Assembly (NCBI RefSeq): GCF_004010195.1 | Contig: NC_057719.1 | Coordinates: 30,189,853-30,253,852, forward strand | Origin: Chiloscyllium plagiosum | Taxonomy: Eukaryota | DNA length: 64,000 nt | Reading direction: 5' to 3' | Shown here: one piece after another, positions 1 to 64,000 of the stretch | Position numbering within the stretch: the stretch's first letter is position 1 | Layout: each line of letters opens with the position of its first letter | Notes under the pieces: generated by a model | Seen by the model: only the letters and a program-made list of their open reading frames with translations | Database searches by the model: none | What the model was told of the DNA's origin: nothing | Made by a program: the position numbers and the translations under genes

Positions 1-932
1 TGTGATATACATAAATGATCTGGAAGAGGGCACTGTTGGTATGATCAGCAAGTTTGCAGATGACACGAAGATTGGTGGAGTAGCAGAAAGCATAAGGGAC
101 TGTCAAAGAATGCAGGACAATCGAGATATACTGGAGGGTTGGGCAGAAAAGTGGCAGATAGAGTTCAATCCAGGCAAGTCTAATTCTAGTGTGAGTTGTA
201 CAATGAACGGAAGAGCCTTGAGAAAAGGTGATGAGCAGAGAGAGCAGGTCCATTGTACCCTGAAGGTTGCTGCAGAGGTGGATAGAGTGGTCAAGAAGGC
301 ATATGGTATGCTTGCCTTCATCAGATGGGGTATTGAGTATAAGAGCAGGAAGGTCATGTTAAAAGACATTGGTTCAGCCATATTTGGAATACTGTGTACT
401 ATTCTGGTTGCCACATTACCAAAAGGATGTGGACACTTTGGAGAGGGTGCAGAGAAGGTTTCCGAGGATTTTGCCTGGTATGGAAGGTGCTAGCAATGAA
501 GAGAGGTTGAGTAGGTTAGGTTTGTTTTCATTAGAAAAAAGGAGATTGAGGGGGGACCTAATTGAGGTTTAAAAAATCATGAAGGGTATAGACAGGGTGG
601 ATAGAGACTAGCTTTTTCCCAGGGTGAAGGATTCAATAATGAGAGGTCATACTTTCAAGGTGAGAGGTGTAAAGTTTAAGGGGGATATACATGGTAAGTA
701 CTTTACACAGAGGGTGGCGGTTGTCTGGAACGCATTGCCAGCAGAGGTGGTAGAGGCAGGCATGGTAGATTCATTTAAGATGCATCTGGACAGACACGAG
801 TAGGTGGGGAGCAGAAGGATACAAATGCTCAGGAATTGGGTGACAGGTTTAGACAGTTGATTTGGATCGGCTCGGACTTGGAGGGCCAAAGGGCCTGTTC
901 CTGGGCTGTAAATTTTCTTTGTTCTTTGTTCT
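1..932 (+). mobile_element. CR1-type LINE, 3' part (RT C-terminus and 3' UTR), decayed
   Basis: YINDL..SKFADDTKIGG and [19 protein letters not shown] motifs with frameshifts; ends in a ttctttg/ttct microsatellite tail. Confidence 0.9.
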
Positions 933-1814
933 AAATTTATTATTAATTGGGTAAATGACTGCATAAATGGTAGGGGCTTGAATATAACAAAACAAAAATA
1001 AATTCTTCCTTCAAAAGGAGAAAGAATGAGAGTGATTCTAATCTATATTTATACATCTTTTAAGAGTTGCAAAGTAGCATTAGTTTTAAGGTCCTTCAGA
1101 TTTCTGGAGCAATAGTTAATGGGTGATTAGAATTAACAGTCTATGCCTGACAATTCTAAAGGTTTGTGCTTAAAAATGTAAATTATTCAACAATTTGAAT
1201 TGGGTAATTATGAAATGATAGATTTTAGTCGGAAGTGCGTGGAGAGGACACTAAACTAAATCATACAATTTTAGCTAATGCCCAGGAACAGAGTGTTACT
1301 TTTATAAGCATACAGTTCTTTGGCAGAAAATGTTGAGAAGACACTGTTTATTTTAAAAGAAACATAAAGTGCAAAATACACAAGGAAGTTATGCTAGTTC
1401 TAAATCAAAGAGTGGTTAGCTTCATCTGCACTGTATCTAATTCTCGGCATCACACCAGGAAGTGTGACAAGGCCTTTTCAGGTGGAACAGAAAGGTTTGC
1501 TGGAATCGTATCTGGTAAGAGAGACTTAAATTATCAGGTGAGACAGAAGATGTGGTTGTCCTTAGAGATGAGAATGAAGCATAAATTACGAAGGATTTTA
1601 GAAATAATGAGGAGGAAGTGTTCCCAGTGACAGAAGGTTTGAAACCACAGAACATAATTTTAGGATATTGGCATAACAGTAAGAGGTATTTTAAATTCTT
1701 TTGATCTAAAATCCATAGGCGGAAAGGGTGGTGGAAGCAAATTCAGTAATAATTTCCAAAAAGGAATTGGTAAATGTTTGAAGGAAAAACAAAAATATAG
1801 ACTAGAACTGCAAT

Positions 1815-4258
1815 TGTGTTAAGGGCTTAGCTGGAGAGGAATTTATTAATTATGTACAAGAAAATTTTGTGATTCAGTATGTGGATGTGCCTACTAGAGA
1901 AGGTGCAAAACTTGACCTACTCTTGGGAAATAAGGCAGGGCTGGTGACTGAGGTGTCAGTGTAGGAACATTTTGGGGCCAGTGATCATAAGTCTATTAGA
2001 TTTAAAGTTGTGAATGGAAAAGGATAGACTTGATCTAAAAGTTGAAGTTATAAATTGGAGGAAGGTCAATTTTGTTGGTATTAGGCAAGAACTTACAGAA
2101 ATTCTTTGGTAAAGGGACAGCTAGAAAATAGGAAGCCTTCAAAAATGAGATAACGAGAATTCAGAGGCAGTATGATCCTCTTAAGGTGAAGGGCAAGCTG
2201 ATAGGTGTAGAGATTGCTGGATGACTGGAGAAATTGACACTTTGGTCAAGAATAAGAAGGAAGCTTATGTCACATATAGACAGCAGAGATCGAGTGATTC
2301 CCTAGAAGAATATAAAGGCAGTCGGACTATACTTAAGAAGGAAATCAGGAGGGCTAAAAGGGGACATCAGATAGCTTTGGCAAATAGGGTTAAGGAGAAA
2401 TCAAAGGGATTAGATGAGATTAGATTAGATTAGATTACTTACAGTGTGGAAACAGGCCCTTCGGCCCAACAAGTCCACACCGACCCGCCGAAGGATTCTA
2501 CAAATACATTAAGGATGAAAGGGTAACTAGGGAGAGAATACGGCCCCTTGAAGATCAACAAGGCCATCTATATGAGGAGATGGGGAAGATACTAAACAAA
2601 TATTTTACATCAGGGTTTACAGTGGAGCAGGATATGGAAGATAGAGAATGTGGGGAATTAAATAGTGACATTTTGAAAAATGTCCATATCAGAGAGGAGG
2701 TGGTGCTGGATATCTTAAAATACATGGAGGTGAATAAGTTCCTGGGACCTGATCAGGTGCACCCTATAACTCTGTGGGAAGCTAGGGAAGTGATTGCTTG
2801 ACCCTTTGTTGAGATATTTGTTTCATCGATATTCACAGGTGAGGTGCCGGAAGACTAGAGGTTAGCTAATGTAGTGCCACTATTAGACAAGGAAACCTGA
2901 CATCAGTGGTGGGCAAGTTGCTGGAGGAGTCATGAGGGACAGGATTTACATGTATCTGAAGAAGCAAGGGCTGATTAGGGGTAGTCAACATAACTTTGTG
3001 CATGGGAAATCATGTGTCACTAACTTGATTATTTTGACGAAGTAATGAAGAGGATTGATGAAGGCAGACTGGTGGATGTGATCTGTAAGGACTTCAATAA
3101 GGCATTCAACAAGGTTCCTCACAATAGACTGGTTAACAAGGTTAGATCACATGGAATACAGAGAGAATTAGCCATTTGGATACAGAACTGGCTCGAAGGT
3201 AGAAGATAGAAAGTGGTGCTGGAGGATGTCTTTCAGACAGGAGGCCTGTGACCAGTGGTGTGCCACAAGGATTGGTGCTGGATCAGCTGCTGTTTGTCAT
3301 TTATATAAATGATTTGGATGTGAACATAGGTGGTATAGTTAGTAAGCTTGCAGATGACACCAAAATTGGAGATATAGTGGACAGCAAAGAAGGTTACCTT
3401 AGATTACAATGGAATCTTGATCAGATGGGCCAATGGGCTGAAGAGTAGCAGATAGAGTTTGCTTTAGATAAATGTGAGGTGCTGAATTTTGGAAAGGCAA
3501 ATCAGGGCAGAACTTATATACTTTAATGGTAAGATCCTGGGGAGTGTCGCTGAACAAAGAGACCTTGAAGTGCAAAGTCATAGTTCCTTGAAAGTGGAGT
3601 CACAGGTGGTTAGGACAGTGGAGGTGATGGTTGGTATGCTTTCCTTTATTGGTCAGTGCATTAAGTATAAGAATTGGGAAGTCATGTTGCGGCTGTACTG
3701 GACACTCGTTAGGCTACTTTTGGAATAGTGTGTGCAATTCTGGTGTCCCTGTTATAGGCAGGATGTTGTGAAACGTGAAAGGGTTCAGAAAAGATTTAGA
3801 AGGGTGTTGGCAGGGTTAGAAGGTTTGAGTTAAAGGAAAAGGCTGAATAGGCTGCAGTTATTTTCCCTGGAATGTCAGAGGCTGAGAGCTGACCTTATAA
3901 AGGTTTATAAGATCACAAGGGGCATAGATAGGGTGAATAACCAAGTCTTTTCCTTGGGGTGGAGGAGTCCAGAACTAGAGTGCACAAGTTTAGGTGAGAG
4001 GGGCAAGATTTAAGAGAGACCTAAGGGGCAAAATTGTCAGGTGTGTGTGTGTGGAATACACTGCCAGAGGATGTGGTGGAGGCTGGTATAATAACAACAT
4101 TTAAAAGGCATCTGGTTGGGAACGTGAATAAGAAAGGTTTAGAAGGATATGGGCCAAATGCTGGTAAATGGGACTAGATTAGTTTAGGATATCTGGTTGA
4201 CATGGACAGGTTGGACTGAAGTGTCTGTTTCTGTGCTAAACGTCTCTATGACTCTATA
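1815..4258 (+). mobile_element. CR1 (HER1-like) LINE, long ORF2 fragment to 3' end, decayed
   Basis: SGVPQG, YINDLD, LADDTKIG motifs; CTCTATGACTCTAT tail; interrupted by a SINE tail at about 2409-2492. Confidence 0.9.
2409..2492 (-). mobile_element. 3' tail of an HE1-type SINE nested in CR1
   Basis: (ATTAG)n array followed by the reverse complement of GGTGTGGACTTGTTGGGCCGAAGGGCCTGTTTCCACACTGTAAG, as in the copies at 23041 and 43989. Confidence 0.8.
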
Positions 4259-4759
4259 TACTAAGTTCTGGAAAAGAGCAAGGAACTGGGGCGAATTGTG
4301 CCTACTCAGTGGATAGATCCAATGTACCGGAACACCTCTTTCTGTGTGATATCATTTCAATGATTTGTAAGATGGTATTTTGAACCACTATATGTATTTG
4401 ATCAAAAGGAGAAGGCTATATACTAAAGGGTGATTGGCTGCCTTTGTGCTACAAACAAATGGCAGGTGAGGTTTTATAGTTTTATAGGTTTTGTCCTTCA
4501 TGAAGTGATTTGTACTTGCATTTTTAAAAGGCTGGAATTCATAATAAAGCTCTCCAAATTGATCCTGAGCAGATATATGTTCTATTTTATTTTACATTAA
4601 AACATAACTTCAGATAGCAAAAACTATACATTTTGTACCATCAATGAATTGAATTGTCTCTCATAGAAACATCAAAAAGAAAGAAGTTATTTACAGGTAG
4701 ATAGTGTCTTTCAGGGCAACAGGTGTATTTCATAACAAAATAAATACTTTTCAAGTGTA

Positions 4760-5090
4760 GTGACTGATATAATGTATTTAAATGCCACAGAGATGAGTGC
4801 AGAGATGCTTCAAAAACAACAAAGGGATGGATGTCCAGATATTTAGTTTTTAGAGATGTTGTTGTTTGAATGATAGCAATAGGATAAGTCAATTTGACTC
4901 TTAGAGTAGTGCCATGGGGTCTATATATTTGTTTGATAGCTGACAAGTTATTAACTTAACATCTCATCTTGAAGACTGTATGTTTAGTGTATAAATACCT
5001 CAGGACTGCATTGAAGTGGTAACCCAGACCAATTGCTTTGATCCATGACATTCTGATTGAGGTGAGCGCATGGAGTCGAGGCTGACACTG
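4760..5090 (-). mobile_element. Degenerate DeuSINE-like (SacSINE1/AmnSINE1-type) element
   Basis: Reverse complement contains GATGAGATGTTAA and CCCCATGGCACTAC, resembling the Deu domain; recognised from memory. Confidence 0.5.
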
Positions 5091-6339
5091 TAAAAGATAT
5101 TTTGCTATTCTAGTGAAGGTTCTCTCTCTTGGTTGAACATGCTTTAATAGCTGGTGTCTAAGATTTCATGTTTTGACTAAAATTATGTTAACATAGAAAT
5201 TACTGACTTGTCAGTGCTATGATCCCAAGGCTTTAGAGATTGATAATGGTATTGGTCATCACAGGTTTATTTCACTCCTGTATTCACAATTGCTTACAGG
5301 AGAAAGATATGAAGTCTGCTTGCAACAATAGCATGAAGATCTTTCCCATGATGAATCATGTTGGATTCCTGAAGGTGTGCTATAGTACTATGTCAGCTGG
5401 ATTTATAAGCATGCTTTGTACTACACCCCTATTTCTTGGATAGATAAAGTTAGTTCCAGTTCCTTGAGGATACAGTAGTATATGAATTCTTAGCTAACAT
5501 TAGACAATGAACTAATTCAGGGGTTACTAATAGTGGCCTACAAACTACCACCACAGATAACTGGATAAGGCAAATAATTTAAGTTTCACCTCATTAGCCG
5601 GAGTTGTTTTTTTTTGAGGCCATTCTTGATGTTTTTAATAGGATAATTTAAAAATTACCTATCTTAGGTTCCTGAAATGGAGTTGTTAAAACTTGAGAAA
5701 GGGACACATTACTTCACCAAACCATCTAAATAATTGCATGGGAATCTAATTCCACACATTTTCAAAGCAGTTGCAAGAAGCTTCTCAATTTGTAGAACAA
5801 CAAGCAATGAAAATATAAAGTAAATGTTTTTATTTTCAGTAATTGAGCCATTCAACATTATTATTCAGAAGGACATAATACATAGGCTGATTTTGTTTGT
5901 TTGTTTGCCAGAGACATGTAAAACTAATCCCATTGTTCTGTTCCTCTTGTCCTCAGATCTTCTATTTTTTTCTGTTTCAAATATTTATTCCATTTTTCCA
6001 TTGAATATATAATGCTCTCTGCCTCACCTATTCTCTAGTAAAACATTCTATTTTTCAACAACTTTTTGCATAAGTACATTTCTCCAAACCACACTCCTCC
6101 TCATCTTAATGATATTATGTAAATTGATTCAGCAATTAGAAATAATCTTACCATCTTCAATCGATCAAAATAAAAGGAAAGTTTTGCATTTATTAATTTT
6201 TTGCCTTGGTCAACATCAGGACATCTAAAGTGCTTTACAGCCATGAAAAAAATGTGTTCTTTTTTTGAAATGTGGGAAATGCAGCATACCATTTGCTTAG
6301 AAATGTAATAACCAGGTAATGTCTTATCATTTTAAAACC

Positions 6340-7430
6340 TTTCTTTAACCTCTCCTTCTTCACCTGAATTGCTTCCAAAGAAATTGTCAGAATCACGTGT
6401 CAAAACAGCACACTTGATTGGCACCCTATTGACATCCTTCCTCTCCAACACTGACACCATCTCTCATCAGCTGAGGTTGCCCTTTCTTCTTAACTCTGCC
6501 CCTCTCCTGAGGCATGGTGATCCTTGTGTTAAACTCTCCAGCAGATACCTAATGAGAGAGCAGACTATGATCTTCTTGGACTTTCACCTGCCCCATTTGC
6601 AGGAAGCACAGAAGCAACCTGTCAAGACTCCTTTGATAGCACCTTCCAAATCTGTGACCTTGACCGCTTATTTTCAGGAAATCCTTCAACTCCCCATCAA
6701 ATATAAACTTGGACTTCCATCTATTATGGAAGAAATCAAAGCTGTCGTTAAACACATGATGAATGGAGGAGCTTCAGAATTGGATTGGATTCTAGCAGAG
6801 ACTTTCAAACTTGGAGGAGCAGAGCTCACCCATCATCTCCATCAACCGCAAATCTGGGAGAATGGCAGGGATTTCTTCTATCTCAGGGTTGCTGCCATCT
6901 TCACCATCTTCAAGAAATTATACAAAGGTTTTCTGCGAAAATGACAGGAAACTTCCTCCTGTCAATCGTCGGGAAGATCATTGCCCAAAACCTCACTGGA
7001 CACCTTCTTCTCCCAGTTGCTGAAGAAATCCTTCTGGACAGCCAGTATGACTTCCAACAATCTGTGGAACTGTTGGCATGATTTTCTCTGCTTGACAACT
7101 CCAACATCAATGCCAGGAACAGCACAACACATTCTACATGGCCTTCATTGATCTGAGGAGAAAGTGAAGACTGCAGGTACTGGAGATCAGTGTTGAGAAT
7201 GTGGTGCTGGTAAAGCACAGCAGATCAGGCAGCATCCAAGGAGCAGGAGAATCGATGTTTCAGGCGTAAGCCCTTCCTCAGGAATGAGGCCATTGATCTG
7301 ACCAAGGTTTTCGACTCAGTCAATCAAGAAGTGCAATGGAAGACCATATCAAAGGCCAGCTGTCCAGAAAAATCAATCCACATTCTCCATTTCCTCTATG
7401 ACAAGGTGTCAGTGGTGGTCCTTACTGACT
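6340..7430 (+). mobile_element. RTE-clade LINE fragment, decayed
   Basis: ORF 6369..6944 (EEIKAVVKHM..GASELDWILAETFKLGG) and an MAFIDLTK.FDSVN RT motif split by a PLE insertion at 7157-7290. Confidence 0.75.
7157..7290 (-). mobile_element. Penelope-like pLTR fragment with hammerhead motif
   Basis: 11-bp TSD CATTGATCTGA at 7146-7156 and 7291-7301; minus strand reads CTGAGGA-A-GGGC-TTAC-GCCT-GAAA-CATC. Confidence 0.8.
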
Positions 7431-8124
7431 GTTATAACTCCAAGTCCTCCATTCTCTGCAACATCCTGGTAAATCTCTTTTGAACCCTCTCCAACTCAAT
7501 AATATTCTTCCTATAACAGGATGATCGTAACTGGACACAGTACTTCAGAAGAGGCTTCACCAATGTCCTGCACAACCTCAACACTTCTCATCTTCTATAC
7601 TCAAAGGACTGAGCAATGAAGGCAAGCGTGCTAAACTCCTTTTGTAACCACCCTGTCTCTATATGATGTAAATGTCAAAGAATTATATACCTGAACTCCT
7701 AGGTCCCTCTGTTCTACAGCACTAATCAAGGCCCTCCTATTAATTGTATAAGTCCTGCCCGTGGTTGTTATGCTGAAATGCAATACATCGCTTTTATCCA
7801 AATTGAACTCCATCTGCCATTTTCAGCCATTGACTCATTTGATCAATGTAATCTTAGTAGACCACCTTCACCATCAGCTATGCCACCAATTTTGGTGTCA
7901 TTCATAGATTTACAAACGATACCTTCGATATTCTCATCCCAATCATTTATACAAATGAAAATCAATAGAGGCTCCAGAACCAATCCCTGCAGAACACCGC
8001 TGGTGACAGGCCTCTAGTCTGCAAAGCAGCCTTCTACCACCACCCTGTCTCCTGCAGTTAAACCAATTATCTATCCAATTGGCAAGTTCACCCTGAATCC
8101 CATGTGACCAAACTTTACTAATTA

Positions 8125-8301
8125 GTTTCAAAGTGTGGCACTGGAAAAGCACAGCAGGATAGGCAGCATCAGAGGAGCGGGAGAATCTATGTTTTGGGCA
8201 AAAACCCTTCCTTGGATGCTGCCTGACCTGCTGTGCTTTTCCAGTGTCACCCCCACCTTTTGACTCTGATCTCCAGCATTTGCAGTCCTCACTTTCTCTC
8301 A
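8125..8301. mobile_element. Inverted (head-to-head) Penelope-like pLTR pair
   Basis: 11-bp TSD TTTACTAATTA at 8114-8124 and 8302-8312; the two arms are reverse complements of the same repeat. Confidence 0.8.
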
Positions 8302-8517
8302 TTTACTAATTACTCTACCATGCAAATCTTGTCAAAGGCTTTACTAAAGTTTAAGTAAATAATATCTACTGCTCTGCCCTCATCAATCTTTTTGTAACTT
8401 CCTCAAAAGACACAATCAAGTTTGAGACATGATTTGCTTCACACAAAACCATGCTTACTATCCCTAATCAATTTTTGCCGATCTAAATGTTTATAAATCC
8501 TATCTTTAAGAATCACT

Positions 8518-9060
8518 TCGGTGAGGCCACTATTGGAATATTGCATGCAATTCAGGTCTCCTTCCTATCAGAAAGATGTTGTGAAACTTGAAAGGGTTCA
8601 GAAAAGATTTACAAGGATGTTGCCAGGATTGAAGGATTTGGGCTTTAGGGAGAGGTTGAATAGGCTAGAGCTGTTCTCCCTGGAGTGTCGGAGGCTGAGG
8701 GGTGACCTTATAGAGGTTTATAAAATCATGAGGAGGGGCATGGATAGGATAAATAAACAAAGTCTTTTTCCTGGGGTCGGGGCAGTTTAGGGTGAGAGGG
8801 GAAAGCTATAAAAGAGACCTCTGGCAACTTTTTCACACACAGGTTGGTGCGTGTATTGAATGAACTACCAGAGAAAGTAGTGGGGGCTAGTACAATTGCA
8901 ACTTTAAAATACATCTGGATGGTATATGAATAGGAAGGGTTAGGAGGGATATGGGCCTGGTACTGGCAAGTGGGACTAGATTGGGTTGGGATATCTGGTC
9001 GACATGGACGAGTTGGACCAAAGAGTCTGCTTCCGTGCTATACATCTCAATGACTTTATA
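8518..9060 (+). mobile_element. 5'-truncated CR1 LINE, 3' end
   Basis: ORF 8521..8790 [38 protein letters not shown], plus CR1 3' UTR. Confidence 0.9.
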
Positions 9061-9381
9061 ACTTACCCACAACCGAAGTCAGACTCTCAGGTCTATTGAT
9101 CCCCAATTTCTCCTTACAACTCTTAAACAAAGGCACAACATTTACCAACCTCCAGTCATCAGGCACCTAACCTGTAGTTATAGATGATATAAATATTTCT
9201 GCAAGGAGCCCTGCAATTTCCTCCCTTACTTTCCATAGCATTCTGGGATACATTAGATCAGATCACAGAGATTTAACCACCTTTATATTTTCTAAGACCT
9301 CAGAACTTTCTCTTCTATAAGGTGCACTATTTTTAAAACATCAACATTCATTTTCTCTAGCATTCATTTCTTTCTCCATGT

Positions 9382-9910
9382 TGTCACAGATCTGCTAATG
9401 TTCTTAAGGATACTATGTCCTTGGTTTTTTTCAGAGGGATTGTAAACCAGCTCCTGGCTCAGGGGTGGCTAATTTGGTACAGTGATGAAAAAGGATTTTG
9501 AGAGGCCTTTTGTTTGTATGTAAACAGATGAGACTTCAGGCCAAAGAGTTGTTTTAGAAGTGACGTTTATAATGAAAGGGGAGCGGTCAGCTCTGAAAAC
9601 TGAAGCTAAGCATGAGGCAGTGCAGCAGTGGGCTGTGTGGAAACAGGCTGCTAGACACTCTCTCCTTCTGCCCTTCTAACTTCAACCTGTAGGCCTTTGT
9701 TTCATTTTTACTGTGTTTAAGGGGTTTGCTTATTGGGACTGTGGTGTATATTCGGAACAGCATTTGGATAGACTGAGTTCTGTAGGGATTCTTTATTCTG
9801 TTCTTTGTGTTTCATTGTGTAATATTGTGAAAAAATGTTTGTTTGCTTTAAAACCTGGTAGTCAACCTAGCTAACTTACTTATCGAAAGTAATTGCAAAG
9901 TTATGGTCTT
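9382..9910. mobile_element. Possible LTR-retrotransposon LTR remnant
   Basis: Starts TGTCACA where the CR1 stops abruptly; non-coding; no clear 3' CA end or TSD found. Confidence 0.3.
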
Positions 9911-12392
9911 ACGCTCTCGCTGTCTCTCTCAAACTAATCCTTCTGCCTCCCCTTGGTCCATATTCCTTCATTCCTTCAATATTCATATGCTTATCTAAAA
10001 GTCCCTTAAATTTATCATATCTGCTCCCATCACCACTCCTGGCAACACGTTGTACACTCCTAGCACACTCTGTTTTCAACCTTCTCTAATGCAAGCAATA
10101 TTCATTTGCCCTGTCTTTGTTTTCTGACCATTCTCTGCCTCATGAGATGTAACGGGTTTAGTCGAAATGCGCAAAGAAAACATGTTCTGATTAACCATAG
10201 ACCCTGGAACCAGATATAGGACTTTGGGCAAAAGTGGGTGGGGGGAATTATTAGTGAGAACGTTTTTACACAGCTAATGGTTTTGACCTGAAGCTTGCTG
10301 TCTATGTGGATGGTGGAAGCCAGGACAATGATTTTGAAATGAATTGATTAGGCACTTGGAGAAATTAATTTGCAGGGTGACAGGATGACGTGGGGAGAGT
10401 GGGACTGAATAGCTTGCTGTACAGAGATCTGTCAAAGACCTGATGGACTGAATGGCCCTCTTCTGTGCCATTATGATTCTGACTGATACTTCAAAATCTG
10501 AACAATAAATGTGCATTAATCAGTTGTGTTTTTTGATCTATTCAGTTACTTCTTAAAATAACATCTCAATTTGCCATTAACAAATTCATGCTTGTGGTCC
10601 TTGATTAACTCCTATCTTTTTCAAGACACCATGATTTTATCATAAACTATGAATATGATGAGTTTAGCCACAATTGATGTTGGGTAAAATAATCTGTCAT
10701 GACAAAGTTGTTACAACATCCATTCTTGCACCAAAATAAGAATTTTCAGAATTAAGGATTGAGCAATGTACTATGTTCTTTTCTTATTTCATCAGCTCAA
10801 GGTATTACATCATCAAGCTCTTGAGATTTTCAGCACCAGACCTCTATAGTTACATCTAATTGTTGTGTATCCTCTTCAAACAATGTATATACCAGGAAAT
10901 AATTGGGACTCTACTAGCGTAGGCATGTAGAAAATTGAGGCTTCCAGATATAAGACAAATCATAGAATTGTAACCTTCAAGGTCGTCACAGCATTTTGGT
11001 TTTGTTATCGCATGCGTCTGGGATACATTTGTGACAGCTTTCCCAAGAATAAATAGTTACTAGCCTGGTTTTTAATGAGCTTAGTTCCAAACTTCACAAA
11101 TTCATTGGGGAAAACCACCCTAGTAACATTTTAAGAACAATTGAAATGACTGTTTTTATTGTCTTTGCACAGAAGAGCCCCTATTTAGTGTTTGTACATA
11201 ATGATATTTATCTTTAATTTTTACACAAAATCTTTATGTAATCCTTGAAGAATAATATTTATTTCAATGTTGGTGCCCATCTTGCAAATACTCTTGTGCA
11301 TGAGATAATGTAATTGGGAAAGTTTTTTTTGTTTGTTTTTGTATTTGTGCTATCTTCTTGACCAAATAACTAGTTCTATACAGCTTTCTTTGAATATTCA
11401 CTTGGCATTGCTGTAAACAGAATTTTTACTGTACAACCCATGAATCCATGATGTTGTAGTAGAAGTGTAATGTATTAAGAATAAAAAAAACCATTGGAGA
11501 TGAGAACATGTTAAAGTATTGGATGAAATTGATAGAAAAGGTCAGTGTGTATTCTGAAATTGGGGAATAAAACAAATAGATCCTAGAGGAAAGAGGAAGA
11601 TAAAACTACAAAATTATCATGAAATTTCTAGCAAAAGTAGAAGGTGGCTAAAATAGATTGGGAACTTTTCAATGTAATTGCAGTTTAATATAAGGGAGAA
11701 CTGATTACTTCAGTTAAGAAGGATAAATTAAATAGTATGGCTATATTAACAACTGAACAATCTGTGCAATGAAATTTAAAAAAAAGAAATGAACTTCACA
11801 TCTGCAAAGGAAAGCGGATCTGATGGGAAGATTACAGGATGCTGAATGAGCATCAGAACAGTGCTTGGAAGGAAATACAGGGAACTACAAATAAGCATTT
11901 TGGCAGATGATTAATCCCAGTCAGAAATTATTAGAGCACCACGATGGTAAGTGTACAAAGTGAACAGTTGACATCAGCAGTGAGAGGATCATCGCAGGAG
12001 TGGTTATTTGCAGTTCTTCAATCATATATGCTGCTTTATAAGAAAGAAAACTGCCCAAAAAATTGCACTAATCTTTGTTGAGAATGTGTGATCGTCCAAG
12101 TGGACTATTGCAGGCTGTACTGGATTTACAAAAGAAATCTTGAGTGAAGGTCTTCATGAAAGGGCGCTATTAATATTAAGAGTGAAAGTTCAATGCAAAA
12201 ATTTCATATAGATAAAGAAGTCCTTGAAGACAAGAAATAAGTTGTGTGGTAGGGAATGTAAGTCAAAATTTTGAGGGAAAAGGGAAGTGAACCAAGTGGG
12301 ATGTTATTTAATTCAATGCTGGGATGTTTGTAAATCATAACCTACATTAATCTTTTAGACCCAGAAATCTAAACCAAACTACTTGATTTTAT

Positions 12393-12601
12393 AGCTGAAA
12401 ATGTGTTGCTGGAAAAGCGCAGCAGGTCAGGCAGCATCCAAGGAACAGGAGAATCGACGTTTAGGGCATAAGCCCTTCTTCAGAAGAACGGCTTATGCCC
12501 AAAACGTCGATTCTCCTGTTCCTTGGATGCTGCCTGACCTGCTGCGCTTTTCCAGCAACACATTTTCAGCTCTGATCTCCAGCATCTGCAGATCTCACTT
12601 C
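12393..12601. mobile_element. Palindromic Penelope-like pLTR insertion
   Basis: Direct repeat CTACTTGATTTTATAG at 12379-12394 and 12602-12617; inverted arms 12393-12480 and 12484-12571. Confidence 0.88.
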
Positions 12602-12791
12602 CTACTTGATTTTATAGGCATTGAAGTACTGTAGTGGGAAGGTTGTTGAGATTGATAAAATAGTTTTTAAAAAAAACTGCAAAATTTAGCATAAAATCAG
12701 CAAATGAAAGTTAATGCTATAAACTGGGCATTGAGTTTTATTTTAATACAGTTAATCTTATTTTTAACTTTATATTTTGTTTTCCTTATAG

Positions 12792-12929
<138 letters not shown>

Positions 12930-14696
12930 TGAAATGAACACATGAACATTTTACAACAATAGTATTGTTTATTTAATTAATTTTGGTTGCTGAAGAAAGG
13001 TTTGCTGAGCAGGTGTGGTATGTTCTTCACTAAAATCTATGATCATTTAAAGTTCAGCCGTGCATGTTTTACATTTGAAGTTGTTCAAGGTTTAATTAAA
13101 TTGTAAGGTCTGGTCTTAAAAACAAAATCAAATTAGTTATTAGAAATATATTAATGTATCCACTTTTATGAATATTTGAACTGAATTATAATCAAATTTG
13201 ATATGAATTAAAACTGACGCTATTTTTTCTGTACTTCAATATATACGAGGTTTATAAAATATTGAATGAAGGTTATTACTGAAAAGGATTTAACATAACT
13301 TTGTCATCCTGCCTTGGGTAAAGTGAACAATGATAAAGTGCTAAACTACTAAAATGGTTATGGTATCATGAGACATAATATTAAGAAATAGGTGAAACAT
13401 TATTTATTTTTACTCAAAAAGATTAGAGGACTGTAGATAGAATGGGAGAGGACAAAATAAGCATTCTGGCTGGTCTCAAACTTTAACACAGCACTTTCTT
13501 GTGTTGTATCTCAATGGGGAAAAAAAAATCAAAGAATTTAATTCCTTGAAGAGAAAAAAATGCTAAACAGATTATTTAAGTTTTTTAAAAACTTTTTAAA
13601 ATTAAAAAATATTTACCAGCATTGGAAACAGCTGGTCTCCTATAAAAGCATTGTGATGGTGAAGAACATTCTGGGGTGACTGTAGAAAATTGAGGGCTGT
13701 GACCTCAAACCAACCTGAGATCTGTACATGCTACAGGAGACGTGCTTATGACTTTGAAGCAAATAACTTTTTCCAGCTCTCAACAGTCATCTCCAGCTAC
13801 TCCTGTTAAATATCTGACAGATGTATTTTGACTCTGGAAATTCCACATAAGTCCCAGACTGGTCCAACGTCCTGAATCAGCTGAAATTTATGGAGCCAGG
13901 TTTTAAAACGGAAACACTCCCTTATGTAGCCACTATCTTCTAAACAGAAATAAATTTACTTAAACATAGCTTTAAAGAAAAGTTTTAAGACATCAACAAA
14001 TTTGACCATGTTAAATTTGGACCCCATTGATTTGTCTGTACTGGGTTTAAAATTGTTATTAACATTGCTATGCGATTTCACATACTGGAAAATTATATCC
14101 TGCAAAAAAGTCAAATGAAAAATAGATGAAAAGGTTGAAAAGCAAGTATAATTTGGGGAATTTACATCTCAAAAGGTGTGTTGCATTCAGGATCCATCTC
14201 TGCCTCTTCTGAAGTCCCCACCATCACAGAAGCCAGACTTTAGCAAATCGATTTGCCCCGTATATATAAAGAAATGTAGCTGAGCTCATTGCATCCGGCA
14301 AAAGCTCGTGGCCACAAGCACACACTGGTCTCTAAAACCATTTAGCCAATCATCTCAGCCTCAGCACTTTGCAGAAATTCCTTGTGCAAGCCTAAGGAAT
14401 TTTCAGCTACTTCACAATCATCTTTGTGATTCACTCAATAAATAGCTGAAAGTACAGAATAGTCAAAGACTATGGTCCCTGATATCCTGTCTGTAGTAAT
14501 TGATTTCCATTACCAGCAACAACCCTAGCCAAGCTGTCTCAGTACAGCAGCAATATTAGGCCCAGTACTCAAAGTAAGAGAAAAATAATGCAGCCAATTA
14601 ATGCCCCATTAGTCTACACTCAAAGATTGACAAAGTGATGAAGGATTTGTTGATAGCGCTATCAAGTGGCACTTATCAGGATCCTTCTCAGTGGTA

Positions 14697-14997
14697 CAGG
14701 TAGACAACCCTTTATCTGAAATCCCGAAATCCGAAAAGCTCCAAAATCTGAAGGTTTCTTCGTGAATTTTTTAATCTCATTAACAAGGTTGTTTGGTGTG
14801 CAAACAGTTAACCCAACTCCACACCCACTTGATGCGTGTATCTCAGATGTGACGTGGGTGGGCGTGGCCCAACACTGGCTGGCCTCAATTTTGTCTCAGG
14901 GCCTGTAGTACCCAGTGACTTATTCCGAAATTCAAAATATTCCAAATTCTGAAAACCAGTTGGTCCTGAGCATTTCAGATAAAGGATTGTGTACCTG
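14697..14997. mobile_element. Tc1/mariner (Tigger-like) MITE, 301 bp
   Basis: TA on both sides; 26-bp TIRs CAGGTAGACAACCCTTTATCTGAAAT vs reverse complement CAGGTACACAATCCTTTATCTGAAAT (2 mismatches); subterminal TCCGAAA-type repeats. Confidence 0.88.
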
Positions 14998-15070
14998 TAC
15001 CTGGCCTCAGACCTCAGTAAATGTAAGCTGAAGTGAGTATGTCTGTTCTTGACATCAAGACTATAGTGAT

Positions 15071-15275
15071 TGTAACACTGTCAGCCAGCTGGGCTCATAG
15101 GATATGAGTTCACTCATTGGGGCTGTTAATCCCATTCAATCAGGATGCCCTGGCTGACAGGTAACAAAAGGAATGTCAGGGGTTCTGACACTGAGTACTG
15201 ACTCTAACATAGTTGTGCCAGTGTAAGTAAAGGATGATTTGGTGACAGGATACCTACCTCTGTGGAGTTATTTCA
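15071..15275 (+). mobile_element. Probable short solo LTR
   Basis: TGTAACA...TTATTTCA (TG...CA) ends, AGTAAA near the 3' end; interrupts the host LINE; TSD not clear. Confidence 0.5.
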
Positions 15276-16333
15276 AAGAGCACAGTTGATGGAGCATGGC
15301 AGCATGAAATCCTCACAAATTGAAGCCAATGGAAATCAGGGGAAACTCTCCACTCATTGGAATCATGCCAAGCATAAATAAAGATAGTGATTGGTGTTGA
15401 AGGCCAATTGTCTCAGCCTTACAAGATAGCTGCAGGTGTTACATAGGGTTCTGCTTCCCAAATGGTGTACCATGGCACTACAGTGTGCTGCAGAAATATA
15501 TTGGGTTTGTCGTAGAATTTTTTGCAATTGTTCAATTATTTTTATTTGGAAATGTAAATTACCTATTTTGAAAGATTGGATTTTGATTTATTTTCTCTTT
15601 ATACTGTATTACAGTACTTTCTGGCTATCCTCATCAGTAGGTACAATTATGCCTGCCAGATGTACTCATTTACATAACAGCACTGGTTTCTGGATGATCT
15701 AGTGCCGAGCTGTAAGTGTGGAAATGGTAACAATCATGAAACTGCTTACTATGTCAATACAATATTATCATCAACCAATCAAATGTGATAATTTTTGGTG
15801 TTTTCATGTGGATTTGCAATTTTGGTTCCCATAACCAGAAATTCAAATATTGAAGCAAGCTTCTAGCTTGAACCTAGGTGAAAGGTTACTCTTACTTGTG
15901 GAGCAACATTTGAGCTTCCTTCAAGATAACTCCAACAATTATTTCATGTCATCTGCATCAGAGCAGTTTGTTTTGATTTGAAAGCGATTTGAAGCATCTT
16001 TAGAAGAATCAGCTATGAGCTTTACTTGAAAGGAAGAGGTTGGATTCCCGGTTCTAAGGAGTGATTGCACCCTGAAGTTCAATTTTGTCCACGGGTGAAA
16101 AATGAATATCCCTTGATCTCCAATCAAGCATTGAAATCTTGAAAGTGTGCCGCAATCTGAAAAGGTTTGGGAAGCATCAATGACCTACTCTGCACCAGGT
16201 CAAAAGTGAAGATGTTCATTTCTTATAGCATAGTGTTCAGTGCCATTCACAGTTTCTTAAGCACTAAAGCAGTATGTGAAGCACTGAAGCAGAATGTAAC
16301 TAAACCTGGACAATTGGGTTTTTAAAAACTTTT

Positions 16334-16800
16334 TTTCACAGGAAGTAGACACCACAAGGAAGACCAGCATTTGTTGCCCCAATTGCTCTGGCAAAGATGT
16401 TGGGGATCTGCCTCTTGGACCGTTGCAGTTCATTTGATGCATGTTGTTGGAGAGGGAGTTCCACCGTAATAACACTGAATGAAAAGTGACATACGTCTAA
16501 GTCAGGATGATGTGTGACTTGGAGGAAACTTTGCAAATGGTGGTGTTCTCATGAATCTGCTGCAGTTGGTAGCATTCCCATGCTTCTGTATCCCTTGTCT
16601 TTCTTGGTGATAGTGGTCACTGGTTTAGAAAATGCTATAGGAGAAATCATTGTCAGTTGCTGTGATGCATAATGGAAATAGTGCATTCTGCTGCCACTGT
16701 GATTCATTGGTGGTGAATGTGAATGTTTAGATTGGAGGATGGAGTGTCGATCAAACTGGCTGCTTTGTCTTGATGATATTTGAGCCACTTGAAGCAATGG
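16334..16800 (-). mobile_element. 3' fragment of the second LINE family
   Basis: Similar to 48874-49350 (CCAGCATTT(A/G)TTGCC, TGACTTGGAGG, TGGTGGTGTT). Confidence 0.6.
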
Positions 16801-17029
16801 AATAGTCAGTGGGATAAATGGCACATGGTCACTGCTGTCTGCAGGCAGTAAAGACCAGAAGAGACAGAGTAGCACAAGAATGTCAGGTGCATTAAGATCA
16901 ATAAATTCATTTTCTCCTAATGTTATTTTAATAGAAAATATTCATGGAATGTTAACATTGATATCAAGAACTGTATTTGTTGCCCATTCCTAATTCAATT
17001 TGGAGAATGTGGCAATGAACTGCTGCCTT

Positions 17030-20000
17030 ATCCATAAGACCATAAAATGTAGGAGCAGAAATAAGGTCATTCATCCCATCAAGTCTTCTCTGCTATTCAA
17101 TCATGGCTGATTAAATTGCTCAACACCATTCATTCTTTCTCCCCATAGCCCTTGATCTCCTTGACATTCAAGAACTTATCTATCTCTGTCTTAATTATAC
17201 TCAGTGTCCTGGCCTGCACAGCCTTCTGTGGTAATGAATTTTGTAGATTCACCACACTCTGGCTGAAGACATTTCTCCTTATCTTTGTCTAAGGCTGTGC
17301 CCTCGCATCCTAGTTTCTTCAACCAATGGAAACATCTTCCCAACATCTAATCTCTCAAGGCTATTCAGTATTTTGTAAGTTTCAATTAGATACTCCCCTC
17401 ATCCTTCTAACTCCATTGAGTATAGACCCAAAGTCCTCAAACGTTCCTCATATGTTAAGCCTTTCATTCCTGGGATCATTCTCATGAATCTCCTCTGGAC
17501 CAGTGTTAGGTCCAGTACATCCTTCCAGAGGTATGAGGCCCAAAATTCTCTCAGCACTCTAAGCCAAAGCTTTACAAAGCCTCAGAAATGCTTCCCTGAT
17601 TTTATATTCTAATTCTCTCAACTTAAGTGCCAATATAGTATTTGTCTTCCTAACTACTGCAAGATTACCTTAAGAGAATCCTGGACTAGAATTCCCAAAT
17701 CTCTTTGCACTTCAGATTTCTGAATTGTCTCCCCATTTAGAAAATACTCCATGCCTCTATTCTTCCTACCGAAGTGCATGACCTCACACTTTCCCACATT
17801 GTATTCCATCTGCTACTCCTTTGCCCACTCTCCTAATCTGTCTAAATCCTTTTGCAGCCACCCCACCTCCACAATACAACCTGCCCCTCCACCTATCTTT
17901 GTATCATCTGAAAACTTAGCCAGAATGCCCTCAGTCCCTTCATCTAGAACATGATCGTATAAAGTGAAAAATTGTGGTCCCAACATTGACTCTTGTGGAA
18001 CACCACTAATCAGCACCTGCCATCCTGAGGAAGACCCTTTTATCCCCAATAGCTGCTTTCTACCAAACAGCCAATCTTCTATTTATGTTAGTACCTGGCT
18101 TTTAACATGATGGGCCCTTATCTTACTCAGCAGTCTCCTGTGCGGCACCTTTTCAAAGGTCTTCTAGAAGTCCAGGTAAATAACATCCATTGGGTTTCCT
18201 TGGTCTAACCTGTTATCTCCTCACAGAATTCTAGCAGTTTTGTCAGGCATGACCTCCCCTTGATGAAACCATACTGACTTCACCCTATTTTACTATGCAC
18301 TTCCGAGTATTCAGAAATCTCATCCTTCACAATGGACTCCAAAATCTTATGAATGACAAAGGTCAGGCTTAATCGGCCTGTATATTTTTGCCTTACTCCC
18401 TCCTTAAACAGGAACATTAATTAGTGATTTTTCCAGTCCTCTGGGACTCTCCCTGACTCCAGTGATTCCTGAAAGATCATCACTAATGCCTCCAATATCT
18501 CTTCAGCTATCTCCTTCAGAACTCTAGGGTGTAGCCCATCTGGTCCAGGTGATTCATCCACCTTTAGCCCTTACAGGTTTTTTTTGCACCTTCTCCTTGG
18601 TGATGGCTATCATGCTCACCTTGCCCCCTGACTCTCTCTTGAACTTTTGGGACATTACTTGTGTCTTCTACTATGAAGACTGATGCAAAGTACTTATTCA
18701 GTCCTCAGACATTTCTTTGTTCCCACGACTACTATGCCAGCATCATTTTCCAGCGATCCATGTCCACTTTTGTGTCTCTTTTGCCTTTATATATCTAAAG
18801 AAAATCTTGCAATCTTATTTTATATTACTGACTAGCTTACCGTCCTATTTAATCTTCTCCCTCCTTATTTCTTTTTTTCGTTGTCCTCTGTTGGTCTTTG
18901 TGGGTTTCCCACTGCTCTTTGCTGCATTCTATGCTTTCTCTTTTGCTTTTATGCCATCCCTGAGTTGCCTTGTCAGCCATGGTTGTCTCATCCTCCCTTT
19001 AGTAGCTTCTTTTTTCGAGGGATGACTTTTTGCTGACTACCAAATTACTCTCAGAAACTTGAGACAATTCTAAGATTTAAGGTATACATGCATTTGGAAA
19101 GACCGGGTTTGATTAGGAGCAGTCAGCATGGCTTTGTGCATGTGAGATCATGCCTCACAACCTTGTTAGAGTTCTTTGATGAAGTGACCAGGAAGGTTGA
19201 TGAGGGCAGGGTGATAGACATATTCCATGTGGATTTCACGAAGGCCTTTGATAATGTTCCACATGGTAGGCTGCTCTGGAAGGTTAGATCACATGGAATC
19301 CAGGTGGAGCTGGTGAATTGGATATACAATTGGTTTGATTGTGGGGAGCAGAGGGTACTAGTGGAACAATACTTGTTGGACTGGAGGCCTGAGACTAGTG
19401 GAGTGCCTCAGTAGTCAGTGCTGGGCCAAATACTGTTTGTTATCTATATCGATATTTAGGAAGAGAATGTACAAGGCATGATTAGTAAGTTTGCAGATGA
19501 CCCTAAAATAGGTAGTATCATGGACAGTGAGGAAGGTTATCAGAAACTGCAGCAGAACCTTGTTCAGTTGGGGAAATGGGCCGAGAAATGACAAATGGAG
19601 TTTAATATAGATAATTATGAGGTGTTGCATTTTGAAAAGTCACATTAAGGTAAGAGTTTTATGGTGAATGGTAGGGCCTTAAGGAATGTACTGTAATTTA
19701 GGGATCTTGGAGTTCAGGTGCACAATCCTCTGAAAATGGAGTCATAAGTAGACAGGGCAGTGAAGAAGGCTTTTGGCACACTGGACTGCATCAGTTAGGG
19801 CATTGAGTATTGAAGTTGGGAAGTTATGTTGCAGTTGTACAGGATGATGGTGAAGCTGCACTTGGAGTATTGTGTTCAGTTTCGGTCACCTTAATATAGG
19901 AAGGATGTTATTAAACTGGAAAGAGTGCAAAAGAAATATACAAGGATGTTCCCAGAGCTCAATGTTCTAACTTACAGAGAGAGGTTAGACAAGCTAGGAC

Positions 20001-21450
20001 TTTTTTCTTCAAAGCATAGGAGACTAAGGGGAGATGTTACAGAAATGTATAAGATTATGAGAGGTATGGATAGGGTGAATGCACTCAGTCTTTTTCTCAG
20101 GGTTGGGGAATTGTGAACTAGAGCATCAGATTAAGGTTAGAGGGGCAAAAATAAAAGGAAATCTGAGGGGCAATCTTTTAAACATATGGAATGACCTGCC
20201 AACAGAAGTGGTTGAGGTGAGTACATTAATAATGTTTAAAAGGCATTTGGACAAATACTTGGATAGGATAGGTTCAAAAGGTTCTGGGCCAAATACAGGG
20301 AAATGAGGTTAGTGTGGATGGAATTATTTGGTCAACATCAACCAGTTTGGGCTGAAGGGTTTGTCTCCATACTGTAGGACTCTATGGCTATATGACTCTA
20401 ATTCCCGCCATTGCTGTTCCACTGTCTTTCCTGCTTGGCTTCTCTCCCAGGCAATCTGGTCAGTCCTCCTTCATGCTTCTGTAATTGCCTTTATTCAACT
20501 GTAATAGTGTTACATCCGATTCTACCTTTTCCCTCTCCAATTGCAGTATAAATCCTATCATATTATGGTCACTACCTCCTAAGGTTTCCTTAACCTTATG
20601 CTATCTTACCAAGTCTGCCTCATTGCATAACACTAAATCCAGTATTGCCTGTTCCCTAGTGGGCTTCACCACAAGCTGCTCCAAAAAACCATTTTGTAGA
20701 CATTCCACAAATTCCTTTTCTTGCAATCCACTGCCAAACTGATTTTTCCCAGTCCATCTGCTTATTGAAGTCCCCCATGAACACTGTAACCTTGCCTTTC
20801 TTACACACCTTTTCTATCTCTTAGTGCATCTTGTGCCCCAAAATCCTGACTACTGTTTGGAGACCTGTACATTATTCCCACTATGGATTTTTTGCTTTTG
20901 CGGTTTCTCAACTCAACCCACACAGATTCTACATCATCTGACCAAACATCGTTTCTTATTATTGACTTAATTTCAATTCTTACTAATAAGGCAATCCTAT
21001 CCCCTCCACCCACCTGCCTATCTTTTCGATAGGATGTATATCCTTGGATATTTAGCTCCCAGTCCTGATGCCCTTGCAGCCATGTCTCCGTGATGCCCAC
21101 CACATTATACCTACTAATTTTGACCTGCATCACCAGCTCATTTACCTTATTTCATATACTGCGTGTATTCAGATATAACCACTTCAATCCTATAATGACT
21201 CTCTCTCTTCTCATTGTCATTCATTTATCCAGTGTGCTTAAAAGTTGATTCCTCACCTTTTCCAAACACTGTCCTATTTTGTGTGCTGGAGACTTTAATA
21301 ACCTTTCCTGAGTTCTCCTTTCCTTTCATTTCTTTTTTCATGTATTTTCATGCTGTTGAATCCACCCTGACAGATGTTAACCTGCTTCTTTGTTTCCCAT
21401 TAGCCATTTATACTCCTTGGAGTTTTACTCTTCCCTTCCCCCATCCCCAT
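17030..21450 (-). mobile_element. Long CR1 LINE (endonuclease to 3' UTR), split by a + strand CR1 at 19065-20400
   Basis: APE motif VVGITETWL..RKDR (20801..21133), RT motifs SGVPQESMLGP and KFSDDTKIGG (17813..18049), 3' tail at about 17033. Confidence 0.88.
19065..20400 (+). mobile_element. 5'-truncated CR1 LINE nested in the older CR1
   Basis: SQHGF..SCLT.LLEFF, DFTKAFDNVPH, SGVPQ motifs; TATGACTCTA tail. Confidence 0.9.
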
Positions 21451-21968
21451 TTTCTAGTCCATCTGATATAGGCACAGCCACAGAGCTGTTAGAGTTGCTA
21501 GGTTTTTGACCTGGTGATGAAGGAACAGCAATGTAGTTTGGATCGTTCATGGTTTGGAAGGGAACTTGGTGTTTCTGTGCATTCTTCCAGGTGGTAGAGG
21601 TTGAGTTTGGATGATGCTGATTGTTGCAGTGCATTTGAAGATGGTACACACTGCAGGCACTGAGTACTGGGGTGGAATGAATGTTTAAGGTGGTGGGTAG
21701 GATGTCAATCAAGTGGGTTGCTTTGTACTCGATAGTGTTGAGCTTCTTGAGTATTGGAGCTACATTCATCTAGAGCAAGTGGAGAATCATGGAGGAAAGG
21801 GAGTCACAGGGGAGGAGGCATAGGGGATATTTACTTAAAGGATAGGGTGGTGTCACTTAGTGGGCCCTACTTTCTGATGCCAGATCACTCGATCAGGCAC
21901 TGATGGTCTTTGAACATAGGATTCCCCAGAAGCCTATAGCTACACATGCCAGAGTTTGTTTATCAAGA

Positions 21969-22428
21969 GGAAGTGAGGACTGCAGATGCTGGAGATCAGA
22001 GCTGAAAAATGTGTTGCTAGAAAAGCACAGCAGGTCAGGCAGCATCCAAGGAGCAGGAGAATCGACGTTTCGGGCATAAGTCCTCCTTCATGGCAGTGGA
22101 TTGCAAGAAAAGGAATTTGTGGAATGTCTACAAAATGGTTTTTTGGAGCAGCTTGTGGTGAAGCCCGCTAGGGAACAGGCAATACTGGATTTAGTGTTAT
22201 GCAATGAGGCAGACTTGGTAAGGTAGCTTAAGGTTAAGGAAACCTTAGGAGGTAGTGACCATAATATGATAGTATTTATACTGCAATTGGAGAGGGAAAA
22301 GGTAGAATCGGATGTAACACTATTACAGTTGAATAAAGGCAACTACAGAAGCATGAAGAAGGACTTATGCCCGAAATGTCGATTTTCCTGCTCCTTGGAT
22401 GCTGCCTGACCTGCTGCGCTTTTTCAGC
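21969..22428. mobile_element. Inverted Penelope-like pLTR pair enclosing a 275-bp captured CR1 segment
   Basis: 14-bp TSD TTTGTTTATCAAGA at 21955-21968 and 22429-22442; 22091-22365 is the reverse complement of 20462-20736. Confidence 0.88.
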
Positions 22429-22544
22429 TTTGTTTATCAAGATCCTGCCAAACATTGGGAATGTTTAATCGGAGCCTGTTTAATCCTCTTGACAGTGGCT
22501 TAGTCAGCATGAAGGTGGAAAGGACAAGATTCTGCCCATTAACA

Positions 22545-23760
22545 TAGTAGACATTTGACCTTGAAGCGTACTCTGCCATTCAATATGATCGTTCCAGATC
22601 ATTGAGTTCAATACCCCTAATCCAGCCCTCCTCCCATATCCTCTGATCCCCTTAATCAAGGGCTTTATCTATGTCCTTGTTGAAAACAATGTTTTGTCTT
22701 CAACCACTTTCTGTGGTAGTGAATTCCACAGGAACACTACTATCTGGGTGAAGAAATTACCGACCCCACCCCCCTTAATCGGTTGTAAAGGGTTTATCTC
22801 TTTATTATTAAAGTATAATCTCTGGTTCTGAACACCATCACTGGGAACATCCTTCCTACATCTAACTTGTCTAGTCCTGGTAAAATTTGAAGTTTCTGAG
22901 ACATCCTACCCTCCCATTCTTTTAATTTCCAATGAATACAATCTTAACCAAACTCAATCTCTCCTCATATCAGTCTTGCTATCCCACAAATCAGTCTGAT
23001 AAGCCTTCACTGTAGTTCCTCAACAACAAGAACATTAGTGAGTGGCATGGTGGCACAGTGGTTAGCACTGTTGCCTCACAGCGCCAGAGACGTGGGTTCA
23101 ATTCCCGCCTCAGGCAACAGTCTGTATGGAGTTTGCGCGTTCTCGCTGTGTCTATGTGGGTTTCCTCCGGGTGCTCCGGTTTCCTCCCACAGTCCAAACA
23201 TGTGCAGGTCAGGTGAATTGGCCATGCTAAATTGTCCGTAGTGTTAGGTGAAGGGGTAAATGTAGGGGAATGGGTCTGGGTGGGTTGCTTTTCGGAGTGT
23301 CGGTGTGGACTTGTTGGGCCAGAAGGGCCTGTTTCCACGCTAAGTAATCTAATGTAATCTTTCCTCGGACGAGGGGAACAAACTGCACTCAATATTCCAA
23401 GTGTACCCTCACCAATGCCCTGTATAATTTCAGCAAGACATCCTTGTTCCTCTATTCAAATCCTCTTGATATGAAGGCCTACATACAATTTGTTTGCTTT
23501 GCTGCCCGCTATGTACTTGTTTGCTTACTTGCATTGATTGGTGCACAAGGACACCCAGGTCTTGTTAAACATTCCCCTCTCTCAATTTACAGCCATTCAA
23601 ATAATAATCTACCTTCCTACTTTTGCTATCAAAGTGGTTAACCTCACATTTATGCACAAATTACTGTATCTGCCATTCATTTGCCCACTCACTCAGACTG
23701 TCCAAATCATACTGCAACATCTTGGTATCTTCTCACAATTCACCATTCCACCTCGTCATG
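22545..23760 (-). mobile_element. Decayed CR1 3' fragment, interrupted by an HE1 SINE
   Basis: Similar to 17030-17900; resumes after 23360. Confidence 0.7.
23041..23360 (+). mobile_element. HE1-type tRNA-derived V-SINE, full length
   Basis: A box TGGCACAGTGG (23051-23061), B box GGTTCAATTCC (23095-23105), V-domain GGGTTTCCTCCGGGTGCTCCGGTTTCCTCCCACAGTCCAAA, CR1-like tail and (TAATC)n end. Confidence 0.9.
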
Positions 23761-23792
23761 ATGAGATTTGGTTGCATCTGATTGTCAAACTA

Positions 23793-24000
23793 TAGTCGTT
23801 CCTGCTATAACGCGGTAGTTCCATTTTTGTGCAATCCAGTGTTATAAAAAAATCTTGTAAAAGCAGCATCATTTAAACAAATGGGGTTATAACCAATACA
23901 CGCTTCAAAAGTTTGCACTTTAGAAACAGTGTCCCCAATTTATCAATTGTGTTATAGCGAATTTGTGTTAATGATATGCGTATTATAGCAGAACAACTTG
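23793..24000. mobile_element. Tc1/mariner (Tigger-like) MITE, about 208 bp
   Basis: TA flanks; imperfect TIRs TAGTCGTTCCTGCTATAACGCG ... CGTATTATAGCAGAACAACTTG. Confidence 0.7.
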
Positions 24001-24069
24001 TAAATAGGGGATGTGGGGAAATGTGCCATTTCATTTATGAAGGAGAATTTATTTCATTCTTACAAGGAA

Positions 24070-24363
24070 TACGGAAATTACTGCTAGGTCAGCATTTATT
24101 GTCTATCCCTAATTGTCCAGAGGGTATTTAAGAGTCAATCATGTTTCTGCAAAGTCACATTAAGGCAAACCAGATAAGGGTAATAGATTTCCTTTCTTTT
24201 TTTTAAAAGGACAGAACCAAATGGGTTATTTTATGGCAATTGTGCCAGATTTTTATTGAAATCAGATTTCACTACCTCTCTGGTAAGATTCGAATTCGCA
24301 CCCTCGGAACATTATGGTTTTGGTTTACTAATCCAGTGTTGTTAACGCTACGCCACTGTCTCC
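24070..24363 (-). mobile_element. tRNA-headed SINE related to the second LINE family
   Basis: Minus strand starts GGAGACAGTGGCGTAGCG (A-box-like) and has GAATTCGAATC (B-box-like); body and tail resemble both ends of the LINE at 48874-53080. Confidence 0.6.
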
Positions 24364-24863
24364 TTCATTTAAGCATTTAGATTGGTTGTACGAACAGTCC
24401 CGGATGGCATTATTTCTTTATATAAAAATATTCCTTTATGTGACCTTTATGTATCACTATATTTTGCATTTCTCTGAATAAAAGATCTTCTTTAAGCATG
24501 ATCTCATCAAGTAATTGCACATGATTTAAGATGAACTCAGTAGCAGAGTGACCACTTTGAGGTATGTTGCTACACTACATGCTTTTTCCTCAGCTATTAT
24601 TTTTGTCTATTCATTTAGATGATGGTCTTTATAAAGAGAAATTATTTCTTAAAAGCAAAACCTGTGTTTTATTCATTGGCATGTGTGAAATAGCATGCTT
24701 AGTTCTAACAATTCACCTATTGTAATGTATAGCTTTCAGAGTATATGGGCCCAATCAGGATGTTTGCTCACCAGTAGTTAAGCTGGAAAATATTGCAAGC
24801 TTGCGCAAGTTAAAACAAATTTTTCTTTTACCATTACAATAAAACATAAAATTAAGGACAGCC

Positions 24864-24899
24864 TGTCCTGATGAAGGGCTTTTGCCCGAAACGTCGATT
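24864..24899 (+). ncRNA. Minimal type I hammerhead ribozyme motif, intact core
   Basis: TGTC-CTGATGA-A-GGGC-TTTT-GCCC-GAAA-CG-TC-GATT: all conserved core nucleotides, 4-bp stem II, palindromic ACGT in place of helix III, short stem I (C-G, U-A, G-U). Activity untested. Confidence 0.72.
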
Positions 24900-24995
24900 T
24901 TTGCCTGTCCTCGGATGCTACCTGAATTGCTGTGCTGTTCCAGCACCACTGATCCAGAATCTGGTTTCCAGCATCTGCAGTCATTGTTTTTACCC
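24864..24995 (+). mobile_element. Penelope-like pLTR fragment (second subfamily)
   Basis: Same repeat as the other PLE copies with a variant 3' end (CCAGCATCTGCAGTCATTGTTTTTACC). Confidence 0.8.
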
Positions 24996-25837
24996 TGCAA
25001 TTCCATGTTACAACTCTACTGACAACATCTAAAAATGATTTAAAAAGTAGACAAATAGAAGAAAAATACTTAGGGAATGTCTCTAAGCCCTTCTTTGGCT
25101 TCTTGACTAGTTTCAATCACCTTTCTGGCCCTGGCTAATGTTTAAATCATAACGACATGAAGGCAAGAAGTAAAAATAAAAATCAGGAAAGGCAATCCGT
25201 CCATTTTATCCTCTAGAAGATGGTACTGGAAATGGATTATGTGAGACGCAAGCCCCTTTGTTTCCCTCCATGCCCACTTTCCCCTGAAGTAGATTGATGA
25301 GAATCGCATTGGTGAGCACTTGACGTTTCCAGTTATCCAATAAGGAATCTGTGTTGATGGCAGTGGTTCAGTGGAGCTTTGCAGAATACGTCCTCCATAT
25401 GCCACAAACTTTTTTTGAGGAATTTGTCAGCTTGATTATAAACATGTTTTATAATATTGAGGAGTTACTTAAATGCATGCCGTGGTTTCCTTTCTAATAC
25501 AAAACTGTCTGAAACACTTTCTCATTACAGCATCTCACATCTGTATTTCTGTTACTTAATTATTGAAATTGTGTATGCTTGTAATTTTAACTGTAACTGC
25601 TTTTGCAATTTTTTTAATGTCCATTCTTCTGGACAGTGAAATATTGAACGTATTTTAACTTAGAACTCTGTTCTTGGAGCACTTTTGTGATAAGCAGTTG
25701 AAAGCAAGATTAGAATTGTGAAAGAGGATAGACAATGTGCGTGACTGTAAAGATGTGGGAGTTATTTATTTCTGTTTGTGCAAACATTCTATAGACCTCT
25801 AGCACAAACATTACTATAGCTAGGCCAGCTGGCTGAA

Positions 25838-26272
25838 TTCTGGATTAGTGATGCTGGAAGAGCACAGCAGTTCAGGCAGCATCCAAGGAGCAACGAAATC
25901 AACGTTTCGGGCAAAAGCCCTTCATCAGGAATAAAGGCAGTGAGCCTGAAGCGTGGAGAGATGAGCTAGAGGAGGATGGGGGTGGGGAGAAAGTAGCATA
26001 GAGTACAATGGGTGAGTGGGGGAGGGGATGAAGGTGATAGTCAGGGAGGAGAGGGTGGAGTGGATAGGTGGAAAAGGAGATAGGCAGGTAGGACAAGTCC
26101 GGACAAGTCATGGGGACAGTGCTGTTGAAGAGCTTCAGGGCAGAGGAAATGACCTGGGAGTTGCAGTGGGAGAGGGACTCCCTGAGATTCTTTAGACAGA
26201 AGAGGAAAACTTCTTCAAGGCAGGGATCCTTGCAAGAGGATTCGCAGTAGGGTTAAAATCAACGAGGTAAAA
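25838..26272 (-). mobile_element. Longer Penelope-like unit with hammerhead motif at 25901-25928 (minus)
   Basis: Minus strand CTGATGA-A-GGGC-TTTT-GCCC-GAAA-CG-TT preceded by a pyrimidine-rich tract. Confidence 0.78.
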
Positions 26273-26438
26273 ATGGCCTATCACTGTGATGTGATTCATT
26301 TTCAATTCTAGAACTAACGCATCTACTCTCTATTTTATAAGGTTAAGCATCAATGCATGCTATAAAAGAGCATACTTTCTATTCCTTTGAATATTAAATT
26401 ATAGATCTGCAAATAACACTTCCTTTGTGTACATGTAA

Positions 26439-26693
<255 letters not shown>

Positions 26694-27539
26694 TAAAAGA
26701 AAATGAACTAATCTCCATTATTTTCAAAAAGAGATATCCATATAAATGGCAAACCTTTGGTTTTCAAAGTTTGAATGTGTCTATGAATTTAGATTCAGGC
26801 TTTGAGCATCCAAATGGCATTTACTTGTTGAAATTTAACCATTGATAATATACAGCAGGCATTTCAAAATGTCTGAATGTGGAATGGAGATTATTGAAAT
26901 TTTCAATGTGTGATTGCATGTTGACACATGTTTATGCTCAGTGACAAAGCAATAGTGACAAAAATAAGTGATTGACATTTATTTTAAAGACTATCCAAAA
27001 ATATACAATGCAGCTAGTTGATAGTCAGTCACTATCTCCTGGTAGCTTAATTTCCTTATTTAATCATGTTTTGTATACTATTATGGAAAATGCAGCATAA
27101 ACATTTATCCCACAAACAACAAAAACAAGAACGTATTGTGTTTACTAAACTCACACTGTATTTATGGGACTTTGCAGGTTTCAAATGGCCTATCTACTTA
27201 TCTACAAAGTGCTTATATATAAAACCATAGTGAATATATTTCAGAACTTTTTTTTCTTTTTCAGTCTTATTTTCTGTTGTATTTCCACTCCAGTCAGTGT
27301 GCTCACACTTTCTTGTGTTTGTTTTTAAAAAAGCCTTTTGAGCACTCAATTGGCTCAAGTCAAAATGTCTAATCAGTTAAGTAGCAAGCAGAATATTTTT
27401 GGACCTGAACTTTTGTGTACTGTTGATGCCATAATGTTATGTGTTACACATCATCATCAGTGTCCTTCCATTTGCGTAAGATAGCAGATATGCAGCAAAG
27501 CAAATCCATTGAGGAATGGAGTAACTTAAAGGACATACT

Positions 27540-28440
27540 TTTGCTGATGGCTGAAGAGACCAATCCATGACAGGCAGTAACTTCTGCAAATGCCACATAT
27601 CAAGTTGTTATTGGATGTCGTTGAGAATTGTCATTTTTGATGTTGACATCTGTTGCAAAGCTGCTGTACAAAGCACATTATAATCATGGAGGGATACTCC
27701 AGCTCACAAATGATGTTGCTATTTTCTTCTGAATCCAGTTAGTGTCTCCCAGGCATGAGAATTGATGTTTAAGGCCTTCATGTCACAGTTACAAGAATTT
27801 TGAAGTGGGGAGCTTTGGGCATCCTCTGGGTTGTCTGTCTCCAGCTACCTCACCAAACAGAGAATCCTTTGATATGTGACTGTCTTCCAGCAGTCACTTC
27901 ATTTGAAGAGTGCTCACATACTTTGGAGCTTTACCTTGGAGGGGAATGTTCTGTACCTCATTTTTTCTTTGTTGAGGTAGCCAGAATTTTCTACAAACAA
28001 TGTAGATTAAAGTTGTTGAGCTTCCTTTTTTGTCAATTGTAGGTCATCATTCCTGATGAAGGGCTTTTGCCTGAAACGTCGATTTTCCTGCTCCTCAGAT
28101 GTGCCTGACCTGCTGTGCTTTTCCAGCACTGCTCTAATCTAAACCCCCCCCCATCATTATTTTACAGCCAAGCAGTTGGGTGTTTAGAACATAAGCCTCA
28201 TAAACTGGCACTTTGATCCTAAAAGCCAATTTGAAGTTATTCCATGCACCTTTCATAAATCAGTGAAAGAAGATGAATGTTTTCCTAATGTGTCAATCGT
28301 GATCTTCATCAAGAGACAGATTGTCTGGCATCATAGACCCAAAGTATCAGAATTTGCTAACCACTTCCAGCAACTGATGTTTAGTGTGATTGAGGATGAA
28401 GATACTCACCCTGTCCCATGAAGATGGTTTTCTACATGCT
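27540..28440 (-). mobile_element. Old RTE-like LINE remnant hosting a PLE insertion
   Basis: Degenerate RT-region similarity only; no intact frame. Confidence 0.4.
28049..28145 (+). mobile_element. Penelope-like pLTR fragment with hammerhead core at 28053-28080
   Basis: ATTC-CTGATGA-A-GGGC-TTTT-GCCT-GAAA-CG-TC-GATT; possible 7-bp TSD CATCATT (28045-28051, 28152-28158). Confidence 0.8.
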
Positions 28441-28665
28441 TCTAGTGGGGGAGGACAGTTTACATGTTTTGGAGAGACAAGACATCAAAATTGATATGTT
28501 TCCATGCCTCACAAATTAAGGTGCAAGTATTATTTGTAACTGCAGACAACACAAACTGACTTGCCTTTTTCAAAATATCTGTTTTATATTGCTACACATA
28601 AAGAGTTCATGTGACAAAAGTTAACAATAACACAAAGGTGATGTTTTTTTTTAAATTTCAATTAG

Positions 28666-28872
<207 letters not shown>

Positions 28873-29892
28873 TGAATGGACATTTTGCTTTTGCAGAGCA
28901 ACAAGTGACTTTGAAAAACGTTTGCCATAATGCTATACAATCTCTTGCATTTTAGTCCAGGAGTGTTAATATGTCTGTGTAAAAGTGATAGAAGGTTTGA
29001 CTAAAGATCCTGGCATTACTTTGTTGGGCATCACTGTTGAGTAATTTTCTTAAAAACAGTTCAGACTTTAATCTTGACAAAATATCAGCATTCTGAGATG
29101 CTTTTGTCAGTCAAGTTCTTTTCCAAAATCACTTTGTCAGGAGCAGTGAACAGACCAGTGAGGGAAGAGAAAATATTTTGACAAAAATATCCTGTCCAAA
29201 GCTGGGTGACGGGATGTATCAAAGAGGATCTGTGGGCAAATAGGCATTATTGCCTTGTCCCCAGCCAACTTGAACTCCAAAGCAAGAAAAATATGATTCA
29301 ATCCATAAATTTGTATTATCAGCAAATGTGTTGCTATACTAGGAACATGACTTAATCCAATTTTGTTTATGTACAAAAAACTTGTGGAACCCAACACCTC
29401 CAAGGACTTGAGCAGTAGAAAATCAAGACCTGAAAGGTCCCTTCCAAGTCCTACATCTTTCTGAATTGGAACTATATTGTCACACTGTCATTGCAACTGG
29501 TCACTATGCTGGCATTCCCTTACTAATAGCACCATGGGCATCCCGACAAACCAAAGTTCAAGAGGTAATTCACCATCAATGTTTGCAGGTCAAGTAGGGA
29601 TGTGCAATCAAGCCAGCAATGTCTACATCACATGTATGGATAAAAAAACAAAGTTGTAAACAGAGCGACAGCTTAACAAAGGAGTTAATTTCAGTGTTAC
29701 CTTTTTTGAAGTTTTACTCAAATATTTTTCCCTTGGTGCCTTGACTGGGCAAAATTGAAGGAGCAGAAATTTTACTTAATGCATTCAGCATGACATGAGC
29801 CCAGTTTAAAAAAAGACTTTTTTTATTCAGTGAGTAGCGATATTGCCTAAGCAGTGACACTCTTGAGCTGGTGAAAAATGCAGAAGATAGTT

Positions 29893-30120
29893 ATAAAGTC
29901 ATAGACATACAACACAGAAACAGGCCCTTTGGCCAACTCATCCACACTGACCAGGTTTCCTAAACCAAACTTATCCCATTTGCAAGCATTTGGCCCAAAT
30001 CCATCTAAATCTTATTTATCCATGTATCTATCCAAATGTCTTTTATATGTTGTTATTGTACCCACATCTACCACTTTCTCTGGCAACTCATTCCATACAC
30101 TCACTATCCTGTGTGATAAA
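29893..30120 (-). mobile_element. CR1 3' UTR fragment
   Basis: Reverse complement of the CR1 3' end seen at 8850-9060. Confidence 0.75.
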
Positions 30121-30224
30121 AGTTATTTTAATTAAATTTTTATCAATGTTTTTTGCTACATTTTTGTAGTGTATCTTCTGAGGTGTCTGGCCGCAAGCTA
30201 CTGTGCACTTGTAGATTTAGTGTT

Positions 30225-30560
30225 AACTTGACCAAGTGGTGATCCTCTTGCATTTCAGTGAGAAGATTTTGGGTTCAAGTTTTATGTTTGGACTAATGTG
30301 TATAACCTACTGAAAGGTTTCTATTTCAGATGAGTTGTTAAACTGAGATTGTGTGTGCATGTCTGGACTTTAAAATATCCTATTGCTCTACTTGAAGAGT
30401 AGGGATGTTCTTCTGCTGATCTGCCAAATACCTATCCTGCTGTTTTCACCAAACCGCTCATTCCTTTATGCCATATTTGCCAACATAATAAGTGACTAAT
30501 TTATTGGCTTCAAATTGACTTGGAATGTTCTGATAGTATAATCAGTGCTATATATTAGCA
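30225..30560 (+). mobile_element. Degenerate DeuSINE-like element
   Basis: B-box-like GGGTTCAAGT, then TTTCAGATGAGTTGTTAAACTGAG...ATCCTATTGCTCTACTTGAAGAG resembling the Deu domain. Confidence 0.55.
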
Positions 30561-30927
30561 TTGCCTTTCTTTAATTATTGCTTAAAATGTATATCTGCTA
30601 ACTACCAACCGAATATACATGGCCTACATACAGTCGGAACAAATCACATATAGCAAGAATGTATGCTTGAAAAACGAGTAATCACAGCAAGTTAGGCAAT
30701 TGAAACTCTCTTTCTGCCATTTATCTTATTCACCCATGTGAATGTCCACAATGAGTAGAAGCATAAGTTAAATATGTCTTTAAAAATACACAATTTGGAA
30801 GTAATTTAAAATATTAAAATTGCTTGCAAAAAGTTTCATTTTTCTCACCTCTCTTGTTGTCAGGGATTGCACTGAAGGATTTATCTGAGCCTTAGATTTA
30901 AAACTACTCTGGAAAATTTCACACACC

Positions 30928-30950
30928 AGAGAGAGAGAGAGAGAGAGAGA
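30928..30950. repeat. (AG)n microsatellite
   Basis: About 11 AG units read directly. Confidence 0.9.
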
Positions 30951-32239
30951 CAGACTGAGACTAGGATCCAGAAGTTTCTGGAAGAAGTAATTTTAAAAAC
31001 CTTGCATTAGGGGGAAAGGAGGACACTAAGAAGACTTGAATTAATTGAGAGAAGTGGAACCCCAAGAGCACATGGGCTGAAGCTCATAAAACGCAAATTC
31101 AGGACTGATATCAGAAAACCTTTGATAAATGAACTAGCCAATAGATAGGAATTCTAAGAGAATGGTGAGGTAAAGAACTTGAAATCATTAAACAATGCTG
31201 CTGTGTGATTATTGAGGCTTTAATTAGAGGTACTAAAATAGGTTGAGTGGCCTACCTCCTCCATATTTTAAATAGTGCTTTTGTAAAAAGTAGTTACCAA
31301 TAACAATTGTGAAAATGAATGTTGTAATGTTTTCAATACATAGTTAATGATTCCTGTTTCTTGATTAATCCTGCCTTCTGTTGTGCTTTTTTCCCAATCT
31401 TGGTGAAGTCTGGGTCCCTGCTCTTTTACATAGATTGGTCAACCGTACAAATTGGGGAAATGTCTGATGTTTTGTATAGCTGCCATGCTTTTATTCTGCA
31501 ACATGAATCTTTTTAATTAAGCTGGTTTTAAGTAATGCAAATTGGTGACATTACACGCATGATGTGTTGTAGTCAATCTGCCACTGATTGGTTTGTAGGG
31601 AATTGCTTATTTGATTTTTGTCAATTGCTTGAACACCCTTGATTAGTCATTTTTGTGTTGACATAGTTGTCATTTCATTAACTGTTGTATTAAGAGATTT
31701 CATGCATTGTGATAAAATTTCTAAATAAAAATATTATTTTTGACATTTGGGTTTCAAAATAGTGCCATATTTGTATTGATTATTTTCTGTAAAGAGTTCA
31801 TTTTAAGAAAAATAAACAAGGTCAGAAAGTCCTTCTGGAATACTGACCAAGTCCAGTCTTTTAAAGAGAGTAGGTGACTGTAGATCTTGGTGGTGTTAAT
31901 GGAAATGTGTTTATACCTTTTAGGTTTTTGACAAAGCAAACATGAAAGGCCTCCAACTTTATTTTCAATTCAGAAATGAGGATGAGCAAGTTTATTTTAA
32001 ATTCTGATCAGAAGACACCAGTGTTGAGTTCAGAAGCCAGCTTTGTTTCATTTCTTGGATAATGAATCAGGACAGTTCAGTGAATAAGTCACTTTAACAG
32101 AAGGACTTAGTTTGTGAGACATTCAAACCAGTTTGTTTAGAAATGTGCATGTTGTTAGCACTGAGAGACTTTAGGTTTTCAGATTTGTGGAAAAATTCAC
32201 TTTGGCAGATTTGGAAAGAATTCTCTCAATTATCTCCAC

Positions 32240-33900
32240 AGTCATAGAGTTTAGACAGCATGGAAACAGATCTTTCGGTCCAACCGAACATAATCCCAAA
32301 CTTAACTGGTCCCACCTGCCTGCTTCTTATTCAGGTACTTATTCAAATGTCTTTTAAACATTGCAATTGTACCCGCATCCACCACTTCCTCAGCAAATTC
32401 ATTCCACACGCAAACCACCCTCTGCTAAAAATTTGTCTCCAAGTCTTTTTTAAATCTCTCTCCTCTCACCTGAAAAAATATGCCCCCTAGTCTTGAAATT
32501 CCCCACTCTAGGGAAAAGACAACTCCCATTAACTCTATCTATATCCCTCATCATTTTATAAACTTATATATGGTGCCTCTCAACCTCCTATGTTCCTTAA
32601 AAAAAGTCTCATCCTAGCCAGCTTTCTTTATAATTCAAGCCTTCCATACCCAGCAGCATCCTGGTGAATCTCTCCTTAACCCTCACCAACTTAATAATAG
32701 CATTTGTATTACTGGGTGACCAGAACTGGACACAGTATTCCAGAAGATGCATCACCAATTTCCTGTACAACCTAAACTCCTATTCTCAAAGGACTGAGCA
32801 ATGAAGGCAAGCATGCCAAATGCCTTTTGAACCACCCTGTCTATATGTGTCGCAAAATTCCAAACATTATGTACCTGAACCCCTACGTCCCTCTGTTCTA
32901 CAACACTACTCAAGGCCTGGTCATTAATTGTATAAGTTCTACCTTGTTTGTTGTACCAAAAGGCAATACCTCAGATTTAACCAGATTGAACTCCAGCTGC
33001 CATTTTTCAACCCATTGACCCATTTGATCAAGATCCTTTTGTAATCTTAGAAAACCTTTTCCACTGTCTACCATGCCACCAGTTTTGGTGTCCTATGCAA
33101 GTTAATTAATCATCCCTTCTATATTCTCATCCCAATCATTTATATAAATGATAAACCAGTCCATGGCAAAGAAACTGTAAGGAGTCATAGAGATGTACAG
33201 CATGGAAACAGACTCTTCAATCCAACTCATCCATGCCGACCAGACATCCCAATCTAATCTAGTCCCACCTGCCAACACCTGGCCCATATCCCTCCAAACC
33301 TTCCTATTCATATACACATCCAGATGCCTTTTAAATGCTGTAATTGTACCAGCCTCCACCACTTCCTCTGGCAGCTCATGTACCACCCTCTACGTGAAAA
33401 GGTTGCCCCTTAGGTCTCTTTTACGTCTTTCCCCTCTCACCCTATACCTATGCCCTCTAGTTCTTGACTCCCTGACCCCCCCCCGACCTCCCCGGCAAGA
33501 AACTTTGTCAATTTATCCTATTCATGCCCCTCATGATTTTATAAACCTCTACAAGGTCACCCCTCAGCCTCTGATGCTCCAGGGAAAATAGCCCCAGCTA
33601 TTCAACTTCTCTCTATAGCTCAAGTTCTCCATCCCTGGCAACAACCTTGTAAATCTTTTCTGAACCCTTTCAAGTTTCACAACATCTGTCTGATAGGAAG
33701 GAGACCAGAATTGCATGCAGTATTCCAACAGTGGCCTAACCAATGTCCTGTACAGTCGCAACATGACCTCCCAACTCTTGTACTCAATACTCTGACTAAT
33801 AAAGGAAAGCATACCAAATGCCTTTTTCACTATCCTATCTACCTATGACTCTACTGTCAAGGAGCTACAAATGTGCGCTCCAAGGTCTCTTTGCTCAGCA
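32240..33900 (-). mobile_element. Two adjacent CR1 3' fragments (about 32240-33165 and 33182-33900)
   Basis: ORF 33564..33830 (LYRTLVRPLLEYCMQFWSP..LERVQKRFTR); two separate GTCATAGAG 3' tails. Confidence 0.85.
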
Positions 33901-35888
33901 CTGTCGAACTGGGATCCAATGCGATTGATGAAAGAACTGGATAGATTAAGAACTAGAATACAGACAAAGTTTAGGGTACACCCAACTTTATGGAGGATGC
34001 AAAATGGGAGGCCATCCAGAAGAACATAGGTTTGGATAAGGCTTTCAGCAGAGGTGCTGACAAGAGGTTAGAAAAAGGTTGAGCAATGTGTTTGGTAATG
34101 AAGATGCTAAACTGTGAGGCCTGAGAAATTTCAGTCTCTAGAAGCTGCAGTAATTGTTCATTTTGTTATGAAATGACACCTTCTTCTGCTATTACTACTT
34201 TAATCAGAGAAATTTTACACAACCTATGTATATCAGATCACAAAACTAGTTAGTTGGTCACCATTCAATATCTGCATTTACATAACAAGACTGTTCCTAG
34301 AGGAAGTCAGCTCTCACAGAACTATGATCTAGGTCGCAACAACTTCAGGAGGGAAAGAATAAGGTTGTAGAAAGAATATGTTAAGGTTAATAAGGGAGAA
34401 GCATGGGATGTTTTAGCAAGCATGCGGGTACATAAATCCCCAGGACTTGATAAGATGTATTCCAAGTCAGTTAAGTAGAATACAAAGGAATTGAAATAGA
34501 GGGTCTAATGTCACTGGTCTTGAGCTTCTTTTAATATGTAGTGTTGAGGACCAAGTTGAAACTTTGCAAATGATTTAAGATCATTCTAACTGTCATAATA
34601 TATTTAACCATAAGATTTAGGAGCAAAAATAAGCCATTTGGCTGATCGAGTCTGCCATTCCACTGTAATAAGAATTGGCTGATCTGATAATCCTCAATTC
34701 CACTTTCCTATCTTTTCTTCATAACCCTTGATTTCCTTACTGATTTAAAAAGTCTTTCCATCTCTGAGTTATAACTCAATGTTAAAGACTATGTCAACAG
34801 ACCTCCAAGATAAAGAGTTTCACAGATTGACTGACTACCCTCAGAAAAATTCCTCCCTGACTCTGTCTGAACTGGGCAACCCCTTACCCTGAGATTGTTT
34901 TCTTGTCATAGACTTTCCCACAAAGGGAAGCAATCCCTCCTTTGCTATCTATTTTGAAAGCTTGATTTGTATTTTTATTCTCTTGTGTAATAAATGCCTG
35001 TGCTGAAGAGTCTGCAGACTGACTTGCGTGTGTCTGTGAATAACCATCACACTGATAAATTAAATTTTAAAATATATACATCCTCTACCCAAGCAGATTT
35101 CATTGAGATCTGACTTGTCTAGTCACATTAGCTGGGATCACAACAACATATAGCCATACATGTAAACACACAGACTGTATAATCCAATACGCTTCTATGT
35201 TAGGATACAAATCTTTAATGTGAAAAACTCCAAGCTAACACTGTGGCTATGCTACAGACCAGTGCAAAGCAGGGGTTAGTTTACTCAGTGAAGGGAAAAG
35301 GGATATATGCAAGAAAAAGTAAGTGATTGAAATCCACATTCAAATAAATCTCGTATAAATGAGCCAGAATTGCCAAATGCAACACAATCCAGTGCCCAGC
35401 AGATGCTTATCTTTGCCTGGTATTTGCAAATCACCAAGACATTATATAATATAAGTGAAAGTCGTAACATTTTCTGGGGGACAGTAATTGCAAAATGATC
35501 ACATGGAAAGCTAAATAATAAGGACATAAGAACATTTTAAAAGTATAGTTTGGAGGAGGGTATTTACCAGATAGCAGTAGAAACAAAACCAAACACCTTA
35601 AAAGAATAATGCCAATTAGACTGAAGAAATAAATAATTAAGGATTAGCAAACCATAATTTAGCTGGTATGATCCTAATCAATTACAATTAAATCAGAAAA
35701 AGAATCTGTTTCAGCCTCCTTACAGGACAGAAGAGGCAAAGAGAGACAGAAAAAAGCATAGCTGCACAGTTAAAAAGAATAGTATAAAACATCACTTTAG
35801 TACTACAATAGCAAAAAGACTGCCAGAGAAGAGGAAAGCATCTTTAAAAGATGCAAATACAGTAGTCCTGAAATAGAAAGTGGGCACT

Positions 35889-36011
35889 AGGAGAATCGAC
35901 ATTTCGGGCATAAGCCCTTCATCAAGAATCCTGAATGAAGGGCTTATGCCCTGAAACATCGATCCTCATGCTTCTCAGATTCTGGCTGACCTGCTGTGCT
36001 TTTCCAGCACT
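35889..36011. mobile_element. Short inverted Penelope-like pLTR pair with degenerate hammerheads
   Basis: GAATCGACATTTCGGGCATAAGCCCTTCATCAAG followed by CCTGAATGAAGGGCTTATGCCCTGAAACATCG. Confidence 0.75.
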
Positions 36012-37033
36012 GACTCTTGCCCATTGTATAAACAATGCGCTTATCTAAAATGATAATACCAAGGCAATGCTCAGAACTGACAACTAAATTAGTAAACACT
36101 AGGGAAGCTCTGATAGATCAGCAACTGACTATTGTGGTGTCTGTCTTTATCAACATAAAAAGTAGCAGGTCAAGTAAAACAAACCAATTAGTCTTCAATT
36201 CCAGATAAAGTAATGGAATTGGTTGTCTGAAATAAATTTGCTTTAGTACTGCCGTCAGCAAGTAAACATATAAAAAGGTTTTAAACAGGAGCGTACCCTG
36301 CCTGATAATCTACTTGATTTCTTTGAAGTAGCAGAGCATTGTATTCTGACAACTTTCAAAAATCACTGACATAAACTATCAAGAGGCATTTAAAGAAAAT
36401 GCCACAAACAGCTACTAGATAATTCAATATAATGACTGGGAAATGGACAAGACATCAGCTGAAAAGTTTAAAAAAAATATTGGTTAGCAAAGTTAATGGA
36501 GATCCCCAAAATTAGAAATTCAAACTAAATCAATTACATGATTGAGACACTGAATGCTCATTGGTTAAATCTTTGAGTGATATCAAATTGGAGGAGCACC
36601 TGGACTGGAGGCAAGTAACAATGTTATAATAACAGAAACCAAAAATGTGAGTGGACCAAACAATGACCAATGAAATTTAATATACTCTTTCAGTCACAGG
36701 GAAAAAAAAACTGACTTGCCCATTCTCAGAATTATTTTGAAACAGCCAAAGATGAAGTTGAAACTTAGGAGTTTTCATAATCGCTCCATTTGAATATGTA
36801 CAGGCACTGCAAAGTATTTATTCACAAGGTGAAGGGAAATGCTGAGCTCTAAAGCTTAAATCATTTGCTCGCCAGTCATTGGAAGTTGTGATCAAATTAT
36901 TAAGTGTTTTTGTTAGACCATAGATTGGGCACTGTGACCTGTTCTAGTCTTTGAGAAAATGGGGAGTCATTCAATCAGAGAAAAGCCACATGCCTAGAGT
37001 CAGGATCCTGCTGAAAGACTCGAACACTTCAGC

Positions 37034-37226
37034 ACAGGGGGCGCGCGCAGTCATTTGGGCTCTGCTGACACTTCAGCTAAAAATGTAATCGTACAGACCT
37101 GCAAATAGGAATGATTACTCTGATTTCCTGTAAATGTAAATGGAATGTTTACATATGTATGGCATGTCCAACTGTACAGACCATTCAAGTATTTTATGAA
37201 TAAAGTATATTTTTGAAATAAAAAAA
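37034..37226 (+). mobile_element. Poly(A)-tailed retroposon 3' end (L1/Tx1-like)
   Basis: AATAAA then an A-run; 8-bp TSD ACTTCAGC at 37026-37033 and 37227-37234. Confidence 0.7.
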
Positions 37227-37289
37227 ACTTCAGCTGGAAATGAGGCATCAGAGAAATGATAATATTATGATAAAAAAGGAGTTGCCATC

Positions 37290-38200
37290 TTCATCATCAG
37301 TCTTGAGAAATAAGGATGACATCTGCCAGACTTTGTGACTTCAGCAGGTCAGTCCCAAAGCCACAGCTCCTTTGGCAGAGGGAGCAAGAATTCCCCTAAG
37401 GGTGATAAGTTCTTTCGACAGTTTTCTGCTCTCTCCACTTCTGCTTTAGTTGCTTTTCTGCAGCAGAGTTTATGTGGTCATTTCTGATTGTGTTGTAACT
37501 TTTTGGATGAGGTGTTGCCAAATGGTACAGTTCCTTCTAGGTGCCAATGTCAATTTGTTCCATTTGCAATGAGGCCTTCAGAGTATCTGTAGAATGTTTT
37601 CTCCATCCCACTTAAGATTGGGTGCCATCCTTAAGCTATGAAAAGAAGATCTGCTTTGGAAGCCAACTATTTGACATGCTGATACCGTTCAAACCAGTGG
37701 AACTGATTTTGCAAGATTGTGGTTGCAATACTGGAGGAATTATCTTTTGTGCGGATGCTGGAGTTTGTTTATCTGTCTTTCCATGTCACATTGAGCGTCT
37801 TGTAGAGACACTACTTTTGGAAATTTTCAATGCCCAAAGGTACTGTGGTGGTGACTCACACTCTTTAGATATTGCAAGTTTGGATTTGCTGACAAATGCA
37901 AAGCTGAAACCGATACTGTACTCAAAATCCACATGCCCATTGACCTTTTCTGCACGTAAAGGATCTCTCATTCAACTTCAAGACAAGCACCTGCCCTCCA
38001 GCTATTACTATTGTTGGGGAGATAATAGATGATGTTGCAAACTTCCCACATTTCAGCAGTAGCTTTCTTAACTGGTCAATGTCAAAGGGGACATCAAACA
38101 CCTAATCAGCTATGCCAGCACAGCCCTCCAAAAATAGCATAACAGGTTTCAACAACAGGAATCTCTCTGAGGGTAGAGGCCTCAGTCTAAAGAAGATAGT
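37290..38200 (-). mobile_element. Old RTE-like LINE remnant
   Basis: Degenerate RTE-like C-terminal/3' similarity; no intact frame. Confidence 0.4.
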
Positions 38201-41200
38201 CATTTATTGATTAATCTGGAATCCTCCTTCAAAATGTACACTGAGAGCACAACTAAAGAGAGAGTGTCAAATGCATAAATAACTTTTTGATGAAGATGGT
38301 TTCTTTATTATTGAGAGAATGATCACAGATGCAATAGAATACTGGGCAGTGTAGGAGAGGCAAAATTCTAGAATCATTTGAGTTGGATCACTTTGTGAAC
38401 ATAATGCAAAAAATGTAATTAATTTATTTATATATCCAATGACGCTATGAAGTAAATCCTCAGTCACATAATTTGATTGTCTACTAAGTCGATTGCTTTT
38501 TAATATTGGCACTGCATGGTGATGACGAGATGAAAGTTTCTATTTGAACATTACAGATTTGACAGTTAGAGGAATTGAGTAGTCATCAGTTCAATGAAAG
38601 TTGGAAGATCAGATAAATTAATTGCCAACATGGCGAAAGCAATTTATTTCACTGTCATGAACAGTACTTTGAAAATTATGAAATTCCTTATCTGAAGTCA
38701 GTTTGCTATGTTAGGAATATGACAGCAAATTTTCTTCTGACTATTCTTATCAAAACCTAGAGAGGGAAGAAAGAAGGAGGTGACTTTAGGAAATAGTAAC
38801 TGGGGAAGATCAAAGGCAGACAAGGAAGCAGTGATACAACAGAATGATATTAAAAGCAGGATTAGGGACTGAAAGAGCTGATGGAGAGTAGTTTGTTAGG
38901 AAAGGTGACAGTTGATTTGGGAGTAGCTTGCAGGGTAGAACTGATCAAAGAGAAAACAACACAGACTAGCTGTTAATGTGTTGGATGCACATGACATGGT
39001 TTGGTAAGTGGGAAGGGACATGGACTTGAAATGGCGAATGGGCAAAAGAGGTGGGGTATCTTGAATTTGAGAATCTTAGTCAGGAGGAAGACAAAGTTAT
39101 GTTGAAGGAAGACAAAAGGTTTGGTCATGGAGGATTTTAAGGCTGACAGACAGAATGTTAATCAGTAAGGGAATCATGGGTTATAGAGAAAAGGCAGGAC
39201 TATGGTATTCAGGATTATCTGATCAGCTATGATCTCATTGAATGGCGGAGGAGACTGAATAGGCTGAGTGGCCTACTTCTGTTTCTACATTTTATGGTCT
39301 TACTTAAATTTTGAAGTAGATAATCAAGTGAAGCCACATGCAATAATCAGTGGTGGTATTTTGCATAAATATCAAATGTGATCACATTCATATTTTTCTT
39401 ATTTAGGTACAGGCCATTTTTTAATCTACAAGATGCAGTTGCCATATCATTGGGCTTTGGATCCAGTGGAGAATGAAATCCAAGAAAGTATGTGAGCTTT
39501 AGGAAGTTGGGTCCAACTGTATTTCACCCCAGTTTGTTAAACCAAGACTGTTTAACACTCTCAGTAGAAGTGCATTATCAACTTGCAATATGTTCATGGC
39601 TCAATTATAGCAAATTAACTTGGGCTTTGCAGTTTTACATTTGGCTGTAATGCATTTCCACGTTTCTTTATTATCTACACTTTGGAACTCTGATTTTTCA
39701 GATTAGCATGGGTGTCACTTCTCTTGTGTTGCGCTAGATGTCAAATGAGGACCTAGATGACTGCATCAACAGCAGAGGAACTGAATCAACAATAGAAGTA
39801 GAATTTTCACCAGTAAAACCTTATTGCTCATAAACCTACAATTGCTTAGGAGGGAGATATCAGCAGAGAAGTACAGCTTGCAGAAGGCGATACTGGTACA
39901 CAATGCCTTCGATCAAAGTTGATCTTCCTAGGCATGTTGAAACACCAGTTACTGAGGAAGCTCAGGATGTCCACCAGATGGTGATAGTCATTGTGGTCAA
40001 CAGTTCCTCTACTACTTTGCTTCTAGGTCATTCCAGGGCTTATGCAGAGATATTTGCAGGAACTCGAGAGTTTATAAAATAGAAAATGCATAATCAATTA
40101 CTTTCTTGCCTTACCCATCTGTTATGCCAACTTCACCTGTAATGATGCCAGTCAAAAAGAGTGCATGCTTAAATTTGAGGCTCTGCTTAGCTTGCCACAG
40201 ACAAAAAGCATCATTTGCGCACTTTGTACCTCAGGCACTCTTAAAACTGTTAGAACTGTCTGTCAATTCTAAGAGTTTACATTTCAGCAAAGTGCACGTT
40301 GTGTGCAATTACATAATCTTTGAGTAGTGGTGTGCAGAATACCCAGACAGCTGCCATGTATTTTAATCCTGCTGCCCATCCTCCTGAGCAACCTCTCATC
40401 TGGAAACGGGGATATTGTCTGGTTTCTCACAGGTGAGGGCTGCTTACTTAAATGTTGCTGATATCATCTCTCAGAAACCTGAGGAAGGTACCCAAGAATG
40501 ATAGTGAAATCTATGTAACTGCCAGATGTGCTATTGAAGAAGCCATCAGCATTGCAGATGTGTTTTTCAGATGTAGATATATTTGAATGTGCCTATTAGT
40601 GCATACTAGGTAGGGCCTCCAAAATGGTTGTGATACACTGCAATTCGCAAAACAGCGCGATTTGCACCTGAAGGATAAACAAGACACAGCAGGCAGAGCA
40701 ACCTACACAAATTCCAGGGAGCAGAGAAGAGCAGAAAGTGATGTCAGCAACGTACTTTCAGAGATTAACTTGGATACCAATTGTCCCACTCAGCTGACCA
40801 CCAGTTGCAAAGGTCGCTTGTTAATTCTCAACTTCCAAAAGTGCCCAGAACACAATGAAGCATCATTTTGTAAGTCCTCATCATTTGCACCATCACTTCA
40901 TGTCTTCTCGCTTATCATCAAAACTGAAAAGGCTACTTGTGAGCCAGAACGCAAGAATTGGAAAGTGGTAATTAAACATTTTATTTATATGGCTTTAGCA
41001 TTATAAAACAGAATCTAACATTGTGTAACATGCATATGTTGCAAACCTATGCTCTTTCATTTCCTAGCAGTTCTCTGTAATTTGATGCCTGTGGCTTCAG
41101 CAGAGTGAGACAGGGCACTCCTCTCCCTGCTCCTGATCTTTGCTGAAGTCCTCGAGGTTTGAAACTGCTCTAGGATCAAGAACCAGAGGGCTTAGGTTTA

Positions 41201-41899
41201 AAGTGATTTGCAAAGGAGGCAAAAATGATGCAAGAACATTTTTTTTACACAGCGAGTAGTTCAGGTATGGAATATAGAAGTGTGGTGGAAGCAGGTTCAA
41301 TTGAGGCATACAAGAAGGTTAGACATAATATGCAAGGATATGTGGGATAAAACGAGAAATTGTAATAACTGATTCTCTTTGGGAGAGTCAGTGCAAATGA
41401 GTCAAATGGCCTTCTTCTGCACCATATCATAGTGATTCTGTGATATTTCACACGCTATAGACATCACAGCAGCATGAGGGCATGTTGAATGCCATATGGT
41501 TATCTGATACTTGATTTTGTCAACTGATAACTGAAACATTCCTCCTCCTCTCCCTATTTCGGTATTTAGTCACACCAAGGCTCCTCTGAATCTCAATGCT
41601 CTCTTATATGTATTTGTTATTTATGAGATGGTTGGTGGACCTGGTATTTTGTGCTGTTCTATTCCTGCAAAGAGGAAAACACAAATGCTGCCAGACCTGT
41701 TGCATTATTCGAGCATTCTCTGTATTTGTTTCACGTTTCCAGCATCTGCAGTAATTTATTTTTTTATTAAAACAGCATTTGTTGAACAGATGAATGGATG
41801 TTAATGGCGACTTTGAGGGAGACGCATGCTATTGTGCAAAGAAGAAAGGACAAGGGAAGGGTGGCAGTCTGTGCTAAAACAAATAGTAAAATGTTTTTC

Positions 41900-43880
41900 A
41901 AACATATTAATAGTAAAGGCCCATAAGGAACAAGCAGGGTGAGGTGCTCCCTGAAGCAAATACTATGGGAGAAGTACTCAATAAGTACTTTGCTTTTGTC
42001 ATTGCCAAATTAGAAAAGGTGACAATGACCTAGTTGAAAATGTGAATGTTGAGCAACTCAGTAGTATGTTTGAAAATCTCACAACACCAGATTATAGTCC
42101 AACTAGTACTTCCAAATAAACCTGTTGAACTATAGCCTGGTGTTGTGTGATTTTTAACTTTGTCCACCCCAGTCCAACACTGGCACCAGTAGACAGATAA
42201 AGAAGTAGTGCTAAAAAGGCTGACAGCACTCCAGTTGGATATGTCACCATCTCCCAAGGATTTTCAAGGCCAGCAAGAGGTCACTGGACACCACCAGAAC
42301 TGCAACGCTTTCCAAGGCACGGGCCCCTATATCAGGGCGAACCCATTCCAGGGCCCCCTGCCCTTCACAAAGAAAATGCATCCCATATTGCTGAGAAATG
42401 TAATAGAAAAAAATTGCAGAATTGTTGACAGAAATTTTCCAGGCCTCTTTGAACACAGGATTAGTCCCAGGGCACTGGGAATTGCAAATGTGACACCATT
42501 GTTTTTTTTTTAAAAAAAGGCAAAGGATAACCCAGGAAACAACAAACCTGTCCATTTGATATAAAAAATGGGAAAACTGATGGGAGCTAAAGCCATGTCG
42601 ACTGTCTAGTATTAACTTTTTTTTTCCTGAGGTAAATATACACTCAGAAAAAAATAAGTTAATACTAGACAGTCGACATGGCTTTGTCAAGGGCAGATCA
42701 TGTCTGTCAAATTTGACTGAGTTCTTTGAGGTGACATAGGCAGTGAACGAGGGTAATGCTGTGGATGTTGTATCGTTGAACTTTCAAAAAGCATTTGATA
42801 TCGAACTACATGGCAAGTTGGTTAGCACGTTAGAAATGTTTTTAATTAATGGGTCCTTGGCAGCATGAATTAACAGTTGTCTTAAAGATAGGAAACAAAG
42901 GGTAGGTATCTCAGATTGGAGATGAGTTGAAAGTGTTGCTTCCCAGAGATTGGTGTTGGGACCCTTGTTTTTTCTGATTTTATATAAATGATTTGGTCAT
43001 TGAGGAAAAACCCCTAAATTTTCAGAAAATACTAATCTCTGGTGAATAGTGAATTGTGAGGATGGTGCTGGGTAACTTCACGGGAATATTGACAAGCTAG
43101 TCATATAGGCAGACACCTGGCAGCTGAATTTCAATACAGAGAAATGCAAAGGAATGCAATGTTGTAGAAGAATCATGGAGAGACAATACAGGCTCAATGG
43201 TACAACTTTCAGGGAGTACAGGAGCAGAGGAATGTCAAGATTGAAGTGTGCAATGCCTGAAGGTGACTGAGCAAGTTGAAACAGCTAAGAAGGCTTATCG
43301 GATCCTTATGTTCATAAATAGAGGCATAGAGTATAAAAGCAAGGAAGTGAGGCTACACCTCACGAATTATTGGTCAGACCATATTTGGAGCATTATGTTC
43401 AGTTCTGGGCACCTTTTATTCAAGGAAGGATGTTAAGGCCCTAGAGCAAGCTCAAAAAAGGTTTACTAGAATGATAGCAAGAATAAGGGATTTTAGATAC
43501 AAGGAAAGATTACAGAAATTGGGCATATTCTCCTTGGAGCAGAGGTGACTTTATTGAGCTCTTCAAAATTATGAACAATTTTGACAGGTTAAAGAAACAA
43601 ATGTCACTAACTAGGGATCACAATGTTAAGATTGTCAGCAAGAGAGGTAGGAATATGACAAGGAGAAACTTATTTACTCATAGTTGTTAAGACTTGGAAA
43701 GCACTACCTGAAGAGTAGTGAAGGTGGATTTAAAGGAGGTTTCAAAAGAGAGCTAGATATATGTTAGAAAGTGATGAATTTAGAGGGCTAAGGATATAGG
43801 GCTGGAGAATGGGACTAGCTGGGTAGCTCTTTCAGGAACTAATATAAACAGGATAGGTCCAATGGCTGCCTCCTGTAGAG
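41900..43880 (+). mobile_element. Decayed CR1 LINE with nested insertions
   Basis: ANVTPLF, HGFVKGRSCL, FQKAFD and RGIEYKSKEV motifs; TTCTATG tail at about 43880. Confidence 0.8.
42073..42187. mobile_element. Inverted fragment of a second Penelope-like family
   Basis: CACAACACCAGATTATAGTCCAAC followed by its near reverse complement GTTGAACTATAGCCTGGTGTTGTG; related copies at about 52448-52585 and 56850-56992. Confidence 0.6.
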
Positions 43881-43988
43881 TGAAATTCTACAATTCTATG
43901 AGGTTAATGATGCATGGATAGATGGTGATGTGAGGGAATGTGTAAAAACTTGGCAATAATAGCTGCAAATTAGGAGGTGGAAAGAATT

Positions 43989-44308
43989 GGGCGGGACGGT
44001 GGCACAATAGTTATCACTGCTGCCTCACAGCGCCAGAGACCTGGGTTCAATTCCCTCCTCAGGCAACTGTCAGTGTGGAGTTTGCACATTCTCCCCGTGT
44101 TTGCGTGGTTTTCCTCCGGGTGCTCCGGTTTCTTCCCACAGTCCAAAAATGTGCAGGTTAGGTGAATTGGCCATGCTAAATTGCCTGTAGTGTTAGGTAA
44201 GGGGTAAATATAGGGGAATGGGTCTGGGTGGGTTGCTCTTTGGAGGGTCGGTGTGGACTTGTTGGGCCGAAGGGCCTGTTTCCACGCTGTAAGTAATCTA
44301 ATCTAATC
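43989..44308 (+). mobile_element. HE1-type V-SINE, full length
   Basis: Closely similar to 23041-23360; B box GGGTTCAATTCC; (TAATC)3 tail. Confidence 0.9.
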
Positions 44309-44599
44309 AAAAAAAAGAGAAACTCGATGAAATGCCAATTACCAGGGAAGTGGTACTGAGTGGACTATTGGAGCTGTGGGCTGAGAAATCCAAGGGTTCA
44401 TTCAACCGTCTTAAAGAGATGACTCATGAGACAGTATAGGTGGTGATTTAATGCTTATGAGGTAGTATGAATAATTCACAAGATTCTAGGAAGAATTTCA
44501 TCAAAAGTGAAAGTAGCAATATAACCTCTCTATTCAATAAGTAGCCAGCCTGATGTTTGTTGTGAGAAAGGTTATTTATCAGTCAATAAGGAGGTTAGA

Positions 44600-46210
44600 G
44601 AACAGTACAGCACAAGAATAGGTCCTTTGGCCCCAATGTCTGTGCCAACCATGATGCTATTCTAAACTAATCCTATTTGTCTGTATGTAACCCATATCCC
44701 TGTATTTCTTGCTTGTTCATGTATCTGTCTGACTGCCTCCTAAACATTGCTATCATATCGGCTTTGACCACCTCCCCTAGTAGTGCATTCCAGGCACCTA
44801 CCACTCTCTGCGTAAAAGAAAACTTGCATCACAAATCTCCTTTTAAACTTTCCTCCTCTTTTTTAAAACTATGGACCCTGGTTTTTGACATTTCCAACGT
44901 GGAAAAAAGATTTGGACTATCCAAAGCCTCTGTATCTTTCCTATAGTAGGATGACCAGAACTGGACACAATATTCCAAGTGTGGTCTCACCAGGGACCTG
45001 TAGAGCTGCAGTAAAACCTTGCGGCTCTTAAACTCAATCCCCCTGTTAATGAAAGCCAAAACACCACATGCTTTCTTAACAGCCCTATCCACTTGGGTGG
45101 CAACTTTGAGGGATCTATGTACTTGCACACCCAGATCCCTCTGTTCCTCCACACTGCCAAGAATCCTGTCCTTAATCCTATATTCAGCATTTGAGTTCGA
45201 CCTTCCAAAATGCATCACTTCCCATTTATCCAGGTTGAACTCCATCTGCCATTTCTTAACCAAGCTCTGCATTCTGTCTATGTCGAGCTGCAGCCTGCAG
45301 TAGCCCTCTATACTATTGACAACACCTCCAACCTTTGTGTCATCTCAAATTTACTAGCCCACCCCTCAACCTCCTCATCCAAGTCATTTAGCCATTATTC
45401 TATTAAATAGCAGTGCAGGCTCGAGGGGCCAGATGACGACTTTCTATTCCTAGTTCCTATGTTTGTATGACTTCCAAAATTGTACATAGCAATCTCTCTA
45501 TCGCCAAACATGGCCTCTTAACCTTGTACATCTCAATCATGGCCTCCCTCAGTCTCTTCCACTTGAAGGAAAGCAACCCCAATCTGTCCAACCTCTCTTC
45601 ATAGTTAAAATTCGCCAGCTCAGGCATCAGCCTGGTGAACCTCCTCTAAACCCATTACATTCCTCTGATTAATCCAGATTCTAGAACTGCACATAAGACT
45701 CTAGTTGTGGTCTAACCAATGTTTTATACAGTTAGGGCATAAGTTCCCTGCTCGTAATCTCTGTTCCTCAGCTAATAATGGCAGTTATCCCAAATGTTTC
45801 CTTAATTACTTTATCCATCTGTCTCTGTCCCGCTACCTTAAGGGACCAATGGGCATTAACTGCTAAGGTCCTTTTCATCCTCAGTGCTTCCCTGGATCCT
45901 AGCATCCATCATGTATTCCTTTGTCTTATTTGTTCTGCCTCAGTTCATTTCCTCACACCTATCTAGTTTGAATGCCATTTGTCACTGATCAGATGATCTA
46001 TATCCTCTTGAATTCTAAGGCTATCCTCCTTACTATTTCTCATCTCACCAATTTTTTGAATTATCTACGAACTTACTGATCAACTCTCCTACATTCAAAT
46101 CTAAATAATTTATCTGTTCCCCAACAATGATCCTTGCAGAAACTCATTGTTCACAAAAACACCCCCTAGACCATCACCGCCTGCCACTCAGCCAATTCTG
46201 GATCCCATTG
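44600..46210 (-). mobile_element. Old CR1 fragment with a better-preserved CR1 piece at about 44925-45390
   Basis: ORF 44829..45272 KWQMEFNLDK..EQRDLGVQVHRSLK..LVRPHLEYCVQFWS. Confidence 0.8.
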
Positions 46211-47103
46211 GCTCTATTTCTAAGTTTTTATTTTAAGCATCATTCGATGAAGCAGTGTCTGATTTAAGATGGTGCACTTGACTGTTGCTAGAGCCACCTG
46301 AAAGAATTGTGGCTCACAATTTATCGTACTGTGTAATTATTTGCAAAGCCAAGGCTCTTTGTTTGGTGTTTTCATCTTTTCTGTTAACTGAGTCAAAAGT
46401 GATTGAGTAGCTAATTTAGCAGTTAGGGATCATGTTTAGCTCTTCCATTATTGGCACCTGTGGGGGTCAGAGTTCCCTTACAAATGAATAAAATAGCACA
46501 GTAGGATCATGTGTTGTGTAGAATGGCGGAACCAGTGTGAGCAATACTGCAGTCATAATTATATGCTACAAAGTAGTTTATGGTGAATTCTGAAATCCCA
46601 AAGGATGCTGTCATAAGGAGGTAGTGAGTAATAGCTGGAGATTAGGTAAACCATGTTGGGTGAGAATCTGATTCAACAGGGAAAGGGTGGTACACATCCA
46701 TAAAGGAAACTGTCTGTACAAAAAGAATTCCAGTCTTGACAAAAAGGGAGGAGATAATGTATGTGAATGTATTTTTGCATCCATCTCTCAGTCACAGTGT
46801 TAGGTTGCCCACAAAATGTCATCTCCACAACATTTCATGTATGACCTTTCAGACTAATAAATTTGCATTGAAGCTCATGATCTAAAAGTGAATTTTTACA
46901 AAACCATACTGTCCACATTGATATATTTATATATATTGTGATTGTGTTACTACTTTTGTATAGTCAAAAATATTTTACATAGTTATTTAGTCTTCCTTGC
47001 ATTATTTTTAGAATTATTAATATCTCCTACAATTTAAAACTATACAGTTTCTTAATAATAATACTTGTAATCTACTTTGCTTTTTAAATGTTCTTTATCT
47101 TGA

Positions 47104-47430
<327 letters not shown>

Positions 47431-50400
47431 TGAGCACATCTTATTCCCACAACAGAATAGAGTAAGGACTAACATGGCAGGTATATTCAGTTTCTAGGTT
47501 TTCCTTATTGACTTGAATGTTTTCAGCTGAAGTAGTTAATATTGTTTATTGTGCTTTATTCAGACGTCTCTCTTTCAGATAACAGTCAAACTCAGCATGT
47601 TTAAACTATGCAGAATATTGATCAGCACTATTCCATCAATAGAGTAAAATCAAATGAATGTGTGACCCAGCTCTTCAATCCACTGGTCAGTCTGCAACTT
47701 GAATACTTGTACATGTCTCGTCACCAGAACACAATGAACATGTTCAAGTTGTGGTAGAAGTACAGAGAAGTTTGATCCTATGTGTCCTGGCAGGTGCTCC
47801 TGTAGAGGTGTATATAATAGTTAACAGAATGGACTATTGACCAACTTCCACTCCAGACTTTGTTTCAATTCAATTCAATTCAATTTCTTCCCCCGTCATA
47901 TTTATCCAACCTTCACTGTCTCTCTGTCTAAATGTCCCGAAGTTTAGTCCCTTCACAACCTCAAAACTCGGTAGTTTTCTCCAGCTGAGTGACCCTCTGA
48001 AAAGTTTGCATTGTTTCAAATCCATCAGCTTTGTGAATCACCTGCCTTCTTCACCCCATCTTTGACTGGCATAATTTCAGTTGTTGAAACCTTGCATGCT
48101 TTAATATCTGGCGCTTTGAAAAATCTTTCAGTCAACTTTCTATTTGCTCAGTGTCAGTTTTTATCTGACTGTACTTCTTTGAAGCATCTGGAACATTTTT
48201 CCTGCATTGAAGGTATGATGCAGGTACTTACTGAAGCTAAATCTAACACATTACTTGAAATTGTGAGACTAGGACAATGGATCATGGTTTCAAGTGAGTA
48301 AAATTTAGGACTGATATTCAGAAATTATTCTGTACACAAAAGATTGAGCATTTTGTAGATTTAGTCTTCCCAAAAGATTAGTAAAGGTGGAAATCCTGGA
48401 ATGGTTTGTGAATAGAAGAAATAAACTAGAACTTTATGTACTTGAATAGGTAAATGAAGATTTGCTTATGAGCTTTCCTTCTCCTAAAGTCCTCTCTCTG
48501 ATTTTGTGAGAGTATGTTTGGGTTGCAATATTCAAGAAGACCCACAACAACGTTCTTGGGCAAATAGGAATGGACAATAAAGTTGCCTTTGATGACCACA
48601 TGCTAAGAGTTTTTCTTTAATATTTGCAAAAGGCATTTAAAATTTTCATAGAACATTTTGGTCCATCCAAATGGCACTTTACATTCTAGACATGCTGATC
48701 CCAGCAGCCATTGTGAGATTACGTTCTCTTGATATTGTCCAACACAAGCCATATGTGACTAAATTATATTTCTGATGCAATTAGATTTGACTATAAATAT
48801 TATTGTTGTTGGACATATGATTTTGCTACTCATCTTGTTGTGTATATAGATCTGCTTTAGCTATTTCCTTTCGTCACTTGTGGGATGTGGGTGTCACTGG
48901 CTGACCAGCATTTATTGCCTCTTCCTGGTTACCCTTGAGAAGGTGGGCAGTGAGCTGCCTTTTTGAACCATTGTAGTCCACATGCTGTAGGTTGACCCAC
49001 AATGCCCCTAGGGAGGGAATTCCGGGATTTTGACCCAGTGACAATGAAGGAGTGCCGATATTATCCCAAGTCAAGATGGTCAGTGGCTTGGAGGGGAATG
49101 TGAAGGTGGTGGTGTTCCATATATCTACTGCCATTTTCCTTCTGTTTGGAAGTGGTTGTGGGTTTGGAAGGTGCTGTCTAGGAATCTTTTGCACAAATTC
49201 ACAATGCATCTTATAGATAGTACACACAGATGCTACTGAACATTGTTGGTGGAGGGAGTGGATACATATGGATATAATGTCAATCAAGCATATAGCTTTC
49301 CTCTGGATGGTGCCAAGCTGCTTGAGTGTTGTTGGAGCTACACTTATCCAAGCAAGTGGGGAGTATTCCATCATACACTTGAGTTGTACCTTGTAGATGG
49401 TGGACAGGCTTTGGCAGGTGTGGGATGTCAGGAGATGAGTTACTAGCCTCTGACCTGCTCTTGTAGCCATAGTATTTATCTGTTGAGTCCATTTGAGTTT
49501 CTGGTCAATAGTTCATAGTGGGGGATTTGGTGATGGCAAACGCCATTAAATGTCAAGGAGCAGGTAGTTAGATTTTCTCTTATTGGTGATGGTCATAACC
49601 TGGCTTCTGTGTGGTGCAAATGTTAGTTGCCACTTGTCAGCCCAAGCCTGGATATTGTCCAGCTCTTGTTTCATTTGAACATGGATACTGCTTCAGTATC
49701 TGAGGAGTTACAAATGGTGCTGAACGTTGTGCAATCATCAGCAAGCTTCTGACATTATGATGGAGGGAAGGTCATTGATGATGCAGCTGAAGATGATTGG
49801 GCCTAGATGTACTGAATAACCATAACCATCTTCCAATGTGCCAGGTATGACTCCAACTAGCTGAGAGTTTGCCCCGATGCACATTCATTTCAGTTTTTCT
49901 AAGGCTCCTTGATGCCATACTTAGTCAAATATGGCCTTGACGTCAAAGTCTGTCATTCTCATCTCATTTCTGGAATTCAGCTCTTCTGTCCATGTTTAAA
50001 CAAAGGCTGTAATGAGGTTAGGAGATGAGTGGCCATGGCGGAACCTAAACTGGGCATCATTGAGCAGGTGCTGCTTGATAGAACTGTTGATGACACCTTC
50101 CATCACTTTACAACAATCAAGAGTAGACTGATAGGCAGTAATTGGCAGTGTTGTATTTGTCTTGCATTTTGTGTACAAGACAACAGGGCAATTTTCCACG
50201 TTGTCAGATACATGCTGGTTGTAACTGTACTAGAAGAACTTGACCAGGGGTACAGCATGTTATGGAGCACAAGTCTTCAGTACTATTGCTGAAATGTTAT
50301 CAGGGCCCATCACCTTTTCAGTATCCAGTATCAGTGACATTTTTTGATAACACGTGGAGTGAATCAAATTGGCTGAAGATTGATATCTACAATGCTGTGA

Positions 50401-50708
50401 ACAATTGAAGGAGACCAAATTAATAAGCCACTTGGAACTTCTGGCTGAAGATTGCTGCGAATGCTTCAGCCTTATCTTTTGCACTGATGTGTTTGGACTT
50501 TTCCATCAATGAGAATGGGATATTTTTGGAGCAGCCTCCTCCAGTGAGTTGTCTAATTGTCCACCATTCTCAACTGATGTGGCAGGACTACAAAGCTAAA
50601 GTCTGATCCATTGATTGTGGGCTCACTTAGCTCTATCAGTTGCTGCATATGCTGTTGGGAAGTCCTGTTTGGTGGTGTGATCAAGTTGACACCTAATGTT
50701 TAGGCTAG

Positions 50709-51660
50709 GACTTCAGTAAGGTGTTCAACAAGGTTCCCCATGGGAGACTGGTTAGCAAGGTTAGATCTCACTGAATACAGGGAGAACTAGCCATTTGGAT
50801 ACAGAACTGGCTCAAAGGTAGAAGACAGAGGGTGGTGGTGGAGGGTTGTTTTTCAGACTGGATGCCTATGACCAGCCGAGTGCCACTAAGATCGGTGCTA
50901 GGTCCTCTACTTTTTGTCATTTTCATAAATGATTTGGATGCGAGCATAAGAGATACAGTTAGTAAGTTTGCAGATGACACCAGAATTGGAGGTGTAGTGG
51001 ACAGCGCAGATGGTTACCTCAGATTACAACAGGATCTTGACCAGATGGGCCAATGGGCAGAGAAGTGGCAGATGGAGTTTAATTCAGATAAATGNNNNNN
51101 NNNNNNNNNNNNNNNNNNNNNNNNNNNNNNNNNNNNNNNNNNNNNNNNNNNNNNNNNNNNNNNNNNNNNNNNNNNNNNNNNNNNNNNNNNNNNNNNNNAC
51201 AAGGATGTTGCAAGGATTGGAGGATTTGAGCTATAGGGAGAGGCTGAACAGACTGGGGCTGTTTTCCCTGGAGTGTCGGAGGCTGAGGGATGACCTGATA
51301 GAGGTTTACAAAATTATGAGGGGCATGGATAGGATAAATAGATAGAGTCTTTTCCCTGGTATTGGGGAGTCCAGAACTAGAGGGCATAGGTTTAGTGTGA
51401 GAGGGGAAAGATATATAAAAGAGATCTAAGGGCCAATGTTTTCACACAGAGGATGGTACGTGTATGGAATGAGCTGCCAGTGGAAGTTGTGGGGGCTGGT
51501 ACAATTGCAACATTTAAGAGGCATCTGTATAGTATATGAATAGGAAGGGTTTGGAGGGAAATGGGCTGGGTGCTGGCAGGTGGGACTAGATTGGGTTGGG
51601 ATATCTAGTCTGGTTGGACCGAAGGGCCTGTTTCTATGCTGTACATCTCTATGACTCTAT
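50709..51660 (+). mobile_element. 5'-truncated CR1 nested in the second-family LINE; contains the assembly gap
   Basis: SVLGPLLFVIFINDLD..SKFADDTRIGG; CTCTATGACTCTAT tail. Confidence 0.9.
51095..51198. other. Assembly gap (104 N)
   Basis: Run of N. Confidence 1.
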
Positions 51661-52670
51661 GCCTAGTGTTGCTCCTGGCATGCCCTCCTGTGCTCTCCAT
51701 TGAACCAGATTTGATCCCTTGACTTGATGGTGGTGGTTGGGTGGGGGATATGTTGGACCATGAGGTTATAAATTGTGCTGGAGTGCAATTCTGTTGCTGT
51801 TGGCCCACAGTGCCTTATGGATGCATAGTCTTGAGTTGCTAGATCTGTTCGAAGTCTGTCCCATTTAGTACAATATCACGCAATATCAATATTCTTGATG
51901 TGAAGACTGGATTTATCTCCAAAAGGATTGTGTGGTGGTCATGTTTGCTGATGTTGTCATGCATAGATGCATCTGCAGCAGGCAGATTGATGAGCATTAT
52001 GTCAAGTATGGTTTTCCATATTGTTGGTTCCCTCACCACCTGTCACAAATCCAGTCTAACCACTGTCTTTTAAGACCTGACCAGCTCCACTAGTAGTGCT
52101 GCTGCTGAGCCACTGTTGATGGTGGACATTGAAATCCCATTTTGTGCCCATGCCACCTTCAGTGCTTCCTCCATGTGTTGCTCAACAATGAGGAGTACTG
52201 ATTCATCAGCCGAAAGAGGAAGGTCATCAGCTGGTGGCTTCCATGCCTATATTTAACTTGAAGCCATGGGACTTCATGTGATTTGGATTTAATGTTGAAG
52301 ACCCCCAGGGCAACACCCTTCTTACTGTACACCACTGTGCTGCCATGTCTGCTGGGTCTGTCGTGCAGTTGGGATAGGGCAAATCCAGGGATGGCAATGA
52401 TGGTATCTGGGACATTGTCTGTCTGTCTGTCAGTCACACTAAGGAATTGGAGATGCTGGTGTTGGACTATTGTGGACTAGGTCAGAAGTCATACAACACC
52501 AGGTTATAGTCCAACAGGTTTATGTGAAATCACAATCAGAATCGCAAATCGCCCTCTGAAAGCTTGTGATTTCAAATAAGCCTATCAATCATACTCAAGA
52601 AATCATACCTATGTCAGGTTGTTGCTTGAATAGTCTGTGAGACAGATCCTCACAGACTGTGAGACAGCCC

Positions 52671-52797
52671 TTCCTGAAGTAGGGCTTATGCCCGAAACAT
52701 CAATTCTCCTGCTCCTTGGATGCTGCCTGACCTGCTGCGCTTTTCCAGCAACACATTTTCAGCTCTGATCTCCAGCATCTGCAGTTCTCACTTTCTC
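52671..52797 (+). mobile_element. Penelope-like pLTR fragment, mutated hammerhead core
   Basis: 14-bp TSD CTGTGAGACAGATC at 52635-52648 and 52798-52811; core reads CTGAAGTA-GGGC-TTAT-GCCC-GAAA-CATC. Confidence 0.8.
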
Positions 52798-53497
52798 CTG
52801 TGAGACAGATCTCCCAATTTTGTCACTAGATCCCAGGTGTTACTAAGGAGAATTTTATCATGTTGCTATTTCTGCCATTGTCTTTTCAGGTGCTGAGGTT
52901 AATGTCAGGTGGTCTGTTTGGTTTCACTTCTTTGTTTAGACTACATAGTGATTGATGCAACTGAAAGGCTTGCTAGGCCAGTTCAGAGGGCATTGAGAGT
53001 CAACCACATTGCTGTGGCTCTGGAGTCACACACATGCCAAACCAGATGAAGATGGCAGATTTCCTACCTTGAAGAAAATCACTGTGCGTTTATTGGCAAA
53101 ATAGTAAGGTAAAAAGAAGTTATTTAGCCAGGAGTTTCAATAATGTGCAGCTTTATAGCATGACCTGAACAAAGAGCTACATTTTTAAAGTTATCTTTGT
53201 TATATTACATTTGTAGTGATGGGGTTAAAGCTGGTACTCTGTAAGAATACTTTGTACTATCTTCTTTATGACATCTTGTAATTGCAGTCGCATAAGCTAC
53301 TTCCCTTTTGTGTATTGATTTTATTGCTATTCTGGACTACTTCTCATGTTATTGTATCTTGGCATCTGTCTCAGTTGAAGTTCAGGTGATTATTTTTGCT
53401 GTTCAAATTCAGTTTTGAGCTTTGACTTCATGAAACTGAAATCTGAAATCTCCTATACGTGAAATCAAAGCTAAAGACTGATGCACAGAAACATTTG

Positions 53498-53737
53498 GAG
53501 AAAGTGAGGGCTGCAGATGCTGGAGATCACAGTTGAGAGTGTGATGCTGGATAAGCACAGCAGGTCAGGCAGCATCCGAAGAGTAGGAAAATCAATGTTT
53601 CAGGCATAAGCCCTTCATCAGGAATGAGGCAAAATGAGGCTCCTCATTCCTGATGAAGTGCTTATGCCCGAAACGTCGATTCTCCTACTTCTCGGATGCT
53701 GCCTAACCTGCTGTGCCTTTCCAGCACCCCACACTCA
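53498..53737. mobile_element. Inverted Penelope-like pLTR pair
   Basis: 15-bp TSD GCACAGAAAC(A/C)TTTG at 53483-53497 and 53738-53752; + strand core at 53650-53677 has a stem II mismatch. Confidence 0.85.
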
Positions 53738-54452
53738 GCACAGAAACCTTTGCCAATCCATAAATTACCACCAACCATAAATAGTAGATATAAGACTTGT
53801 GCTGTACTTTCATAATTTTTATGTTACTGTCATTTTCTTTAGATTGGAATTAATTTTGATAATGTGATCTATACCTACAGGGAGTAGATAGCCATTAGTA
53901 GAGAAAGTAAACCTTTTTTTATTTGGAAGCATTTACTTCATTTGTTCAATAATATTAAGCGTTGTGTGGTTCTTAAATTATCATATTCCAATTGAAATAA
54001 ATGTTTGAAAATATAAGCACCTGAAATTTCAACCCTATAAATTTTTCACAGCATGTATGCTTCATTTAGGAATGAATTGAGAATTAAAGCGAATGAATCT
54101 GATGAGATACAACTCACTATACTAATTATTTGCCAGCAGCCATTGAGTGGGAGGAAGGAAAGTGAGATTAACTGAAATTATAAATAAGTTCTAGATGAAC
54201 TTAATTCAGTTACCTAATTCTGATGTAACAATGTTCAAATTCTTGGGAGACAAATCGGTGTTAGTTTGAAACATCACCTCAGTTCAATTTCACTATTGGT
54301 TGTGAATATCAAGTATCTTTCTAGGAACTACTCAAACTAATTTAATATATTTTTTGTGGAATGAGCTTTGCAATACAATATTTTCAGGATTACTTTGGAA
54401 GATGATTATATTTAGAACACAGAGAAGCTTTTTTCACTGTTCTATGGTATGA

Positions 54453-54608
<156 letters not shown>

Positions 54609-57539
54609 TAAGTGTAGACAGGAGCCATCTACTGCTTTGTTTGAGTTTATCTTTAAAAGATTCATGAGCCACTTGGAATAATGAATACTTTCTTCATTCT
54701 AGCAATCATAGAAGTTGTAACCACTTCACCCTTCCTAATCTAATATGGATAAACATTGTGACATTGACAAAAGAGGTCAAATAAACTTTACATTTCTTAT
54801 AACCAGCTGAAGATGTCAATCAAGCAAAAACAATAATTACCTGTCGTGGTCAAATCCAGACCCCTACTGAGTTAATCCCATAATGAGCCTGGATTGTCAG
54901 CCAAAGCTGCTATTAATGATGCTTAAATAGTGTGTTTAACATTTTTTTAAAAATGGATTGTAGAAAATGTATTTGTCTTGTGTATAATATATGCTGGGGA
55001 AATGGGTATACAAAGGCCATGCATTAGCATGAAGAGGATGTTGGTGGCTGGGGACATGATTTACATGGAAGTGACCCAGATGAGACCTTTTTAATGCACC
55101 TTTCAAAAGGTTCCCAATTTGAGATTGTTTCATGATTCCTCTGAGATCCATGAACCATTAGCTATTGAGGATCCATTACTTCGACATGTGATCTTTGTGG
55201 TATAGGTTCACCCAAAGTGCTGTCAGGTGGGGAGTTTCACAAATTTGATCCAGTGATGATGTGGCTATTTCCAGATTGAGATAGTGTGTAGCATGCAGGG
55301 AAACCTGAATGGTAGTGCTCCTATGTGCCTGCAGCTCTTGTTCTAACAAGTAGTAGGAGTCATGTGTTTGAAAGGTGATGTAAAAGAAGACAAGTGGCTG
55401 GAGTGCATAATATTGATGGTATACACTGCTGGCTCTTAGCACCAGTGGTGAAGGGAACAAATGTGTAAAACGCTGGACTGGCTGTTGATATAGTGGACTA
55501 CTTTGTCCTGAATTTTGGTAAGCTAAAGTCACTTGTCCATTGTTGGAAATGAACTTATCTAGACAGGTGGAGACTTCTTTGTCACATACTTGAGACTATG
55601 CTGCCTGAATCTAGACTCCCACCAGGGCCAACAATCTCTGTCTACTCTGCCAAGTCCTCTCAGAATCTTATATTTTAATAAGATCACAACTCATTATTTT
55701 ATTCTCAAGAGAATGTAGGCCCAGTGTACTCTCTTATCCCAGGAATCAGTCTAAAGAAGCTTTTCTGTGCCATCTTCAAGTCAAGGATGTTCTTCCTTTG
55801 ACATGGAGACCAAAATTGTGTACCATACTCAAAGTTTGGACCAGCTTGCACAATTACAACAAGAACTCAGATGTTCTGATGAAGTATCATATCAGATTCA
55901 ACTTTAACTCTGTTCCTCACTGTGTTGAGTTTCTGCAGCACTTTCAATCTCTCAAATGTGTTCAGGAGAGCTTTTTTAGGCAATACAATCTTGGTCCAAC
56001 TGCAATCTAGGGCTGGAGAATTAGATGGGCCATGTAGACCAAGTTTCTTTCAGAAAACATGGTTAAGAATCATTGTTATATCATAGGGTGTTGATTTATA
56101 CTGGTAAACAGCAAGGAACAGTCAAGGGCAGAACTTCTAAACTGGAGGAGGGAATTTAAATGAAACAAGAGAGAATCTAGCACGGGTAAAATTGAACCAA
56201 AGACTGACAGAAACATCCATAACATTCCAATGAATGATTTTTAAGCAACAGATGTTGAAATGTAGTTAACTTGTATAAGGGGGGAAGGATAAGTGAGCAA
56301 AAAACGGGAGAGGATATGATGAAACTATGGCATATGATGGATGTCGAGTGAATGGTCAAGTGAGATTCAGGCCTAATACAATAACTCTAGAGGGGAATGA
56401 AAAGGAAAATACGACTGCCAAAGAAAGCATATGAAAAAGGAATGAGTATTAATATAAATGTAAAAGTATTATACTGTTTGTAGAAGTAGTAAGCAGGTAG
56501 AAATAATAGATTAGGACGTACTGTGGGCAAAACAAATCTTTATGCTTCAAGGAGCAGGGAAAAGCTAGATTACACGGGGTGGAATTCTCCCATTTCCAGT
56601 TAGTGTTTTGTTGAGTCAGATTTATGGTTTCCAGTCTGCTATGATTCAGAATGACCTTTCTCCCACAATATTCCACATTTTACCTCATTAATTATGCATC
56701 TGAACATCATTCTTGGTGAATCAAGCTGTCAGAGAAGTAGAATTACTCAAAACAGTTGAGATCTTTCAGCTTTCACATCACGAACAACATGCATAAAGTC
56801 TAGATGCATACTACTTCAAATTCTGCAAGTCAGGAATGTGCCCTCTCACTGTGGTGCTTTGAAATCACAGCCTTTTGGAATGCTACTCCTTCACCAGGTG
56901 AAGTAGCAGCAAAGTGAAAGCTTGTGATTTTAAATAAACCCTGTTGGATTTTAACCTGGTATTGTGTGACTCCTGATTTTACATTACCACTAACAGCTCT
57001 TCCATCCACTTCCATCCCTCCTTTGATTCAGTGAACGAAATAGTGGCCCATAACTGGGCTGAGAAGGCCAAGACCATTTTGGATTAGAGTTGATGGATAT
57101 CAGATTCCTCACTCCCAAGATGAGAAAATTCTGGATTTGGTCAGAGAAGAGCATGATCACTATGTAATAATGGAGAATATTCAATGGACAATTAATCCTG
57201 TATGTTTTACTGTGCTGCTCTCTCATTACACCACCAGACTATCTCATACTTAATCTGCACAAGATTTTTTTATCCTCTTCAACCAGTTCTTCCTCTTTTG
57301 CAGCTACATTTGGCACCTAGTGAACTTCTGCAAAGAGGCCAACATTGGACACCCTCAGTTCAACCTCTGAGGTGGAAGATTATAAGGATATGTTGGCAAG
57401 GCTTTTGCCTGCACCCTCTCCCAGCTCAGAAACTTTCACCTTGATTAGCACTTATTCCAGATTAGATTTTGAAGCACAAACTGTTGTGCATATTATGTCT
57501 TTACAGCTGGTCAAGGAAGGAATGCGTCAGGTATTTTTT

Positions 57540-58920
57540 ATTCACAGAAGGGATTTGGTGAATGGGCCAGCATTTATTTCCCAGCCCTAACGTAATGGTG
57601 AACTGCCATTTTGAGTGGCTGCAATTCATATGGTGTGTTTTTTTTAATTTATATATATATATATAATTCCAAAATGCCTGTCGGGAGGGGGGGTTTCCAG
57701 AATTTTGACCCAGCAACACTGAAAGAATGGTGCTATATTTCCAAGTCTAAATGTTGAGTGACTTGGAGGAGCACTTCCATGTGTTGGAGGTCCCATGTAT
57801 CTGCTTCCCATATCCTTCTAGATGGTAGGGTCGAGGGTTTGTAAAGTGCTGTCTAAGGAGCTTTGGTGAATTTCTGCAGTGCATCTTATAGATGGTTCAC
57901 ACTGCTGCTATTGAGCATCAGTGGTGAATGAGTGGATGTTTGGTTTAATATTCAACCTGAGATTAATTCAGCCTAGGAGACCACTTGAGGATCTCCTTCA
58001 GTGATGTCTTGGAACTGCAATGACTGACCTCTGACAATCACAACAAGCTCCCTTAATGCTAGATGTGACTTTATCCACCTGAGATGTTTTATATGATTCC
58101 CTTTAACTCTGGTTTTGCTCTAGGACCCCTTAATGCCACACTCCGTCAAATGTGGTCTTGATGCCATTTCTCATCTTTCCTCTGGATTTCAGCTCAACTG
58201 TCCATGTTTTGAGTTAAGGCTGTAATGAAATCAGGGTAGACAAGCAGGAGGCAGGGAGAACACAGCAAGCCAGGCAACATCAGGATGTAGAGAAATCAAC
58301 GTCTCAGGCGTATCCCTTCTTCAGGACCAGGAGCTGGGTGGTCCTGGAGGAAAAGAGTCTGCGCATCGATGAGCAGTGCTGCTTAAAAGCACAAACTCTT
58401 TCCATTATTTTACTGATAACCTACGGATTTGGCCTGCTTTTTGTGTACAGGATATACCTGGGCAATTTTCAAATTATCAGGTAGATGCTAGTGTTGTAAA
58501 TGGAACAGCTGGCTATGAGTGTGGCAAGTTCTGAAGGACAGGTTTTCAGAACTATTCCTGGAATATTGTCAGAGCCCACAGCCTCTGCAGTATCCAGTGT
58601 CTTTAGCCATTTCATGCTACTGAAGAGATTCAATCGAGTTAGCTGAAGACTGGCATCTGTAATGCCAGGTACCTTCAGAAGAAATCAAATTGGATCATCC
58701 ACTTGATACTTCCAGTTGAAGATTGCTACTCATGCTCAGCTTTGTCTTTTACACTGATGTTATTAAGGATAGGGATATTTGTGGAGCAATTGCCTCCTGT
58801 GAGTTGTTTAATTATATGCTAATACTTATGATTGGATGAGATAGGACTGTAGAACTTAGATCTGATCTGTTGTTCATGGGATTTCTTCAGTTTGTCTATC
58901 ACTTGCTGTTTAGCAGGCCA
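57540..58920 (-). mobile_element. Second-family LINE, internally deleted, with a PLE-like insert at about 58236-58340
   Basis: Collinear similarity to 48874-50660. Confidence 0.65.
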
Positions 58921-59492
58921 GTAGTCTGGGGTCCAGTAATAAATGATCTTAAATTAAAATAGGAAGTGCTGGAAAAACTCAGCAGGTATAACAGCATATA
59001 TGGATAGAGAAACATGGTTAATGAATTACCTCTGAAATTGTTGGTCAGACACTTGTCATTTAGATGCTGAGTTTATAGTTGATATATGCATGACTTTTTT
59101 CTGCAATATGTATAATTATTATGCCTTTCTATCTATACTTTTTACATGAATTTCTGTCATTACATTCTGTTAATTTACCTTATAATGTGGGTATAGAAAT
59201 GCATAAAAGAAATACAAAAGGTTGAGACTCACTGCATGATTTTAGAAGTTTAGATTATGTCTATCTGTTCTAGTTCAATTATACTTGACCCTGTAGGCAC
59301 ATTTAATATGGCGAATCAGTGTGCCCAAAACTCCCTGGAGTGATAACACCTTGGGAGTTCAACTAGTAATGTGTCAAAAATACTGTACTGTTCTATGAAC
59401 TTGTTTCCATTATAAATTCCCATATTAACACCAATTATTGAACCTGGTAATAGAAAGATGCAGCAGGTGCACCATTTTCCCAGTGGTACTGA

Positions 59493-59903
<411 letters not shown>

Positions 59904-60378
59904 TAATTCTTAGAAGAATTGATTTGTGATAAAACTCTTCTCAAATTGCATGCTCTTCATTTAACAATATGTTCTATGGTTCAGTACTGATAAAAGGAAG
60001 TGTGAGAAAATTAAGAAGGTAGCAAGGGAAAGTCCTTGATTGCAGTCTGTCAAAGGATAATAACCCATGCTTCTACCAGCAACTGTAGGGAGCTGGGGCA
60101 GGGAAAGCAAGGTGTGGGGTGGAGGTTGGGGAGAGGAGGGAAGAAATGGGGGGTCAAAAACTTGAATGAGATGTTGGACTGGGCAAGATTGTAAAAGCAC
60201 AGTAAAGTAAGAATGTAAGTAAAGTAATCCAAAGATGGATGCAAAAACTAAATTAAGAATTTTGTATTCTATCTACTGGGAGCCAGGGAGTCAACAGGGA
60301 ACAGTGAAGATACATAATGTACGGCTGTTCATCTATATGGACTGGGTCAACTAGCTAAAATTTGATCCTGTTTTCTAA

Positions 60379-60696
<318 letters not shown>

Positions 60697-60769
60697 TAAT
60701 TATTTGTAGTTTATTAATCATATGCCTTAATCCAAGCCTCCATGCAACTTTGAGGTTGACTTGACAGAA

Positions 60770-60878
60770 AAAACCCAAAAGAATTATGGATGCTGGAAAT
60801 CTGAAACAAAAACCGCAATTGCTGGAAAATATCAGCAGGTCTGGCAGCAACTGTGGAGAGAAATCAGAGTTAATGTCT
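60770..60878 (-). mobile_element. Older PLE-related pLTR fragment (similar pieces at about 41680-41760 and 58960-59020)
   Basis: GATGCTGGAAATCTG...GCTGGAAAAT.TCAGCAGGTCTGGCAGCA, a diverged version of the same repeat; stops before the ribozyme core. Confidence 0.55.
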
Positions 60879-61107
60879 TAACACTTAGTGAGCCATATAT
60901 ACAGCAATTTCTGCTTTTCATTGAGGTTTACTTTCTGCTTTTCTGTGAAACAAGGAGACAGAAAAGAACCACACAATTTTATTATCTTAACAAACCATAA
61001 AGTTTCAGGCCATTGCTCCTTCAGTATATGTTAACATTAACTTAGTGTACCGGTAGGAACAAATTAAGTTAATCAGAAACGATAGTAGAAATATACAAAT
61101 TTATCAA

Positions 61108-62150
61108 ACATAAGAAATAGAAGCAGTGGTATGACATTGGTTCCTTCAAGCCTGCCCTTCCATTTAACAAGATCATGGCTCTTCTGCCTCAGGCCTTATG
61201 TGCCAGCTCCCAGGAATGAAACGTTTAACACATGAGGAACGTTTGAGGACTCTGGATCTATACTCAATGGAGTTGAGAAGGATACTGAATGGCCTGGACA
61301 GAGTAGATGTTAGGAAGATGTTTCCATTGACAGAAGAGACTAGGACTCGAGAGCATAGCCTTTGAGTAAAGGGAAGACATTTTAGAATGGATATAAGGGG
61401 AAACTTCTTCAGCCAGAGAGTGGTGAATCTATGGAATTCATTGCCACAGGAGGCTGTGGAGGCCAGGTCATTGAATATATTTAAGACTCAGATAGATAGG
61501 TTCTTGAGTATCAAGGGTTATGGGGAGAAAGTGGGAGAATAGGGTTGAAAAACTTATTAAGCATGATTGAATGGTGGAGCAGACTCAATGGGCTGAATGG
61601 TCTAATTTCTGCTCCTGTGTCTTATGGTCTGTGGTCTCCTTAGAAAGCTCAATATTTTAAAACAAAATCATTTTCTTCTTCTTCAAATATTTTCAGTGAT
61701 CCATCCTCCACAACTCTCTGGAATAGAGAATTCCAGACATTCGCTACCTTCTGAGAGAAATTCCTTTGTATCTCCATTCCCCAAGTTTCAGACTTACTCA
61801 CAAGTGGAAATATCATCTCAAAATCTGTCCTGTCAATTCCCCTCAGAATCTTTTTTGTTTCAATAAGATTACTTCTCATTTTTCTAAACTCTAATGAATA
61901 AAGGCTGAACATGTTATTCTTGATAAGTCAACCCCTTCAACCTAGGAATGAGCTTAGTGAATCTCAGATTGAACTGTTTCTAATCCCGATATATTCCTTT
62001 TTAAATACTGGGATCAAAACTGTCTACAGTCCTCCAAATACAACCTTACCAACGCTGTGTAAAGTTGTAACAAGACTTCCCTAATTTTAAATCCCACCCC
62101 ACTAGCAATAAAGGCCAATTTTTCATTTGGTTTCTTAATTACTTGCACCT
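61108..62150. mobile_element. Minus-strand CR1 3' fragment split by a + strand CR1 3' end (about 61212-61630)
   Basis: LYSLEFRKMRSNLIET on the minus strand (61649..61912); + copy ends TCTTATGGTCT. Confidence 0.75.
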
Positions 62151-64000
62151 ACAAGCTATCATTGATTCACGATAAAGGGTCATGTAATTGCTCCTGTGCT
62201 ACAATGGTGGTGTCCCTATATCCTAGTCCAGAGCCTCAGGTTCAAGTCCCACCAGATGGGGTGTAATGACGTCTCCAAAAAAGTTGATTGTAAAAAATCT
62301 GGAAGAAATGTCATACAAGGCACAGTGCTGCTGAAAAGTAAAATTGTTATGTGACTACCTTTTGTTTATGTTAACTAGTGCCAAATTCTTTTGTAATATG
62401 TGGGAAGACTTGCATTTGCAATCTTTTCTGGAAGATATTTCTTACGGCATATTATTAAGACTAAATTGTACATTCTTTTAAATGTCCAAATGAATAGCAG
62501 AGTTTTTTGACAGAAGAGGTAAATTTCTTTTAAAGTGGGATGCAGTATTTTGCAGCAGTGAAGAGAAATTGGCACTGAAAATGTCACCATTCACAATCTT
62601 GAGTTTATAATGACTTCAATATATTTCCATCCCAGTGAGAAAAATAGTTTTGAAGTTCAGAAAATGAATACATGTGTCAATTCTATCCAAAGCTTTAAAG
62701 AATAGAAACATAGGTTAATAGATGCATAATGTGATGGACTTCAAGATGATCTGTAGCAATGTATATTTGACAGTATAACTGAGAACTGCCCCACTGCATT
62801 CCATTGGACACTTAGTAGATTTAAGACTTTGTAAATGTGGTATAACTGCAGTATGTTTGTACAGTACAATAATGTTTCTTGTGTGTTCAAGTATTAGTCA
62901 CATACAAAAGTGTGCTTCTTAAATGACTTGTAGTCTTTTAAAAGAGGCTTATGTTGAGAAGCATTTGTATTATTTTTGTATCCGTAATGCTTTGGATTCT
63001 GCAATGGCAAAAATAACTAGTTCAATGTTAATGATTCAGAAAATTTATGGTCTCAAACGTTTGTCTATTGGTGCATAGTTCTTTCAGATTTGTATTCTCT
63101 TGGAGTCATTAATTCCTCAGGGATAAAAGAAAAGTAGTTCAAAGTTAATGATTCAGAGTATTTCTGTTGAAACAGCCTTTTAAACTTTTGTCTTAATACT
63201 AACCTTGAAAGTACTGCATTTAGATGTTTATGGTTGTCACTGAAGTTTTAAAAGTAATTAATTAACAAATATTTTGAAATTTAAAATTTCAAAATATTTG
63301 TAAAGGAAATACTTTCAAATCCCAACATTGCAAGTTTCATAGGTTATACAAAGCTGAGCTGGTAAGTAATTTATATGCAATTCATCTTAACCTTAATAAT
63401 CAATTTATTAGAATACCTTGGTAACCAGAACACGTTCAGTCATGATTTTGGACAATTTTCAATCCTTTGCTTGGCTATTGATAAAACATACTGTGGTGTT
63501 TTCCCAGATTACCACTGCTAGTACCTTGTGGTATCTCGTGATTAGTGGTAGAGGATGTAATACCATAGAGTATCTACAGAAGAAGCACTGGCCTTGGATA
63601 ATAAGGTTTATTACATAATGACCATATGTACAACTACACTTGGTCAGGCGTAATTGTTAAGATCTTGAGGAACTCATACAAATACACTTGCACCCTCTGA
63701 AAGCCAGAGTAGACCTCTTGTCTCCATCAAAGATTGTGTTTGGTTGAACCAATTCAATTGATGTCAATGTAACACGAACCTCAATCCCTTCAGAAATATT
63801 GCATTATGCAAGATCTTCCTCCAAACTTTCCCTCCACATTGTTAACTCATTATACAATCATGTATTATGGTGCATTAATGACATTATATTATATTTTATT
63901 ACTTCCCCACCTCCCCCAAGTCCCTGACTTCACAAGTGATCTGGACGGTTCGCTCTTCTCTGAGAAGGCACTTTCTTTTGAAGTGAAAGAATAGTAAGTC

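What the first reader, a model, noticed from the sequence alone, without database searches (positions are those of the whole stretch)
21955..22442. PLE insertion that captured 275 bp of neighbouring intron DNA in inverted orientation
Seen: between two inverted pLTR arms, inside one 14-bp TSD, 22091-22365 is the gap-free reverse complement of 20462-20736, about 1.35 kb upstream (6 mismatches by eye). Both copies share an in-frame TAG in the CR1 endonuclease frame (22224-22226 and 20601-20603), so the template was this dead local copy rather than an active CR1 master. The junction lies where the ribozyme segment (AGCCCTTCTTCAGG) resembles the CR1 sequence AGTCCTCCTTCATG, and that chimeric 14-mer also ends the left arm (22079-22092). 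Inference: microhomology-driven template switching onto nearby DNA or nascent pre-mRNA, followed by fold-back copying. It records the insertion mechanism and leaves a potential 275-bp dsRNA stem in the EML5 pre-mRNA.
Basis: partly seen in the sequence, partly recalled or inferred. Interest (0 to 1): 0.7.

Follow-up and report, generated by a model that had tools for sequence, protein, structure and literature searches.

The report
Local DNA patch seals Penelope seam
A short jumping-gene insertion in an intron carries, between its two mirror-image halves, a reversed 275-base copy of a dead repeat lying 1.2 kb away, most likely a repair patch made as the halves were joined: a clear example of a known kind of copying scar, not a new system.

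Summary
22091-22365 is the gap-free reverse complement of 20462-20736 (6 mismatches). It sits between head-to-head hammerhead-bearing Penelope-like arms inside a perfect 14-bp TSD, in an intron of a + strand EML-family gene. The template was this local copy: donor and copy share the stop and six other bases where 91-98% of family contig depth differs, and the copy haplotype occurs in a second sample at roughly one-locus depth. The best explanation is locally templated repair synthesis that joined two same-sense cDNA ends through an 11/14 microhomology, plus a fold-back step. That it 'records the insertion mechanism' is unproven. A related species has the arms at this site, but whether it has the patch is unknown. 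Donor-copy divergence (2.2%) is below cross-species flank divergence (4.2%; p 0.04-0.08), so a later break at the palindrome centre remains open. Pre-mRNA templating is possible only in one order of steps. The inner seams rest on the assembly alone, and editing is untested. Human L1 templated insertions are the known analogue. This scan noted similar seam patches before on other DNA (10 unchecked notes, 6 in this genome), so the class matters more than this copy.

The parts
21955..21968 (.). Target-site duplication, left copy (14 bp)
21969..22090 (-). Tail-bearing arm of the hammerhead-bearing Penelope-like element, 3' end outward; tail 21969-22000 (32 nt)
   Evidence: 84-93% to the four other tail-bearing window copies of its type
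22079..22092 (+). Left 14-mer, identical to donor 20462-20475; donor-type at columns 3, 7, 13; last 2 nt overlap the patch
22091..22365 (+). 275-bp inverted copy of 20462-20736 (endonuclease frame on +, stop at 22224-22226)
   Evidence: haplotype over 22194-22350 in a second sample
22352..22428 (+). Tail-less arm, 3' end outward; first 14 nt overlap the patch; ribozyme core altered; outer end about 15 nt shorter than in the closest window copy
22429..22442 (.). Target-site duplication, right copy
20462..20736 (-). Donor segment, 1219 nt left of the TSD, inside a dead APE-endonuclease LINE fragment (CR1-type by recall)
20462..20475 (+). 14-nt microhomology: 11 of 14 match to the ribozyme segment of the closest subfamily
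20739..20742 (-). 4-nt match to the family cDNA end just outside the far breakpoint; possible starting microhomology (weak)
20801..21151 (-). Upstream part of the donor LINE fragment, Exo_endo_phos hit
   Evidence: E 8.4e-5, below cutoff
12792..12860 (+). Candidate upstream host exon (EML-like)
   Evidence: splice-signal scan plus recalled likeness; not Pfam-tested
26472..26650 (+). Downstream host exon, EML first beta-propeller (ends approximate)
   Evidence: PF23409, E 5.3e-10

Best explanation
This is a Penelope-like head-to-head insertion whose seam holds a 275-bp inverted copy of local DNA, most likely made by repair synthesis on nearby single-stranded chromosomal DNA while the insertion was being sealed. 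Inferred steps: (1) Both 3' ends of a 14-nt staggered cut primed reverse transcription, one at the tail start and one at the tail-less start, and both stopped at the ribozyme's 5' core. (2) The two cDNA ends had the same sequence and could not anneal. (3) One end switched onto the neighbouring dead LINE and copied 275 nt; the 11/14 match between LINE and ribozyme served to close, or to start, the bridge. (4) A short fold-back switch rewrote the left 14-mer to donor type. (5) Both copies then decayed independently. Shown: anatomy, local template, microhomology, donor-type bases in both arms. Inferred: priming from both ends, the order of steps, timing at insertion, and a DNA rather than RNA template. 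It is a one-off scar with no sign of mobility or function.
For: Local template: donor and copy share 7 bases at which 91-98% of family contig depth differs in each of 4 runs, plus 2 weaker sites, among the 10 core rows listed (40 of 71 rows shown). At 94% likeness, 22278-22301 is covered at depth 17-21 in X5 and 9.2 in X9, against flank contigs of 12-24 and 8-12. Independent decay: at 22167 the donor keeps the family base; at 22223, 22228 and 22343 the copy apparently does (no family difference listed; inferred from truncated tables). Microhomology: 11/14 at the breakpoint, per-site chance 4e-5; within 5 kb only one other non-family site reaches 11/14 for that 14-mer. Ten other window copies have C at column 3 (10 of 10) and G at column 13 (9 of 10); both arms here have the donor's T at both. 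Two-start anatomy: the three other TSD-bounded inverted pairs in the window (8130, 12393, 53497) each pair a tail-bearing with a tail-less arm. This matches two RT start sites and extension of both target strands by a PLE protein in vitro (PMC11167929). The closest window pair (12393-12601) joins at the same columns. Another copy (52649-52667) has a 19-nt filler made of a 10-nt inversion and an 11-nt re-copy of its own target site. Precedent: L1 templated insertions, R2 snap-back junctions, SD-MMEJ.
Against: Organism B has the arms at this site, so the insertion predates the split. Yet donor-copy divergence is 6/275 (2.2%) against 50/1204 (4.2%) for B's flanks; one-sided Fisher p 0.079, or 0.040 if 22359 is primer-derived. 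B's core contig 22249-22350 has depth 9.2, like one locus, and G at 22304 where both A copies have A; both are weak hints of a later, A-only capture. Column 7 differs between the arms, which needs a later C-to-T change or patchy repair. A 275-nt tract 1.2 kb away is longer and far more distant than typical L1 templated insertions (<250 bp, within 15 bp) or SD-MMEJ (within 30 nt).
Confidence: 0.52

Rival explanations
1. An ordinary palindromic PLE insertion came first. Later a break at its centre (hairpin or cruciform) left two same-sequence ends, which were repaired by the same locally templated synthesis. The patch then records DNA repair at a fragile palindrome, not retrotransposition.
For: Donor-copy divergence is about half of A-B flank divergence although the insertion predates the split (p 0.04-0.08). 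B's core contig is at one-locus depth. B's right-flank contig has 13 unfitted letters before 22420, so the right arm was probably altered later in one lineage. The TSD cannot tell the two timings apart.
Against: The divergence test is marginal; unequal rates or gene conversion between copies 1.35 kb apart would also lower it. B's contig appears to share the copy's T at 22273, which the donor lacks (no difference listed there). Collapsed contigs make depth unreliable. A co-insertional-looking filler exists at another window copy.
Confidence: 0.32
2. The element's reverse transcriptase jumped from the PLE RNA onto the nascent EML pre-mRNA near 20736 and copied it back to 20462. There the new 14-mer annealed to the other arm's cDNA.
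For: The gene is on +, so cDNA of the pre-mRNA laid on the top strand has exactly the observed orientation. A 4-nt match to the cDNA end lies beside the far breakpoint. RNA template jumps are known for R2 and L1.
Against: Resected + strand DNA gives the same product. If the 14-mer was the priming site the template must be the minus strand, which excludes pre-mRNA. Nothing in the patch, such as a splice junction, requires RNA.
Confidence: 0.12
3. The structure is a mis-assembly, or one member of an amplified PLE-LINE chimeric subfamily.
For: No direct evidence. The inner seams have not been confirmed by reads.
Against: The copy haplotype is present with 0 differences over 22194-22254 and 22225-22350 in a second sample and study. 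The differences fall on both copies with family polarity. Both arms are rewritten to donor-type bases inside a perfect TSD. Depth at 94% likeness is about 1-2 loci.
Confidence: 0.04

Closest known systems
Inverted-pLTR insertions of endonuclease-bearing Penelope-like elements (PMC8557442 passages; PMC3846280 passages; PMC11167929 parts 1-2 of 4)
   Same: Head-to-head arms, a one-sided 30-40-bp tail (32 nt here), a TSD, and a minimal hammerhead in the repeat.
   Different: No ORF here, and the seam holds 275 bp of local host DNA rather than a short palindrome. The published explanation for the seam is self-priming (PMC3846280), not local templating.
Human L1 templated insertions and twin priming (bioRxiv 10.1101/2024.08.27.596794 passages; PMC11702581 passages)
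   Same: A genomic segment is duplicated inside a retrotransposon insertion; the proposed mechanism is cDNA pairing with nearby DNA; both target ends are extended.
   Different: L1 templates are typically <250 bp and within 15 bp of the site (22 cases reported). Here it is 275 bp from 1.2 kb away, between two arms copied from the same RNA region.
SD-MMEJ and MMBIR-type templated insertions (PMC5728401 abstract; PMC8421209 passages); R2 snap-back junctions (PMC11371274 passages)
   Same: Synthesis on nearby or self sequence creates the homology that joins two ends; inverted orientation; more than one round of switching.
   Different: The described tracts lie within about 30-100 nt of the break. 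This tract is longer and more distant, and no enzyme can be assigned.
Host-DNA capture by Penelope pLTRs in Adineta vaga (PMC3846280 passages)
   Same: Non-element DNA enclosed by pLTRs within a TSD.
   Different: There it lies between direct pLTRs or as a spacer and can be a whole gene moved in trans. Here it is a local, inverted, non-coding patch at the inversion seam.

Membership tests
EN+ Penelope-like element insertion | Minimal type-I hammerhead in the pLTR | tested here: met
   Family copies show the conserved core boxes around a 4-bp stem II (descriptor in PMC4209133 passages). Rfam gave no hammerhead hit. In this insertion both arms have the core and stem II altered.
EN+ Penelope-like element insertion | Inverted 5'-truncated copy, head to head | tested here: met
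EN+ Penelope-like element insertion | One-sided 30-40-bp tail | tested here: met
   32 nt, 21969-22000; same pattern in three other window pairs
EN+ Penelope-like element insertion | Target-site duplication | tested here: met
   14 of 14 here; 10-16 bp at five other copies
EN+ Penelope-like element insertion | Repeat linked to an RT plus GIY-YIG ORF somewhere in the genome | not testable with these tools
   No genome held; no such domain among the 15 frames scanned of 146 listed; metagenome scan 0 matches
L1-type templated insertion | Non-element genomic segment duplicated inside a TSD-bounded insertion | tested here: met
L1-type templated insertion | Template typically <250 bp and within 15 bp of the site; L1 body | tested here: not met
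   275 bp, 1219 nt away, PLE-type arms. Works like it; not filed as a member.
L1-type templated insertion | Copied during integration | tested here: inconclusive
   Divergence p 0.04-0.08 leans later; presence of the patch in organism B unresolved
SD-MMEJ / MMBIR templated insertion | Junction microhomology and inverted local template | tested here: met
   11/14 at one end; 2 nt, plus an offset 4 nt, at the other
SD-MMEJ / MMBIR templated insertion | Template within about 30-100 nt of the break | tested here: not met
   1.2 kb away; compare PMC5728401 abstract and PMC8421209 passages
SD-MMEJ / MMBIR templated insertion | Dependence on a specific repair polymerase | not testable with these tools
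   needs genetics
CR1-clade LINE (donor) | APE-type endonuclease frame | tested here: met
   PF03372 E 8.4e-5, below gathering cutoff, on the upstream ORF of the same fragment
CR1-clade LINE (donor) | RT phylogeny or 3' end placing it in CR1 | not tested

The most novel reading that the evidence does not exclude
Head-to-head Penelope insertions are made by priming both target ends on the same RNA region. That leaves two same-sense cDNA ends which the cell must bridge by templated synthesis. These very high-copy elements would then routinely duplicate host DNA from up to kilobases away, seeding inverted duplications and intronic dsRNA genome-wide. This locus, with donor-type bases written into both arms, would preserve the order of steps: local switch, microhomology closure, fold-back.
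Probability: 0.3. Interest if true: 0.6.

Novelty: new variant of a known kind. Interest (0 to 1): 0.32.

Why it matters
How PLEs form their inverted repeats is described as unresolved (PMC8557442, PMC11167929). Seam patches are fossil intermediates that can separate self-priming from two-ended priming plus repair. They become a real test only when counted genome-wide and dated against empty or patch-less alleles. I found no description of kilobase-range local patches at PLE seams in five searches (open-licence papers only). As a single locus it is a neutral scar in a dead repeat; the predicted 271-bp pre-mRNA stem has no evidence of function.

Tried and rejected
Genome-wide BLAST could not be run because no genome is held; within the window the donor is the only hit for the core. 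No listed contig piece bridges either inner seam in X5, X9 or X13 (24 pieces shown, 13,862 hidden), and X13 has no cover in 3 of 30 bins. This is not evidence either way, since contigs drop short low-depth links between repeats. No empty-site joint was among the 15 joints shown of 809. No RNA holder was listed. RNA run X21 (about 2% read) gave zero depth over 22098-22349, so editing could not be tested. Rfam found no hammerhead; its miRNA-family hits are hairpins below gathering score. A metagenome scan for the ribozyme motif gave 0 matches. The Atlas search did not separate EML5 from EML6. Earlier-findings look-ups by sequence, relatives and near place were empty. Of 6 other seams checked for local fillers, only 52649-52667 gave a convincing match; the other 5 gave at most 7-10 nt, chance-level or self-palindromic. 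Rejected: the shared TAG alone as proof of source. Rejected: simple end-joining of an unmodified left arm, which needs a chance change to the donor base at column 7 plus a chance T at column 13. PMC9977147, PMC13174262 and the 2026 retrozyme preprint (passages) held no matching precedent.

Full report
Observation. The structure is as described. 22091-22365 is the ungapped reverse complement of 20462-20736, 1354 nt away, with six mismatches at 22167, 22223, 22228, 22273, 22343 and 22359. It lies between two arms of a short repeat (21969-22090 on minus, 22352-22428 on plus, both 3' ends pointing out), inside a 14 of 14 identical TSD. Both copies share an in-frame TAG in an otherwise open 91-codon frame. 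The upstream ORF of the donor fragment hits an APE-type endonuclease family weakly; the CR1 label is recalled, not tested. EML beta-propeller exons lie on the + strand, placing donor and copy in one intron of about 13.6 kb. EML5 versus EML6, and the 'shark' label, were not tested.

The element. About eleven other copies of the arm repeat lie in the window. They carry the core boxes and stem II of a minimal hammerhead (PMC4209133, passages), although Rfam does not detect them. Three other TSD-bounded inverted pairs (8130, 12393, 53497) each join one arm with a roughly 32-nt tail to one without. This is the published signature of endonuclease-bearing Penelope-like insertions (PMC8557442 and PMC3846280, passages). 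In vitro, a PLE protein cuts and extends both target strands and starts at two RNA sites that define the tail (PMC11167929, parts 1-2 of 4). I infer that both target ends primed cDNA. A linked RT/GIY-YIG ORF could not be tested.

Was the template local? Yes. No genome is held, so public runs were used. At 88% likeness the LINE family is deep over the core. Donor and copy share seven bases (22134, 22161, 22199, 22218, 22224, 22235, 22320) at which 91-98% of family depth reads another letter in each of four runs, plus two weaker sites, 22139 and 22304 (40 of 71 rows shown). The stop alone would not suffice, since 2-3% of depth there is not the family G. At 94% likeness, 22278-22301 is covered at depth 17-21 in X5 and 9.2 in X9, about one to two loci by flank depth, so no amplified chimeric subfamily is evident. 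X5, a second sample and study of the best-matching organism A, holds the copy's haplotype with 0 differences over 22194-22254 and 22225-22350. The donor keeps the family base at 22167, and the copy apparently keeps it at three other sites (inferred from absence in truncated tables). Both have therefore decayed separately, which argues against an assembly duplicate. Outer junction contigs enter the arms by 24-29 nt, under the tool's 31-letter bar. The inner seams are not read-confirmed.

Junction logic. In ten other window copies the ribozyme 14-mer has C at column 3 (10 of 10), T at 7 (9 of 10) and G at 13 (9 of 10). The donor has T, C, T. The left arm equals the donor exactly; the right arm has T, T, T. 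The 11/14 match at the breakpoint has a per-site chance of 4e-5, and one other non-family site within 5 kb reaches it, so homology picked the breakpoint. The far breakpoint has 2 nt of overlap and an offset 4-nt match to the cDNA end (weak). Two orders fit. In the first, the top-strand cDNA snaps back onto exposed + strand near 20736 and copies to 20462, where the new 14-mer anneals to the other arm; a fold-back switch then rewrites the left 14-mer. In the second, the bottom-strand cDNA primes at the 14-mer on the minus strand, copies to 20736 and folds back. Only the first allows pre-mRNA as template, and resected DNA serves equally well there. Both need one later change or patchy repair at column 7. 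The closest window pair joins at the same columns. The copy at 52668 has a 19-nt filler built from an inversion and a re-copy of its own target site (1 of 6 seams checked).

Timing is the weak point. Organism B has the arms at this site (X9 21400-21996 and 22420-22727; X14 21892-21996), so the insertion predates the split. B's flanks differ by 50/1204 (4.2%; three X9 contigs, 26 nt counted twice), donor and copy by 6/275 (2.2%); one-sided p 0.079, or 0.040 without 22359. B's core contig is at one-locus depth and has G at 22304 where both A copies have A, but appears to share the copy's T at 22273. These hints conflict. A later break at the palindrome centre presents the same two ends and would leave the same scar. 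I put capture at insertion from DNA at 0.52, later repair at 0.32, pre-mRNA jump at 0.12 and artefact or subfamily at 0.04; these are judgements, not computed values.

dsRNA. Folding 20400-22470 pairs 271 of 275 donor bases with the copy and none arm to arm; the duplex energies are -507.7 and -142.4 kcal/mol. It is the most perfect inverted repeat of over 100 bp in the window self-comparison. Expression and editing are untested.

Known kin and novelty. It works like L1 templated insertions (22 cases, typically <250 bp within 15 bp, bioRxiv 10.1101/2024.08.27.596794, passages; three cases in PMC11702581, passages). It also resembles R2 snap-back junctions (PMC11371274, passages) and SD-MMEJ/MMBIR insertions (PMC5728401, abstract; PMC8421209, passages). 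It fails their distance criteria, so it is not filed under them. PLE capture of host DNA is known from Adineta in a different geometry. Five searches found no account of local patches at PLE seams. Earlier notes of this scan (15 distinct, unchecked) include 10 such seam patches, 6 in this genome; they are leads, not evidence. Verdict: real, a variant of a known kind of copying scar, informative mainly as one of a countable class. Interest 0.32.

Noticed in passing
window 52635-52811: Single PLE arm with a 14-bp TSD whose 5' seam holds a 19-nt filler (10-nt inversion of the flank plus an 11-nt re-copy of the target site) and a short snap-back of the ribozyme stem: a miniature of the same process.
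   Followed up: partly
window 12379-12617: Closest relative of this insertion: inverted pair with a 16-bp TSD and no filler; both arms share a variant base, suggesting one source RNA.
   Followed up: partly
window 8114-8312, 35888-36012, 53483-53747: Further head-to-head pairs of the same family with differing seams; 53630-53645 has an 8-nt re-copy.
   Followed up: partly
window 24856-24868: 6-bp hairpin at the 5' junction of a divergent family copy.
   Followed up: no
window 42589-42685: Non-PLE hairpin with about 34-bp arms (33 of 34 matching); Rfam miRNA hits below gathering score; possibly a MITE remnant or small inverted duplication.
   Followed up: no
window 22407-22420, run X9 contig: Organism B's right-flank contig has 13 unfitted letters before 22420, so the shortened outer end of the right arm may be specific to organism A; the letters were not shown.
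   Followed up: no
bins 21994-22047: Summed contig depth of the arm family is about 10^7 against about 15 for unique flank, pointing to a very high copy number (not a copy count); family reads occur in RNA run X21.
   Followed up: no
window 51095-51198: Assembly gap of 104 N inside a LINE copy, so the assembly is scaffolded.
   Followed up: no
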